54,741 nt of DNA, taken from IMG/VR virus record IMGVR_UViG_3300022200_000058, positions 1 to 54,741 of that record. One strand, 5' to 3'. Positions within the stretch are counted from its first letter, which is position 1; every line of letters begins with the position of its first letter. The notes below the pieces were generated by a model. The model had not been told where the DNA came from, ran no database searches, and saw nothing but the letters and a program-made list of their open reading frames with translations. The position numbers and the translations under genes are program-made. Positions 1 through 54,741 of the stretch are shown in pieces. This DNA is from a virus (Duplodnaviria > Caudoviricetes).

Positions 1-205
1 TACGAGGGACGTTCACATCACCACCTAAGACTCTGCCAGATTTTACAATAAGTGCAGCCATACGAAAACGATAATCTGAAGTAAGAGCTATCTTAGATGC
101 TGCCGCAAGAAAAGAAACATCGTTATTAGATAATGATTCAGAAACGTAATCATATTGTTTATAGGGATTTTTTAAATAAGTATTTGAATAACTGATCTTC
201 TGCAT
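1..205 (-). CDS. Putative cytidine/dCMP deaminase-family protein, N-terminal part (runs off window edge)
   Basis: Not in ORF track. Manual translation from ATG at 205: MQKISY...FLAAASKIALTSDYRFRMAALIVKSGRVLGGDVNVP. Resembles the deaminase N-terminus; the catalytic HAE motif would lie outside the window. Confidence 0.5.
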   Translation of the reverse strand, partial: MQKISYSNTYLKNPYKQYDYVSESLSNNDVSFLAAASKIALTSDYRFRMAALIVKSGRVLGGDVNVPR

Positions 206-223
206 GAGAGCATTATAGCAGAA

Positions 224-703
224 TTAGTTTGCGAGCGCTTCGATCTGTCCGAAGTGTTCTGGGCAGACGTAACGAACTACGTAACGCATGTACAGACCAA
301 TGCTGTCGTTGAGTGCGGGGTCAACGTCAGCAACCATTAGCATAACTTCAACAAGAAGTCTGTCAATTGCAATTCCTTGATCAAGTGAATCACAAATGCC
401 AGCACCAAGGTTGATGAGAACATCATCGGTGTAGCTATAATACCACAAGGGTGTGTCACTTCTCACCATGTCCAGATAAACATCTGGCTGATACCCGTTC
501 ATTGGAGGCTCCTCATAGGGAGCCAATGTGGGACGGGTCTCAGGTGTTGGTGCTTCAGTAGTAGTGGTTGGAGCAGCAGTTGTTTCTACTGGCTCTTCAG
601 CAACAGGGGGTTGAGTAGTTGTTGCTTCTACGTATACAATTTTTTCTCCACCGCAAGCGGCAAGAAAAATAATGGGTAAAAGAATAATCTTTTTCATTAC
701 CAT
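224..703 (-). CDS. Lipoprotein with DUF732-like C-terminal domain
   Basis: Lipobox FLAAC, Thr/Pro/Glu-rich linker, C-terminal pattern G..ICD.LD.G...CPEH. Confidence 0.65.
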   Translation of the reverse strand: MVMKKIILLPIIFLAACGGEKIVYVEATTTQPPVAEEPVETTAAPTTTTEAPTPETRPTLAPYEEPPMNGYQPDVYLDMVRSDTPLWYYSYTDDVLINLGAGICDSLDQGIAIDRLLVEVMLMVADVDPALNDSIGLYMRYVVRYVCPEHFGQIEALAN

Positions 704-2379
704 CTTCCTTTATTGTAATTAATTTTGTTTTGTAGCCACTGAGGACGAGGATTGTTCTCATAATATTTACCAATAATTTGAGAAGCAGTTCCTTTAGTCA
801 TATCTGCCGTAAGTGGGACACCAATCCGTTTAAGAGTTCTTTTCTGGGCATCTGTTGGAGCATCACTGCGCCAAGCAGAAGTAGCATCAATAAGGTTTGT
901 ATCAAACCTGTTTGTAATCCATTTATCTGCACGAACAAAAGCATCTCTCATATCTTCTGGATAGCCTAAAATACGAGATGTTTTAAAGTTATCTGCAGAA
1001 CGATTGAAATATTCTACAACCCATCGACCTAACGTGTCAAGATATATTCTGAGAGAATTAGATCCATCTATTGCCAAATGATATGTATTTTCATCTATTT
1101 CAGCCCAAACAAAACGAGAATATTGAACTACAACTTCATTTGGTGGGGGTGGCATAAACAGATCAATACGTTTATAGGCAAGTTTGATATCTTCAGGGTT
1201 GAGGACGCGCACTGCTTCGCCAGGACAAAATTCTTCAAGTTCTTTATATTCTTTAGATACGTCTACTAAATCTTGTCCATTTAGGTCGAAGTCCGGTGGT
1301 AAACCAAGAAGAGACGGTAGGCCAAGGGGTTTCTTGCCTTTTGTGGTGTCTGCAAAATCTAAAACCTTGCAATGTTCTTTCCCTTCAAACAGACGAGTAC
1401 CACGACCCACAATCTGTGTATATAGTAATGTTGATCTTGTGGGTCTTGCAAGGATAATAGCTTCTACAGATGGCTCGTCAAAACCTTCAGTAAGAACACC
1501 AACGTTAACAAGAACCCTAGTCTCCCCAGAAGAGAAGCGGGCAAGGATTGCATGCCTTTCTTCACTAGGGGTAGAGCCAATGATAACTTCAGCATTTATT
1601 GACGCTTGCCTAAAGGATGCGGCCAGGTCATTCGCGTGTTCGATACCTGCACAAAAGGCAATGGCTTTAGCATCACCACATATCTCCATATAGCTAGCAA
1701 CGATAGTAGCATTACGCTGAGGAGTGTTAATAGTATCTTCCAATTGAGAAACGACGTAATCACCTTCACGGCTTTGTACCTCCGAAATATCTGTATCAGT
1801 TTGGATTCTATATCCAACAATTCTTGATAGCCAACCTTGTTCGATAAGATCAACTATTGTCTTATAGTATACTATCTCATCAAATACGTCTGTCAAGCGC
1901 GTATTGTCAGATCTTTGTGGAGTTGCAGTTACACCTAAGGTAAAACTATTTTCAAAATAGTCAAGAATACGACGATAGGTAGGAGCAGCAGCATGATGCG
2001 CCTCGTCAATGACGATGGTTCGAAAATAGTCTCTCGGGAATCTATTAATGCGATCACTACCATCCCTACCAAGAGTAGGAACGGAAGCAACAACAACGTT
2101 AGCATTTGTAGTTGCATGATTTTCTGCCTGTTCTATTTCCACTGTAAGATGTGGGTTAGACCATTCTAGCTTATCTTTGGCTTGTGTAAGAAGTTCTTCT
2201 CTATGAGCCAAAATTAGCATAGGTAAAGCGTTGTCTATGTGTTGCGGAAGATGAGTAAAAATGACCGTTTTTCCTGCACCAGTTGGAAGTACAACTAGCT
2301 GACGCGTAACATTATTTTCAATAAAAGACTTGATAGAGTCAAGTGCTTCTTGTTGATACGGTCTTAGCTCAACAGTCAT
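697..2379 (-). CDS. SF2 DEAD/DEAH-box helicase (ResIII/IRC3-like)
   Basis: Q motif LRPYQ, Walker A PTGAGKT, DEAH, TAT, TEGFD, QIVGRGTR. Confidence 0.95.
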   Translation of the reverse strand: MTVELRPYQQEALDSIKSFIENNVTRQLVVLPTGAGKTVIFTHLPQHIDNALPMLILAHREELLTQAKDKLEWSNPHLTVEIEQAENHATTNANVVVASVPTLGRDGSDRINRFPRDYFRTIVIDEAHHAAAPTYRRILDYFENSFTLGVTATPQRSDNTRLTDVFDEIVYYKTIVDLIEQGWLSRIVGYRIQTDTDISEVQSREGDYVVSQLEDTINTPQRNATIVASYMEICGDAKAIAFCAGIEHANDLAASFRQASINAEVIIGSTPSEERHAILARFSSGETRVLVNVGVLTEGFDEPSVEAIILARPTRSTLLYTQIVGRGTRLFEGKEHCKVLDFADTTKGKKPLGLPSLLGLPPDFDLNGQDLVDVSKEYKELEEFCPGEAVRVLNPEDIKLAYKRIDLFMPPPPNEVVVQYSRFVWAEIDENTYHLAIDGSNSLRIYLDTLGRWVVEYFNRSADNFKTSRILGYPEDMRDAFVRADKWITNRFDTNLIDATSAWRSDAPTDAQKRTLKRIGVPLTADMTKGTASQIIGKYYENNPRPQWLQNKINYNKGRW

Positions 2380-2387
2380 AATTTACC

Positions 2388-2558
2388 TCAGTACATTGGT
2401 TCGCCGTAAGCAAATTCTCTTTGCATAAGAGATTCAATATAGTCTTCAAATTCTTGGTCTGTAGTCTCTGTAGAAAATATAAATACTACATGAGAATTTG
2501 TTTCTTCATTTTCTATTGTTTTAATTTTATTTGGGGGGGTTTTTGTCATTAGTTTCAT
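2388..2558 (-). CDS. Small hypothetical protein (56 aa)
   Basis: Manual ORF MKLMTKTPP...GEPMY fills the gap between co-oriented genes. Confidence 0.6.
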   Translation of the reverse strand: MKLMTKTPPNKIKTIENEETNSHVVFIFSTETTDQEFEDYIESLMQREFAYGEPMY

Positions 2559-2569
2559 TTTATTTTTCC

Positions 2570-3214
2570 TTACTTAAAACTATCTTGCATAGCAAGATGT
2601 TGTTCTTGTGTAAGATCTGAAAAGTCAAAGTATTGTAAATCAGCTGGAGAACCAGGAGTTGGAACAAATACTATTTTTTGGGAAGAAAGATAAGAATAAA
2701 TTTCTTGGACAGTGTACAGAGCATGATTTAGATGAGTGAAATGATAATACATTGAAACAATGTCATTTCCAACAGAATCAAAATCAAATTCGTCTACTTG
2801 AGAAGATATATATTCTTCAGTTTTCCAAGAAATAGTGTTTCCTTCAATGCTAAAAGGTTGAACAAAAACAAAAGCATTGTGTTCTGATACAACCATGCTA
2901 ACCATAGCATGATTTTCACCATAGTTGCTAAAGTTAGTTATTAAAGCTGAGTCTGCTCCAAGTGCAACATAAGATTGCATGACAGAAGCAATTCTAGAAT
3001 ATTTTTTTTCAATGTCATTTTGAACAGTGTCTGCGACTACCAAAATAACCTGAGGAGGAATATCTTCATCAAAATCTGGAGCTTTATAAATTCTAATAAA
3101 TGTGGTATTAATAATACTCAAATCATTAGAAAGCATAGACTCAGCAGCATTGAGAGATTGTGTTAAATCCTCAACAAACTCTTTAGCAGAATCAATATGG
3201 GATTGTTCAAACAT
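2570..3214 (-). CDS. Hypothetical protein
   Basis: 214-aa ORF tightly packed in the operon. Confidence 0.75.
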   Translation of the reverse strand: MFEQSHIDSAKEFVEDLTQSLNAAESMLSNDLSIINTTFIRIYKAPDFDEDIPPQVILVVADTVQNDIEKKYSRIASVMQSYVALGADSALITNFSNYGENHAMVSMVVSEHNAFVFVQPFSIEGNTISWKTEEYISSQVDEFDFDSVGNDIVSMYYHFTHLNHALYTVQEIYSYLSSQKIVFVPTPGSPADLQYFDFSDLTQEQHLAMQDSFK

Positions 3215-3215
3215 G

Positions 3216-3506
3216 TTATCCTTTTACGATAGTTGAAATAGCAACAGTAAATACATAAGAAGCGTACAGGTACAGAACACCAAAAGCACCGATAAGCGTG
3301 AGACTTGGGGCGCTAAACGCAAGTGCTATAAAGGCTGCGCTTTCTGCTGCCCAATAGGTGAGAAGCGCAGCAACCTTAGTCGATTTACGCGCAAGAAAAG
3401 CTCGAATACGAGGAAATCTACGCTTTTTGTTAACATTACGAATAAGGATATTTGGTGAGAAGTTGTAAAGAACTTCTGTTGGATAAATAATTGTTGATGA
3501 ATTCAC
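3216..3506 (-). CDS. Hypothetical membrane protein
   Basis: Two C-terminal hydrophobic segments; AAAGG upstream. Confidence 0.7.
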   Translation of the reverse strand: MNSSTIIYPTEVLYNFSPNILIRNVNKKRRFPRIRAFLARKSTKVAALLTYWAAESAAFIALAFSAPSLTLIGAFGVLYLYASYVFTVAISTIVKG

Positions 3507-3538
3507 AATGCTTTGACCTTTCGAAAATTTTTTTATTT

Positions 3539-4015
3539 TTACTTGTCTTTAAATGCTTCTGCTAATTTTCTTTGTGAACGGTGCTTATGTACTCTTACTG
3601 AACCGTGAGACATGTTAAGTTGTTGAGATATTTCTGTTGATTTAAATCCACACCAATATGAGAGAAACATTATTTTCTTTTGAGTTTCTGTTAATGGTTT
3701 AAAGTATTTTGCGAAATCTTGTGGTGTCTGTTCGAAATATGTGTCAGTGTGAGGTGGATGTTCTTGTTCGAACAGCTCATATGTTTGATACAAATTCTGG
3801 TTTCTAATATAGTCAATATGCTTGTAATAAGCTATTGTTAGCGTTAAAGAAAGAAATTGATCTCTGGTAAATTCCTTGTCTTTGATTTTATTCCAAGCTA
3901 GATAGATAGAGTAGTTATAAATGTAATCAGGTTCTTTACAGTTTTTCCTGTAAAGAAAAGACATTACTGGTTTCTTAAACTCTTTATAGTATTCTTCTAA
4001 AGTTTTCACGTTCAT
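3539..4015 (-). CDS. ECF-type sigma-70 family sigma factor
   Basis: Region 2-like LTIAYYKHIDYIR; region 4 LTETQKKIMFL...GFKSTEISQQLNMSHGSVRVHKHR. Confidence 0.8.
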   Translation of the reverse strand: MNVKTLEEYYKEFKKPVMSFLYRKNCKEPDYIYNYSIYLAWNKIKDKEFTRDQFLSLTLTIAYYKHIDYIRNQNLYQTYELFEQEHPPHTDTYFEQTPQDFAKYFKPLTETQKKIMFLSYWCGFKSTEISQQLNMSHGSVRVHKHRSQRKLAEAFKDK

Positions 4016-4221
4016 CCTTTCATTTCTTCAGTTTGGATATAACGTATGTCTAACCAACCTTTCCAGTTGGTAGTTAAACTTTGTACAAGTAGACAGTATC
4101 TTCTTTGATAGCTATGTTGGTAACCATATTTAATTAACATATAGTCGTTGCCGTGTTTATTAATCAGTTTCCTAGTTTTACCGTCTGCTGTCTGATGGTT
4201 TTTTTTGATACGTATTTGCAT
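4012..4221 (-). CDS. Small hypothetical protein between RNAP-like gene and sigma factor (probable start MQIRIKK)
   Basis: Non-overlapping 3' part of ORF 4012..4437; 4-bp overlap with the sigma start. Confidence 0.5.
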   Translation of the reverse strand: MQIRIKKNHQTADGKTRKLINKHGNDYMLIKYGYQHSYQRRYCLLVQSLTTNWKGWLDIRYIQTEEMKG

Positions 4222-4288
4222 ATAAATAAAAAAATGTATGGTGCCCACATAACCTGGTATAACTAGGTTAGTGGACACCATACATTCA

Positions 4289-6787
4289 TTAGATTGAGCC
4301 TGTAATAGGACTGTCTTTGGAATGTGCCTTCTGAAACTCAAGCGGTGTTGTATACTTACATAGGTCTCCATTGGAGTCCAAATACCACCATTCCGTGTTT
4401 TTAAATGAACGAATGCTAAGTTCACCGTTAGATTCAACTTTACAGCTGACGGTGTTAGCTAGTCCATAAAACTGGAGTGCTCGTTCCAGATAAGGAAACA
4501 CTTTATTGTTCATCACTACTTGATCTGTGATGGTCCCGTTAGTAGTAGGCACTTTGATGGATGCTGAGTACAAGCCAAGCACGTAGTCGTGTTTGTCTTC
4601 TTCTCTGGGCATTCGTTCAATTGCTCGTACTACGAACGCATAGATGTCATCCCATTGCTTGGTGCTAATGGCTCCGTTGCTGATGTCAGAGTTGGCATCA
4701 TAAGATAGCCGCCGAAACTCTCGCAACGTGTTTTGTGTTGCGAAATACATTCGTGCACCTAGTTGGTGGATGATTTCTGGAGGACGACAGTTTTCCTGGG
4801 TCCATTCATACATGTCTTTACGATATTTCTTATACATATCGTAGAAAGATTTGTATGTTTTGGAAATGACTCCTTCATGCAGGATTGGTTCTTGACCTTT
4901 TTCAAGATACCATGGTGTGCCTCTGGTGGCCCAAAGAGCAGATTCAATGGGCTTGTTGGAGGCAATAACTTCTTGCATGATTTGCTTTGCTTCCATGTCG
5001 ATTGCTACAACATCAAGTTCGTGATCAGGGTTGATACACTTGTCGATGGCATCTTCTAGTGAACACAGTGGGTTCGGACGATGCTTTCCAATCGTGGAAG
5101 AGTGGATGATTGCTGAGTTGACATAGCCACCAACGTTGCCACCTTTCATGGCAATGCTGATGTCTCGTTCAACATCTTCTTGGGTATATGGACCTGTGCG
5201 GTAGGCTTTGGGTTCATGGGAGGATGGTAGGCCTTTGTAAGCAACTTCGTAATCGAATATTGCTTCTGAAAGGCGCTTTGGCCAACGAGAGTTGTTGACC
5301 TTGGGGAACCTGATTTCAGTACCATCTGCTTTGTGCCATGTAGGGTTCCATTCTCCTTCAACATAGTCGAAGATGGAATACTCTCCATGCCCGTTTGGTG
5401 AACGTGCTACGATGACTTTCTTACCAATATGATTTCCTGCGCCTTCCATCTCACGATAGAAGAGCTGAAAGAAATCGTCTTGGTCAGGGCCACCGTGGCT
5501 GTCATACATTTCAATGTAGTCAAGATCATTGACAACATGGCATTGAAGCTCATTGGATCGAACGATAGTGCCTGGTTCTACCATGAGTTCTTGCCCTGCC
5601 ATGCGAGCAAGTGATTCTGAAATGACCTGTTCATAAACGGCGCAAGGTACTGGAATCTTATTCTTCTTAAGGGGATCAGCATGTCGTGCACCAACGTTGT
5701 TGGCAAGCCATGGTGAATCCGTAATCTTGAAGCCAAGAGAAGTCCAACGATAACCGATGTAAGACATACGGGCTCGTTCTTCGTTCTCTTCAGGAGATTC
5801 CTTATCTTTCCATGTACGCTGGTAAATGGAACGCCAGTTAGTAAGAAGTGTTCCTGACTTAACGTCATCAAACAGTTTCTTGTATTCCTCTTTGAGCCAC
5901 ATTTCCATATCACTCTTACGGAAGAGTTTAGGAAGATTGACCATAGTTTGCTCATTGCTGAGAGTCTTGGTCTTTGCTGGTTGCGGTTCAGCAAGGAAAC
6001 GGAAACCGTTGTAATAGAACATTTCTTTCTTGATATTACCTGATTCACAGATAACATCAATGCCTTCTGGAAGGTCATCTACAGCAAAGGCGTTACCTTT
6101 GAGATGTCCTTGTTCAAAGATTAAACGTACGTTCCAAGCCTTGTTGCGTAGAAGATAGTTTACAAGGTTACGTCGACCACGAGGGTCAAAGTAATATTCT
6201 TGTGAATCTTCATTGTTCTGAGGTTCATATACGGGAAGGTGAGCTACTGCTTTCTGAATCAGACGAGTGCTGATTACGAAACCACCGTCAAGCAGTCGGT
6301 CTTTGTGGTCTCGATAATATTGGTGAAGATTTTCATCTTCAAAGTCGTAACGAGTGAATCGTGTTGGGTCGACTTCTAGTACATTAATCTCATCTCGGTC
6401 AAATCGACAGTTGATGAGAGTGGGTCGATGAGCAGACTTGAGTCGTTTATTAGTCTTGTCACCTGATTCTAGGTGATATCCCAAAGTATTGAGAGCGGAC
6501 ATCCATCCGGGACTGTTGCTAAACACAACAAAGACAATCTTATTCTTGTCTACTAAAGCATATTGTACTTCTGGCTTATGAAGAAACTGCTTAGCGATTT
6601 TGAACTCTTTAGTTGATTGTGGAATCGGCAGAGTATACATGGTGTAATCGCCACCATATTCTTCAAGAACCTCACGTACAATGCCCGAATCGTAAAACCC
6701 CATCTGGTAGTTTTCCCGGCTGCGTAGAGGACCGTTGGAGTCGATCTTCATACGACATACGGGTTTGTAGATTCGATTTTTTGACAC
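4289..6787 (-). CDS. Putative single-subunit two-barrel (YonO/RdRP-like) DNA-dependent RNA polymerase
   Basis: Motifs LDGGFVIS, NVR..(x6)LKG, HGGPDQDDFF (variant of GxDxDGD) and VIVARSPN; 832 aa. Confidence 0.65.
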   Translation of the reverse strand: MSKNRIYKPVCRMKIDSNGPLRSRENYQMGFYDSGIVREVLEEYGGDYTMYTLPIPQSTKEFKIAKQFLHKPEVQYALVDKNKIVFVVFSNSPGWMSALNTLGYHLESGDKTNKRLKSAHRPTLINCRFDRDEINVLEVDPTRFTRYDFEDENLHQYYRDHKDRLLDGGFVISTRLIQKAVAHLPVYEPQNNEDSQEYYFDPRGRRNLVNYLLRNKAWNVRLIFEQGHLKGNAFAVDDLPEGIDVICESGNIKKEMFYYNGFRFLAEPQPAKTKTLSNEQTMVNLPKLFRKSDMEMWLKEEYKKLFDDVKSGTLLTNWRSIYQRTWKDKESPEENEERARMSYIGYRWTSLGFKITDSPWLANNVGARHADPLKKNKIPVPCAVYEQVISESLARMAGQELMVEPGTIVRSNELQCHVVNDLDYIEMYDSHGGPDQDDFFQLFYREMEGAGNHIGKKVIVARSPNGHGEYSIFDYVEGEWNPTWHKADGTEIRFPKVNNSRWPKRLSEAIFDYEVAYKGLPSSHEPKAYRTGPYTQEDVERDISIAMKGGNVGGYVNSAIIHSSTIGKHRPNPLCSLEDAIDKCINPDHELDVVAIDMEAKQIMQEVIASNKPIESALWATRGTPWYLEKGQEPILHEGVISKTYKSFYDMYKKYRKDMYEWTQENCRPPEIIHQLGARMYFATQNTLREFRRLSYDANSDISNGAISTKQWDDIYAFVVRAIERMPREEDKHDYVLGLYSASIKVPTTNGTITDQVVMNNKVFPYLERALQFYGLANTVSCKVESNGELSIRSFKNTEWWYLDSNGDLCKYTTPLEFQKAHSKDSPITGSI

Positions 6788-6829
6788 TGTTTACCTTCCG
6801 TTGTAGTGTATGATGTTGTATGTATTGGT

Positions 6830-7258
6830 TCATTTGCGAACTTTACTGACAAGTAGTCTTGTCACCCAAAGTGGGAATGTGACTACTTTAAGGATGAAGT
6901 AAACAATCTTGAAGAAATCAGAGATGGTTTGAGACCATTTCTTACTGGTTTCTTTTGCTTGCTGCTTCTTGTGTGCGATTCTGTTTCCCCCTTCTGCATG
7001 CGCTTTTTCGGTATCATACGTCCATTCAAGAACTTGATAGCCAGGAATAGACATTAAAGTGCTGATAATGGCTGCTGTCATAGCAGTCAAGCCAATGGCA
7101 CCAAACATTGTACCGATAGCGTATGATAAACCAAGTGAAATAGCAAGATTGACAAGTACATTATTCTTAGCAAGCTGCCTCATTAGTGGAACTTTAGAAG
7201 CGATAAGCATTTCTAAAGCAAATGATGCGATTGCTAGTGTAATAGCAAATCCGAACAT
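6830..7258 (-). CDS. Multi-pass membrane protein
   Basis: 3-4 hydrophobic helices; RBS AAAGGA. Confidence 0.75.
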   Translation of the reverse strand: MFGFAITLAIASFALEMLIASKVPLMRQLAKNNVLVNLAISLGLSYAIGTMFGAIGLTAMTAAIISTLMSIPGYQVLEWTYDTEKAHAEGGNRIAHKKQQAKETSKKWSQTISDFFKIVYFILKVVTFPLWVTRLLVSKVRK

Positions 7259-7379
7259 GATTCCTTTCTTGTGTATAATTATTCATTTTGTATGTATAAA
7301 ACAAGGATGTTGGGAGGGAGGAGGAGCGAACAGTTACTAGACTTCACTGGGAAGGATCGCTCCCCCTCCCAAACCTGGG

Positions 7380-8111
7380 TTACATATTCCAGGGTGACCA
7401 ACCTGAGTTAAGCCAGATAGAATATCCAGCCTTCAGATTGGTTTCTGGATCATAGAGATCATCACAAGATGTGAGAACTCCATGTGATTGTAACCAGCCA
7501 TCAGGCCAGTATTGGGTAGGTTTACACCAAAACTGGTTAATCTGCATTAAGCCATTTGAGCCACCCATTGGGTCGTCAGGATTATGTTGTTCAGGTTGAC
7601 ATCTACTTTCTCTCCAGAGAACATATGACAACTTAGACAACTCTTCTTGTGGCCATCCGATTGAAGTAGCAAGTTCGTGCCACATGGGACACATTGAATC
7701 TTCAGCTGCTTGTCGATATGGTTTAACTGGTTCAGTAGTTGTTGTGGTTATTGATTTAATATTGACTGAACGAACTGGCTGTGGAACTGCGGGTTCAGTT
7801 CGTGCTGGATCGTTCAACACTTGTTCCCAATTAGGGTCAAGTGTAATACCATCAGGAAGATCAGGAAGTTGTGGTCTCCATTCTTCCGATGAATGCGTAT
7901 CTAAAGATAAACTATAGTACGCAAGAGGATTGCCAACTTCTTTAATGTTGGAAGTGTCTGCAGTTGGATTATCTACTGCCTGACCAGTTCCACCAATAAG
8001 GACTATTGCTGCTAACATAATTGTTACCATAATAACAGCTATTGGCAAGGGTATTATTTCAGTATAATGTGTTTTCTTAGTGAGTTTGCGTATCAACGCT
8101 TTTTTAATCAC
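7380..8111 (-). CDS. Membrane-anchored lysozyme-like/SLT lytic transglycosylase
   Basis: Catalytic WRES and GLMQIN motifs; N-terminal TM helix; probable GTG start at 8111 after AAAGGAG. Confidence 0.85.
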   Translation of the reverse strand: MIKKALIRKLTKKTHYTEIIPLPIAVIMVTIMLAAIVLIGGTGQAVDNPTADTSNIKEVGNPLAYYSLSLDTHSSEEWRPQLPDLPDGITLDPNWEQVLNDPARTEPAVPQPVRSVNIKSITTTTTEPVKPYRQAAEDSMCPMWHELATSIGWPQEELSKLSYVLWRESRCQPEQHNPDDPMGGSNGLMQINQFWCKPTQYWPDGWLQSHGVLTSCDDLYDPETNLKAGYSIWLNSGWSPWNM

Positions 8112-8379
8112 AATCGCTCCTTTCGTCGCGACTGACATGGTACTTCCTATGTCAGTGTAACGCAGGTTGCGAAACGAGTTCTGCCTAATGTATTTACGGC
8201 AACGGTTATTATTATCTCGTTTCACAGTTTGCACTGCTAATTAAGGGATATTTTCCCGATGCCGTCTCCTCAGCCGGCATGAAATGATATTACTATATGA
8301 TGGTCATTCAGTGCAAGTTATTACGAAAAGATTACGTAATATCCTGCGTTGACTTATTATAGTAACACATTTCTTAGAT

Positions 8380-8667
8380 TTACCAACTGAAAGGATCGGA
8401 ATCTTCTGATTGTACGGACAATGTAAGGAAATTATTGCTTACAGTTTGTACAGTAGTTCCTTGTGGTAAATCTGGAGATGATTGAACAGTAGTGGAAAGA
8501 ATCTTATATTTTCCATGTTCTACTTTTTCAAACTGCTCTGGATTATTTTTAATATACTTTAAAAGTGTTGGAAGACTAACATTACAGTTCTCAGCCATAT
8601 CTTTTGTTTTTATACAAAGATTTGGATTGTTATTCACATATTGCTGGATTTGAGCTGTCTTAGACAT
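8380..8667 (-). CDS. HTH DNA-binding protein
   Basis: TKDMAENCNVSLPTLLKYIK HTH pattern; RBS AGGAGG. Confidence 0.6.
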   Translation of the reverse strand: MSKTAQIQQYVNNNPNLCIKTKDMAENCNVSLPTLLKYIKNNPEQFEKVEHGKYKILSTTVQSSPDLPQGTTVQTVSNNFLTLSVQSEDSDPFSW

Positions 8668-8675
8668 GTTACCTC

Positions 8676-8924
8676 CTATTGGTAACTTACTTCGTGTATT
8701 TCACAAATTGCTTCATATGATTGCTTAATTACACCAAAAGTATCATGGAGATCAGAAAGCTTATTGTAATAAATCTTTCTAAAATCACTTTGGGCATCAG
8801 ATGAGTCAGAGTCAAATGATAGAAACATCCAATCATCTGACAACACCTTAGTTAGTTCAGAAGCGTCACGAAGATTCTGAGAAATAAGAATCTGAAGTTC
8901 AGCTTCGTCAGTAGTAATTGACAT
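8676..8924 (-). CDS. Hypothetical protein (probable start MSITT)
   Basis: ORF track; AAAGG before ATG at 8924. Confidence 0.65.
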   Translation of the reverse strand: MSITTDEAELQILISQNLRDASELTKVLSDDWMFLSFDSDSSDAQSDFRKIYYNKLSDLHDTFGVIKQSYEAICEIHEVSYQ

Positions 8925-9017
8925 ATTTGCCTTTCGAGTAAGATTCTCCCTAGGGGATCTCATTACATCCTAGGGGGAGGAAATAAGGATCTAAACCCCA
9001 GGGAGAATCTCGAATTG

Positions 9018-9632
9018 TTACTGAGGTGCCGGAATAGCTCTCAGTGCGGACATCAGATCATTAGATGACTGAACAACAGGAGTAGCATCAATTCGTGCGG
9101 TCATAAGAGGCTTATCTTTGCAAATGCCCTTGTAACCGTGCTTGTTAAGAATACGAGCAGCAGTTGCTGGTGCCATGTTCAGATCTTTAGAAATCTGATT
9201 AACAGTCTTGTTCTGATTTACGTATTTATCAAGAACACTGGTAATCAAATCAGGGGTGACCTTGCGGATTCCCTGATTACGCTTTTTGTACTGCTTACGA
9301 ACAGGGGTATTAGCAGCAGCAGGAAGAGGCTTGAAAGTAGTGTTGATAAGAATACTCGAAGCCGCATTAAAGAATGCATCAAGCTGAAGCTTAGCGGAAT
9401 CAATATGATTCTTGATAGCATTGGTCTTGTAGTTGGAGCGAATATAGTTCTCAACACAAGCAGTAGCAATCAGATATGACTGAGTATTGAAGAAGTTTTC
9501 TGAAGTACCGTTGTACTTATAGATGAAAGATGAGTCTGACAAGTTGTTCATTTGAACAGAAATCTTGTTATTGGACTCAACAGTCATCTGAACTTCCACA
9601 TTGGATGAGAGTTGGATGGAATGGGTGTTCAT
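9018..9632 (-). CDS. Protein with C-terminal HTH domain
   Basis: KTVNQISKDLNMAPATAARILNKHG. Confidence 0.65.
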   Translation of the reverse strand: MNTHSIQLSSNVEVQMTVESNNKISVQMNNLSDSSFIYKYNGTSENFFNTQSYLIATACVENYIRSNYKTNAIKNHIDSAKLQLDAFFNAASSILINTTFKPLPAAANTPVRKQYKKRNQGIRKVTPDLITSVLDKYVNQNKTVNQISKDLNMAPATAARILNKHGYKGICKDKPLMTARIDATPVVQSSNDLMSALRAIPAPQ

Positions 9633-10018
9633 GAGCTTTGCTCCTTAAGGTTATTTTTGGCTTGACGTAAAGTCTTATGTTTTGAAATAGCGATTTTCAT
9701 GTTATGATTGGTTGCCCTGACAACCAAGTAATGGTTATCAAGAGCAATAACCTGTCTGCCAGGAGCTGGAAGTTCTGAATTGTAAAGAAACATTTCATCA
9801 GCATTTCTGGCATTCAGATCAATAATAGCAAAATGAGTAGCATCTTTGATTTTACGAATGCCGTACTTACTAGCTTTCACACCGTAAAAATACAAACCAG
9901 GAACCAAAGTGTTTTCAATTTGCTGAAATTGACGTGACCACTTAGGATCCATATTGCCATTGACATCAATGGCATACTGAACTAAATGGCAGTTCGGAAA
10001 GTCGTTTGATGACGACAT
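9629..10018 (-). CDS. Hypothetical protein
   Basis: RBS AAGGAG; ATGA coupling to the next gene. Confidence 0.75.
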   Translation of the reverse strand: MSSSNDFPNCHLVQYAIDVNGNMDPKWSRQFQQIENTLVPGLYFYGVKASKYGIRKIKDATHFAIIDLNARNADEMFLYNSELPAPGRQVIALDNHYLVVRATNHNMKIAISKHKTLRQAKNNLKEQSS

Positions 10019-10048
10019 TATATCTCCTTAGTGTTTGATGATATTTAG

Positions 10049-10121
10049 CTCCGGGAACAGGGCTCGAACCTGTGACCCGCTGATTAACAGTCAGCTGCTC
10101 TGCCAGCTGAGCTATCCCGGA
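10049..10121 (-). tRNA. tRNA-Asn (GTT), CCA not encoded
   Basis: Cloverleaf: acceptor TCCGGGA/TCCCGGA, anticodon loop CT-GTT-AA, T-loop TTCGAGC. Confidence 0.95.
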
Positions 10122-10316
10122 ATATAGTCTGATACATATAGTGTTTCATGAACACCAAAGACACCGAGTGCTGTTGCAGGATCTCCCTCCACACCATGCT
10201 ACATGTATCAGACTAAAGGTTATTGGGGCACACCACAGTGTCGTTTAAGACGCGTTATACACGCAGTCCCCCAATTGTAAGGAATATATTATCCCATTAA
10301 ATCATTGTTTTGCATG

Positions 10317-10390
10317 CGCCCCCGGCAGGAATCGAACCTGCGACCTGCGGCTTAGAAGGCCGTTGCTCTATCCTACTGAGCTACAGGGGC
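10317..10390 (-). tRNA. tRNA-Arg (TCT), CCA not encoded
   Basis: Cloverleaf: acceptor GCCCCTG/CGGGGGC, anticodon loop CT-TCT-AA, T-loop TTCGATT. Confidence 0.95.
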
Positions 10391-10492
10391 TTGATGGTCA
10401 GAAAGTTTGGTCTTTTTCTTCCCATCTTGTAATTTTGTATGCTAGAAATAGTATCAAAATAGCTGGTAATGTTGCAACGAAGTATATCACGG

Positions 10493-10783
10493 TTAGTCCT
10501 CGTAAGGAAACATTTGAAGCCAACATTGCGGGTGAATGCCAGTCATCAAGATTTCTCTGTCTTCGTGGTTAAGCCAGCTGAATACATTCTGAACGTATTC
10601 TTTGCCTTCTGCCCAGCGTACATAATCAACATTGTTGATAAGAATAAGATTTTCTTTACGACAATGATGACAAGTATTTCGGTGAAGCATGTCGGCTTTT
10701 TGTGATTTAATAATACCATTCTCTTTGTAAAGATGAGAAGGGTTTCTGAAATCATAAGTTGTTGGGCTAGTGTTTGATGACAT
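10493..10783 (-). CDS. Hypothetical protein with CxxC and HxxC (possible Zn binding)
   Basis: CHHC ... TGIHPQCW; RBS AGGAG. Confidence 0.7.
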   Translation of the reverse strand: MSSNTSPTTYDFRNPSHLYKENGIIKSQKADMLHRNTCHHCRKENLILINNVDYVRWAEGKEYVQNVFSWLNHEDREILMTGIHPQCWLQMFPYED

Positions 10784-10786
10784 CAG

Positions 10787-11005
10787 TTACTCCTGGTTGT
10801 AAATATATACAGGTTTTGAATGTGTCTCAATGTCGTGAATGTGCCAAACTTCGCATTCAGTTAGTTCTTTATCTCGGATATATCTGTGACATGCGTCTTG
10901 TTTTCCGACATAAACAAAAGATTGCGACTTGGCACTATAAACTACGTAATAGTTCACTTGTGTTCTGCTGATGAGTGTAGATTCTTTTTGATCTGGTGTA
11001 ACCAT
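10787..11005 (-). CDS. Hypothetical protein
   Basis: Packed minus-strand operon; start uncertain. Confidence 0.55.
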   Translation of the reverse strand: MVTPDQKESTLISRTQVNYYVVYSAKSQSFVYVGKQDACHRYIRDKELTECEVWHIHDIETHSKPVYIYNQE

Positions 11006-11148
11006 TCTTGTTGTTCCAAGGTAAGATTGTCTTTATAGACGATATCACATCCAGCTTGACGTGGGAGAATTTCGCCTATGTAAGTGACGCATTGAGAAAG
11101 TTTACCCCAGAAAAGAACCTTTTCTTTACGTGTGACGTAAAAGGTCAA
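10954..11148 (-). CDS. Hypothetical protein
   Basis: Packed operon; overlaps neighbours. Confidence 0.55.
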   Translation of the reverse strand: MTFYVTRKEKVLFWGKLSQCVTYIGEILPRQAGCDIVYKDNLTLEQQEWLHQIKKNLHSSAEHK

Positions 11149-11350
11149 GAGATTCCCTTTCTGCTTTATTGAGATCTCTTTTTCGCATTATGACGTAAAG
11201 AGATCCATGTAATTGATCTTGAAGTTCTTCACATTCGTCATATGTTCCTACGTATACAACATATGAATCTGTGATGTCAACAAGATACCATTTGGTTGAA
11301 AACTTGACAAAGAATCTGTCAAGTAAACTGAGTGAGTGATCTTGTACCAT
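11126..11350 (-). CDS. Hypothetical protein
   Basis: TAATG coupling to the upstream gene. Confidence 0.65.
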   Translation of the reverse strand: MVQDHSLSLLDRFFVKFSTKWYLVDITDSYVVYVGTYDECEELQDQLHGSLYVIMRKRDLNKAERESLDLLRHT

Positions 11351-11631
11351 TAAAAATCAAGCTCTTCAAACATGTCATTCATCATTGGCATGAGTGCTGC
11401 CATTGCCTTAGCAACTGTTTGCATTTGAAGATTGCTGATTTCTTCTGGTGTTTCAAGTGCATAGATTGCATTGCCAGTAGAAAGATAAATCTTAGTGAAT
11501 GGCATTTCAACGCCTTCTTCAGGCTCATAGGTATCTCGCTTCATCATAACGATGAAAGCAGGATTAAGTTCGATCTTTTCAGAGTCAAGATCAGTGAGTG
11601 TAATGAATGAAATCATATTGTTTTGTGACAT
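11350..11631 (-). CDS. FlbD/SwrD-like small protein
   Basis: FITLTDLDSEKIELNPAFI...TKIYLSTGNAIYALETPEEI matches the FlbD family pattern; start at 11631 after AAAGGA. Confidence 0.55.
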   Translation of the reverse strand: MSQNNMISFITLTDLDSEKIELNPAFIVMMKRDTYEPEEGVEMPFTKIYLSTGNAIYALETPEEISNLQMQTVAKAMAALMPMMNDMFEELDF

Positions 11632-11635
11632 AGTG

Positions 11636-11956
11636 TTAGTCCTTTGTATTCCATGAGTAGTTACATCCCATTTCTTTGTAGTTGTCACCACACATTGTGT
11701 TGGGGTGACCGCTACGGAAATGATGTTGAAATTCAAGTGGGAACATGTCAATGAGTTTGACCGAACAATCATGGCAAAGCCTGATGCTACGAAAGATTGT
11801 CATTTCGTCTTCATCCATACAGTCGTTGAACATACCGTAGCCATCAAAGATAGCTAGGTGTAAACCGCCTGTTGGTTGTATTTCTGTGTCAGGTTGATGT
11901 TCTTTGAACTCGTTAGGAGCTGGTTTGCTGCACATCGTGCATAGTTGAGTAGTCAT
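11636..11956 (-). CDS. Cys-rich hypothetical protein
   Basis: CTMC and LCHDC motifs. Confidence 0.65.
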   Translation of the reverse strand: MTTQLCTMCSKPAPNEFKEHQPDTEIQPTGGLHLAIFDGYGMFNDCMDEDEMTIFRSIRLCHDCSVKLIDMFPLEFQHHFRSGHPNTMCGDNYKEMGCNYSWNTKD

Positions 11957-12272
11957 ATTTCTCCCAGATTTGGTCAATAAGTTCTTCTGATGATTGAGGG
12001 AATGTGTATGTGCCTTTGGCTACAGCAGCTAGCTCAGTGACAATGACATACCATTCACCATGTTCGTGTTGTGGATATGTCAGTGACTTTTGCTTGAGTT
12101 CCTCAATTGCTGCTTCGACACGTTCCCATTTCTTGGTGACGTGAATGATATCTGCCATGACGCCAGAACCACCAGGGGTGCCGTGGCAAAGTTCAACTTG
12201 CCATTGCGGCATCAAATATCTTTGTTCTTTTTGCTGAATAATACTAAGATCGTGCATTTGATTAAGTGTCAT
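11913..12272 (-). CDS. Hypothetical protein
   Basis: Packed operon; RBS AGGAG. Confidence 0.65.
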   Translation of the reverse strand: MTLNQMHDLSIIQQKEQRYLMPQWQVELCHGTPGGSGVMADIIHVTKKWERVEAAIEELKQKSLTYPQHEHGEWYVIVTELAAVAKGTYTFPQSSEELIDQIWEKYDYSTMHDVQQTSS

Positions 12273-12273
12273 A

Positions 12274-12468
12274 TCAGTCTCCTACGTAATCCCAAAGACG
12301 GCCATAGAAGATTCGAGCATCTTCTAGTTCGTTTTTGGTGATAATCTTGTTGGAAAAAGCAGAGTTGTAGTATGTCATACGGGAATTGTATGCAAACTCT
12401 TCGGGCACATTAACACGTGCCCAGTTTTCAACTCGCATAATGATTTCACGGATAGGTGTAATCGTCAT
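12274..12468 (-). CDS. Hypothetical protein
   Basis: RBS GGAGG; packed; ends LWDYVGD. Confidence 0.7.
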   Translation of the reverse strand: MTITPIREIIMRVENWARVNVPEEFAYNSRMTYYNSAFSNKIITKNELEDARIFYGRLWDYVGD

Positions 12469-12469
12469 T

Positions 12470-12715
12470 TTAGTCCTCCGGTGTTGGTGGCTCGGGCTGG
12501 TTCATGGCTTCATAAAGTTGCTTGTTGTATGCAAGTTGATCTTGGTGATCCTGAAAAGACAACAAGTGTTCATGAAGTGTGAAGATTCTTTCAAGTTCAC
12601 TTACTTTGAACTTTATTGATGGTGGTGAAGTACCCATGTTGATCGAATGAAAGGCTACGCCTAACATTTTGATCATGTCATGTGCTTCTTGATCTGTGAG
12701 TGTAAATGTGGCCAT
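12470..12715 (-). CDS. Hypothetical protein
   Basis: RBS AAAGGGG. Confidence 0.7.
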   Translation of the reverse strand: MATFTLTDQEAHDMIKMLGVAFHSINMGTSPPSIKFKVSELERIFTLHEHLLSFQDHQDQLAYNKQLYEAMNQPEPPTPED

Positions 12716-12960
12716 AAAGCCCCCCTTTAACTTATATAAACGTGTAAACTTTTTGGTGCATATTCTGCATGTTTATACTGATTTAGTTGATATTATCAAA
12801 GTTTATGTTACAAACATTATATTATATATGTATACGGAGCCGTAAAGGTGTATAAATACAGGTGTGTAACAATATTTGACAATCGGCGGGCATCTATTGT
12901 AGCTATGTAAGCAAGCTTATAATAGCAAAGATACCATAGATCCACAAGAGTAGTTCCATG

Positions 12961-13242
12961 TTATTTGTTCCTCCAGATACGGATAACTTTGTTGTCCCAT
13001 TCGGCACATTCGCCTGTAGGGTGCCCTTGTGCAGCAATCCACATGTTAGTTCCTTCTCCGTAGATTCCTTTGCGAACTAGTTGTGGATGCCAGCCCATTT
13101 GGGCATGACAGTTGGTGCAACACCAGTCACCGAAACGGGTGTGATATCTGTCGTACTGATGGGTACAGTTATCTGGTGTGGTGAGTGGTTCAATTGAACC
13201 TTCAGTTGGGATAGTTTTATTATTACGTTGTGTACGGGACAT
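12961..13242 (-). CDS. Cys/His-rich hypothetical protein
   Basis: CTH, WCCTNC, HPTGEC; RBS AAAGGA. Confidence 0.7.
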   Translation of the reverse strand: MSRTQRNNKTIPTEGSIEPLTTPDNCTHQYDRYHTRFGDWCCTNCHAQMGWHPQLVRKGIYGEGTNMWIAAQGHPTGECAEWDNKVIRIWRNK

Positions 13243-13625
13243 GATTATCCTTTGTTGTTGATGGCCGGCGGGAAAACAATTTATGCTGTATGTCTATAAA
13301 GAAAGACATAGATACATAAATACAGCAATGTCTGAATACATAGACACAGAAAGTGTCCACAGAAGTGGAAAGACAATAGTATAAAACATTGTCATTTTCA
13401 TATGGGTGCCCACGTGCACGGGGCCTATATTGTGGTCTGGTCAACAAAAATCGTTCTTTTATTATCCTATATGAGTGTTTGCTATAGGATACTATGCATT
13501 TGTTGTTTAATATTAGTTGTTGTTGCGTGATTTGTTAATGTAGAGTGTTTGTTGTAGGCCGGCGAAGTTGACGGTGCCGGGGGAGGACCACCTACTCAAC
13601 CCCGACACCGCCTGCCAGCGGCGAA

Positions 13626-13844
13626 CTACACTGTTAGGTCTACATTATACATTCTTTTGAAGTCACGTCTCATAGGATGGAGTGCGGACTCTGTCCCATG
13701 AGTTATATATATGTCGCAAGATTTCATGGAGGGGGGAGGGAGTATCTTGTAACATCCGGACTTCTTTTGTTCCACGCTGAATCCGAGTCTCCTAAGCTCT
13801 GAGAAGACCTTTTTCATTTGCTTGGACTGATGCTGTCTAGGCAT
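13626..13844 (-). CDS. HicA-like (dsRBD-fold) small protein
   Basis: ELRRLGFSVEQKKSGCYKI...THGT...RRDFKR; RBS AAAGGAG. Confidence 0.55.
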   Translation of the reverse strand: MPRQHQSKQMKKVFSELRRLGFSVEQKKSGCYKILPPPSMKSCDIYITHGTESALHPMRRDFKRMYNVDLTV

Positions 13845-13886
13845 CTGTATAATCTCCTTTTATGTAGCTTGCTGCTTACGGAGATT

Positions 13887-13916
13887 ATTATATCAGATGG
13901 CCGGCAAATCCGTCCA
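13887..13916 (-). promoter_or_regulatory. Sigma70-type promoter (TGGACG-18-TATAAT, extended -10)
   Basis: TGnTATAAT about 43 bp upstream of the HicA-like gene. Confidence 0.55.
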
Positions 13917-14331
13917 ATTTTCTACGAGATTTTCGGTCTAAACGCCGAAAAATAATCCTCATAGAAATCAGGAACCCCCCAAAGGGGGCCCCCCTGATAG
14001 TGAACATGGTCTATGACTAAAGATCTAGTATAGGAAAGAATAAATAAATAAAGAGAATAGGATAGCTGGGGGATCAATCCCTTTCGAGTCTTGGGGGCTA
14101 TCAACTCCCTCACAATTGTATGTGTACGTATACAATTGTATAAGTGCTTGAACGTACATTCTTCAGGTTGTGACACCATCACCACCAACTTAACTGCTTC
14201 CCGGCAAGGTCGACAGAAAAGTCAATGTCTATGTATTGCCGTACATAGAAACCAACGCCACCCCCCACCGAAGTGGGGACGCTCTGAGCCTAAGGCGGTT
14301 TATACTCGCTCAGACGAGTTGAGATAAACTC

Positions 14332-14634
14332 TCATTGTTTCCTCTCAGGTAAATTTATCAAATTGTCGCATAAATCATATGCTTCTTTTTGAAAATCAAT
14401 GCGTTGCACATCGTTTGTAATGATTCCTTCCAAATCAAGTTCTGAGTCAACAAGATACACTCGGTTGCCATCTCTAAATTCTCTGGCAAAATCTATACAT
14501 CGATGCCACATTAGATGACGAATCAGACGATGAATCTGTTTCTTAGTCATATGCGGCAAAGATGGAGGATTTTCTGGTATATCATCACCAGTAATGAGAT
14601 GGTCAACCAGGTGTTTCTTGTTACAGAACTCCAT
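14332..14634 (-). CDS. Hypothetical protein
   Basis: ORF immediately downstream of the L7/L12-like gene. Confidence 0.65.
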   Translation of the reverse strand: MEFCNKKHLVDHLITGDDIPENPPSLPHMTKKQIHRLIRHLMWHRCIDFAREFRDGNRVYLVDSELDLEGIITNDVQRIDFQKEAYDLCDNLINLPERKQ

Positions 14635-14636
14635 TA

Positions 14637-15170
14637 TCAGAAAGGGTTTTTGTGCCTGGAATCGTAGCCAGGGACACTTGAACCGCTGTCAGGCGAATGC
14701 GTGAAACAGTACGGTTCATCATGATAGGCAACCATGCGGTCACAGCCGGCATGCTCACACTCATGACGACACTCAGTATCACACATGTGATAAGAGTTTT
14801 TAACTGGAGCAGGATTATAACTTCCATCATTATTGAACGTGCCCATAGTAGGAACCTCCATGTCATGTGCCTTTAGATTGGCCGGCGAAGTAGTCTTCAT
14901 AAACTGAAGAACATCCATGAGAAAACTCAGGTTCTCATCACTACGATCCTGATACTTGACCAACTCGCTCATAACAAGCGAATAGACAGTCTGCTGAACA
15001 GGCTTCAACTCCTGGAACATGTCGTCAATCTTGTCAACAATGTTCTTAGCCTCAACCAAGCCACAGTGCGTATTGCTACGAATGTCCTTGATGAACTGAA
15101 TCTTGTTAACAACATTGAACTTATGTGTAACAACATCTTTGGACAATGGAATGTTGATGGTGGTCAACAT
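14637..15170 (-). CDS. Ribosomal protein L7/L12 C-terminal-domain-like protein with Cys/His-rich extension
   Basis: NKIQFIKDIRSNTHCGLVEAKNIVD matches bL12 CTD signature KI..IK..R....GL.EAK..V; RBS GAGG. Confidence 0.65.
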   Translation of the reverse strand: MLTTINIPLSKDVVTHKFNVVNKIQFIKDIRSNTHCGLVEAKNIVDKIDDMFQELKPVQQTVYSLVMSELVKYQDRSDENLSFLMDVLQFMKTTSPANLKAHDMEVPTMGTFNNDGSYNPAPVKNSYHMCDTECRHECEHAGCDRMVAYHDEPYCFTHSPDSGSSVPGYDSRHKNPF

Positions 15171-15217
15171 GTGTACCTCTTTCTTTATTTTGAATGTGGA
15201 TAAAACGGGTCTGATAG

Positions 15218-15296
15218 TGGAGGAGCCGGGAATCGAACCCGGGTAGCACAGCGTTCCGACATGCGGGTTTACGTGTGCGCTAAGCCCTTCTCCCCC
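15218..15296 (-). ncRNA. tmRNA tRNA-like-domain (TLD)-only RNA with alanine identity
   Basis: Acceptor GGGGGAG/CUCCUCC with G3-U70, discriminator A, T arm CCGGG-UUCGAUU-CCCGG, no D stem, helix GCACA-CGU/ACG-UGUGC closed by a short hairpin. Confidence 0.75.
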
Positions 15297-15301
15297 TAGG
15301 G

Positions 15302-15488
15302 GAGCAGTTTATGTGACGAACATACTCAGGTTCGCCCCGTTCATTTTACCATGGCTTACGGGCATCCATGTAACCCCCGAAGGGGGAGCAGTTTTATCAC
15401 ATGCTCAGGTGTTACAAGCCTGACCTCAGTATGCAGGTCATGACCCCAGGACAAGCCCAGATAACAGTTTAACGACATATCTAGGTCG
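15302..15488 (-). ncRNA. Tandem H-type pseudoknot cluster
   Basis: Three related units (15302-15336, 15386-15414, 15459-15488) with covarying stems, plus a fourth pseudoknot at about 15336-15370. Confidence 0.6.
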
Positions 15489-15496
15489 GATGGGGA

Positions 15497-16534
15497 TCAG
15501 TTACGATCAAACTCCACATCAGCATCATCAGTGCTAGCAGTGGGCTGTGCATCATCAAGACGAGTGGTACCACGACGAGTAGTCCACAAATCAATGAACA
15601 CAGGATCGTTATCGACAACCATCTCAATACGGCCACAAGTAGCCTTAATGAGATCATACTGGTCGACAGTCTCCAACGTGCCATTCACACGATTCTGACG
15701 CTGAGCCGAACCAGCCCAGTTGCCAGAAGCCTGACGAGCAAGCTCCTTCTTACGAGCAATCATGCTCTGAAGAGCCTCAAGCTTCTTACCAGTCAAGTCG
15801 GAAAGCTTACCTTCCTGATCAGTAATCCAATTGATTTGCTCCTGCTGACGCTCATAGGTTGAAACCACAGCATCAACAAAGGAAGTGAACCCCTGATTAC
15901 GAGTATTCTTAGACCGATCAGTCTTAGAAACCTCAAACCAGTTCACAGGAACACCAGTGGAATGACGATACGCTTCAGTCATCGTCCGAGGCTTATTGGC
16001 ACGCGAAGCAAAGTCATCGACAGCACCAGCACCCAAGAACGTCTCAACAAAGGCATCAAACTTATCTCGATCAGCACCAATCTGCTGAGTGAACAAGTTC
16101 GGAACCTTAGTAGAGATACCCGAAGCACCAGTGAAGTCCATCCTCATATTGAAGAGCATTTCATCAAAGGTATCGCGGGAAAGATCAGGATCATTCTCCT
16201 GAGCCTGCATGAAGAACAAATCCTGGATCGAAATCCAATCATTCTCCACCTGAACCTCAAGATTCATAGCAACCTGGCTCAACAGCATCTCAGCAACGAG
16301 ATACGTAGAGTTCGGATCCTCAACATAGGCCTGCTCACGGAGAGTAACCTGAGTCAGAAGAGGCTGATCCAGAAGGGTAACACGAGTATTCACATCGTGA
16401 CCATTGATCGAACCAGCCTGAGGCACAGTACGACCAACCTTCACTTGAATAGTGTTGCCCGAAGCAGCCGTCAGATCCAAATGGCGATCTGACACCTTAT
16501 GAACATCACTCTTGAAAAAGGACAATACGCTCAT
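15497..16534 (-). CDS. Hypothetical protein with acidic C-terminal tail
   Basis: 345-aa ORF with strong codon bias; ends ASTDDADVEFDRN. Confidence 0.8.
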   Translation of the reverse strand: MSVLSFFKSDVHKVSDRHLDLTAASGNTIQVKVGRTVPQAGSINGHDVNTRVTLLDQPLLTQVTLREQAYVEDPNSTYLVAEMLLSQVAMNLEVQVENDWISIQDLFFMQAQENDPDLSRDTFDEMLFNMRMDFTGASGISTKVPNLFTQQIGADRDKFDAFVETFLGAGAVDDFASRANKPRTMTEAYRHSTGVPVNWFEVSKTDRSKNTRNQGFTSFVDAVVSTYERQQEQINWITDQEGKLSDLTGKKLEALQSMIARKKELARQASGNWAGSAQRQNRVNGTLETVDQYDLIKATCGRIEMVVDNDPVFIDLWTTRRGTTRLDDAQPTASTDDADVEFDRN

Positions 16535-16635
16535 AACTTACAATTCAACTTTCTGTTGTCTAACTTACTTATATTATGTTATTGACATTGGTGCAAACTA
16601 TTACAGTTTACACCAATGTCAAGCTTTTGCATGTG

Positions 16636-16860
16636 TCAGGCCTGAGCCTCAATGACATCGTCGGTCAAATCAAACACGACAACATCATCGACATCAGACT
16701 CACCCATGCCTTCCTGCCAGCCTTCCTTCACCTTATCAGCGAAAGCAGACGAACCCGACTTCACTTTAGCAGTGAATGAGCTAGCAAGACTTTTCGTGTG
16801 CTTAGGAGCATCAGAGATACCCTTAGTCACAATAGCAGCAGATTTTCCAATAATCTTCAT
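16636..16860 (-). CDS. Hypothetical protein
   Basis: RBS AAAGG; acidic C-terminus. Confidence 0.7.
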   Translation of the reverse strand: MKIIGKSAAIVTKGISDAPKHTKSLASSFTAKVKSGSSAFADKVKEGWQEGMGESDVDDVVVFDLTDDVIEAQA

Positions 16861-16870
16861 TTTTTGAATG

Positions 16871-16960
16871 TTACCTTTCTACATTTTCGCCGGAAAGAAC
16901 TCCGACAGCAAATGCCAGTAAAATATTGATAGTGACACTAATAATGAACAACACAAACAT
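16871..16960 (-). CDS. 29-aa single-TM peptide
   Basis: Manual ORF MFVLFIISVTINILLAFAVGVLSGENVER; RBS AAGGGGAG; follows the cassette motif at 16985. Confidence 0.6.
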   Translation of the reverse strand: MFVLFIISVTINILLAFAVGVLSGENVER

Positions 16961-17029
16961 GTGTTTTCTCCCCTTTTGAATGCGCGTCGTCAAGTTTAGA
17001 CTCTGCGACTAAAGGTCCTACAATGCGAA

Positions 17030-17083
17030 CAAGGTGAGCGCGGGTGCAACCAGACTAATCTGGCTACACCCGCGCTTAACCTT
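17030..17083 (-). terminator. Long hairpin, probable terminator
   Basis: AGCGCGGGTG...CACCCGCGCT inverted repeat directly after the stop at 17082. Confidence 0.55.
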
Positions 17084-17222
17084 AGCTCATCTGGGTGAGA
17101 ACCTGCTCCCAGTGAACTATCGCTCGCACGATGTTATACGACTCCATCGAGGACAAGTTGGAGTTCTCCAGCTTATACCTCAACTCGGTCAAAGTCTGCT
17201 CAATGGTCTCTTGTCGCGTCAT
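17082..17222 (-). CDS. 46-aa hypothetical protein
   Basis: Manual ORF MTRQETIEQTLTELRYKLENS...QMS. Confidence 0.6.
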   Translation of the reverse strand: MTRQETIEQTLTELRYKLENSNLSSMESYNIVRAIVHWEQVLTQMS

Positions 17223-17227
17223 GGTGC

Positions 17228-17671
17228 TCACTCGAACTCCATGCCTTCGATCAGGCCATTGGCTTCAGCAGCCGAAGCGGCTCCTCGGGCAACCTTCTCA
17301 GTCCGGTTGTCCCAGACCTGCTTGACAAAACCAGCCAAGACGGCACCCATGTTGTCGCGGGTCAAATCGAGGCTCCGATAAGGGCGAGAATCGCTCTTAC
17401 GGAACTTCTGCTCAATCACCGCAGAATCGATGTCAACCCAGGTCTGATGGCTCTTATTGACACCATCGGGCTTCAGCAGGCCAAAGACCCACTCTCGCAG
17501 AATCTGGTCCTGCATGGTGACCTTGCCGTTCTTGGCGCGAACGGGCAGCTTCAGGCTCTCTGCGGGCACCTCGAAGAACAGAGGCTGACCCTGGAGATCC
17601 TGGGGATTGTGGGGCGTGAGGCTGATCTTGGATTCACCAGCTCCAACCCAGAAACGGATAAGATTTGCCAT
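17228..17671 (-). CDS. Cassette protein, distant paralog of 18198..18557 and 19440..19796
   Basis: Shared IR.WVGAGE..IS..P; start MANL at 17671 after GGAAGGAG. Confidence 0.8.
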   Translation of the reverse strand: MANLIRFWVGAGESKISLTPHNPQDLQGQPLFFEVPAESLKLPVRAKNGKVTMQDQILREWVFGLLKPDGVNKSHQTWVDIDSAVIEQKFRKSDSRPYRSLDLTRDNMGAVLAGFVKQVWDNRTEKVARGAASAAEANGLIEGMEFE

Positions 17672-17870
17672 GTTCAAGCTCCTTCCAAGCTGAATCGGAT
17701 AATATGGCACCGCCGAAGGCGGCGTTCTCAAGTTTAGACTCTAAGGACCTAAAGACTATATTCACTATCAAAAAATGCTAGTGATATATAATATTAATAC
17801 AGCCTGGGCGGCAATGAAGTGAATAAAAGTCTATGAACAAAAGATGAAGAAGCCCCCGAAGGGGCATTCC

Positions 17871-18074
17871 TCACCAGTTCGCCTCCACGAACTCTTCGGT
17901 CTCCTGAGAAACCTTCTCCTTGAAGAATGGATCCAACTTGGTGGACCTGATCTTCTCGGAGATGTCTGGCCTGACCTGAACCAGACAGTTGAAGTACCAC
18001 TGACCATATCTTTGGTCGGTGACTTCTGGACGATGGCTTTGCTTTGTTGATGCCACGAACTGCCAGTATTCCAT
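17871..18074 (-). CDS. Cassette hypothetical protein (67 aa)
   Basis: RBS AAAGGAG; followed by a cUUCGg hairpin at about 17852-17866. Confidence 0.8.
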   Translation of the reverse strand: MEYWQFVASTKQSHRPEVTDQRYGQWYFNCLVQVRPDISEKIRSTKLDPFFKEKVSQETEEFVEANW

Positions 18075-18146
18075 GGGATCTCCTTTCTACTTGTCCCGTT
18101 CTCAAATTTCTGGGACTAAATAATAATATTATAACTAAAGATCTAG

Positions 18147-18182
18147 CCCCCCGAAGGGGGGGGGAGGCCCGAAGGCCTCCCC
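18147..18182 (-). terminator. Tandem cUUCGg hairpins (putative terminator)
   Basis: GGAGGCC-UUCG-GGCCUCC and CCCCC-UUCG-GGGGG; identical copy at 19389-19424, variant at 18661-18696. Confidence 0.65.
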
Positions 18183-18197
18183 TGTCACCCCTGTGGC

Positions 18198-18557
18198 TCA
18201 GCTCCAGTTGAACTCAGCCACGATGGCGTCAGCCGCGGTGGTGTCCACGGCTGCACTCTTCTCGCGACGGGCCTGCTGGCACAGCGCGAGGAACTCCTTG
18301 AGGATGTTCTCATCCCTGAGCTCAAGACGATACGCGGGGGTACCGTCGCTCAGCGTGAACACCTCGAAGAGGCTCACGGGGACCTCCGGGGTCATGACGT
18401 GAGTCTTCACGCCATCGGTCCAGAGACCGGCCCGGAGCTTCGCACGCGTCGCATCGGACGCATTCACGAAGACCGGGGTGTTGCCGGACACGGGCTTGAA
18501 GGACACACCCTCCTCACCCGCACCGACCCATCCGCGGATGGTCGGAGTTTTGCTCAT
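18198..18557 (-). CDS. Cassette protein, paralog copy A (119 aa)
   Basis: RBS AAAGGAG; highly similar to 19440..19796. Confidence 0.9.
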   Translation of the reverse strand: MSKTPTIRGWVGAGEEGVSFKPVSGNTPVFVNASDATRAKLRAGLWTDGVKTHVMTPEVPVSLFEVFTLSDGTPAYRLELRDENILKEFLALCQQARREKSAAVDTTAADAIVAEFNWS

Positions 18558-18708
18558 GTGGTTCTCCTTTCACGAGCATGGGCCAAGTACCTCCTGGCTC
18601 CGTTCTAAAGTTTCTGGGACTACATAATCACTATCAAAGTTCTAGTGATTAAAGATCTAGCCCCTCGAAGAGGGGAGGAAGCCCGAAGGCCTCCTCTCTC
18701 CTCTCCCC

Positions 18709-19068
18709 TCAACTCGCGAGTTGGGCCACAGCACCCTCGATTGTGCTGCGATCCACCCAGTCGGTTTGCTTGCCGCTCAGGACGATGCAGGCCCATTCGG
18801 TAACCGGCTTCGCCATGACAGTCTGGGACCGAACCCAGCGCTTGCCACTGTGACGGTTGATGCCGCCAACATTGGCCACGATCCGGAACGAATCGTTCTT
18901 ACCGAGGTAAACCACGGCAGAGCGGACGATGGGCCCGATGGTGAACTCATCGAACTGCTCACCCTGGACTCGCCAGAAGGTGTTGCCCTTCCGGTCGATA
19001 CGGCGCTCGAACTTGCCAGCGGTGATGCACCGGATGACGTAGTCAAGCAGGATTGCGGTAGTGCGCAT
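18709..19068 (-). CDS. Cassette hypothetical protein (119 aa)
   Basis: RBS AAGGAGG; GC3-rich codons. Confidence 0.8.
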   Translation of the reverse strand: MRTTAILLDYVIRCITAGKFERRIDRKGNTFWRVQGEQFDEFTIGPIVRSAVVYLGKNDSFRIVANVGGINRHSGKRWVRSQTVMAKPVTEWACIVLSGKQTDWVDRSTIEGAVAQLAS

Positions 19069-19156
19069 CTGGCACCTCCTTGCAGAATCGGCTGTTCATC
19101 TGCGTTCTCAAGTTTCTGGGGATAAAGACCTAACAACTAAAGATCTATAACGAAAA

Positions 19157-19191
19157 AGTGGGAGAGGCCCCCGAAGGGGCCTCTCTCACTT
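19157..19191 (-). terminator. Intrinsic terminator
   Basis: GAGAGGCCCC-UUCG-GGGGCCUCUC stem followed by a U-tract on the minus strand. Confidence 0.75.
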
Positions 19192-19305
19192 CTTCTTCTC
19201 GATCTTCTTCCTTGCTTCCTCCTTCTCCTCCTCAGTCCAGCGAGAACTAAAGATTGTGGTCCATGGAGCCTTGCGATTCGGATTGTCAAGTGCATTCTTC
19301 GGCAT
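19186..19305 (-). CDS. 39-aa charged peptide
   Basis: Manual ORF MPKNALDNPNRKAPWTTIFSSRWTEEEKEEARKKIEKKK; RBS AAAGGAGGTG. Confidence 0.75.
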   Translation of the reverse strand: MPKNALDNPNRKAPWTTIFSSRWTEEEKEEARKKIEKKK

Positions 19306-19439
19306 AATTACACCTCCTTTCTCTCGTTCACACGCTTCTGGGACTAATACTACTATCACTATCAAAATTCTTACAATTAAAGATCTAGCCCCCCGAAGGG
19401 GGGGGGAGGCCCGAAGGCCTCCCCTGTCACCCCTGTGGC

Positions 19440-19796
19440 TCAGCTCCAGTTGAACTCAGCCACGATGGCGTCAGCCGCCGTGGTGTCGACACCGTCGCTC
19501 TTCTCGCGACGTGCCTTCTGGCACAGAGCGAGGAACTCGGTCAGAACCTGCTCGTTCGTCAGGTTCAGACGATACGCGGGGGTACCGTCCTTGAGCGTGA
19601 ACACCTCGAAGAGGCTCACGGGGACCTCCGGGTCCATGACGTGGGTCTTCACGCCATTGGTCCAGAGACCGGCTCGGATCTTCGTGCGAACGTCGTCAGA
19701 CGCTCGCACGAAGACCGGGGTGTTGCCGGACACAGGCTTGAAGGACACGCCCTTCTCACCGGCTCCGACCCATCCGCGGATGGTGGGACTGCTCAT
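19440..19796 (-). CDS. Cassette protein, paralog copy B (118 aa)
   Basis: RBS AAAGGAG; duplicate of 18198..18557. Confidence 0.9.
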   Translation of the reverse strand: MSSPTIRGWVGAGEKGVSFKPVSGNTPVFVRASDDVRTKIRAGLWTNGVKTHVMDPEVPVSLFEVFTLKDGTPAYRLNLTNEQVLTEFLALCQKARREKSDGVDTTAADAIVAEFNWS

Positions 19797-19922
19797 GTGG
19801 TTCTCCTTTCATGAGCATGGACCAGGTACCTCCTGGCTCCGTTCTAAAGTTTCTGGGGCTAAAAATCACTATCAAATATATAACTAAAGATCTAGCAGGG
19901 CAGAAGGGGAAGACCCCGGGCG

Positions 19923-20042
19923 TCAGCCCGAGGTCTTCTTCTTGCCCTTCATGTGGCACGCCTTGACGGCTGCCACAGTCTTATGCCTCACCTCCTTCCG
20001 CTTTCCGTTCTCCCACTTCGAGCACTTACCACAGACGATCAT
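19923..20042 (-). CDS. 39-aa basic Zn-binding-like peptide
   Basis: MIVCGKC...H...C; RBS AAAGGAGG before ATG at 20042. Confidence 0.75.
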   Translation of the reverse strand: MIVCGKCSKWENGKRKEVRHKTVAAVKACHMKGKKKTSG

Positions 20043-20116
20043 GTCGCCTCCTTTCCTCGTTCCCAAGCTTCTGGGGCTAAAGATCACTATCAAAATGCTA
20101 GCTCGACAAAGAGGGA

Positions 20117-20311
20117 TCACCCCTGACATCCGCAGATGTCAAGGGCAACCGTCCTCTTCACACACAATGGACACTCGGCCTGGAACCCAGCCGCACCATC
20201 CATCGTGTGACAGCCCATCTCATGCGCACGAATCCATCCGATCCGACGACACGCGAAGTACTGCTCACTGCCAACGACATGACGTCGTCGACACACGCTG
20301 CATGTGATCAT
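20117..20311 (-). CDS. Cys-rich small protein
   Basis: CSVC, CPLC; ATGA coupling; RBS GGAGG. Confidence 0.7.
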   Translation of the reverse strand: MITCSVCRRRHVVGSEQYFACRRIGWIRAHEMGCHTMDGAAGFQAECPLCVKRTVALDICGCQG

Positions 20312-20475
20312 GCTTCAAACCACCTCCTTCCGAGGATGCCACCCATCGCGACCATGCAGGCCACGAGGATACCGTGTTCGGGATGCGTGAACCCCTCCCA
20401 CTGCCAACCCATCCAGCTCTGCGCTGCAAACAGCCCAAAGAAGATGGCAACGATGAAGACTCGGACAATGTACAT
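20308..20475 (-). CDS. Small two-TM membrane protein
   Basis: Start MYIV at 20475 after GGAGG. Confidence 0.7.
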   Translation of the reverse strand: MYIVRVFIVAIFFGLFAAQSWMGWQWEGFTHPEHGILVACMVAMGGILGRRWFEA

Positions 20476-20616
20476 CTGATCCTCCCTGCACAGGAATCGT
20501 TCGGTCATCCCGTGCGTTCACACGCTTCTGGGGCTATGGATACTATCACTATCAAGAATCTAGCCGGCCAAAACAGGAGGGTCCCGACCCCCCCGAAGGG
20601 GGGCCAGGACGACCTG

Positions 20617-20859
20617 TCAGACGAGCCAGTTCTTGAACTCGGGCTCAGCTGGACGCGTGTACAATGGGAGGGTGAGACCCCATGCACGTGCGTACGACTC
20701 CGCGGTGCGGACCGTGTTGGCCTCCATCTGTCCGGTGATGTCCACCGTACGGACGTTGGTACCCTCCAAGATGCACCACTGTCCACCGTTCGTGTGAACG
20801 ATGCGTCCCTCGCGAGCAGCGGGAACGATGAACTCATTGATGAGAGTGTGAACATTCAT
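20617..20859 (-). CDS. Cassette hypothetical protein (80 aa)
   Basis: RBS AGGAGG; followed by a cUUCGg hairpin at 20588-20603. Confidence 0.8.
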   Translation of the reverse strand: MNVHTLINEFIVPAAREGRIVHTNGGQWCILEGTNVRTVDITGQMEANTVRTAESYARAWGLTLPLYTRPAEPEFKNWLV

Positions 20860-21183
20860 GACTATTATCCTCCTGCAGAGATCAGTTGTTCACTCTGCGT
20901 TCTCAAGCTTCTGGGGTATACCCCCGTACCCTCGTTAAAGAAACAAGAGTACATATATATCTACTATTACCCGCTCATAAATTTTCCTTTATTTTTCCAT
21001 GATATAGTTTTTTATATACCTTTATAGGGGCTGTGGGGGTGGTCGGGCCGCCGGAAAAACTTTTCTGAGAAATATTGATCTACTACTTGACAAGGATCTA
21101 ATACATATGCTTAGATGACAGTTAACCACCACAAGGTGGGGGAAATATCAAGCACCCAATGCTTAACACTCAAGGGAGTTGTA

Positions 21184-21384
21184 ATGAATACATTTGTTGA
21201 TTGTCCACACTGTGGTTCAGAGTTCATCGTATCTGAGGATCTTCTGGTGTCTACTGTGAGATGTCCTGATTGTCTCATGTGGGTAGATGAGGACACTGAG
21301 GGTGTACGTACCACGTTGGCTGGCTATGCTAGCCGTTTGGGTTCAGATTACATGGATGAGCTTGAATACGGTTACGATTACTGA
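21184..21384 (+). CDS. Zn-ribbon protein
   Basis: CPHC...CPDC; RBS AGGGAG; TTGACA upstream at about 21087. Confidence 0.75.
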   Translation: MNTFVDCPHCGSEFIVSEDLLVSTVRCPDCLMWVDEDTEGVRTTLAGYASRLGSDYMDELEYGYDY

Positions 21385-21396
21385 TATACTGACGCA

Positions 21397-21488
21397 TGTA
21401 ACTTTAACCCTCCAATAAAGTTACTTTATGTAGTCATGTGAAGAAAAAGGGGATGTTCCACTAGCCATGGTGGAGCGTCCCCTTTTTT
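21397..21488 (+). ncRNA. Candidate ~90-nt small RNA
   Basis: TTGAAT-17-TATACT promoter (21362-21390), 9-bp hairpin with CCCUCC loop, terminator. Confidence 0.5.
21444..21488 (+). terminator. Intrinsic terminator
   Basis: 15-bp stem with three G-U pairs on the plus strand, followed by U6. Confidence 0.8.
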
Positions 21489-21564
21489 GATGTGTCATAT
21501 TTCTCTTTTGATGGTCACAACCTAATCACTACTATACCTGTGTCTTTTTTTATTATAAGGAGTG

Positions 21565-21720
21565 ATGATGAATAGCTTTTGGAAGAGATTTGTTGCAAAC
21601 AGACGTAGAAAAGCAGAATACGCTAGATACAGTTATCTGATCAATAAGGATCAGGGTTTAACCGATGATTTGGAGCGCAGAATTTCTCGTTTGATGTTTG
21701 ATCAACTTCGCTTGTTCTGA
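21565..21720 (+). CDS. 51-aa hypothetical protein
   Basis: Manual ORF MMNSFWKRFVANRRRK...; RBS AAGGAG. Confidence 0.65.
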   Translation: MMNSFWKRFVANRRRKAEYARYSYLINKDQGLTDDLERRISRLMFDQLRLF

Positions 21721-22023
21721 TTAGAACTGGCGTGGATCAATAATAACTGTTGAGCTTTCGCCTTCTTCAGCGAGCTCGAAAATAACTTCATCAATTGATT
21801 TTTCAGATATTTCACAGATGTTGTTTACAATTGTCCATTCATCTTCATTGAATACACTGAAAACGATGTAGCCTTCTGGGGTTGGATGAACCGTAATGAT
21901 TCTTTCCATTTGATCGTTAGAAAATTCGTGTGTAAACCTGAGCACGTCATTAGGATCAACTTTGTCTAAGTTTTTTTCTACTAAATCAAGAATTCTTTTG
22001 ACAAAATCGTAATCCATGTACAC
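21721..22023 (-). CDS. Hypothetical acidic protein
   Basis: RBS AAAGGA; TTACTA motif upstream. Confidence 0.75.
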   Translation of the reverse strand: MYMDYDFVKRILDLVEKNLDKVDPNDVLRFTHEFSNDQMERIITVHPTPEGYIVFSVFNEDEWTIVNNICEISEKSIDEVIFELAEEGESSTVIIDPRQF

Positions 22024-22119
22024 ATCCTTTATTTTCCATAACTTTTCTAGCCGTATAGTAACCGTTTTAACTTTTTTTGGCTAGAAACACTAATTTTATA
22101 AAAATTTTTCGAAAAAAAA

Positions 22120-22320
22120 TCAGCGGAAAGGTTCAGGATCATCCTCGCTAGGTAACTGATCTTCTATATCATCAGCATTTTCGTCAGGTTCTTCCCATTC
22201 ATCACCACAATCACGGCATTTGACCGAAGAAAAAAATTTTCCGTTGCGTTTTGGAAGCTGACAAGTAACCCAATTAGGCGGCAAAGAGCAATCTTCACAA
22301 ATCATTGGTGAGAATGACAT
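22120..22320 (-). CDS. Small Zn-finger protein
   Basis: CEDC...CRDC; directly follows recA. Confidence 0.7.
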   Translation of the reverse strand: MSFSPMICEDCSLPPNWVTCQLPKRNGKFFSSVKCRDCGDEWEEPDENADDIEDQLPSEDDPEPFR

Positions 22321-22321
22321 T

Positions 22322-23305
22322 TTAACCCTTGATTTCCTCTACTATCTCTGGAGAATCCTTCAGCTTATCAATAGCATTGTCTCTACCTTGAGCGAAATTC
22401 TCGTCTTTGTAGTACACCCATGCGCCTTTTTGGGTAAAAATACCTTTTTCTAGACCGACATCAAAAATACAGCCATATTCATCGATACCTTGAGCATAAT
22501 TGATGTTAAATTCGGTGATTTTCATGGGTGGAGCCATCTTATTCTTAATAATCTTGGCTTTTACTCTTATACCTGTTAGTTCACCAGACTTATCTTTGAG
22601 ATCTTCTTTCTTTCTTACATCAATTCTCACAGAAGAATAGAACTTTAGGGACATACCACCAGGTGTAGTCTCAGGGTTACCAAACATGATCCCAATTTTG
22701 TTTCTAAGCTGGTTCAAGAAGATTATGAGCGTATTATGCTGTGCAGCTAGTCCAGTGACCTTACGCAAGGCTTTGGCCATCATACGGGCTTGTAGCCCCA
22801 TATGAGCCTGCTCCATCTCGCCATCCAGCTCTGCCTTAGGAACTAGGGCAGCAACAGAGTCAACTACAATGACTCCTATCTCACCTGTTCTCAGTAACCT
22901 ATCTAAGATATCTAGACCTTGCTCACCATAGTCTGGTTGGGCCAGTAAGAGGTTATCTAGGTCTATCCCTACCTCTTGCATGTAAACAGGGTCTAACGCG
23001 TGTTCTGCGTCAATATAGGCACATGTCAGGCCCATTCTCTGTGCCTTAGCGACAGTGGTTAGAGCTAGGGTGGATTTTCCAGAAGATTCTGGCCCATAAA
23101 TCTCTACTACTCTTCCTCTTGGAAGTCCACCAATCCCTAAGGCGTGGTCTAATGTCATTGCTCCGGTAGAAATCGATTCCCAAGGCTTAATATTAGTGGT
23201 TCCAAGTCGAATGACCGATCCCTGCCCGTATTGTTTTTGTAGATGAGCTATTGCAACCTCTAATGCCTTAGAAGGTTCTTTCTGCTCAGATTCGTTAGTC
23301 ATCAA
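22322..23305 (-). CDS. recA: RecA recombinase
   Basis: GGLPRGRVVEIYGPESSGKST, IDAEHALDP, VVDSVAAL, GNPETTPGG. Confidence 0.97.
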   Translation of the reverse strand: MMTNESEQKEPSKALEVAIAHLQKQYGQGSVIRLGTTNIKPWESISTGAMTLDHALGIGGLPRGRVVEIYGPESSGKSTLALTTVAKAQRMGLTCAYIDAEHALDPVYMQEVGIDLDNLLLAQPDYGEQGLDILDRLLRTGEIGVIVVDSVAALVPKAELDGEMEQAHMGLQARMMAKALRKVTGLAAQHNTLIIFLNQLRNKIGIMFGNPETTPGGMSLKFYSSVRIDVRKKEDLKDKSGELTGIRVKAKIIKNKMAPPMKITEFNINYAQGIDEYGCIFDVGLEKGIFTQKGAWVYYKDENFAQGRDNAIDKLKDSPEIVEEIKG

Positions 23306-23531
23306 ATAACTTTCCTTGAAGGGAGGCCTCTCTGACCTCTTTTATGTATTCTCCAATTATACCATCAAACACCTCTACCATGCTGGTCGTCTCCAAAGAA
23401 ACAGCTTCTAAAAACTTTGCGGTAGATTCCATATCTTCTGGCCAAGATTCGGCAGCAACGACGCAAGATTCGTACATTTTGCGAAAATTTTCAAATATCG
23501 TTTCTACGTTCTGCTGCATTTGTTCTTCCAT
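23295..23531 (-). CDS. Hypothetical protein
   Basis: Overlaps the recA start; promoter upstream. Confidence 0.7.
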   Translation of the reverse strand: MEEQMQQNVETIFENFRKMYESCVVAAESWPEDMESTAKFLEAVSLETTSMVEVFDGIIGEYIKEVREASLQGKLFDD

Positions 23532-23551
23532 TGTTAAATCCTAACTATTTA

Positions 23552-23599
23552 TGTTATAATTGATATCAACATTATACAGTAAGGAGACAAAATGAGCAA
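23552..23599. promoter_or_regulatory. Overlapping divergent sigma70-like promoters at the strand switch
   Basis: Plus: TGTTATAAT at 23552-23560. Minus: TTGCTC-17-TATAAT at 23599-23571. Confidence 0.6.
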
Positions 23600-23744
23600 G
23601 TGTCATCAGCAGGATGCATATCTAGAACTTTCGCTTTATATCTTATATAAAAGATTTCATACCCCAAATGATATCTTAAAATACTGGGCTGTGGCAGGTC
23701 CTTGTCTTGAAAAAGTGCCTGAAATCGAAAATATTAATTGGTGA
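23592..23744 (+). CDS. 50-aa hypothetical protein
   Basis: Manual ORF MSKCHQQDAY...ENINW; RBS AAGGAG. Confidence 0.65.
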   Translation: MSKCHQQDAYLELSLYILYKRFHTPNDILKYWAVAGPCLEKVPEIENINW

Positions 23745-23902
23745 ACTGGATTTCAATTTGACACGTATGATAGACTGGTCATACGCCCCCCTTCCCCCCT
23801 TCCCCCCTTTACTATATAATTATATATTAACATATACTATTATAATATATACTTATACGTATTATATATAAACCTATATAAGTAGACGTAAGTAGGACCC
23901 AC

Positions 23903-25357
23903 ATGCAAATATATCAAATATTCATACCGGAACTCGGCACAGGTGTAAAGTTTAAAGTATTGGAAACTTCTGAGGTAGAAGAGTTTGTCTCTAAGAATAA
24001 AAAGAAAAAAGAAGAAGAATTTAAAAAGATAGTTATAGAGAATTTTGTTTATAACCTAAAAACAGAAGTAGCCTCATCTTTAGCAATGATGTCTAGAGTA
24101 TCCGGAAACAGGGCCATAGAAGCTATATACGCTGGATGCGTTATGTTAAACCCTGGATTGAATTTAGAGTTCTGGTTAGATACCGCTTTTGCTACAGCTC
24201 CATCGGAACTGTTTGATCAGGAAAAAGAAGATGATGATTTTGATTTTGAGCAGATAAAGAAATATATTGATAAACAAAAAGTAACTAAGAGAACTCCAGT
24301 AAAAAAGCAGTTTAAGAAACTAACTAAGCAAAAGTTTTTAGGTCTTGATCAATATCTTAAATCTATGGTTATAGGTCAAGATGAAGCAGTTGACGAGGTT
24401 GTTTCGGCACTATACAGGTGTCAGGCTGACCTGCACGACTCGGACAGGCCTTTAGGTGTATTTCTCTTTGCCGGGTCCTCTGGAGTGGGTAAAACACACC
24501 TTGCTAATAAATTACATAACTACATGTATGGTTCAGACACGAATATGGTTAGAATCGATTGCGGAGAATTTCAACATAAACATGAGAACCAAAAGCTTTT
24601 AGGTGCACCTCCTGGATATGTTGGCCATGATGAGGGTGGACAGTTAACTAATCAGGTTAAGAAAAACCCAAATACTGTTATATTGCTGGATGAAGTGGAA
24701 AAGGCACATGAAGATATGTGGAACACTTTTCTTAGAGTTTTTGATGAAGGTTTTGTTACCGATAATAAAGGTGAAATCATAGATTTTAGAAACACTATAA
24801 TAATAATGACTACAAATTTAGGAAATGATAAAGTAGTCGAAAACTTAATTTCAACTGGTGTAGGTTTTGGTCAAAGTGTAGATTTTGATAGAAAAACTGA
24901 AAAAATACCTGTTAGAAACATAGTTGAGAAAAACACCATGAAAGCTATTGATAAATACTTTAGGCCCGAGTTTTTAAATAGGGTAGATAAAGTTGTTATA
25001 TTTAACCATCTTGAAAGACAAGATTGCGTAAAGATAGCTCAACTAGAAATGTCGGTAACAGCAGAAAAGCTATCCAAAAAGGGAATTTCGCTAGAGTACA
25101 CTGACAATGTTATAGATGGGTTGATAGATTTAGGTATTGATACGATCAAAGGTGCTAGGGGCATTGCTCAGATCAGAAGAGACAATATAGAAACTAAGAT
25201 AGCTCAAGCTATTGTGAAGTCTTCGGTGCCTAGAGGTACTATATTCCATATTGATTATTTAGAAGAAGATTTTATTTTTGACGTACAAAAACCTATAAAA
25301 AAATCTAGAACTAAAGTTGTTGAAGAAATAGGAGAACAAAATGGGAAAAGCACGTGA
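23903..25357 (+). CDS. ClpB/ClpC-like AAA+ ATPase (second AAA module only)
   Basis: VIGQDEAV, RPLGVFLFAGSSGVGKT, LGAPPGYVG, LLDEVEKAH, FRPEFLNRVD, GAR. Confidence 0.92.
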   Translation: MQIYQIFIPELGTGVKFKVLETSEVEEFVSKNKKKKEEEFKKIVIENFVYNLKTEVASSLAMMSRVSGNRAIEAIYAGCVMLNPGLNLEFWLDTAFATAPSELFDQEKEDDDFDFEQIKKYIDKQKVTKRTPVKKQFKKLTKQKFLGLDQYLKSMVIGQDEAVDEVVSALYRCQADLHDSDRPLGVFLFAGSSGVGKTHLANKLHNYMYGSDTNMVRIDCGEFQHKHENQKLLGAPPGYVGHDEGGQLTNQVKKNPNTVILLDEVEKAHEDMWNTFLRVFDEGFVTDNKGEIIDFRNTIIIMTTNLGNDKVVENLISTGVGFGQSVDFDRKTEKIPVRNIVEKNTMKAIDKYFRPEFLNRVDKVVIFNHLERQDCVKIAQLEMSVTAEKLSKKGISLEYTDNVIDGLIDLGIDTIKGARGIAQIRRDNIETKIAQAIVKSSVPRGTIFHIDYLEEDFIFDVQKPIKKSRTKVVEEIGEQNGKST

Positions 25358-25577
25358 GCTTTTTGGCGCTGTGAAGGGTCAAGGACAAGGCACATATGCC
25401 ATGGCTAAAAGAGGTTTAGGGATAGCTGGCGCAACTGCTGCAGGGCGACATATTAAAGCTCACCCTAAAAGATCGGCAGTTGCTGGCCTTATGGGTGCAG
25501 GGGCTATTTCCTCTAAAAGACGAGGCAGAGGTACGTCTCCTACTAGAGGTGTTCCTAGAGGCATCTACAAGTACTAG
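25341..25577 (+). CDS. Small basic Gly/Ala/Arg-rich protein
   Basis: RBS AGGAG; composition. Confidence 0.7.
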   Translation: MGKARELFGAVKGQGQGTYAMAKRGLGIAGATAAGRHIKAHPKRSAVAGLMGAGAISSKRRGRGTSPTRGVPRGIYKY

Positions 25578-25585
25578 GATCTATA

Positions 25586-26131
25586 ATGCCGATGATACCA
25601 GGTTTGGGGAAAAATATTAGAGGAGGTATTGGAAAGGTTGCTACTTATGTTGGTGAAGCATTAGGTGGTAGCCTTGACTCAAACATGGCCCGAGTTGCGT
25701 CTAAGGCAGAAACCCAAGCTGGTAGAAAATATCTATCTCGTTTAGACAGGGCTGGCCGAAGAAGTAAAACCATACAAAGAGGCATGAATGATCCAATACC
25801 TAAAAGTGAAATTGTAAGAATTCAAAAAGAGGCAAGAAGAAGCCTCGTAAGAAGATCTAGGGCTGGGGAAAACGTTGGTAGAGTTGGGACTCCTTCAAGA
25901 AAGCCCGCATTACTTGAAGAACAGGGTGGCAGGGCTTTGATTTACCAAAGCCAAAGGACTCAAGCTAGAACAATGAAGTTAAACAGAGGTGTGACACGTG
26001 GAAGCCTTGGCTTAGCTGCAGGTATGGCAATGTCTGGTAAGGGACCCAATGAGAGTAGAACAAGTTACAGAGGGCCAGGAGCTACACCAGGTTTAAGGAA
26101 ACCTATGGGCACTGGTAGGTACGCTGGATGA
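25586..26131 (+). CDS. Basic Gly/Arg-rich protein (possible internal virion protein)
   Basis: Composition and position. Confidence 0.7.
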   Translation: MPMIPGLGKNIRGGIGKVATYVGEALGGSLDSNMARVASKAETQAGRKYLSRLDRAGRRSKTIQRGMNDPIPKSEIVRIQKEARRSLVRRSRAGENVGRVGTPSRKPALLEEQGGRALIYQSQRTQARTMKLNRGVTRGSLGLAAGMAMSGKGPNESRTSYRGPGATPGLRKPMGTGRYAG

Positions 26132-26153
26132 TACATGTGAAAGGTTTTATGTT

Positions 26154-26573
26154 ATGGATGATTGGAAAAAATTTACAGATTCAAATGGGAATTTTCAGTT
26201 AGCAAATTATATATATAAAAATTTAAATGATCTAATGAAACATTCATTGGATATGGGTACGCTGCTTTCAACTGATCAGCATAAGCTCAGGGCATACAAA
26301 GAGCAAACTAAAAAGCTTTTCAAATCCAGATGGTACGAAATTGCTCAATGTTTAGAAGCATTTGATATAGTTGAAAGATGTGATTGTCAACAGTCAAATG
26401 TTGATACATACTGTGAGATCTGTAAAGGATCCAGGTACAAGCTTTCTTCATATTTAACTTCAGATGAGGTTAGAGAAGTCGGTGTTTTCACTAACGCAGC
26501 ACAGAACGCTGAGATTGCACAAAAGCTAGAAAAAGGCTTAATGAAAGTTCTTAATGAATTGTCCGAGATGTGA
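26154..26573 (+). CDS. Hypothetical protein with CxC/CxxC motif
   Basis: CDC...CEICKGS. Confidence 0.8.
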   Translation: MDDWKKFTDSNGNFQLANYIYKNLNDLMKHSLDMGTLLSTDQHKLRAYKEQTKKLFKSRWYEIAQCLEAFDIVERCDCQQSNVDTYCEICKGSRYKLSSYLTSDEVREVGVFTNAAQNAEIAQKLEKGLMKVLNELSEM

Positions 26574-26721
26574 CTGTAAAGTTGAAGTAGTTAGTGAATA
26601 CTACGACTTTAACAACTCGTGTCTATTAAGAGATTCTTTATGCACAAACTGTAAATCAGTTGAAATAACAAAGTTTTACTCAGATGGCAATTATAGCACT
26701 GAATGGATAAGTTTAGAATGA
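26554..26721 (+). CDS. 55-aa Zn-ribbon protein
   Basis: Manual ORF MNCPRC...CTNC...WISLE; ATGA coupling with the next gene at 26718. Confidence 0.7.
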   Translation: MNCPRCDCKVEVVSEYYDFNNSCLLRDSLCTNCKSVEITKFYSDGNYSTEWISLE

Positions 26722-27434
26722 GTGATTTAGAAAAAGTAGATAAAAACGATTTTTTGAAACAATTTGAATCTTTACGACCTGATTTGTTTTTTCCAGAAAC
26801 ATGGAGCAAAGAGGATAAAGAGAAAGCTTCAGAATTGGTTAGGCCTCAAAGAACTAAGACTTCAATGTTTTCGTCTATCCCAATGAACTGCGAAGGGTCA
26901 AAATGCACTTTTGCCTCAACATGCCCCTTGTTAAAGGAGAATTTGGCTCCCGTAAATAACCCTTGTCCTATAGAAATGTCTATTGTGGCCGAGTTTACTG
27001 CAGAATATATGGATGAGCTTGACGTTCAACCTGATAACCTTGTTGAAGTTTCTATGATTCGAGATTTAGTCGATCAAGAAGTTCAGTATATTAGGAAAAC
27101 TAAGCTTCTAGCAAAAGAAGACTTTATACAAGAAAATGTTATAGGTGTAGATCAAGACGGTCAGCCAATAATGAAAAAAGAACTTCACCTCGCTGTAGAT
27201 CTAGAAGACAAACTACATAAAAGAAGAAAAGATTTAAGAAATCAACTTCTTGCAACAAGAGAAGCAAAAGCTAAGGTCGGGCAGGCTCAAATCGATAGTG
27301 CTCAGGCTATATCTGATATTATATACAAAGTTAAAGAGATAGAACTGCAAAAAGAAAAGCTGTTAAAACAAAAGCTGGGAATCTACGATGTAGATGAATA
27401 TATAGAGGTGCAACAACTGCCTGAGGGGGAGTAA
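26718..27434 (+). CDS. Hypothetical protein, possible terminase small subunit
   Basis: Cys cluster (C..C...CP...CPIE) followed by helical region ending LLATREAK; lies upstream of the terminase region. Function is inference. Confidence 0.45.
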   Translation: MSDLEKVDKNDFLKQFESLRPDLFFPETWSKEDKEKASELVRPQRTKTSMFSSIPMNCEGSKCTFASTCPLLKENLAPVNNPCPIEMSIVAEFTAEYMDELDVQPDNLVEVSMIRDLVDQEVQYIRKTKLLAKEDFIQENVIGVDQDGQPIMKKELHLAVDLEDKLHKRRKDLRNQLLATREAKAKVGQAQIDSAQAISDIIYKVKEIELQKEKLLKQKLGIYDVDEYIEVQQLPEGE

Positions 27435-30400
27435 ATGGCTTTTAATGGTAGAAAAAGTATATCAGAACTAAGAAGTGATTTAGCTGGAGTATTGGGCAGA
27501 GCTGGTGAGTTAATAACTCCAAGAGGAGTGTCACAAACTGAAGAGTACGCTGCAGAAGCGGCGGAAAAACTTACTAGAATCAGGAAGCTTACAAAAGGCG
27601 CAAAAATATCTTCTGGTACAACCGGTAATTATACTGATTCAGCTTTTCAATTTGGCAGTAAGGCTTCAAGAGTTAGTGGTCCTATAGATAAGAATGTTTT
27701 AGAGCATGTTTACGGTAGTGTTGATGAGGCTTTTGAACTGCTGCAAAGATTTGAAGACGACTATTTTGCAGCTATAGATGAGGTTAATAAGGCTGGAGGA
27801 GGCATAAATCGAAGGCTGATTAAAGCTAGGGGAGTTATCGACTTAAATGTACTTCCAAAACAAAAAGCTGATCAGCTAATGAATCAGTTTATGACAAATG
27901 TTATTAAAATGAAAACTTCTGCTGGTGCAGGAGTTGGGCCAACTTTAACTTCAGTCGCTGGCTTACCGGGAATGCAGGTGCCTTCTGCAAGTGATTATAC
28001 AGCTTCGCTATTTAGATATGTTGTAGATCAAAATGGTGGAGCATCTGGCCCTAGAGCCTATCACCCTATGCAGATACTGTTGAATACACTCAATTTTAGT
28101 TATAAGCAAGGTAAAGCTCCAAATGAATCTTTGACTGTATCTAAAACTCTTCCAAGTGTTGCAAGCATAAGATCTGTGATGCACGATATTGGAGATGGAT
28201 TTAAAGGGGCAGTCAATCCTCCTTCTGATGTGGTTAAAAGTTTAGTTTTTGACGTAGAGACTACAGGTGTTACAAAGGGTTCTACTGTTAGGTCTTTGAG
28301 TTTAGCTGAAAGAGTCGTTAATCCGGATGGAACAGTAACCATGAATACTATTATGAATTTTAGTTTTGACTCACCACAATTAAGGGCATTGAGAGAGGTT
28401 GGCGTATCTCCTACTGGTAGAAGCTTGGTTCAAAGTCTGGCCGATAAAGAGGGAACTGAACTTATAGATGTGGGCAGGCGTGGTGAAAATGTCGTAAGTA
28501 GATTAACTGACGTAATAGAGATGATGACTGATTCTCAATATAGAAATATTGTAGCTCATAACTCACAGTTCGATATAGACATGCTTCTTAAAACTATTAG
28601 TCAACAGGAAGCATTTAATATGGATGAAAGGGCGATGCGAGCAGTCGACGCCCTGTATGAAAGAATTGACAATGATCCTACTTTTGTTAGGGATACCTTA
28701 CATAAGTCTAGAATATATCAATTAGATCAAGCTAATAAGATATTAGATAATCTTCTTAGAGACCCAAATGTATCAATGGATGATTTAAATAAAGCCTATG
28801 TTAATGCCATTTTTGCTGAAGAACAACTTCCATTAATAGGTAGAAAAAATGTTGGATATTCTTCGGTAACAAATATAGCTTTAAATACAAATCTGTTTGA
28901 GCTAATGGAGCAAGACCCGTCCGCTGCAAAAGTATTTGATACTATTTCTAGAGGTTCTCACATAGCGGAAACAGATGATTTATTGCAGGGGTATATGGAA
29001 CGTTATATGGATGAGGGCAAACTTTCTACGTGGGCGTTGACTCAACAGCAGGGTAATACTCAAGTTGTTAAAACTGCTACTGGTGATTTCTTAAGGAACA
29101 TTGTAGCTAGATCTACTGCTGTTACTCCCACTACTGACGTTGATGAAGTATCTAATTTGTCGCAATTCTTGACAACAAGAATTCTTTCTGGATCTCAAGA
29201 AGAATCAATTAGGTCTTTACAAGGGACACAGATTAGAATAATCGGCAGTGATGCTCAAGTGCAACAAAGTTTATCTGAATTAGGATTATCTACTGATTTA
29301 GGTAGAGGAGTTTTATCTGTTGGGCCAGATGGTAAAATAAGATTTTCAGCTGAAGCTGGAGAATTGGGGGATGATTTAAGGAGGGCAACTGCAGGTGATC
29401 TAGATCAACAAAAAGCTTTGGGATTCATTAGAAGAACCATACAAAACGCAAGGGCTGGTACGGGGCCAGCTATTACAGCTACAACAGCTAGTGGTCAGGT
29501 GTTATCAGATAATCTTGCAAGACAATCAATTGTTAGTCTCGGAGTCACAGTTTCTCGAAATCAAGCGATTGATGACATGGGTATTGCAGCTAGAGTTCCA
29601 GGGTTAGCAGGTGCTCCAGCAATTTTAGGATTTGACAGAAAAACACAAGAATCTTTAGATATACTTGAAACAGGTTTAACGGCAGTATATAGAAATCTGG
29701 GAACAAAAGCTAACCTAACTTCGGCAGTTCAACCTCGTGCAGCTGGTGTTGAGCCACCACCAATTTTGGCTGGTGGTATGGCTCAATATGGGCCAAAACA
29801 GATAGCAGATCTAGCTGAGTCACTTAGAGCCATAGGAGATCCTTTTTACTTTGTGGATCCAAGGAGCAGATTTACAAGCACGTATCTATCGTCTATTACG
29901 GCTAATGCGGCAGCTAATGCTACTTCTGGAGTTAATGTATCTGGATTAACAGCAGCACAAAGACTTTTGAGTCCAATGGGCAAAAAGCTTGGTACTACAC
30001 AGGGCTTAGGGCTTGTTTATTCACAATCAGTAAGTGACGATTATTTAAGGATATTTGATTTATCGCCAGATTCAAAACCTGTTCCTATAATGTCAAATGA
30101 GTTCTTTAACTTAATGGCTGAAAGATCAAGCGCCGACTTTAAAGGTGTACCAATTGACAGGAAAATAAGTTTAGTTGAAAATTATCAAGGAAAAATAGTT
30201 AACTTAAAAACTATGTTTGGTCAAACTGATGGTGGTTTAACTAAAGACCATGGTAGAGCCCTTGCAGAGCAAATAGTTGAAACTTTTAGTAGTGAAGATT
30301 CTTTAAGAAAAACAGCTATGGAGATGGGTTTTTCTGCTAGGGATATAGATCTTGCTTTTAGAGATTCGTTTGATGAAGGTTCTTCAGGGGCACTTAAATC

Positions 30401-31169
30401 TATGTATAAAAACTTTTTAAATATGCAAGAAACAATGAAATCTAGAAACCTTAATAAGGAACAAATGACAGCTCAGCTGGCAGAGCTTATAAATGAAAAG
30501 GGAGTTGTTACAGAGAGATTAGCTGGTGATGTTTATGATGAAGTGGTTCAGTTGGCAGAAAATCTTTCTGTTCAGTACCAAAATGATGTTGAAATGCCTA
30601 TGTTGAGAAAAGTTTTTGACGCACCTGAAGGTTCAGCCAGTATAGTCTATGATCCTGAAGTTATAGATAAAATGGGCCGAAGAGCTGATTTTGAACGAGC
30701 TACAAAGGAAGCGGAGCAAGCCTATGGCGAGATATCTGAAAGATTAGATGAAAATCGCAAAACTGCAATGAGAGGTAGATTGTTAGACGACATTTCAAGA
30801 GAAGCCGGATATACAAGAAGAGCTGTTTTAGCTGACTCTTACAGAAGGGGAAGGACCGCTGTAAGAGAATTTACATCAAAAGTACCTGGTGGACCTAAAA
30901 CATTAGCAGCAGCAGCTGGTGCAGCGGTATTGGGTATTATGTCATATCGTAAATCTGAACAGAATGAACTGTATAACCAGACTGTAGAAAAACAACCATA
31001 TGAACCTACTAATTATGTAAGGGCAGAAAACGAATCACTAGGTTACCTGTCTCCGGCAAATTCTTCAAGAAGAGATCCACTTTTAACAGCTGGTGTTGTT
31101 GGAAATTTGGATAGAAATAAAATCAATCATACTAGGATGGGAAATGGTAAGTATGATCATTTATTCTGA
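27435..31169 (+). CDS. Large protein with DEDDh 3'-5' exonuclease domain (possible virion protein)
   Basis: VFDVETTG, VAHNSQFD, VRDTL, SHIAETD; 1244 aa. Confidence 0.75.
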   Translation: MAFNGRKSISELRSDLAGVLGRAGELITPRGVSQTEEYAAEAAEKLTRIRKLTKGAKISSGTTGNYTDSAFQFGSKASRVSGPIDKNVLEHVYGSVDEAFELLQRFEDDYFAAIDEVNKAGGGINRRLIKARGVIDLNVLPKQKADQLMNQFMTNVIKMKTSAGAGVGPTLTSVAGLPGMQVPSASDYTASLFRYVVDQNGGASGPRAYHPMQILLNTLNFSYKQGKAPNESLTVSKTLPSVASIRSVMHDIGDGFKGAVNPPSDVVKSLVFDVETTGVTKGSTVRSLSLAERVVNPDGTVTMNTIMNFSFDSPQLRALREVGVSPTGRSLVQSLADKEGTELIDVGRRGENVVSRLTDVIEMMTDSQYRNIVAHNSQFDIDMLLKTISQQEAFNMDERAMRAVDALYERIDNDPTFVRDTLHKSRIYQLDQANKILDNLLRDPNVSMDDLNKAYVNAIFAEEQLPLIGRKNVGYSSVTNIALNTNLFELMEQDPSAAKVFDTISRGSHIAETDDLLQGYMERYMDEGKLSTWALTQQQGNTQVVKTATGDFLRNIVARSTAVTPTTDVDEVSNLSQFLTTRILSGSQEESIRSLQGTQIRIIGSDAQVQQSLSELGLSTDLGRGVLSVGPDGKIRFSAEAGELGDDLRRATAGDLDQQKALGFIRRTIQNARAGTGPAITATTASGQVLSDNLARQSIVSLGVTVSRNQAIDDMGIAARVPGLAGAPAILGFDRKTQESLDILETGLTAVYRNLGTKANLTSAVQPRAAGVEPPPILAGGMAQYGPKQIADLAESLRAIGDPFYFVDPRSRFTSTYLSSITANAAANATSGVNVSGLTAAQRLLSPMGKKLGTTQGLGLVYSQSVSDDYLRIFDLSPDSKPVPIMSNEFFNLMAERSSADFKGVPIDRKISLVENYQGKIVNLKTMFGQTDGGLTKDHGRALAEQIVETFSSEDSLRKTAMEMGFSARDIDLAFRDSFDEGSSGALKSMYKNFLNMQETMKSRNLNKEQMTAQLAELINEKGVVTERLAGDVYDEVVQLAENLSVQYQNDVEMPMLRKVFDAPEGSASIVYDPEVIDKMGRRADFERATKEAEQAYGEISERLDENRKTAMRGRLLDDISREAGYTRRAVLADSYRRGRTAVREFTSKVPGGPKTLAAAAGAAVLGIMSYRKSEQNELYNQTVEKQPYEPTNYVRAENESLGYLSPANSSRRDPLLTAGVVGNLDRNKINHTRMGNGKYDHLF

Positions 31170-32247
31170 TTCAAAACTTCAATCTAGCAAGTCATATGGT
31201 TCTTTATTTGCTGGAGTGGGTGGTTTTGATCTTGGTTTTGAAACCGCTGGTTTTGATTGCATGTGGCAAGTTGAGTGGGACAAGAATTGTCAACAAGTAT
31301 TAGAGTTTCATTGGCCTAGTGTCCCAAAGTTTGGTGATATTCGGGATGTTTCTGGTTATGACTTGGATCCTGTTGATGTGATTTCATATGGGTTTCCTTG
31401 TCAAGATTTAAGCATTGCTGGTAAGCAGGCTGGATTGGATGGTAACAGGTCTGGTCTATTTTTTGAAGCTATTCGCATTATTAAGGAGATGAGAGATGCA
31501 ACAGATGGAAAATTCCCAAAAGCAGTTATCGCAGAAAATGTCACAGGACTACTTACCGCCGACAGAGGCACTGCAATGGGGCGATGCCTTGACGCGTTGG
31601 CCGAAGCAGGGGCGTTGGTCAGTGAGTGGTGCGTGTTGGACGCACAATGGTTCGGAGTTCCCCAGAGAAGAAGGCGCGTGTTCCTTGCCTCTATCTTTGA
31701 TACTTCAGTCGCCGGAAGATGTGCCGACGAAATATTCCCTGTCGCCAAAAGCGGCAGCAGGAATCCTCAGGAGGTCAAGCAGGAGGGGGAGAGCGTTGCC
31801 GCCCTTACTACAAACGGCGTTGGAACATGTGGCGCAGACGATAACCAAACAGGGCAACTGATCCCGGTCGGGTTTACGCAAAGCGGTTTTGCTTACGACC
31901 CAGTACCAACACTCAGATCCGGCGGCGACGGAGGCATCCCATCCTCGCGAGGCGAACACATTATCGCATTCTCACACACACAAGGACTTGACCCACAACC
32001 CTCACAACACCACTTCCCAACACTCCGCAGCGGAGGCGGAGGACAAGCCGTCGCACAACCAAACCTCGCTGTCCGACGCCTGACTCCCCTCGAATGCGAA
32101 CGACTAATGGGGTGGCCTGATGATCATACTTTAAACCGTGCAGATGGTAAAACCACTTCTGATTCTCAACGTTTTAAGATGTGTGGTAATGGTGTCGTAG
32201 CTCCTGTTGCTGAATGGGTAGCTAAGCAGATTATGGTGCTGTTGTGA
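31153..32247 (+). CDS. DNA (cytosine-5)-methyltransferase
   Basis: Motifs I FAGVGG, IV FPCQ, VI ENV, VIII QRRRRVF, RRLTPLECERLMG, X GNGV. Confidence 0.95.
   Translation: MIIYSDSKLQSSKSYGSLFAGVGGFDLGFETAGFDCMWQVEWDKNCQQVLEFHWPSVPKFGDIRDVSGYDLDPVDVISYGFPCQDLSIAGKQAGLDGNRSGLFFEAIRIIKEMRDATDGKFPKAVIAENVTGLLTADRGTAMGRCLDALAEAGALVSEWCVLDAQWFGVPQRRRRVFLASIFDTSVAGRCADEIFPVAKSGSRNPQEVKQEGESVAALTTNGVGTCGADDNQTGQLIPVGFTQSGFAYDPVPTLRSGGDGGIPSSRGEHIIAFSHTQGLDPQPSQHHFPTLRSGGGGQAVAQPNLAVRRLTPLECERLMGWPDDHTLNRADGKTTSDSQRFKMCGNGVVAPVAEWVAKQIMVLL
31496..31861 (+). CDS. Nested alternative-frame ORF inside the methyltransferase (possible second subunit)
   Basis: AAGGAG 7 nt upstream of ATG; protein-like KYSLSPKAAAGILRR..RGRALP. 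Confidence 0.55.
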   Translation: MQQMENSQKQLSQKMSQDYLPPTEALQWGDALTRWPKQGRWSVSGACWTHNGSEFPREEGACSLPLSLILQSPEDVPTKYSLSPKAAAGILRRSSRRGRALPPLLQTALEHVAQTITKQGN

Positions 32248-32315
32248 TACGTTTTGCGCATTTGTATTACTACAATAGATTATAATATGATCATTTATTT
32301 TAGGAGTAAGTAGTT

Positions 32316-32921
32316 ATGGCATCAGCAATTTTAGGTAAAGTTGGAAGATCTGTATCTTCTGTTGGCGGATCGCCAAAAGGTCTTGCAGCAGTAGGTGCCC
32401 TGGCTTTTATGGGTGGTATGGCTAATGAGATAGGCCCTGCAGCAAGAGACGCAGCCTTTGAAACTACACTTGGTACCGCCGATGCTGATAGGTATTTTAC
32501 TGGTAGAAAGTTTAGTGCAAGATTTTTAGCAGGTAGTTTTATGGGTGGGCCAGTTGGGTCTATGATGCAGTCAACTGCACCAGCAGACTTGATGGCGACT
32601 GGTGCAGGAATGCCTCAGAATCCTGTCGGATCTACCGTAAACATAGGTGGACTTGGAGCTCTTGGCGGAGCTGCTCTGGGAGTTAAGAAGGGTGGTAGTA
32701 CTAGGTCTAAGGTTTTAGGTGGGATAGCAGGCGGTGTAGCTGGTGCGATTACAGGTGGTACAGTAGGTGGTGCAATTCCCTACGTTGCAGCTGGTACTTA
32801 TGTCAGATCTAATAGAGAGTTTTTCTCTCAATCCCCCTATGGAAGAAGTACTGCAAACAATGATTTATCTGCAGTTGGAGACATAGTTTTAGGTATGCAT
32901 AATTCTAGAAGGGGTTACTGA
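32316..32921 (+). CDS. Gly/Ala-rich putative virion protein
   Basis: Glycine-zipper-like helices; RBS AGGAG; TTACTA upstream. Confidence 0.75.
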   Translation: MASAILGKVGRSVSSVGGSPKGLAAVGALAFMGGMANEIGPAARDAAFETTLGTADADRYFTGRKFSARFLAGSFMGGPVGSMMQSTAPADLMATGAGMPQNPVGSTVNIGGLGALGGAALGVKKGGSTRSKVLGGIAGGVAGAITGGTVGGAIPYVAAGTYVRSNREFFSQSPYGRSTANNDLSAVGDIVLGMHNSRRGY

Positions 32922-34594
32922 TGCCGCCAGGAATGGGGTATAATCCAATAGATCCAATGGCAGCTGCTCAAGCTCCTCTTTCTTCTAGAATGATGGAGCA
33001 TATACCTGGTATTACAGCAAGCGTTCTATTTGCTACCGGTAGAGGTTCAAGAACCATTATGGCCGGTGGCGGATTTATGGACTTTGAGAATGCTACCGAC
33101 GCAAGGATGGCTAAGCATAGACTAGTTACTGATCAAGGTCTTTCTCAAAGAAAAGCTAGTCAATTTGTGGGTGGTAAAGAAAGAGGGGCACGTCTACTAA
33201 GGCGACCAGGTGGTCAGCCACAAGCTATGAACTTTATGTACAGCTCTCGTGTAAATCACGCCACCATGAGACCTAGAGCGCTGAGAAGATATCACTCCTT
33301 AAGTGTATTTTCTAACGCCAATATGACAGGAGCATATACACCTTTCCAGGCAAGCCTTGGAGCAACCCGTCTTCCTGTTGTTGGATCTAGGGTAACTAGT
33401 GCCCTGAGTAAGTTTACTGGATTGGATGATCTTGCAGCAGCAGATTTAGGTCCAGGTACTCTTTCTTTCTTAGGTGCCTCCAGAAGAATGGACCGCCTTG
33501 AGGCAAGGGCTGCAAGAGGTGGTCCAGTTTCTGCAAGAATGCAAAAAAGACTCCAGGCTGCTGATAGGTCGATTGAAGCTTTAATGGGAATGAATAATGC
33601 TGATGGGCTAGCTCTTAGGGCAACTGGAAGGTATAACCCCGGTAGTTCTATAACCGTTAGAGAAGCTTTTGCTGACAGGTTAAATACGAAGAATGGTAGA
33701 ACTTACATAAAAGGTGGTCGAATTGAATACTTTGATGAAAGTGGGAGAGCAGTTTGGACTAAGGGTAACAGAGTACCAGCAGCTGCTTTAGATAGGCCAA
33801 TAGCTAGATCACCAGTTGGAACTACAACTATTTTAGGTCCAGATGGTAAACCAAGACAGATAGGTTCTAATAAGTTTATGTCCCTAAATGCTGTTAGTGT
33901 GGGCGATGAAATAATGGACCCATCTTTATACAGATCGGCCATGAGCAGTGCTGTTGGGGTTGAAGGTGCTACTGGAATTAAAGTAGGCGTTAGAGGCGAC
34001 CTTCTTGTCTCGGCTCTTCCTGGTAGGGGAACTCAGTATATAGGTGGTTACGCACGCGCTGCATTAGGGTTTGGTGACGACGTTATTTCTGAGCAGGGTA
34101 TACGAGGAGTCGAAAAAGCTAGAGCTACAATGCAACAGGCATTAGATGATTTAGGTATAAAAGCAAATGCAGATGATGTATTGAGATCTAGAATGGCTGG
34201 TGGTCAAGGAATTAGGCAGGCATTAGGTGGTGGCAGAACCGGTGCAGAAAGAATGGGGCAGCTGTTGAGGACGCCCGGTGCAAGAGGGGTTTTGGCAACA
34301 AGAGGGGCCTATATGGCAGTCCCAGGATTGCAGGCTCTTGGTACAGCATCATTGTTATATGACTTAGGCAAAATGGCTGGTGAAGTTGTTGTAAGCGGAA
34401 TCAATTTGGCAAAAGATGCGTACAAGTCTGTTCAAGGAACGATAAATAAGCCCGCTTTTGGGATGGGCTATCAGGATACCGAAGCCGCAGCAACTTCTAG
34501 GGCTAGAGGGGTGATGGCAATACAGAACTCTAGATTAAATGCTAGGAGTGTGCTAGGATCTGAGGCAGGAATGATGGCAGCACATTTTGGATAA
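32921..34594 (+). CDS. Gly/Ala/Arg-rich putative virion protein
   Basis: 557-aa ORF directly before the terminase. Confidence 0.75.
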   Translation: MPPGMGYNPIDPMAAAQAPLSSRMMEHIPGITASVLFATGRGSRTIMAGGGFMDFENATDARMAKHRLVTDQGLSQRKASQFVGGKERGARLLRRPGGQPQAMNFMYSSRVNHATMRPRALRRYHSLSVFSNANMTGAYTPFQASLGATRLPVVGSRVTSALSKFTGLDDLAAADLGPGTLSFLGASRRMDRLEARAARGGPVSARMQKRLQAADRSIEALMGMNNADGLALRATGRYNPGSSITVREAFADRLNTKNGRTYIKGGRIEYFDESGRAVWTKGNRVPAAALDRPIARSPVGTTTILGPDGKPRQIGSNKFMSLNAVSVGDEIMDPSLYRSAMSSAVGVEGATGIKVGVRGDLLVSALPGRGTQYIGGYARAALGFGDDVISEQGIRGVEKARATMQQALDDLGIKANADDVLRSRMAGGQGIRQALGGGRTGAERMGQLLRTPGARGVLATRGAYMAVPGLQALGTASLLYDLGKMAGEVVVSGINLAKDAYKSVQGTINKPAFGMGYQDTEAAATSRARGVMAIQNSRLNARSVLGSEAGMMAAHFG

Positions 34595-34596
34595 TT

Positions 34597-36456
34597 ATGA
34601 GTATTTTTACAAAAACAAATGACTTTAGAAAAACTCTTGAAAATTTACCTAGAGAAGATTTACTTGAAATAATTAAAGCTCAAGACCCAGAGCTAATTAA
34701 ACAGATAAACAGAATTGAATGGGTTTTTGAAAATAAGCTTTCCCATCTTTCTTGGGGCGATGGCTCCCCTGTAATGAATAGGCAGATGACTAATAGAGAG
34801 CTTTCTTTGTTGGTCGATGAGCCTTTTGAGGTTGACAAAGATCTTTTATCTTCTGGAGTTTCTGCCGAACTACAAAGGCAGTTGCATATTGCTAAAGATA
34901 GTGTTGTTTGGGCAAAAAACTTTTTAGATGTAAATCCAAGAGTTTATCAGATACTTATTCTTCGTGACCCTTCCTTAAGAAAAGTGCTAAGAGCTGGTCG
35001 TCGTTTAGGTAAAACTTTCTCTATGGCAATCCAGCTTCTGCATTATTCTTACACGAATAAAGATGGTAGATCTCTAGTTGTTGCACCAATGAAAACCCAG
35101 GTAGAACTCATCTATCAGGAGATAATAAGAATAGCACAAAAAAACGATATTGTAATGAATTCAATTACGAGGAAAGTAACCAGTCCTCAGTTTATGATCC
35201 AATTTTCAAACGGGTCCACAATTAGATTCTTTACCTCAGGTATGAGGTCAGGTGGAAAATCAGACGTTGCTCGTGGTCAGGAAGCTCATCTAATTATTCT
35301 TGACGAGATGGACTATATGCATTCAGGGGACCTTGATGCACTTTATGCGATGTTGCAGAAAACAGCAGAGGATCAGCCAGATAAGGTTTTAATGGGTGCT
35401 TCTACTCCAACTGGTAGAAGGGAAAGATTTTGGGAATGGTGCAGGTCTGAAAGGTTCCAAGAGTTTTGGTTTCCTTCATATTGCAATCCATTTTTCAGCA
35501 AAGAGCAAGAAGAAGAGTTTAGGGAGCAATATTCTCCATCTGGTTATCGTCATGAAATAGAAGCTGATTGGGGTGAAGATTCTGAAGGCGTATATCCAAG
35601 GAAGTTTGTAGACATGGCTTTTACTGATCCGGGTTGGGATTATATACCTGAGATAAATTCTGCAAGATCATTTCACGTAATAGGTGTTGACTGGGATAAA
35701 TATGGAGCTGGTACAAATATAGTTGTTTGTGAAGTTTGTGCAGACAACCACGAAGATGAAAGAGCAAGGGGTAAGGTTAAACTTTGCTATAGAGAAGAAA
35801 TAAGTAAATCAGAATATACTTTAACTAAAGCTGTTGATAGAATAATTGAATTAAACGAAATATTTAACCCTAGACACATATATGTTGACAGGGGCTTTGG
35901 AGAAGTTCAAGTAGAGCTTTTGACTAAATATGGAGTTGAAAACCCAAGGTCAAAAATGAGAGAGAGGGTAAAGGGAATTGGTTTTGGTGAAAGTATAGAT
36001 GTCAGAGATCCCTATACTAAATTAATGACCAAAAAAGAAATGAAGCCTTATATGGTAGATAATTTAAGGCAATTTTTAGAAAATGAAAAAATACTTTTTT
36101 CTGCACATGATGACGAAATGTATATGCAGCTAATATCATATGTCGTAGTAAGAACTACTGCAACTGGTAGACCTGTTTTTGAAGCTGGTGGTTCTGCAAT
36201 GGATCATGCACATGATGCGTTAATGTTGGCATTGTTGGCTGTTGAGCAAAATTATGGAGACTTAAACAAAATGTCATCAGCTTCTGATTCATATACTTTT
36301 TCAAATTCTATTTTTGTTAAAAGTATTTCTGATGATGATGACGATAATGATGGTACTAGTCCAGTAATGGTTATAGGAAAAAGAGCATCCGCAGTAGGCG
36401 CTAAGTCAGGTTTTAGTAGAAGATCTAATTCTACGTATAAGAGAAGCATGTTTTAA
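34597..36456 (+). CDS. terL: Terminase large subunit
   Basis: AGRRLGKT, IILDE, ASTP, GVDW, DHAHDA. Confidence 0.93.
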   Translation: MSIFTKTNDFRKTLENLPREDLLEIIKAQDPELIKQINRIEWVFENKLSHLSWGDGSPVMNRQMTNRELSLLVDEPFEVDKDLLSSGVSAELQRQLHIAKDSVVWAKNFLDVNPRVYQILILRDPSLRKVLRAGRRLGKTFSMAIQLLHYSYTNKDGRSLVVAPMKTQVELIYQEIIRIAQKNDIVMNSITRKVTSPQFMIQFSNGSTIRFFTSGMRSGGKSDVARGQEAHLIILDEMDYMHSGDLDALYAMLQKTAEDQPDKVLMGASTPTGRRERFWEWCRSERFQEFWFPSYCNPFFSKEQEEEFREQYSPSGYRHEIEADWGEDSEGVYPRKFVDMAFTDPGWDYIPEINSARSFHVIGVDWDKYGAGTNIVVCEVCADNHEDERARGKVKLCYREEISKSEYTLTKAVDRIIELNEIFNPRHIYVDRGFGEVQVELLTKYGVENPRSKMRERVKGIGFGESIDVRDPYTKLMTKKEMKPYMVDNLRQFLENEKILFSAHDDEMYMQLISYVVVRTTATGRPVFEAGGSAMDHAHDALMLALLAVEQNYGDLNKMSSASDSYTFSNSIFVKSISDDDDDNDGTSPVMVIGKRASAVGAKSGFSRRSNSTYKRSMF

Positions 36457-36464
36457 GGTTTTTT

Positions 36465-38090
36465 ATGGCTAACCCAATTAAAGATACAAATGTAGAGTCT
36501 TCAGGTAGTTATGGTTTTGCTGCCCCTGATGAGACCTTTTTTGTTGATCCCACGAACAAAGATGTACGAAAAGCACTTGGAACCGAGGCTTCATATTCTT
36601 TAGCTTTTTCTGGATTTAGAGATACGTATACTGTGCCTTATAATGAGGTTTTTAAAGAGGTTGTAAACGCAGAAAATATTCTCTATTTGATGATGACAAG
36701 AATAGAGGACAATCTTCTTAGAAAGGTTTACATAGAACCTGCTATAGATTTAGACCTAGAAAAGTGTCATTATAGGGTATGGGAAGAGGCATCTTCAAAT
36801 ATGGATATACCGGCTTTTTCCTCAGATATTGTAACTATTCCAGAGAATCATAATGAGATTATAGCGAAAGATAATCCACCCAGCTATATTTGCTTTGATG
36901 AGTATCTGTATGCAGAAAAGTCTAACACGACCGCCTGCAGAAGGTTTGTTACAGAGTATATTGATGCAATTTCTCATTCTACTTTTTCGTATTTGTTTCA
37001 GATGAGAAAAGCTATTAAGTATATGTTTAATGAAATTGGATGTATAAAAAAATCTTTATTATCAGACATTGGAGGTGTATATGATAATGAATCACAGCAA
37101 AAGATTGCAATACACTATGAAGGATGGGCTAAAAAAGCAGTACACTATTCGAACAGGATCTCGAAAACAATCGGCACAAAAGCAGAAGAGATCCCACAAT
37201 CCGAATTGGATACTATCTCAAAGAAACAAGCCGCAAAACTTCAAGCTTTTTTTGCGATCAGATTAAACGCTGTTGATTCAGAGATTGAAGATTTACTCTC
37301 TAGTTTAAAGAGAGATTTGTTAGATAATTGTGATATTTTTTATGAGAAGTTTTTATCTCCTGCAATTAAAATAACTAAAGATATTTCTTCACCACTGTTG
37401 CTTGATTTTCAGACAACAGATATAAAGCAGAAAAGTCCAACGTTAGCTGGAGAAATAGCATTTGCTACTAATATTATTCAGGGAAATTTTGTTTCCATAG
37501 AAGCAGATTATATTGAACGACACTCTGCACTAACTGCAAAAATGGAAGCATTTTTTAACTTAATAATAGATAAGAAAAAGTATTCTGCTTACATAACTCA
37601 ATTAGGTTCTATAGCATCTTCAAAAAGAAAAGTTCTTAAAGAAGTTGATAAAGATGTTTACTCATCATTGTTTAAATCTGTATTTGTAGATTCTGAGCCA
37701 AATATTAATTTGACCTCTAATCACTCACTTTTAGATGGTTTAGATAATGACGACCATCCTCAGTATTTATTAAAGTCTGGCGGAAATGTAACTGGAAATA
37801 TAACACTAGAAGATGGTGTTACTATAGACGGTGTTGACGTAAATTTGCATTCACACACTGGTTCTGATGGATCTTTAAGAATTAAATCTTTTGATATAGA
37901 TTATGAAACGGCAAGAGTTTTATATCCAGAGGATTACACAAAAGATCCTGTTTCTTTAAGTATAGAAAGATTCATAGAGACTATAGAAGAGGGTGGAATA
38001 CCTAGGTTTGATGCGGTGGTATTAATTGAAGTTTTAGACGAAACTTTATCCAACCATCAGTATGATCTACTTTATTCGGAGATAGAGTAA
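36465..38090 (+). CDS. Putative virion structural protein
   Basis: C-terminal HSLLDGLDNDDHPQYL and IDGVD motifs typical of fibre-like proteins. Confidence 0.55.
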   Translation: MANPIKDTNVESSGSYGFAAPDETFFVDPTNKDVRKALGTEASYSLAFSGFRDTYTVPYNEVFKEVVNAENILYLMMTRIEDNLLRKVYIEPAIDLDLEKCHYRVWEEASSNMDIPAFSSDIVTIPENHNEIIAKDNPPSYICFDEYLYAEKSNTTACRRFVTEYIDAISHSTFSYLFQMRKAIKYMFNEIGCIKKSLLSDIGGVYDNESQQKIAIHYEGWAKKAVHYSNRISKTIGTKAEEIPQSELDTISKKQAAKLQAFFAIRLNAVDSEIEDLLSSLKRDLLDNCDIFYEKFLSPAIKITKDISSPLLLDFQTTDIKQKSPTLAGEIAFATNIIQGNFVSIEADYIERHSALTAKMEAFFNLIIDKKKYSAYITQLGSIASSKRKVLKEVDKDVYSSLFKSVFVDSEPNINLTSNHSLLDGLDNDDHPQYLLKSGGNVTGNITLEDGVTIDGVDVNLHSHTGSDGSLRIKSFDIDYETARVLYPEDYTKDPVSLSIERFIETIEEGGIPRFDAVVLIEVLDETLSNHQYDLLYSEIE

Positions 38091-38091
38091 A

Positions 38092-39144
38092 ATGATTTGG
38101 TTTAAATATTTAAAGTCTGGACAAAGTACTTCTATAGCAGCAGAAAATACTAACTACTCTTACCCTCAAGTGAAAAGGGCTATTGAAAGATTTTCTCCTG
38201 ATGTAGATATTCCAAAAGATTTTTGGCTCTCTGTAGATGTCTCTAGTTTAGCAATTGACTCATATATAAATAGTTCTTTAGAGTCTTCAATAGATGAAAC
38301 TTCTTACCTTGTTGTTTATGAAAGTATTTTAAGAAATAATGATTTTACACCAGTACAAACTAAAATAAAAGATGGAATTTTATATTTTAAAGCAGCTGAA
38401 AATCATGAAGCAAATGTATTCATCCCTAAACAATACGCTCTTTACTATAAAACTCCGAATTTACAGAATGTAACTCCTGTAACTAATGGTTCGTTAACAT
38501 CTTATAAGGTTAGTGATTCAAGTAATCCTTACAATCCAGGAGAATTGACTGGTGATCTTAGTTTATATTCTGTGTCTTTGGGTGATATAAATTATTATAA
38601 TTTTTCTTTTGTAAATTCTGGATTAGATTGGGAGAATGGCAGGTCAATAGAAAATAATGCAAAGGTATATATAAATTTCCTAGGACCTACTTTTAATCTT
38701 TATGGTGATAAAGGTGTTGATTATGGAAAATTATCTTATAGGATAAAACCAGCTGAGCAGCTTCCTGATGACGTTATTAGTAATGATTTTACGGTAGTAG
38801 ATTGTTATGAAGCGACTAACTCCTTTGATCAAAATCTAATTTCTGTTTCTAGTTTAGATAAAAGAGAATATGTTATGGAAATAGTTGCTACCGGTGAAAA
38901 AAATATATTAGCACAAAATAGTTATATAAAGTTATCAAAATTTGATTTTGTTTTTGATTTAGATTTGCAATTATCTAACGAGTCTTTAAGTACTAATATA
39001 AATTTCGTATCTTTAACCCCAACCTCTTCTCAGGGCTCTGTCGGTGGTGATCCCGTGTACGATAATTCTGGAGGTTCATCTGGAACTATAACAGATACCA
39101 ATGTTAGAGATGTTAGAATACTTCACATAATGGAAGTGATGTGA
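38092..39144 (+). CDS. Putative virion structural protein (beta-rich)
   Basis: Position and composition. Confidence 0.55.
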   Translation: MIWFKYLKSGQSTSIAAENTNYSYPQVKRAIERFSPDVDIPKDFWLSVDVSSLAIDSYINSSLESSIDETSYLVVYESILRNNDFTPVQTKIKDGILYFKAAENHEANVFIPKQYALYYKTPNLQNVTPVTNGSLTSYKVSDSSNPYNPGELTGDLSLYSVSLGDINYYNFSFVNSGLDWENGRSIENNAKVYINFLGPTFNLYGDKGVDYGKLSYRIKPAEQLPDDVISNDFTVVDCYEATNSFDQNLISVSSLDKREYVMEIVATGEKNILAQNSYIKLSKFDFVFDLDLQLSNESLSTNINFVSLTPTSSQGSVGGDPVYDNSGGSSGTITDTNVRDVRILHIMEVM

Positions 39145-39150
39145 TTTTTT

Positions 39151-41235
39151 ATGGCTATTATTAGAAAAAAAATAGAAAATCTAAAAGCAGGTCAGGACTA
39201 TATCCTAAGTGTGCAGGCCAGGAACTCGGACCTAAATACCACCAATGACCCACTTGCCGCAATAAGATTTACTGTACCAAGGGATAGTACAGTTCCTGCA
39301 GATATTACTAATTTAGAGCTGTACGCTTCGTTTCAAAATGTGATGTTTAAGTTTGACTTTGGCCAAGAAGAAGATATATCACATTACTTATATGAACTGT
39401 ATAGTCAGAATGATACCTCAGAGCAATATTTGGTTACTGCAGGAAGAAATGCGGCCAATGTATTTACAATTGCAGTTGAGAATAGTTCCCAGGAAGCTGG
39501 TTCAAGTGCCAACTGGAGATCCTATTGGGGTAGGGTTAAAGCTGTAGATACTTCTGGAAACGAAAGCGATTGGACCAGTTTAGTACAGACTGATGAAAAT
39601 ACTCCATTAATAGATGAGCAATTTATAGATAGCTTAACAGCCAGTAAGATCACAGCAGGTACTATAGGTGCTCATACAATTACTTTAAACGGCGCTAACT
39701 CTATTCTTCAATCATCTAATTTTTCTACAGGTAGTACAGGTTGGCAGATTAAGGGAGATGGAACAGCAGAGTTTGATTCTCAATATATTAGAGGTAACTT
39801 AAATGCTGGCAGTGTGACCATTGGTGCCGGAACTTATAATTATTGGAATAAGAGCGGCGCAGAAAATGACTTTAGAGTTGGAGATTCAACTACATATCTT
39901 TTATGGGATAATAGCGAAGGAACGCTAACAGTTGCCGGAGATGCTACAATTAGCGGAACATTATCTAGTGTTGATGGAACTTTTAGCGGAACCCTAAATG
40001 CTGTTGATGGAACCTTTAGTGGAACTCTTTCTGGTGTAGGCGGAACTTTTACCAGTAACGTTACAGTAGGTTCCCATGCAACAAATAAAATAACTATTGC
40101 CTCCGACACCACTGCGACTGGAACAAAGATTTATGCTGGAGCTGGAACTTATAATAATACAAATACAGGTTTCTATATTGATGCTAGTGGCCAATTTTCT
40201 CTTGGCAACAAACTTGCTTTTGATCAAGCAACTGGAGCCCTAAATTTAAACGGTAACCCCTCTGGTGCTAGCTCTGACCTAGTTATTGAGGGGGCAATAA
40301 TCAGAACAGTTCAGGATGTAGATGATATTGGGTCCACTACTGACGGTGTGGTCATGACCGAAAATGATATATTTTTATACAGTAGAACCACTGATGAATC
40401 ATCTATCAAGTTTCAGGGAAGTACAAGTAATATAGCTAAAATCATATCAGAAATTAAAGGTATACAGCTGAGTGCGACATCGTCACAGGGTTCTCCAATT
40501 TTTCAGGTCGGCACTAATAATACTTCAACTGAAAACTATTTAATGTACAAGTGGTATGGATACTCTTCTACTGAGGTAATGACTCTTTCTAAAAATGGAT
40601 CCTCAAACCCTTCTATTTTAGACCTTAAAAACGATACTTCTATTCTTAAAACAGGAAATATAACGTTGAGAAATGAAGGGTCATCTTCGGGTCTTTCTAT
40701 TAATTGGGATGAAGACACATCCACTGGAATATTTAGGCATAATCCTGGAACTGGATATACGGGTGTAGCCCTTGTGGCTCAGGGTATAGAGGTTCTTTCA
40801 GCCATAGCGCAAAGTCAGACAAATGGAAGAGTTAGAATGGAGGCACCTACCACAACCACCACCTCGGGCTTTGGCTTTCTGCTGCATGATAATTCACTGA
40901 ACACAGTTCATAGACATACGTCATCTAGGGATTTGAAGGATAATATTGAAACTATCGGAAATATTGATTCTTTCTTTGATGCCGTAAGGCCCGTTAGTTT
41001 TGTTAGAAAAGCTGATGATTCTATTGTAGAAACTGAAGAAGAAAAATTTATGAGACTCTCTGATATTCAGCACGGTTTTATAGCCGAAGAGCTAGCTGAA
41101 ATTTTTGATGGTAGACTAGCCACATATGATTTAGATTTTAAACCCGTTGGCTGGAGATGGCCAGATATGATTGCTATGTGTGTAGCAGAGATAAAATCCC
41201 TCAGGTCCCGAGTTGCACAGCTAGAAGCTTTATGA
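39151..41235 (+). CDS. Tail fibre/spike with FnIII-like N-terminus and C-terminal S74 intramolecular chaperone
   Basis: VKAVDTSGNES; ITAGTI; SSRDLKDNI...HGFIAEEL; terminal coiled coil. Confidence 0.8.
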   Translation: MAIIRKKIENLKAGQDYILSVQARNSDLNTTNDPLAAIRFTVPRDSTVPADITNLELYASFQNVMFKFDFGQEEDISHYLYELYSQNDTSEQYLVTAGRNAANVFTIAVENSSQEAGSSANWRSYWGRVKAVDTSGNESDWTSLVQTDENTPLIDEQFIDSLTASKITAGTIGAHTITLNGANSILQSSNFSTGSTGWQIKGDGTAEFDSQYIRGNLNAGSVTIGAGTYNYWNKSGAENDFRVGDSTTYLLWDNSEGTLTVAGDATISGTLSSVDGTFSGTLNAVDGTFSGTLSGVGGTFTSNVTVGSHATNKITIASDTTATGTKIYAGAGTYNNTNTGFYIDASGQFSLGNKLAFDQATGALNLNGNPSGASSDLVIEGAIIRTVQDVDDIGSTTDGVVMTENDIFLYSRTTDESSIKFQGSTSNIAKIISEIKGIQLSATSSQGSPIFQVGTNNTSTENYLMYKWYGYSSTEVMTLSKNGSSNPSILDLKNDTSILKTGNITLRNEGSSSGLSINWDEDTSTGIFRHNPGTGYTGVALVAQGIEVLSAIAQSQTNGRVRMEAPTTTTTSGFGFLLHDNSLNTVHRHTSSRDLKDNIETIGNIDSFFDAVRPVSFVRKADDSIVETEEEKFMRLSDIQHGFIAEELAEIFDGRLATYDLDFKPVGWRWPDMIAMCVAEIKSLRSRVAQLEAL
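39952..40050 (+). repeat. Three 33-bp in-frame tandem repeats (SGTLxxVxGTF)
   Basis: Directly visible in DNA and protein. Confidence 0.8.
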
Positions 41236-41265
41236 TAATATCATGTTCTCATCTGAGAGGTGTAC

Positions 41266-41457
41266 ATGGAAGATATAGATGTAAATATATTGATTCAAGT
41301 TTTCAATGAAAAGATAAGCGCGCTAATGACAGATATTGTAGTTAAAGATACTACAATTCGTCAGTTAAGCATGCAGTTAGAAACATTAAAAGCTGCTGCT
41401 GCCACAACTGCAGCAGCAACTACAAGTAAGAAACAATCAAAAGAAGAATTTGAGTGA
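41266..41457 (+). CDS. Small coiled-coil protein
   Basis: RBS GAGG. Confidence 0.7.
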   Translation: MEDIDVNILIQVFNEKISALMTDIVVKDTTIRQLSMQLETLKAAAATTAAATTSKKQSKEEFE

Positions 41458-41464
41458 GGTTATA

Positions 41465-41665
41465 ATGTCAGAAGTTACTGAAACAGAAGTTGTTGAGACT
41501 CCAGAGGTAAAGACAGAGTTCTCAATTGAAATTAATATTTCAAATGCGAATCTTTCCTACAGAAGTGATTTTCCAGAGGGCGAAACTGTCTTTTGGTTAG
41601 AGTCTGTTAAGAATTTGATCATTAAGAATACATTTGAGAATAACAACTTAACTGAGCAAGCGTAA
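41465..41665 (+). CDS. Hypothetical protein
   Basis: RBS GAGG before ATG at 41465. Confidence 0.7.
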   Translation: MSEVTETEVVETPEVKTEFSIEINISNANLSYRSDFPEGETVFWLESVKNLIIKNTFENNNLTEQA

Positions 41666-41724
41666 GTTGTAAAGGTATAAAAAGATAACTACTATTATAC
41701 CTAGTTCTATTTTTGGAGATTTAA

Positions 41725-43368
41725 ATGGCCGTACGTGACTACCTGCCATTCAGGCAATTGGATACAAAGTCAAAGACTTCTTTGGAAGCTACTACTTTGA
41801 GTGATGATCAAATAAGATCAGTCAACAAGATAATGAAGGTAGCAGCCCTTGCCCTCGGGTATCAAGGAACTACGTACTACTATAATAATAGAACAAACTT
41901 TGAGCCATCTCCTTATAATTTTGATAGGATTATACAGGCTGTAGATACAGACTCTTATGTGAAACAAGCTATCACTAAGTATAAGGAACTCTTCTGGAAA
42001 GAAGGTTGGCAGATAGTTGGTGAAAATCCAGAAGCTGTAGAATACTTATATCAAAGAATAGACTTTATGGAAATGGCAATGAAAAGGCCATTTCTTGAAT
42101 TTTTAATAGAGGTATCTGATCAGCTATTGAAATTTGCCAATGCCTTTGTCGTTAAAGCAAGGGGTGATTTGACTGGATATTTCCCCTCCAACATATCCCC
42201 CATAAATGCTTCGGACACATTGGTAGGGTATTACCTGATACCGACTGAGCAAGTAAGAATACTTAGAGATAGATTTAATAGACCAAAGTCTTATCAGCAG
42301 CAAACCGATCCTCTCACCTATGCACCGACTGAAAAAGATCCAGTTTGGGCAGCAGATAGGGTAATACATTTACATTTTGATAAAAAGCCAGGGAGAGCTT
42401 TTGGTACTCCATTTTTATCAAATGTATTAGACGACGTTGTTGCATTGAGGCAGATGGAAGAGGATATACAAAATCTTGTTCATAGAGAGCTATTTCCTCT
42501 ATATAAATACAGAATCGGAACTCCTGAGCAGCCAGCGGAACCAGATGAAATACTAAAAGCCGCATCTGAGATCGAAAGTATGAGGACAGAAGGTGGCTTA
42601 ATACTTCCTCATCGTCATGATATTGATATTGTAGGATCAAATAATCAGGCACTTGACGCCAGTGCATATATTGATCATTTCAAAGAACGTGTTGCCGTAG
42701 GGCTTGGTGTTGCACCTCATCACCTTGGGATGATGATGAACGGTGGGAATAGGTCGGTAACTGAGAGACTTGATACAGCACTGTATGACAAGGTAAAGCA
42801 GTATCAAAAAATATTTGCAGAGGTTGTTAGGGTTCATATCTTTAACGAGCTTTTGTTAGAGGGCGGATTTGATCCAATAGCAACACCTTATAGTGATGGA
42901 ACTTCCGATAGATGTTATTTCAAATTTAACGAAATTGACGTAGATACTCAGGTTAAGAAGGAAACACATATTATACAAAAGTATGTTAACTCCGTTATTA
43001 CTCTTTCTGAGGCAAGAACACAGTTAGGTGTTGACCCAGACGCAGATATGGACAATCTCTTCCAGAGTATACAAGCTGATACTCAAATGAAAATGCAACA
43101 AGCACAAATGTCCATGAAAGCTGGAACAGATGTTCAGCGAGATGGCGATAAGCAACAATCTGCTGGTCGCGGTCAAAGAAATCTGCCAAATAATAGAAGA
43201 GGCCCTGGAAATACTATACGTCCAGCAAATCAGCAAGGTAGACAAACTTCTCCGAACATAAAGAGAGCAGATAGTAGCCTACTTAGTGCAGTTGAAAGTT
43301 TACTTGAAGAAGAGTATAATGTGGTTATTATTGACGAAGAAAGTGAAGTGAATTTAAATGAAGATTAA
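41725..43368 (+). CDS. Portal protein
   Basis: VIHLH...AFGTP, LGVAPHHLG, ITLSEARTQLG; position before the protease and capsid genes. Confidence 0.88.
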   Translation: MAVRDYLPFRQLDTKSKTSLEATTLSDDQIRSVNKIMKVAALALGYQGTTYYYNNRTNFEPSPYNFDRIIQAVDTDSYVKQAITKYKELFWKEGWQIVGENPEAVEYLYQRIDFMEMAMKRPFLEFLIEVSDQLLKFANAFVVKARGDLTGYFPSNISPINASDTLVGYYLIPTEQVRILRDRFNRPKSYQQQTDPLTYAPTEKDPVWAADRVIHLHFDKKPGRAFGTPFLSNVLDDVVALRQMEEDIQNLVHRELFPLYKYRIGTPEQPAEPDEILKAASEIESMRTEGGLILPHRHDIDIVGSNNQALDASAYIDHFKERVAVGLGVAPHHLGMMMNGGNRSVTERLDTALYDKVKQYQKIFAEVVRVHIFNELLLEGGFDPIATPYSDGTSDRCYFKFNEIDVDTQVKKETHIIQKYVNSVITLSEARTQLGVDPDADMDNLFQSIQADTQMKMQQAQMSMKAGTDVQRDGDKQQSAGRGQRNLPNNRRGPGNTIRPANQQGRQTSPNIKRADSSLLSAVESLLEEEYNVVIIDEESEVNLNED

Positions 43369-43666
43369 GCTTACAAATCAAGCTCATATATCGTATGCAA
43401 GAACAGAAGATGCCTGTGAGGCATTTAGAAGAGCTGTTGGGAATGGTCAGGCTAGATTGGCCCTAGAAATGATGGTCGACATAGTTAACTATATAGAATC
43501 ACTACCTGATATTGAGACAGCTGACCCCCCCAGTGCTGAAATCACATCAAAGCAGGCAGTTAAAGAGGTCACTAAAAATGAATCACCTCGTACTGCAGCT
43601 AAAAAGCAACCCGCTGCAAAGGCGCAGTCCTCAAAGGTAGAAGAGGGTACTAAAGAGGAAGACTGA
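43358..43666 (+). CDS. Hypothetical protein
   Basis: Overlaps the portal stop. Confidence 0.7.
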   Translation: MKIKLTNQAHISYARTEDACEAFRRAVGNGQARLALEMMVDIVNYIESLPDIETADPPSAEITSKQAVKEVTKNESPRTAAKKQPAAKAQSSKVEEGTKEED

Positions 43667-44434
43667 ATGAAAATTGTAATAGGTTGCCCAATCTACAAGA
43701 GGGATTGGATACTTCCGCTTTGGATTAAGAGTATAAGGGCTCAGAATATAAACTTCAAAGACGTTGGATTTATATTTGAGGTATCTCCTGACGATGAAGC
43801 TACAGTTTCGATGTTAGAGGAATGGAAATCTTCAGATACTGGTGTTGGATCTATAGAAATAAATACAAGAGACGATATTGCTCACTTTGCCCATAAGGAT
43901 AATGGAAGACAGTGGACTTTATCTAAGTACGAAAATATGGTATCTCTTAGAAATTCTATACTTCAAAGGGTTAGGGAAATATCTCCAGAATACTATTTTA
44001 GCTTAGATTCAGATATACTTTTAGTTAATCCTAGTACGATTAGACTACTTACGTCACATATAGATGACGGTGCAGATGCAGTAAACCCATTAATGTTCAT
44101 GACTCCTATTGGGACGGATTACCCAAGTGTAATGAGCTGGAAGACTGAGGAGCCAAATAGGGCTTATCGAGAGTCTAGTTATCCACTTGGTACGTATTTT
44201 AAATCAGATGTGATAATGGCTGCAAAAGTAATGAGTAGAAAAGTTTATGAAAATATAGACTATACTGTTCATAGGCAGGGTGAAGATGTGGGTTGGTCGC
44301 TCTCGTGTAGGGAGGCTGGTTACAATCTCTTTTGCGCTTCATATCTGTATGGGGTGCATGTTATGTCTGAATTAGCTCTTCAGGAAATAATAAAAAGCGG
44401 AGATCCCAGATCAAATGTTCTGCAATCAATATAA
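43667..44434 (+). CDS. GT-A fold glycosyltransferase (GT2-like)
   Basis: IVIGCPIYKR, SLRN, LDSD, GEDVGW. Confidence 0.85.
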   Translation: MKIVIGCPIYKRDWILPLWIKSIRAQNINFKDVGFIFEVSPDDEATVSMLEEWKSSDTGVGSIEINTRDDIAHFAHKDNGRQWTLSKYENMVSLRNSILQRVREISPEYYFSLDSDILLVNPSTIRLLTSHIDDGADAVNPLMFMTPIGTDYPSVMSWKTEEPNRAYRESSYPLGTYFKSDVIMAAKVMSRKVYENIDYTVHRQGEDVGWSLSCREAGYNLFCASYLYGVHVMSELALQEIIKSGDPRSNVLQSI

Positions 44435-44510
44435 ATTTGTATAAATTTGTTCAATGTTATAAAAACAAATTTACTAGTATGGATAGACTAAAATCAAAAA
44501 GGTGCACAAT

Positions 44511-46220
44511 ATGTCAATAGATTTCGTTGAAAGTTTCACTGTTCAACTTCCTGACTTTGATAAGTCTGATATAGATTTCTCTGAGTCTTTCAATTCTAAG
44601 CATGGCCTAATCATAGAGGTGGCCGCAATACATGAGGGGCTAACAGCCAATTATAATCATTATTCAGCTGAAGCGTTAGAGTCAGCCTTAGAGTCTTGGG
44701 TTGCACCTTATCCTAAGCCAATAATATTGAATCATGATTTAAACACAGAACCAATTGGCAGAGTTATGGCAGCCAAGATGGATAAGGAAGAAGATGGCTC
44801 AAGTTTTGTTAGGCTTCAGATAGCCATAACCGATCCTGTAGCAGCTCAGAAAGTTTTAGATAAGAGATATCTGACTGGATCTGTTGGCGGTAGAGCAGGA
44901 AAAGCAGTATGTAGTATAAGTGGCGAAGATTTGGCCCAAGAAACAGACTCAGGCAGACCTCGTTTACCAAAGTACAGGAGGGGAAAAGTTTACAAGGGCA
45001 AACTCGCATATATAGATATGCAGGATATCTCGTTTAAAGAGTACTCCTTTGTTAATCAGCCGGCTGATCAAAAGTCGGGCGTTCGTTCAGCAAAGTCATC
45101 GTCCGGTGATGCACCAGTTGCGGCTTCTGACGACTGGGTGGCAAAGAGTGCCGCCTTTGTTCTTTCTATGGATACCGAAGATATAATATCTGTTCAGGAA
45201 AATGAATCAATATTAAAAGGTATGAAAAAGAAAGAATCACGACCCGCATATCTTCAACTTAAGGGAGCTTTTTTAACAGCTCTTGCGGCTGAGGAGATGG
45301 AAAGTGATATAAATACAGATGATTCATTACTATCTTATGAAGATTCCGAAAAAGCAAGATCTGAGGAGAATTCTATAATGGATGATGTTACCAAAGAAGA
45401 GGACATCTTAGCTGTGGCTACAGGTCTCAGTGAAGATTTGTCCAACATCACATCCTCCACTTCCGAGCAAGAAGAAACTCTTGAGGCGGAAAATGTGGAA
45501 GAGTCTGATGATACCGAAGCTGAGACGCAACAGTCAGAAGAGCAACCTGCAGAGGCAGATGTTGTAGCTTCTGATGATGCAACCGAAGAAGCTGATGAAG
45601 CTACCGAGGAGCAAGCTGAGGAGGCTGAGAAAGCCGAAGAAGGTTCTACTGACGATTCAGAAGAGGCGGATGTACAGAGTGTAGATTCCGAAAATGCTGA
45701 AGAGCCAGAAGAGGCATCATCTGATTCCATTGAGGTTGAAGATGATGAAGTTCAAGAAGAAGCTGTTCAAGACAGCGATCTCACCACAAACGAAAGTAGT
45801 GATGAGCAGGATGTTGAGCAGTTAAAGGCTCAAATGGCCCTTCTTGAAGAGCAAGTCTCAGCCACTAAGGCTGAGAATGCAAAGCTCAAAGGCGCATTAC
45901 ATATGACACTTGTTGAAAGAGTTGTAGATACTAAGATCGCTTTAGGTATTGAGAGTATTGAAGATCGTGAAGCTTTAATTGGTGAGCATTCATCACGTAC
46001 AGCTTCTTCATTGGCTGACAGTCTTAGAGATTTAGCTAAGACTCCTGCCGCAAGATCTGCAGTCCCCTCTTTGCCAGAGGTTATGTCTGAAGCTGAAGTT
46101 GTGGCAGAAGACAATGTTCTTACTATAGATTCTGATGCAAGTGAAGAAGAGCAGCTTTCACCGCAAGAGCAGTTCGAGCAGCTTTTTGTTGATACGCTTA
46201 TGGGCAGACGTAAACTCTGA
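44511..46220 (+). CDS. Prohead protease fused to acidic scaffolding domain
   Basis: PIILNHD, IGRV, GSVG, EYSFVNQPAD; long Glu/Asp-rich linker and coiled coil. Confidence 0.85.
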   Translation: MSIDFVESFTVQLPDFDKSDIDFSESFNSKHGLIIEVAAIHEGLTANYNHYSAEALESALESWVAPYPKPIILNHDLNTEPIGRVMAAKMDKEEDGSSFVRLQIAITDPVAAQKVLDKRYLTGSVGGRAGKAVCSISGEDLAQETDSGRPRLPKYRRGKVYKGKLAYIDMQDISFKEYSFVNQPADQKSGVRSAKSSSGDAPVAASDDWVAKSAAFVLSMDTEDIISVQENESILKGMKKKESRPAYLQLKGAFLTALAAEEMESDINTDDSLLSYEDSEKARSEENSIMDDVTKEEDILAVATGLSEDLSNITSSTSEQEETLEAENVEESDDTEAETQQSEEQPAEADVVASDDATEEADEATEEQAEEAEKAEEGSTDDSEEADVQSVDSENAEEPEEASSDSIEVEDDEVQEEAVQDSDLTTNESSDEQDVEQLKAQMALLEEQVSATKAENAKLKGALHMTLVERVVDTKIALGIESIEDREALIGEHSSRTASSLADSLRDLAKTPAARSAVPSLPEVMSEAEVVAEDNVLTIDSDASEEEQLSPQEQFEQLFVDTLMGRRKL

Positions 46221-46244
46221 TAACAACATTACAAGGAGATATAA

Positions 46245-47015
46245 ATGAGTTTAGCAAAGTTTCGTAAAGTACATAGCAAGACCGGCGCAGGTCGTTTCGT
46301 AGTTTCTGAGGGTATTGCCCCCAGTGCCTACTTGCTTCCTGACCAGGGTCTTCCTACATGGTACTATGACAGTGAGGATGATCGTTTTGAGATTGTCATC
46401 ACCAAGGGTACCATCCTATCAGTCGTTGCCGATTCAAATGGTGACGCTAGAGTCGTTCCCGCTAATGGTACAGGTTCAGCTGTAACTTGGGGCGATACAA
46501 TGAGCGGTTGGGATCCACTTGACGGTGCGACACCCAGCAGCACAAGTGGTTCAACCGACACAGTAACTGTTGCAGCACGCTCAGTTCCAATCGGTTGCGC
46601 TCAGTATGATCTCTACAGACCGTTCGATAAGGGCACATCCCAGGGTGCTGGCTTTATCACTCACGGTTACGTAGAGTACCCGATGGTTGAGGGTCTAAAC
46701 GATGCTCTTGCTATTGGTGATACGATCCGTGCGGACCATATGGGCCGTCCAGTGAAGCTCACCGCTGCAGAACAGTTGAACAGCAGTGCTGTTTACTCGC
46801 ATCTGCAGGTTGGCAAGGTCATTGAAGTTGAGAAGTTTGCTACAAACTTCGATGATGGCCTTCTCAGCTACATGCAGCTTCCATCTGATCCAGGTGCACT
46901 AAAGACTGTCTACGAGCTTACTCGTGATGGCGATTATAAGGGCAAGCTCGGTATTAGAGCTAACCTGGATGTAAACAACGTTGTTGGCGCATTCCGCGTC
47001 AATTTAACACTCTGA
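46245..47015 (+). CDS. Capsid decoration/cement protein (putative)
   Basis: Between scaffold and major capsid genes; RBS AAGGAG; strong codon bias. Confidence 0.65.
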   Translation: MSLAKFRKVHSKTGAGRFVVSEGIAPSAYLLPDQGLPTWYYDSEDDRFEIVITKGTILSVVADSNGDARVVPANGTGSAVTWGDTMSGWDPLDGATPSSTSGSTDTVTVAARSVPIGCAQYDLYRPFDKGTSQGAGFITHGYVEYPMVEGLNDALAIGDTIRADHMGRPVKLTAAEQLNSSAVYSHLQVGKVIEVEKFATNFDDGLLSYMQLPSDPGALKTVYELTRDGDYKGKLGIRANLDVNNVVGAFRVNLTL

Positions 47016-47046
47016 GAAAATATAACACAGGAGGAATAATCCTAAG

Positions 47047-48105
47047 ATGAGTAAGACAATCCAAGAGCTCCTCTCGGGTCTCCCAGCTTGGGAGGCTGCA
47101 CTGACTGAGGACGGACACATCGATGAAGAGAATAGAGTAACAATTAAGGAAGCATTTGCGTCACCTGACGCAGCTGCGTTGTTCCCTAAGGTTCTCTCTC
47201 GCACACTGAGGGAAGCTGCTGAGCCACAACTACTTGTGACTCCTCTGCTTTCAACAGTTCGCCTCGGCAAGGGGCGCTCATTGGAGTTTCCAGCAGTCAA
47301 TGCAATCCAAGCTGCCGAAATCCCTGAGGGTCAAGAGTACCCAGAGCAAGCACTCGCCTTCGCAAAGCAGGTAGAGGGCAAGGTCTCAAAGAAGGGCGTA
47401 AAGCTCGCCTTCACTGAAGAAGTCGTTGCTGACTCTCTTTGGGACATTGTTGGTCTACATGTCCGCGCCGCAGGTCGTGCTATGGCTCGCCTAAAGGAGC
47501 AAATTGCTCTGAGCCGCTTCAAGGATGCAGCTACAGTCGTCTTCGATAATGACGACGTTTCTTACGATAACACATCAGGTCTTGATATCGATGGCGTTGC
47601 CAACGACACCGTTACCTGGGATGATATCATTGACATGGCTGCTGTTCTTATGGCTGAAAATCACATCCCAACAGACTTCATGCTTCACCCCCTAATGTGG
47701 TCAGTGTTCCTCAAGGACGCTATCTTCCACGCCGGTGGTGCTGCTTCTGGGGTCAACCAGAGTTGGGGCTATCGTCCACAGTCCGCCGAAGGTGCACTTA
47801 ACACGACAGCTCCAATGGGTCTGAACGTAATTGTTTCACCATTCGTAAGCTTCACTGCTAAGAATGGCGCAACACCTGCTAAGTCAGACCTCTTCCTCAT
47901 TGATCGCAATGAGGTTGGGACACTCCTGGTCAAGGATGACATGAGCACGGATCAGTTTGATGATCCCACACGTGACATTCGCTCACTCAAGATGAAGGAG
48001 CGCTATGACATCGTAATGCTGGGTGACGGTGAGGGTATCACTGTTGCTAAGAATGTCAGCCTTGCTCGCAACTACGAGGTTCAGGTCACCAACGAGGCCA
48101 CCTGA
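47047..48105 (+). CDS. Major capsid protein (HK97 fold)
   Basis: EIPEGQEYP, KKGVKLAFTEE, FMLHP, KERYD; RBS AGGAGG; followed by a terminator. Confidence 0.9.
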   Translation: MSKTIQELLSGLPAWEAALTEDGHIDEENRVTIKEAFASPDAAALFPKVLSRTLREAAEPQLLVTPLLSTVRLGKGRSLEFPAVNAIQAAEIPEGQEYPEQALAFAKQVEGKVSKKGVKLAFTEEVVADSLWDIVGLHVRAAGRAMARLKEQIALSRFKDAATVVFDNDDVSYDNTSGLDIDGVANDTVTWDDIIDMAAVLMAENHIPTDFMLHPLMWSVFLKDAIFHAGGAASGVNQSWGYRPQSAEGALNTTAPMGLNVIVSPFVSFTAKNGATPAKSDLFLIDRNEVGTLLVKDDMSTDQFDDPTRDIRSLKMKERYDIVMLGDGEGITVAKNVSLARNYEVQVTNEAT

Positions 48106-48143
48106 TAAAACCTTAGGGTTGTTATAGTTACGAATACCCTATG

Positions 48144-48182
48144 GCTAGGGGGCGGTGGAGAAATCTGCCGCCCCCTAGTTTT
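48144..48182 (+). terminator. Intrinsic terminator after the major capsid gene
   Basis: CTAGGGGGCGGTGGA-GAAA-TCTGCCGCCCCCTAG-TTTT. Confidence 0.85.
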
Positions 48183-48239
48183 ATATAGGGTTTTAAGTGT
48201 TACTATTATTGTATCCGCTATGTTTTGGAGTGTGATTAA

Positions 48240-49013
48240 GTGGCTTTTTCAAATCTAGTTAATAATTTTGTTGTCGGAATTAACAGCCTTCAAATAAAGT
48301 TTATTCGTTCAGTTCAGATTACTTCTTTATTAGATGAAAACTTTGTATTGACAAAAACATCTGATCCATCTTCTCCTATAAGTTCACCATTTAGAGATAT
48401 TAATACTCTTGTTCACTATAATTCTATAAGCAGGGTTTTAACTTTGTTCTGGAATGTAGTTTTAGATGGAAATACAGAGTATACAGTTACCATAAGTAAT
48501 CTTAAAGATGGCGGTGGTTTAACGATACCATCAGATAGTTTTAGCTTCACCACTCCAGAATCATCTGCAACTCCTAGTAGTTTAGTTTCTACAGGAACTG
48601 TTATAGAGGAAGTTTTAATTCAGGATAAGTCAGTTAAAGTAGACTTTGAAACTGGATATCAAATAATAGCAAAAAATCCAGAATTTTACATTAAAGAAGT
48701 TAGCCCTACTAATGGAGCTTTTTATATTAATAATGGCGAAAATGATGGAAGAGTTGTATTAACCTTTAATCAAAGACCAGCAAGCAACTTCTTAACTTCA
48801 AAGTATTTTAAAGCCCAAAGAAAAAAAATGCAAAGGGCACCTTCTAGGTGGGAAAATGTTTCTACTCAGATATCTATGCACTCATGGAAGCCAGATGTTT
48901 TTGTAGATTTTCCATCAGATGATAGTACTCCGGTTTATTATGAAGATGGTAAGACTTATTTTGAAACAGGGTATAAATACAGGATTATTGTTTCTTCAGA
49001 GGTGGGAGTATAA
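48240..49013 (+). CDS. Ig-like domain virion protein
   Basis: LDGNTEYTVTISNLKD...FSFTT (Big_5-like). Confidence 0.65.
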   Translation: MAFSNLVNNFVVGINSLQIKFIRSVQITSLLDENFVLTKTSDPSSPISSPFRDINTLVHYNSISRVLTLFWNVVLDGNTEYTVTISNLKDGGGLTIPSDSFSFTTPESSATPSSLVSTGTVIEEVLIQDKSVKVDFETGYQIIAKNPEFYIKEVSPTNGAFYINNGENDGRVVLTFNQRPASNFLTSKYFKAQRKKMQRAPSRWENVSTQISMHSWKPDVFVDFPSDDSTPVYYEDGKTYFETGYKYRIIVSSEVGV

Positions 49014-49423
49014 TGGCGAATCAACTATATACAAGTATGAAAGAAGATTTTCTTAATGGAAGTATAAATTTATCTTCTGTAAGTGTAAGGGTTCTTTTGG
49101 TAAAAAGTTCATATTCTGTAGATATTGATAATGATAGATATGTTTCCGATATAGGTTCTGGAAATATAGCAGGAAGAAGCAATAATTTAGATAACGTAAC
49201 TATAACTGATGGAATTTTTGACGCAGAAAATGAAACTATAGAAAACTATGGGACAGAAGGATTTAGTTATCTAGTTCTGTATGAATCCACTGGGGATGAT
49301 TCTACGTCTAGGCTAATAGCCTATATGGATACTGGTAGCGGTTTACCAGTTACCGGTACTACTGAAACTATATCGGTTACTATACAGTGGAGTGATTTAC
49401 TCACGAAGATATTTAGTTTATAA
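49013..49423 (+). CDS. Virion structural protein
   Basis: RLIAYMD..LPV...ITIQW...IF pattern seen in phage tail proteins. Confidence 0.6.
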   Translation: MANQLYTSMKEDFLNGSINLSSVSVRVLLVKSSYSVDIDNDRYVSDIGSGNIAGRSNNLDNVTITDGIFDAENETIENYGTEGFSYLVLYESTGDDSTSRLIAYMDTGSGLPVTGTTETISVTIQWSDLLTKIFSL

Positions 49424-49433
49424 GGAAAATAAC

Positions 49434-49772
49434 ATGGCTACAAATTATCCAAATTCTTTAGACACTTTACAGAATCCAACATCTACCGATAGGTTGGATT
49501 CACCTACCGTACCTCATCATGAGCAGCACGCAAATGCCAATGATGCAATAGAAGCTATACAAACAGTTTTGGGTGTCAGCCCTGCTGGTGGACATTTAAC
49601 AGTTAAAGACAGAATTATAGCAGCTGAGACAGATATAGTTAATCAGTCTGTTTTAAATGGGTTAACAGACGTTACTATTGGTACAGCGAATGGTGGAGAT
49701 ATTTTGCGTTATTCAGGAACTGAATGGGTTAATTATCCAGAAGAAAATCTTGTTGATGGAGGAAACTTTTAA
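49434..49772 (+). CDS. Virion structural protein (start MATNYP)
   Basis: HHEQHANANDAIEAIQ; LTDVTI...GDILRY..WVN; ends DGGNF. Confidence 0.65.
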   Translation: MATNYPNSLDTLQNPTSTDRLDSPTVPHHEQHANANDAIEAIQTVLGVSPAGGHLTVKDRIIAAETDIVNQSVLNGLTDVTIGTANGGDILRYSGTEWVNYPEENLVDGGNF

Positions 49773-49774
49773 AC

Positions 49775-51502
49775 ATGGCTAATACAATTAGAATTAAAAG
49801 AAGATCTAGTGGTGGTGCAGGTGCGCCTAGTACACTTGAAAACGCAGAACTAGCATTTAACGAAGTAGATGATACACTTTATTATGGTGAGGGCACAGGT
49901 GGAGCTGGCGGTACAGCTACCACCATATTGGCAATTGGTGGCTCTGGCGCATTTGTAACAAGGGCAACTTCTCAGACAGTAAGTGGAGATAAGACATTTA
50001 GCGGTGCAGTCTCACTGGGTTCATCAGCTACAGCTACCACTCAGACAGCTGGAGACAATTCAACTTCAGTTGCTACTACAGCATATGTTGATGGAGCTAT
50101 TACAGATTCTACATATACATTTAATATAGCCGCTGATGGTGGTACTCCACAAACTGTAGATGATGAAGAGACTTTTACCATATCTGGGGGTACAGGCTTA
50201 ACAACCACTGCTGGCGCTACAAACACCATAACGATTGATCTTGACGATACAGCAGTAACTGCTGGTAGCTACGGTTCATCAACAGCAATCCCAACTTTCA
50301 CAGTTGATGCACAAGGCCGCTTAACTGCAGCTGGTACAGCAAGTGTTGCTACAACACTGGGAATAGCTGATGATAATGCTAACAGTGATACTGTAGATCT
50401 TTTAAATGATACACTTACTTTCTCAGAAGGAGAGGGTATTGACGTTGTTGTTTCGGATAATACGGTAACTATTTCAGCAGAAGATGCTACGACTACGAAT
50501 AAAGGTGTGGCATCCTTTGCTACGGCTGACTTTACTGTCTCAACTGGTGCAGTATCGATTAAGAATGTAAATTTAGCTACTCAGACTACTGGTGACTACG
50601 TTGCTTCATTGGTTGCTGGTACTGGTGTTACTTTATCAAATAATTCTGGAGAAAATGCAACTCCAACTGTTGCTATTGGGCAGGCAGTTGAGACTACTTC
50701 AGATGTTAACTTTGCAACTGTTAGCACAACTGGTAATGGTTCAATTGGTGGAGATTTAACAGTTACTGGAGACTTGACTGTTAATGGTACAACAACAACA
50801 GTTAACTCAACAACAATCACGGTTGACGACAAGAATATAGAACTTGCTTCAACGGCTAGTCCATCTGACGCAGGCGCTGATGGTGGTGGTATAACACTTA
50901 AAGGTACTACCGATAAAACATTTAACTGGGTCGATGCTACTGATTCATGGACATCTTCAGAGCACTTAGATCTAGCCAGTGGTAAAGGATACTTTATCAA
51001 TAATGCTAGTGTACTTAGCGCCACAACACTTGGGTCTGGAGTAGTTAACTCAAGCCTTACCTCTGTTGGAACAATTGGTACTGGAACTTGGCAGGGTACA
51101 ATTGTAGCTCCTACTTATGGTGGCACCGGTGTTAATAATGGCACTAGTACGATAACTATAGGTGGCAATTTAGAGCTTTCTGGAGCTTTTTCAACGACCA
51201 TAACCGTTACTGGTGCCACTACAGTCACCTTGCCAACAACCGGCACCCTAGCAACGCTCACCAATGCCGAGACGTTAAGCAATAAGACAATAACTAATTC
51301 TAGTATCGGTTCATCTAACCCCTCTACTGCAGCATTTACAACGCTTACAGCAAGTGGAGCTACTACATTAACTGCAGCTACAGCTTCAACATCTTATACG
51401 ACTGGTACCTTAGTGGTTACTGGAGGTGTGGGTATATCTGGGGATCTTTACGGTAATAGTTCGGATTTAGAGGGTTTCCTTATAGACGGTGGCACATTCT
51501 GA
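49775..51502 (+). CDS. Thr/Gly-rich fibre protein
   Basis: N-terminal IRIKRRS...ELAFNEVD; VDAQGRLTAA; GDLTVNGT repeats; ends DGGTF. Confidence 0.75.
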   Translation: MANTIRIKRRSSGGAGAPSTLENAELAFNEVDDTLYYGEGTGGAGGTATTILAIGGSGAFVTRATSQTVSGDKTFSGAVSLGSSATATTQTAGDNSTSVATTAYVDGAITDSTYTFNIAADGGTPQTVDDEETFTISGGTGLTTTAGATNTITIDLDDTAVTAGSYGSSTAIPTFTVDAQGRLTAAGTASVATTLGIADDNANSDTVDLLNDTLTFSEGEGIDVVVSDNTVTISAEDATTTNKGVASFATADFTVSTGAVSIKNVNLATQTTGDYVASLVAGTGVTLSNNSGENATPTVAIGQAVETTSDVNFATVSTTGNGSIGGDLTVTGDLTVNGTTTTVNSTTITVDDKNIELASTASPSDAGADGGGITLKGTTDKTFNWVDATDSWTSSEHLDLASGKGYFINNASVLSATTLGSGVVNSSLTSVGTIGTGTWQGTIVAPTYGGTGVNNGTSTITIGGNLELSGAFSTTITVTGATTVTLPTTGTLATLTNAETLSNKTITNSSIGSSNPSTAAFTTLTASGATTLTAATASTSYTTGTLVVTGGVGISGDLYGNSSDLEGFLIDGGTF

Positions 51503-51518
51503 TAAGTAGGTTTTAATC

Positions 51519-51890
51519 ATGCTGTACAATGAAGGCATAAGGTATGATGAGCCGTATTTTCAGTATAATGGCGTAAGGGTTGTAGAGCCATCATCATTTG
51601 GCCCAACCGCAAATATTACTGATATTAAAATCTATAAGGTTGTAATTCTTTATCCTGAAAGTATAGATTCTACATTAGTTTTCGTAGGTGCAGACAAGGT
51701 TGTTGTAGGTTCTGGTGAAGAGCAAGTTTCAGAATCTACCGCATTTATGTCGTTTGATACCTATAACTCTGGCTACATAGCCTTTAGCGTTAATCAGGAA
51801 GATGCTTATGCGATAGCGTCAGCTGAAACTATTATTCTAGAAGATAATTCAGCTGGCACTACAGATGTTACTATTATACCAACAGCTTAG
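51519..51890 (+). CDS. Hypothetical virion protein
   Basis: Position in the structural operon. Confidence 0.6.
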   Translation: MLYNEGIRYDEPYFQYNGVRVVEPSSFGPTANITDIKIYKVVILYPESIDSTLVFVGADKVVVGSGEEQVSESTAFMSFDTYNSGYIAFSVNQEDAYAIASAETIILEDNSAGTTDVTIIPTA

Positions 51891-51902
51891 AATAGAGGAA
51901 TT

Positions 51903-52802
51903 ATGTCGACACAAAAAGTTTTGGTAAATGATACAGTTAGAGTTAGGGTTCGTTTTGTAGACATAAATCCTACGACTGGAGAAGAAGAAGACTTATCACC
52001 TCTTACTGTAGCTGTTGAAATAACAGATAGTTCTTCTAATGTTGTTGTATCTGAAAACGCTAATGCATTTTCGTCATCATCTTTTTATTATGATTTTGTT
52101 CCGACAGCAGCTGGAGAGTTTAACGTAAAGTTTTCTGGAATTCTAGATAACGGCAATACTGTTATAGTTCAGCAAAAGTTGTATGTTAGTACAACTACTG
52201 AGACGTATCAGCCTTTAGTTACACTTGGCGTGGATGAGCACATTGTTTTTGCAGCAGATGTAGATCCACTATATATTGATCCTGACGAGCTACTACCTTA
52301 TTTCCCCGATGCTACTCTTCTTGAAATAGGCGAGATTGTACATACATATTCAGAAGAGGTAAAGAAGCTTTATAAACTTAGAGATGATCAAAATGTTTCT
52401 GAGCTTCCTGTTATAGTTTATGATTACATTAAGGCAGCTACAGCATGTGACCTTACTAGAACCTATGGGTTTGGTGGAGATGATGAGGTATCTATCAGTT
52501 TAGGTGACCTATCTATAAATAATAGAAATGTTCCAAGAAATACAGTAACTAGAGATAATGCTTCAACCTGGTGTCAAATAGCTACAGCATTGAGGAAAGA
52601 ACTTATTGCAGCGAAGGTTGGTCCTAGGGCAATTACTCCGAGAGGTGTTCCTGGTGAAAGCATAGGTACTTCTGGTGGCGTCAAGGATCCTGAAACTGGA
52701 AAGATAGTTTATCTGTCAGATAGAGAGCTTTATGGTCCCGGTAGGCAGCCGCCAAGAGATAATGACCAAATGCCTCAGAGAGACCTAAGAAGTTATGATT
52801 AA
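51903..52802 (+). CDS. Putative head-tail adaptor/neck protein with N-terminal Ig-like domain
   Basis: Position; ISLGDLSI. Confidence 0.55.
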   Translation: MSTQKVLVNDTVRVRVRFVDINPTTGEEEDLSPLTVAVEITDSSSNVVVSENANAFSSSSFYYDFVPTAAGEFNVKFSGILDNGNTVIVQQKLYVSTTTETYQPLVTLGVDEHIVFAADVDPLYIDPDELLPYFPDATLLEIGEIVHTYSEEVKKLYKLRDDQNVSELPVIVYDYIKAATACDLTRTYGFGGDDEVSISLGDLSINNRNVPRNTVTRDNASTWCQIATALRKELIAAKVGPRAITPRGVPGESIGTSGGVKDPETGKIVYLSDRELYGPGRQPPRDNDQMPQRDLRSYD

Positions 52803-53163
52803 TGTAAAGAAAACATTTAGGCAAATACTTAAACAGTGGGGCCATGATGTATATCTTCAAAGAATTCTTTCTAATGGTAATTATTCTGAACAGCTAGAAA
52901 GAATAACTACTAGACAGTTGGGTCAGACCGGAGCTCTTAATGCAAACTCGGTGCAAGAAATGCCACCAGGATTATTTACTAAATATGACGCAGTGTATTA
53001 TTTTGAAGACACGGTAAATCCAAAAGAAGGAGATATGATATACGAGTCTATCTCTGTTAAAATAAATAAATCATCAACAAGGTTTAGAGTTGATACAGCT
53101 ACTGCAATTAGAGGTCGACTGGGTAAAATAGATTACTGGATTGTTGGAGCTACAAGAGAGTGA
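52795..53163 (+). CDS. Putative head closure protein
   Basis: WGHDVYL, PKEGDMI; position before the sheath. Confidence 0.55.
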   Translation: MINVKKTFRQILKQWGHDVYLQRILSNGNYSEQLERITTRQLGQTGALNANSVQEMPPGLFTKYDAVYYFEDTVNPKEGDMIYESISVKINKSSTRFRVDTATAIRGRLGKIDYWIVGATRE

Positions 53164-53167
53164 CAAT

Positions 53168-54741
53168 ATGATTTCTTTATACAATAATCAAAGAGCTAAT
53201 TTTAAGTTTGTTTTCTCCTCTGAGTTAAACGTATATAATCCTTTATCTCTTTCTACTCCAAAAGAAGTAATTATAAACATTTATAGAGGCGATGGGACTT
53301 CTGGAGCTGTTGTTGCCGGGCCGTATTCTTCAATTTATCAAGATTCTCAAGTAAATGAAGACTCATATATATCATCTAACATTTATGATGAAATAGTTTT
53401 TACATATAGAGTTCCAGATGCTCTCTTTGAGGGAATATACACTGTTCAAGCATCTGTAGAGGGTCCAGATGGTTTATTGATACGCAACTATTCTTTGTTT
53501 CAAGTTGTAAAAGAAGAAACATCTCTTTCTCCTGTTACATTTACTAATAATTCTAGTGCGATAGTTAATTATAGGCCAGAATATAAGCAGCTTAGTAGAA
53601 CTAATCATGGAACCCTGTTGTTGATAGGGCATGCTGACGGCGTAGCCCTTAATGAGCCTTTTAGACTTAGGACAATACAGCATGCTATTGATACTTTGGG
53701 TGCTGATTTTAACTCCCCCCTATTAAAAGGCATACTCAACGCCTATGCCGCCGGTGCCACCGATATAGTGGCTTGCGCTGCAGCACCAATGTCAGAATAT
53801 GTAGATGATTTTAATTACCGTTTACAATCTGGTAATGTTTTCGATTATCAGGGTAGCTTAACAAGTAAAAATTTTTATGAAAGATACTATGAAAGACTAG
53901 AAGACACCTATGATGCGATAGGGTCTTTGGATTTTATAGATGTTATAGTTCCATTGCAGGCATCTATCATTAGAACTGATACTTATGACTTCGTAACTCA
54001 GTTAGCAGAGTATTGCTATAACTTTAATAATAATACTGGCTTTGTACAAATGGGAGTCATAGGTTCAAGGACTAATGGTTTTAGTTCTTCAGATGTTGAC
54101 TTGATAGAGCAAAGCTCTGTTCTAAAGGACAAGTTAACCACTTACTACGGTGATGCCGTGTCGTCAGATATAGGAAGATTTGTTGTTCCTATCTATGGCG
54201 AGTGTCTATATAGTCATCCTCAGGTAAGATATACATACGTGGATTCTGTCGCCGCATCATATGCTGGGATGCTGGTGTCAAATGGTTTAGGAACTTCTTT
54301 GATTAAGAAAAGAATTCCTGGAGCTGTTTCGGTTTTTGGTTCAGATTTAACTCATTCAGAGTATTCAAGATTAGATGATATTGGTATTAACACTATTTAC
54401 AGGGGTAAGAAAACTAAAAGAAATATAGATTTTGAGGTCTACGTAACAAATGACTATACCTTAGCAAGAAGTAGCAGTACCCTATATAAAGCGCAGCAGA
54501 TGAGGTTGATGGCCAGATTAATTAACGAAGTTAAAGTTTATGCTGGCCAGGCTATTGGTAGACTGTCTTATGATTCAGCCAGTGAAAAGGTTAAGAGAAT
54601 GTTAGATGGATTAGTTATAGATGGTGCAATTAATGATTACGCTTTTAATGTTACGGCAGATACTTTAAATCTTGGTAATTTATTATTTGATATAGAGGTA
54701 CTATCTTCTTTAGGTCTTAAAAAGATAGACTTCTCTTTGTC
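53168..54741 (+). CDS. Tail sheath protein (truncated at window end)
   Basis: Not in ORF track because no stop in window. ATG at 53168 is in frame with C-terminal LDDIGINTI...MRLMARLINEV...IG...GAINDY...LKKIDFSL. Confidence 0.8.
   Translation, partial: MISLYNNQRANFKFVFSSELNVYNPLSLSTPKEVIINIYRGDGTSGAVVAGPYSSIYQDSQVNEDSYISSNIYDEIVFTYRVPDALFEGIYTVQASVEGPDGLLIRNYSLFQVVKEETSLSPVTFTNNSSAIVNYRPEYKQLSRTNHGTLLLIGHADGVALNEPFRLRTIQHAIDTLGADFNSPLLKGILNAYAAGATDIVACAAAPMSEYVDDFNYRLQSGNVFDYQGSLTSKNFYERYYERLEDTYDAIGSLDFIDVIVPLQASIIRTDTYDFVTQLAEYCYNFNNNTGFVQMGVIGSRTNGFSSSDVDLIEQSSVLKDKLTTYYGDAVSSDIGRFVVPIYGECLYSHPQVRYTYVDSVAASYAGMLVSNGLGTSLIKKRIPGAVSVFGSDLTHSEYSRLDDIGINTIYRGKKTKRNIDFEVYVTNDYTLARSSSTLYKAQQMRLMARLINEVKVYAGQAIGRLSYDSASEKVKRMLDGLVIDGAINDYAFNVTADTLNLGNLLFDIEVLSSLGLKKIDFSL

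Follow-up and report, generated by a model that had tools for sequence, protein, structure and literature searches.

The window analysed here is the full length (54,741 bases) of the IMG/VR virus record IMGVR_UViG_3300022200_000058, whose CheckV completeness of 26% gives, by arithmetic from its 54.7 kb, a full genome of ~200 kb. Terminase, portal, RecA, a ClpX-like ATPase and a helicase are encoded in the window, together with two tRNAs (tRNA-Arg and tRNA-Asn) and a pistol ribozyme, and DNA near-identical to the record is found in freshwater and aquatic metagenomes. In a region of small early-type genes, ~5 kb from the nearest tRNA, a gap of 326 nt between two minus-strand genes (14637-15170 and 15497-16534) holds the gene for a short tmRNA-like RNA, referred to below as the mini-tmRNA. 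Its parts, with two neighbouring features, are as follows (R1 and R2 are family models introduced in the next section).

15218..15296, minus strand: whole TLD-only (tag-less) tmRNA-like gene, 79 nt, with the 5′ G at 15296 and the discriminator A at 15218
15290..15296, minus strand: 5′ strand of the acceptor stem, GGGGGAG, nt 1-7, with G3 at 15294; pairs with 15219-15225 in the MFE and centroid structures
15279..15289, minus strand: D-loop analogue AAGGGCUUAGC, nt 8-18, unpaired; aligned with the family consensus GGUUUCGAC by R1 and R2
15246..15278, minus strand: helix-2 module, nt 19-51 (MFE)
15256-15266, minus strand: cap hairpin CCG-CAUGU-CGG (MFE)
15243..15245, minus strand: linker U52 A53 C54, where the consensus is GGAC (alignments)
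15226..15242, minus strand: T arm CCGGG/UUCGAUU/CCCGG (sequence, fold and Rfam alignment)
15219-15225, minus strand: 3′ strand of the acceptor stem, CUCCUCC, with U70 at 15221 (sequence)
14637-15170, minus strand: gene just downstream of the mini-tmRNA, encoding a 177-aa protein
14256-14319, minus strand: pistol self-cleaving ribozyme (Rfam RF02679, 71.3 bits against a cut-off of 34.5, full length)

The earlier note on this DNA had described a G3·U70 pair, a discriminator A, a canonical T arm, an unpaired D-loop region and a hairpin-capped helix 2, and both the sequence and the MFE structure agree with that description. The acceptor strands (nt 1-7 with nt 72-78 of the RNA) form seven base pairs, in tRNA numbering G1-C72, G2-C71, G3·U70, G4-C69, G5-C68, A6-U67 and G7-C66. 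Helix 2 comprises 8 bp in the MFE structure, from G19-C51 to U26-A43 with one bulged C (C46); beyond it come an internal loop (AAAC/A) and a CCG/CGG stem whose loop is CAUGU. This cap hairpin sits where a full tmRNA would have its mRNA-like domain and pseudoknots, and the helix-2 module as a whole measures 33 nt. As the discriminator A is followed by CUA, the CCA end is not encoded, which is likewise the case for the tRNA-Arg and tRNA-Asn of the window.

It had also been proposed that the RNA carries neither an anticodon nor a tag reading frame. The anticodon arm is indeed absent, whereas the second part holds for the family rather than to the letter for the window copy, in which a 3-codon frame with a GCG start and a UAA stop lies inside the paired 5′ strand of helix 2. 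Such a frame is unconserved: among the matches listed, 51 of 83 family sequences have no stop-closed frame with a GCN start and 13 of the 83 have no stop triplet of any kind, so a tag frame is not a family feature. The mini-tmRNA is moreover a single chain in the standard order rather than a two-piece (permuted) tmRNA, and the two-piece model RF04321 matches its 17-nt T arm only (12.9 bits).

A promoter scan found no sigma-70-like promoter near the gene, and the sole terminator-like site nearby is on the plus strand, overlapping the RNA 5′ end. An upstream motif, AUAAACUGCUCCCC, is present in two copies in the gap and has eight matches in the window at up to 3 mismatches; as a window-wide promoter it was rejected, eight matches being reached in 8 of 100 shuffles. 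The leader (15297-15396, minus strand) contains two copies of AAACUGCUCCCC, each followed by a G-run hairpin (15299-15312 and 15383-15396), and in the proximal hairpin the 3′ half coincides with the 5′ acceptor strand of the RNA (CUCCCC-UA-GGGGGAG), so that the acceptor stem can be masked in the precursor.

Model matches and relatives in other phages

The Rfam tmRNA model (RF00023) matches 15215-15296 on the minus strand from model position 1 to 374, skipping 312 internal positions, and outscores every other tRNA-clan family on the element. Its score of 41.2 bits is below the gathering cut-off of 47 (E = 4e-15 over 501 bases and 1e-16 over the record); for comparison, a genuine phage tmRNA (Annadreamy, 299 nt) scores 79.4 bits. 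ARAGORN made no call at the element, and the check suggested in the earlier note, with ARAGORN and tmRNA models, divided into a negative outcome for the former and an end-to-end, sub-cut-off match for the latter. For this window, the gain is a modest one, namely the correct annotation of an RNA gene missed by ARAGORN and scored under the Rfam cut-off.

A further model, R2, was built from 61 elements (60 other IMG/VR elements and that of phage DS6A) with the window left out, and scored the window element at 67.0 bits (E = 2.8e-12 over the whole window), while the phage's own tRNAs reached at most 14.5 bits. Because RNAalifold missed helix 2 in the alignment behind it (A2), R2 tests sequence, acceptor and T arm only. 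The 74.1 bits obtained with model R1 are inflated, since the window is within the R1 training set. The folding energy of the element is unremarkable (z = -1.00, with 34 of 200 shuffles folding as well) and, judged from sequence, the decisive evidence that the mini-tmRNA is more than chance is comparative.

An element-shaped pattern, with the acceptor and T-stem constrained and the centre free at 20-50 nt, was found at no fewer than 120 IMG/VR loci, representing 84 unique sequences. Three loci among the matches (two unique sequences) were ordinary tRNA-Ala genes with leaders, which look quite different from the mini-tmRNA elements, and were removed; five further loci were kept, where ARAGORN had forced tRNA calls on elements without a D arm. 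None of the first-pattern elements among the matches listed was given an ARAGORN tmRNA call. In an alignment of 83 unique sequences from these loci (at least 120), window included, 93.8% of cells were paired as against 69.7% in shuffles, and the covariation score was 0.561, compared with 0.120 in shuffles (0 of 500 reaching the observed value) and 0.07-0.11 with slid partners. The acceptor and T-stem columns that are invariant in this first set are not evidence, since they were fixed by the search pattern; the helix-2 pairs, which the pattern left unconstrained, had all changed on both sides (6 of 6), and selection has thus acted on the structure. With the Rfam tmRNA model, a family model built independently and the covariation of the family all in support, the TLD-only tmRNA identity stands, and the 79-nt mini-tmRNA is confirmed as a real RNA gene of this type, at exactly the coordinates (15218-15296) that the earlier note had assigned to it.

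The sequence of the helix-2 cap is conserved, with CCGCA present in 28 of 83 and 34 of 80 unique centres where 3-5 are expected from shuffles. At the family loci among the matches listed, the CCGCA cap is usually preceded by an A-rich loop, and the two together resemble GUAAAuAaaccgcc of the Rfam tmRNA consensus at pseudoknot 1. Most members of the family are solitary, another tRNA being present within 1 kb at 18 of 120 loci among the matches listed. BLAST searches of cultured phages with a 2-kb query and with the 321-nt gap gave no match, while a 91-nt query returned T-arm fragments and one partial match, which led to Streptomyces phage Alone3. This cultured phage has an unannotated mini-tmRNA within a tRNA array (OR725492.1, 18155-18231; 48.7 bits with R1), with a G3·U70 pair and an imperfect T stem. 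R1 matches in Gordonia phage GMA2 and Synechococcus phage S-CRM01 were not counted, as they scored 25-29 bits with many broken pairs.

A precedent given in the earlier note proved to be in print, the entry 'Mycobacterium phage DS6A (TLD only)' being listed in a passage of Hudson, Lau & Williams 2014 (PMC4131195). The DS6A element (JN698994, 28478-28557; tmRNA Website tmID 11587; 59.1 bits with R1) shares the architecture of the window RNA: it is 80 rather than 79 nt long, with the same order of parts, a G3·U70 acceptor and a D-loop analogue, a helix 2 of about 8 bp, an A-rich internal loop, a CCG/CGG-type cap hairpin and a T arm, and its discriminator A is likewise followed by C. The two elements agree in layout even as to the A-rich loop and the cap, which reads CCGCACGCGG in DS6A, and the same family models score both. 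In contrast, DS6A has the consensus junction (UCGAC...) where the window has UUAGC...UAC, and the phages themselves are unrelated, DS6A being a 60.6-kb actinophage with the element between structural and replication genes and ours a freshwater phage, known from a 54.7-kb partial record, with the element among small early-type genes. In size (65-90 nt) and in its unpermuted series of acceptor, D-loop analogue, helix 2 with hairpin and T arm, the window RNA conforms to the DS6A type. By its sequence and architecture it is a further example of this 'TLD only' kind, which is already published, and it belongs to a large phage family that includes DS6A. A full-text literature search returned no description of a wide phage family of such RNAs. 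DS6A was the sole phage example named in the literature searched; more CDS-less forms from viruses may be tabulated in the database of PMC11915505.

The tmRNA database paper of 2025 (PMC11915505) likewise presents DS6A as its phage example, together with CDS-less tmRNAs of mitochondria and plastids. Compared by description, mitochondrial tmRNA (RF02544) and the ~65-bp CDS-less plastid tmRNAs of Mallomonadaceae are also without a tag frame and co-occur with SmpB (PMC11915505), but these organellar forms are vertically inherited and serve the genome that encodes them, whereas the phage form would serve an invader that acts on a host system. With standard tmRNA (RF00023) the window RNA has in common the alanine-identity acceptor, the T arm, a GG-containing D-loop analogue and the start of helix 2; it lacks the mRNA-like domain, the resume codon and the tag frame, along with the pseudoknots PK1-PK4 and the long helix 2 / helix 5 (312 of 374 positions).

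Alanine identity and the putative SmpB site

A second scan imposed no constraint on the acceptor stem and fixed just the D-loop/helix-2 junction together with the T arm. It found at least 128 loci with 93 unique elements, 91 of which had at least six of the seven acceptor pairs. Among the matches listed, the alanine identity set was kept (G3·U70 in 90 of 91, A73 in 91 of 91, G1-C72 in 91 of 91 and G2-C71 in 90 of 91), while the pairs 4:69, 5:68 and 6:67 of the 91 elements listed switch freely among G-C, C-G, U-A and A-U. The window copy has the full set: G1-C72, G2-C71, G3·U70 and A73. Since the identity set is fixed while neighbouring acceptor pairs vary, the elements seem to be selected for alanine charging. 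C follows the discriminator in 88 of the 91 listed elements, whereas 16 of the 91 encode the full CCA, which suggests separate selection on the first C of the CCA end.

These patterns bear on whether the element has any trans-acting function at all, or is instead a degenerate tRNA-Ala, a leftover attP from a tmRNA integration site or a form of RNase P/Z punctuation, an alternative of the kind already raised in the earlier note. The window RNA does share G3·U70, A73, a 7-bp acceptor stem and a T arm with tRNA-Ala, but it has no D stem and no anticodon arm. Its position in a 326-nt gap between two minus-strand genes, the silence of ARAGORN and the finding that some T-arm BLAST matches elsewhere are att-type fragments beside integrases (for example, in phage Squirty) would all be consistent with a functionless remnant. 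However, att remnants keep the 3′ part only, whereas both halves of the TLD are present and paired here; no tyrosine integrase was found among the window proteins (record 26% complete); and the tmRNA model beats all other tRNA-clan families. Family-wide covariation and the fixed alanine identity show selection on the RNA itself, and a functionless element is accordingly very improbable.

The contacts of SmpB with E. coli tmRNA are described from cryo-EM in PMC8363625, in which A15, U17 and A334 form a pocket and G19 is stacked on C18. The D-loop analogue of the window RNA contains G11 G12, U15 (15282) and G17 (15280), and we infer that U15, G17 and A53 (15244) are the probable positional equivalents of E. 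coli U17, G19 and A334; on this mapping, three of the four named contact nucleotides (U17, G19 and A334) are kept by position in the window copy, which departs at the equivalents of A15 (C13) and of the stacking C18 (A16). Rfam's own low-confidence alignment gaps the D-loop-analogue stretch instead of mapping it. Among the matches listed, the A53 column holds A in 80 of 83 sequences and is preceded by G in 57 of 83; the window has U at the G333 equivalent, and the equivalent of A20·G333 is C·U. The window junction reads UUAGC...UAC where UUCGAC...GGAC is usual (AGCG/CUAC as against CGAC/GGAC), the consensus CGAC/GGAC form being present in 32 of 83 sequences among the matches listed. A dedicated scan placed the variant junction of the window copy at 9 IMG/VR loci (4 distinct sequences), and the SmpB affinity of this subgroup is uncertain because both the junction and the A15 equivalent differ from the consensus.

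As to the source of SmpB, no SmpB was found among the window proteins (record 26% complete), and the protein is encoded in none of five carrier phage genomes that are 91-100% complete (118-185 kb). The tmRNA-model matches of at least 45 bits in the same five genomes are short forms of 73-83 nt only, one per genome, and in four of the five carriers these pass the Rfam gathering cut-off (48.4-65.4 bits). With none encoded in the five near-complete carriers, the SmpB partner of the mini-tmRNA would have to come from the host.

Possible action on trans-translation

Trans-translation is the main bacterial pathway of ribosome rescue and quality control, and a small RNA carried by phages of many lineages to interfere with it would act as a natural inhibitor, or re-router, in compact form. 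The two functions suggested in the earlier note, an SmpB decoy and a tag-less rescue RNA, are both live candidates for the mini-tmRNA. Each scan returned at least 120 loci where the literature searched names one phage example (DS6A), and the strong selection for alanine identity sharpens the question of whether these RNAs act as a sponge or as a charged competitor.

On balance, we lean towards an alanine-charged mimic that would use host SmpB and EF-Tu to outcompete host tmRNA, with nascent chains escaping the tag, and hold this to be probable by a modest measure. The mini-tmRNA would be cut from a longer transcript, as phage tRNAs are, and would have its CCA added by a host enzyme; host AlaRS would then charge it with alanine, and host SmpB and EF-Tu would bind it. 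In this state it could vie with host tmRNA for ribosomes stalled on broken messages. Because the mini-tmRNA is without a resume codon, nascent chains would receive at most one alanine and no degradation tag, and with chains left untagged during infection, ssrA tagging and its consequences would be damped.

Published experiments are compatible with this sequence of events and with a simpler one. According to a passage in PMC4131195 (citing Mao et al. 2009), a similar molecule strongly inhibited tmRNA whether or not it could be charged, 'perhaps acting by titrating SmpB', and PMC4131195 and PMC11915505 both state that such a molecule inhibits endogenous tmRNA in E. coli. Inhibition regardless of chargeability, as that passage of PMC4131195 reports it, fits equally well a passive sponge, in which host SmpB would be titrated off the ribosome and neither charging nor ribosome entry would matter, and the apparent retention of SmpB-contact equivalents would also suit such a role. 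A sponge needs no alanine identity set, however, yet the set is held constant as the acceptor pairs next to it freely covary, and the window junction differs from the consensus SmpB site. That the alanine set is so strictly retained favours a charged, ribosome-directed competitor over a passive sponge, which we consider possible but unlikely.

Conserved alanine identity fits any ribosome-entering role, including a productive, tag-free rescue in which the phage would profit from stalled ribosomes being recycled faster and not from host tmRNA being inhibited. Here, transfer of alanine would be followed by drop-off, by peptidyl-tRNA hydrolase or by an alternative rescue factor. The short helix-2 module (33 nt) would agree with this, as would the persistence of CDS-less tmRNAs together with SmpB in jakobid-type mitochondria, where they are thought to be helpful (PMC11915505). 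Against it, the published test was reported as inhibition of tmRNA (PMC4131195 and PMC11915505), and no dedicated release factor is suggested by the window or the five complete carriers, in a search that covered SmpB only. We regard tag-free rescue as decidedly unlikely.

A more speculative variant, which we rate as quite doubtful, is that the alanylated RNAs go with host SmpB into vacant A sites and add untemplated alanine to stalled chains, as a single residue or as several over repeated rounds. If true, the phage would run a template-free rescue of its own, sparing proteins translated from its damaged messages, and the conserved CCGCA cap would be a functional contact and not mere closure. 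Such capping would be analogous in outcome to RqcH alanine tailing, and also to the mitochondrial tag-less tmRNA.

RNA-library coverage and genomic surroundings

Six metatranscriptome runs match parts of a 2.4-kb stretch around the gene, and four runs were mapped as assembled contigs on window positions 13000-18000. The gene-containing bin is covered in three of the four, at depths of 20.1 (X14), 19.7 (X17) and 1.8 (X18), and the pieces listed extend over 15248-15581 (X17) and 15226-15376 (X18), none of them spanning all 79 nt. X16 is uncovered over the gene and some bins are uncovered in all four runs, which is not evidence of silence. This coverage lends weak support to the presence of the mini-tmRNA in RNA libraries, the contigs being without ends or strand and DNA carry-over being possible. 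One X17 contig has a C>A change at 15278 and a 241-nt skip; the change corresponds to G19 to U in the RNA and would open the first helix-2 pair. Far above all else mapped, at a depth of 134, X14 contains a 130-nt piece at 13629-13758 with adaptors on both sides, which overlaps the ORF at 13626-13844 (fold z-score -1.88) and may derive from a short RNA of high abundance or from a stable fragment. A reading of this ORF as HicA-like was a guess without support, there being no Pfam match.

The gene just downstream of the mini-tmRNA encodes the 177-aa protein listed above, whose residues 13-54 resemble the C-terminal (factor-binding) domain of ribosomal protein L7/L12 (Pfam PF00542, 26.7 bits against a cut-off of 25.9) and are followed by a Cys/His-rich tail. 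An L7/L12-like gene beside a tmRNA mimic is a suggestive pairing; the L7/L12-like neighbour was not seen at the other family loci among the matches listed (at least 120). A tblastn search with 9 neighbouring window ORFs against the family loci listed (at least 120) likewise returned no match, indicating that the neighbourhood is not shared, and tblastx of the window against the 9 loci of the variant-junction subgroup gave just two short matches, both away from the element. Pfam searches with 10 small neighbouring ORFs found nothing above cut-off, and no relatives of the upstream 345-aa protein were found. As for a host, the 3′ 23-mer of the element occurs in two species-representative genomes, both of them weak matches that are not tmRNA, and no host was inferred.

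The pistol ribozyme shares the strand of the mini-tmRNA, lies ~900 nt further downstream and is flanked by two small ORFs. On the other side of the gene, at ~17000-21000, is an island of higher GC content (50-59%, as against about 38-42% elsewhere in the window). The island contains nine copies of a 22-nt motif spaced about 50-515 nt apart, a 300-nt duplicate of 88% identity, and paired G+C hairpins whose loops read CGAAG; it looks like an array of small genes with promoter- and terminator-like signals for each.

Follow-up and report, generated by a model that had tools for sequence, protein, structure and literature searches.

Organization of the cassette array

The window, that is, the whole 54,741-b stretch of DNA analysed here, represents ~26% of the genome (~200 kb) of an uncultured freshwater jumbo phage whose clade comprises 63 IMG/VR loci. 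The TerL protein of the window contains a T4-type terminase domain. Cultured-phage DNA gave no match over the array described here; elsewhere in the window, only short methyltransferase matches were obtained.

The array is read on the minus strand. The initial annotation had divided it into ten self-contained cassettes, and all ten carry an AGGAGG-type ribosome binding site (RBS), small ORFs and a downstream hairpin. Each cassette contains one or two ORFs of 29-147 aa with an in-frame GC3 of 0.37-0.82, and the small ORFs have no family match. Cassette 1 encodes an 80-aa protein of no family (20617..20859), and cassette 2 (20117..20475) encodes a 55-aa hydrophobic peptide (20308-20475) and a 64-aa Cys-rich protein (20117-20311). 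These are followed by a 39-aa protein with a CxxC motif (cassette 3, 19923..20042), a member of the 118-aa family (cassette 4, 19440..19796), a second 39-aa protein (cassette 5, 19186..19305) and two 119-aa proteins (cassette 6, 18709..19068; cassette 7, 18198..18557). Cassette 8 encodes a 67-aa protein (17871..18074) that is conserved in the relatives L010 and L012; cassette 9 encodes proteins of 147 and 49 aa (17082..17671); and cassette 10 encodes proteins of 29 and 74 aa (16636..16960), with a GC3 that is phage-like, not high. The cassette 4 protein has paralogues in cassette 7 (82% identical) and, more distantly, in the 147-aa protein of cassette 9 (31% identity), and none of 26 related records contains a member of the 118-aa family. 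For the cassette 6 protein, one of 4 candidates from a library of 5.8 billion proteins matched at E <= 0.001 (94% identical).

The core motif and the upstream boxes

The eight main cores that had been proposed match CCCAGAARYKTKDGAACG exactly; they all lie on the minus strand, within 18097-20915, and are placed between a hairpin and a strong RBS. Core 1 (ATACCCCAGAAGCTTGAGAACG, 20898..20919) is the first in the array and has no hairpin or boxes immediately upstream; cores 2 to 8 are located at 20515..20536, 20058..20079, 19840..19861, 19325..19346, 19103..19124, 18601..18622 and 18097..18118. Two claimed variants, core 9 (TTAGAGTCTAAACTTGAGAACG, 17723..17744, minus strand), which also occurs in L010, and core 10 (GCAGAGTCTAAACTTGACGACG, 16985..17006, minus strand), which is crossed by contigs from RNA libraries, have the 3' half of the core in common with the main copies. 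When up to 3 mismatches are allowed, CCCAGAARYKTKDGAACG yields 9 matches compared to 0.87 expected by chance, and none of 100 shuffles reaches 9; the ninth match, at 5166, has 3 mismatches and lies inside the polymerase gene described below. A looser core pattern gave 8 reverse and 0 forward matches over the whole 54,741-b record, and the controls gave 0/0. Outside the array, the core precedes no other gene of the window, including the polymerase gene and the other minus-strand genes.

The core is retained in L010 and L012, in which the identity of the 118-aa protein is 78% and 68%, respectively. The 16 core copies comprise 14 distinct 27-mers, and the blocks CCCAGAA and GAACG, whose starts are 13 nt apart, are invariant across the 12 distinct main-type copies. 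The motif is not a sigma-70 promoter, in line with the earlier remark that it has no good -10 element at canonical spacing: the aligned copies have no TANNNT at a fixed place, and a consensus scan of 16000-22000 returned only 2 sigma-70-like minus-strand sites, neither of them upstream of any core. No conserved pairing was seen within the core, and an Rfam scan of the same interval gave no family at threshold (7 chance-level rows, all E >= 0.34).

Two kinds of boxes lie upstream. The array contains six exact minus-strand copies of TTGATAGTGA (17762..20555; at 20546, 20084, 19866, 19356, 18628 and 17762), separated from the core by 4, 4, 5, 9, 9 or 17 nt, and the inverted partner TCACTA accompanies some of them. 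Five exact minus-strand copies of TAGATCTTTA (18136..19894; at 19885, 19378, 19138, 18650 and 18136) lie directly 3' of hairpins and are similar to the array motifs of relatives; the array has one more copy with 1 mismatch. As had been noticed, some cassettes miss a box: TTGATAGTGA is missing from cassettes 1, 6, 8 and 10, and the upstream region of cassette 1 shows no clear box of either kind.

Hairpins and leaders

A hairpin is present at 10/10 cassette ends, with zone MFE values from -9.4 to -41.2 kcal/mol. The loops had been described as mostly cUUCGg, and this type is found in 6 of the ten cassettes. Putative terminator hairpin 1 (20581..20610, minus strand) has a cUUCGg loop followed by CCTCCTGTTTT, and cassette 4 ends in a putative double terminator hairpin (19390..19424, minus strand) followed by CTAGATCTTTA. 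A hairpin with a T-run was called only after cassettes 1, 2, 5 and 8, and CTAGATCTTTA follows the remaining hairpins.

The shortest leader, that of cassette 3, is just 16 nt, which places any start site within the core or upstream of it. Of 13 leaders folded, 9 have an MFE stem-loop that starts exactly at the last G of the core; the stems differ from each other in a compensating manner.

A predicted two-barrel RNA polymerase encoded downstream of the array

An 832-aa protein (RNAP-1) is encoded at 4289..6787 on the same minus strand, 10.2 kb downstream of the array. It has 237 relatives, and by sequence it matches no PDB chain or Pfam family. Its AF2 model (pLDDT 91.5, pTM 0.91) was searched with Foldseek, and the 22 PDB matches at E <= 1e-3 are QDE-1, RDR2 and the phage proteins P32 gp64 and P74 gp62. 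QDE-1 was matched with an E of 6e-10, a probability of 1.00 and a TM of 0.41-0.45, and P32 gp64 and P74 gp62 with E values of 3.7e-6 and 3.9e-5; weaker matches were crAss phi14:2 gp66 (3.2e-3) and P23-45 gp96 (2.2e-2). The model thus agrees with the initial annotation in assigning this protein to the RNA polymerases: its predicted fold is that of a single-subunit two-barrel enzyme of the QDE-1 / phage gp64 type, and RNA polymerase activity is predicted accordingly from the modelled structure. The family has a GGxDxDD motif in which D435, D437 and D438 are invariant in 50 sequences. The spacing is DxDD, whereas the canonical metal-binding triad of two-barrel polymerases is described as DxDxD in PMC10770324 and PMC7824862.

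Because its gene lies outside the array, the 832-aa enzyme could not produce the first transcripts without being packaged; no virion polymerase was found within the window. Moreover, as the core is confined to the array, the 832-aa enzyme, if it reads the core, must also use other, unrecognised promoters. Given this restriction to the array, a dedicated polymerase, which may be virion-borne, is at least as good a candidate as the 832-aa enzyme.

Just downstream of the polymerase gene, a 158-aa protein (3539..4015, minus strand) matches Sigma70_r4_2 (E 8.9e-9) and GerE-type HTH domains. The core could then be a promoter for the host RNA polymerase, redirected by this sigma-like/HTH factor or by an alternative sigma of the host. 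ECF-type -35 elements have an AAC-containing consensus, which the blocks AGAAAC and GAACG of the core recall, and the T-run found after several hairpins would be in keeping with a bacterial polymerase. On the other hand, the 158-aa protein shows region 4 alone, the core has no partner element at -10/-35 spacing (its invariant blocks start only 13 nt apart), the leader of cassette 3 is too short for a -10 element downstream of the core, and the array motifs of relatives also have no TANNNT at a fixed place. We therefore consider a promoter for the host enzyme unlikely.

Arrays in related phages

In relatives that encode this polymerase, arrays are found in the same position, 6.5-16 kb upstream of the polymerase gene and on the same strand. 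They consist of 6-20 cassettes, and their motifs are lineage-specific, non-sigma-70 and confined to a single locus. For example, 14 of 15 copies of ATATCTTTAAAT fall inside 4.7 kb of a 268-kb record, and TTTATGRSTAG forms 6-20 clustered same-strand copies in each of 13 records; control motifs occur 0-2 times per record. TTTATGRSTAG arrays are present in 13/15 records with a second polymerase paralogue versus 0/12 without it, among genomes that are related, non-independent and in many cases incomplete. The exact core is absent from the 26 related records, and at <=2 mismatches it is not enriched (45 matches versus 40 for the control). In G002, the closest near-complete relative, no array was detected by exact 9-mers.

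The space between terminator and RBS in the relatives contains TAG-rich motifs only (ATATCTTTAAAT-TATAGTG, TTTATGRSTAG-N3-4-TAGRYC and TTGAGGATAGACC), and the boxes of the window are similar to these. This raises the question of whether the TAG-rich boxes (CTAGATCTTTA / TTGATAGTGA) are themselves the promoter, the core being a transcribed 5' leader element that acts at the RNA level, e.g. in processing, stability or translational control. The core would then be a lineage-specific insert between the boxes and the leader, in keeping with a box-to-core gap that varies from 4 to 17 nt. Such a reading is rather improbable given the four cassettes that have no TTGATAGTGA, the lack of conserved pairing or an Rfam family in the core, and leader hairpins that begin at the last base of the core, as expected of a 5' end there.

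Gain, loss and duplication of cassettes

Cassette content and order vary among relatives and other samples, with breakpoints in the repeated intergenic modules, which is consistent with the earlier proposal that cassettes are duplicated and swapped through these repeats. In contigs from DNA run X15, position 18145, in the TAGATCTTTA box just upstream of core 8, is joined to 20570, skipping 2424 b (depth 38.7, side 45); in contigs from DNA run X9, position 19132, in the TAG box just upstream of core 6, is joined to 20571, skipping 1438 b (depth 2.2, side 30). The left breakpoint of both deletion variants (20570/20571) lies at hairpin 1, and cassette 1 directly adjoins cassette 8 (X15) or cassette 6 (X9) in two other samples. 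These joints come from assembled contigs placed at likeness 85, and repeats or other organisms can yield such joints.

Cassettes 4 and 7 are whole-unit duplicates, flanks included (18661-18129 versus 19896-19371; DNA 87% identical over 535 nt), and in L012 a core copy without a gene lies between two paralogues of the family. The RNA-library data are likewise assembled contigs, which may contain DNA and from which transcript starts cannot be read. Two RNA runs have contigs that end at 19826/19827, where a 32-nt block common to cassettes 4 and 7 also ends, so these ends may be assembly breaks.

The endpoints of cassette gain and loss in repeats, together with a cassette GC3 of 0.60-0.82 compared to 0.23-0.51 in other phage genes, could also suggest that the repeats are recombination sites of an integron-like cassette mobiliser, or that the block is a recent high-GC island, the motif having no transcriptional role. 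An integron is ruled against by repeats that do not resemble the imperfect palindromes of attC and by the lack of an integrase or recombinase among 40 window proteins scanned (Pfam and/or PHROGs; a subset of the ORFs). In addition, low-GC relatives have intergenic modules related to the AT-rich ones of the array, which marks the scaffold as native to the clade, and the motif is placed relative to the RBS and terminators as promoters are. A purely recombinational role or a recent island is accordingly very improbable.

Proposed function and evolution of the array

Based on the results presented above, we favour, with a probability of roughly 0.55, the reading that the array is a hyperplastic block of accessory genes with evolution like that of the promoter-early stem-loop (PeSL) cassettes discussed below, and that the core is a promoter for phage-encoded, non-sigma-70 transcription machinery. 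In its anatomy, each of the ten cassettes is an autonomous unit in which a putative terminator hairpin, TAG-rich boxes, a 22-nt core and a leader precede a strong RBS with its one or two small genes. Transcription would probably start at or adjoining the last G of GAACG, and the candidates for reading the core are two-barrel single-subunit RNA polymerases, namely the 832-aa enzyme itself or one that is carried in the virion and encoded outside the window. The repeated intergenic modules would provide the homology for recombination, by which cassettes could be duplicated, lost and swapped between co-occurring strains, like the PeSLs of T4-like phages. Early expression of the cassettes, and the "pre-early" and "host takeover" roles that had been assigned to them, are suggested by gene size, ORFan status and position only.

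A broader scenario, possible but doubtful at present, concerns the whole ~200-kb freshwater clade. In its members, as many as three single-chain two-barrel polymerases may act in a cascade: RNAP-1, RNAP-2 and one that forms part of a large, probably virion, protein. One of the three might have a private regulon, namely a single array, hypervariable and with 6-20 cassettes of ORFans, whose promoter co-evolves with the enzyme set. In the lineage of the window, RNAP-2 might then have been lost and a new 22-nt promoter might have arisen, with a +1 G at a fixed place and leaders that carry a 5' stem-loop.

Comparison with known systems

Autonomous promoter-gene-terminator units added to phage genomes are known as morons in lambdoid phages. 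A moron is inserted singly into a temperate phage and has a host-type promoter, unlike the present array, which is tandem and has a shared special motif.

The initial annotation regarded the array, together with the polymerase, as the best candidate for an undescribed system. This is too strong, as PeSL cassettes in T4-like phages and the clustered phage-polymerase promoters of P23-45 are close precedents. According to the reports on PeSLs (Arbiol et al. 2010, PMC2839356; Comeau et al. 2014, PMC4122927), these are composite terminator/promoter repeats upstream of small ORFan genes in plastic, hyperplastic regions, and they serve as recombination points: the indels and replacements that distinguish close relatives have their endpoints there. 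Similarly, in the present array a stable stem-loop is joined to a putative promoter in the intergenic space, and the contig joints from 20570/20571 fall in repeats. PeSL promoters match the sigma-70 consensus, are read by the host polymerase and are scattered over several regions, whereas the present array has no sigma-70 consensus and occupies one locus. PeSL phages are also T4-like, which the present phage need not be, and the latter encodes its own predicted two-barrel polymerase.

The Thermus phage P23-45 has virion and non-virion two-barrel polymerases, each with its own conserved promoter motif; the motifs of the virion enzyme are grouped at one end of the genome, a set of pre-early/early genes is preceded by strongly conserved non-sigma-70 motifs, and a conserved motif is found at terminators as well (PMC10770324). 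One of its polymerases is linked to the 832-aa model by Foldseek through the P32/P74 homologues. In P23-45, mapping has identified the transcription starts and ChIP has located the enzymes, whereas the cores of the present array are candidate promoters. YonO of the Bacillus prophage SPbeta is a single-chain two-barrel phage polymerase of ~100 kDa whose promoter recognition was left open in the 2017 paper (PMC5467207), and it serves one late operon with one start, whereas the present motif has many copies, which stand ahead of small accessory genes.

Few single-subunit two-barrel phage polymerases have known promoters, those of P23-45 having been mapped only recently. The present clade provides a natural series, with 6-20 candidate promoter copies per genome, lineage-specific motifs and 1-3 polymerase paralogues, and is ready material for the study of promoter recognition by two-barrel enzymes and for orthogonal expression parts. 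The array also marks a site of fast-turnover genes, among which there may be anti-defence or takeover functions, and it extends modular shuffling of the PeSL type to an array without sigma-70 promoters, in a phage that may lie outside the T4-like group.

Organization of the cassette array

The feature reported in the initial annotation is real, and a re-search of the window returned the core coordinates listed there exactly. The core CCCAGAARYKTKDGAACG is present in eight perfect copies on the minus strand between 18097 and 20915; at <=3 mismatches, 9 matches were found against 0.87 expected by chance, a number that none of 100 shuffles reached. The variant cores at 17723 (cassette 9) and 16985 (cassette 10) have 3' halves similar to AAACTTGAGAACG. 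Alignment of the units on the core gave the consensus TAG(C/T)CCCAGAA(A/G)C(T/G)T(G/T)NGAACG and the order (double) hairpin, boxes, core, leader, RBS and ORF(s). The CTAGATCTTTA box often follows directly after the hairpin, upstream of the position of TTGATAGTGA, and the latter is frequent ahead of the core, at distances of 4, 4, 5, 9, 9 or 17 nt. The leaders span 16-52 nt and end in an AGGAGG-type RBS, and each cassette encodes 1 or 2 ORFs of 29-147 aa. The core is retained in two related loci, L010 (78% identity to the window in the 118-aa family protein) and L012 (68%), and among the 14 distinct core copies compared, CCCAGAA and GAACG are invariant within the main type. A scan of IMG/VR with the 22-nt core pattern gave 0 matches; within the array, neither CTAG nor GATC is enriched, and an Rfam scan of the region found nothing near threshold.

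The array also stands out in composition. The GC content is 35-45% across the window and rises to 52-58% in 17000-21000, and the GC3 of the ORFs of cassettes 1-9 (17082-20859) is 0.60-0.82, compared to 0.23-0.51 in other phage genes. Raised GC is also found in the arrays of some relatives (0.51 versus 0.43 in G007; 0.47 versus 0.41 in G025). The bias might reflect host-like codon use suited to early translation, or an inflow of genes from GC-rich sources; the long ORFs on the plus strand across the array are antisense artefacts of the kind common opposite GC-rich coding DNA. Scanned against Pfam, ten cassette proteins gave no match at E <= 0.1, and a PHROGs scan gave just three weak rows (E 0.003-0.076). 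The cassette 6 protein has one homologue in a 5.8-billion-protein library. Cassettes 4, 7 and, distantly, 9a encode a 118-aa family with 16 homologues, all of them unnamed metagenome proteins; its model (pLDDT 80.6) matched no PDB fold at E <= 1e-3, and the 118-aa protein has no confirmed relative in IMG/VR. Divergent from cassette 1, a 66-aa CxxC...CxxC protein is encoded at 21184-21384 (+), followed at 21441-21490 by a hairpin that has a T-run on either side and resembles a bidirectional terminator.

Gain, loss and duplication of cassettes

In contigs of the DNA run X15, position 18145 is joined to 20570 with 14 other letters in between, skipping 2424 b, or cassettes 2-7, at a depth of 38.7 (side 45). 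Similarly, in the DNA run X9, 19132 is joined to 20571 with 15 similar letters in between, skipping 1438 b (cassettes 2-5) at a low depth of 2.2 (side 30). The contigs bearing the joints were placed at likeness 85, and the right-hand ends of both joints lie in TAG boxes. Further loose ends of X9 lie at 20570, 20617 and 20619; at these, the cassette 1 terminator is flanked by other sequence. The order in L012 is family gene, gene-less core copy, family gene, cassette 8 and cassette 9 promoter, and that in L010 is other gene, family gene, cassette 8 and cassette 9. The gene-less copy (L012:340-440) consists of a core, CCCAGAAACTGGAGAACG, and a leader remnant with no ORF between two family paralogues, and it looks like an emptied cassette. 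In the window itself, the units of cassettes 4 and 7 are 87% identical over 535 nt, box to box. The joints and the locus orders therefore indicate that cassette content is not invariant among relatives, in agreement with the duplication and swapping proposed by the initial annotation, and a cassette array in recombinational flux is very probable. That the repeats are purely recombination sites, as box-borne joints might suggest, or that the GC-rich block is a foreign island, in either case with no transcriptional role for a core that heads each leader and RBS, is highly improbable.

Probable promoter activity and putative transcription start site

The core is probably a promoter. A sigma-70 scan found no site upstream of any core. 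The 16-nt leader of cassette 3 is so short that the transcription start has to be inside the core or upstream of it. Thirteen leaders from the window, L010 and L012 were folded from the last G of the core through the start codon, and in 9 of them this G is the first paired base of the MFE stem-loop (cassettes 1, 2, 4, 6, 7 and 9, and three copies from L010/L012). The stems differ yet compensate: GCAGAG/CTCTGC, GCACGGGA/TCCTGTGC, GCAGG/CCTGC and GCCGCC/GGCGGT. The fixed zero distance between the motif end and the 5' stem-loop is as would be expected if transcripts had their 5' end at this G, although the indication is indirect. Five leaders (window 20860-20897, 20476-20514 and 19069-19102; L010:147-170; L012:500-525) have a common 5' stem-loop, in which a similar loop of 12-13 nt, with TGAAC...GAT in four, is carried by stems of different but compensating sequence next to the RBS.

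The RNA libraries X17 and X18 contain contigs that match the window without differences over parts of cassettes 4, 6 and 9, which is not proof of transcription; the uncovered parts of the array are uninformative. In two RNA runs, taken from separate studies, contigs come to an end at 19826/19827, 13 nt beyond core 4, but a 32-nt block common to cassettes 4 and 7 ends at the same position, so the shared stop is only a weak hint. One RNA-library contig ends at 17701, shortly after the leader hairpin of cassette 9, in what appears to be Illumina adapter sequence; this end may mark the 5' terminus of an RNA or a point at which reverse transcriptase stopped. The core was also considered as a plus-strand sigma-70 -35 element (TTCACA/TTCTCA), and this reading was dropped because the partner -10 would sit in the variably spaced upstream region and antisense RNA would be sent into the terminators.

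The 832-aa polymerase

The 832-aa protein (RNAP-1, 4289..6787, minus strand) had no match in Pfam, PHROG or PDB sequences, singly or as a profile, and tblastn against cultured phages found none; 237 relatives are present in a 1.84-billion-protein library. An AlphaFold model built with 50 relatives, chosen from the best 150 of the 237, has a pLDDT of 91.5 and a pTM of 0.91. Foldseek matched this model in the PDB to QDE-1 (E 6e-10, probability 1.00), plant RDR2 and the Thermus-phage polymerases P32 gp64 (3.7e-6) and P74 gp62 (3.9e-5), and more weakly to crAss phi14:2 gp66 (3.2e-3) and P23-45 gp96 (2.2e-2). On these matches, the protein is, by its predicted fold, a single-subunit two-barrel RNA polymerase, in whose family the invariant acidic motif is GGxDxDD, not DxDxD. 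Directly after its gene, a 158-aa protein with a sigma-70 region-4/GerE-type HTH is encoded at 3539-4015 (-).

The polymerase profile matches only the 832-aa ORF in the window. A 1244-aa window protein tried as a polymerase was unrelated (hhalign probability 0.14), and BLASTP of seven large window proteins against the RNAP-like large proteins of relatives found no match. For reading of the core by a phage-encoded polymerase, the odds are about even; the 832-aa enzyme in particular is a doubtful candidate, because its gene is located away from the array, to which the motif is restricted. Transcription by the host polymerase, guided by the sigma-like 158-aa protein or by a host alternative sigma, is an unlikely alternative.

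Arrays and polymerases in relatives

IMG/VR contains 63 loci with the polymerase (20-56% identity); in many cases the contigs are 170-268 kb long. In the 26 searchable records among these, the exact core of the window is not enriched (45 matches at <=2 mismatches versus 40 in the control), and none of the 26 contains the 118-aa family. Nevertheless, the cassette-array architecture recurs. In G014, 14 of the 15 copies of ATATCTTTAAAT in 268 kb lie on one strand in 199,021-203,741, at a distance of 6.5 kb upstream from the polymerase gene; G007 contains seven copies of TTGAGGATAGACC. TTTATGRSTAG forms a single same-strand cluster of 6-20 copies in each of 13 records (G004, G005, G006, G008, G010, G012, G015, G016, G020, G022, G024, G025 and G026), with few or no copies outside the clusters and 0-2 in controls. 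In the six records read, the copies have a GC hairpin and T-run upstream, and a TAG-rich short palindrome, leader, RBS and small ORF downstream. The CTAGATCTTTA and TTGATAGTGA boxes of the window resemble these array motifs, so that the 22-nt core looks like a lineage-specific addition downstream of the boxes. The same likeness could place the promoter in the TAG boxes and make the core an RNA-level leader signal; set beside the stem-loops that begin at the end of the core, we regard this as improbable. In the closest near-complete relative, G002, exact 9-mers gave no array; its repeat at 59191-62109 is a GC-rich collagen-like (Gly-X-Y) coding repeat.

A second polymerase paralogue, RNAP-2, is present in 15 related records as open frames of 804-1132 aa (E 1e-45 to 1e-85), among others at G016:56606-58843, G025:35780-37834, G026:113079-115112 and G006:149181-151316; neither the window nor 11 other records have it. 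Its gene lies at the array 3' end and, where both were located, starts within a few hundred bases of the last motif. The TTTATGRSTAG array is found in 13/15 records with RNAP-2 and 0/12 without it (window included), a correlation and not a test, since the genomes are related and many are fragments. Some relatives have a weak third two-barrel match (G021:126844-127761; G019:78521-79309; G024:69456-70064; G014:130304-131158) inside open frames of 1247-2073 aa, which could be a virion polymerase; the window encodes nothing similar. In several relatives, a tandem array with a 37-bp unit, GATTAGTAACA-N8-GAATGAATCA-N8, follows shortly after the polymerase gene (L017:11540-12600, ~28 copies; G002:12219-12850; also L018, L019, L023, L025 and L030-L032), with no equivalent seen in the window. 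These are possibly iterons or a protein-binding array; the size is not CRISPR-like.

The phage genome and its host

The window comprises the whole of an IMG/VR virus record (54,741 b), for which the CheckV completeness is 26%, so a phage genome of ~200 kb is expected. It encodes a T4-type large terminase, portal, bacterial-type RecA, ClpB-like ATPase, helicase and cytosine methyltransferase. The runs containing it are for the most part labelled freshwater metagenomes, and the array DNA has no match in cultured phages. The best bacterial relatives of RecA are mostly from Acidimicrobiia/Actinomycetota MAGs (54-58% identity), only a weak hint of the host; the exact core gave no signal in a MAG with a RecA of 69% identity (35 matches versus 38 in the control). 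ARAGORN called tRNA-Asn (10048-10121) and tRNA-Arg (10316-10390), and a tRNA-like T-arm (GGTTCGATTCCCGG) that it did not call lies in the intergenic region ~15150-15230 (-). A 177-aa protein (14637-15170, minus strand) matches the ribosomal L7/L12 C-terminal domain with a Pfam E of 7e-6, just above the cut-off. TATAAATACAG at 48972-49012 (+), 30 nt ahead of a gene beginning at 49013, resembles T4-type late promoters; other TATAAATA copies in the window are mostly within genes.

Comparison with known systems

Based on these results, we give a probability of roughly 0.55 to the reading as a whole: a hyperplastic block of accessory cassettes, in which the core would be a promoter for phage-encoded machinery and the repeats would provide homology for recombination. 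Literature searches on PeSLs, P23-45 gp64 and YonO/two-barrel promoters gave no mention of this clade or motif, which may still have been published. In evolution, the window array is like the PeSL cassettes (PMC2839356, PMC4122927), but their defining sigma-70 promoter is not found in it. YonO is the nearest characterised enzyme type with a promoter left open (PMC5467207), and among cultured jumbo phages, YonO-like enzymes are reported for only two in a 2021 survey (PMC7824862). In transcription, the window array would be most like the clustered promoters of the P23-45 two-barrel polymerases (PMC10770324).
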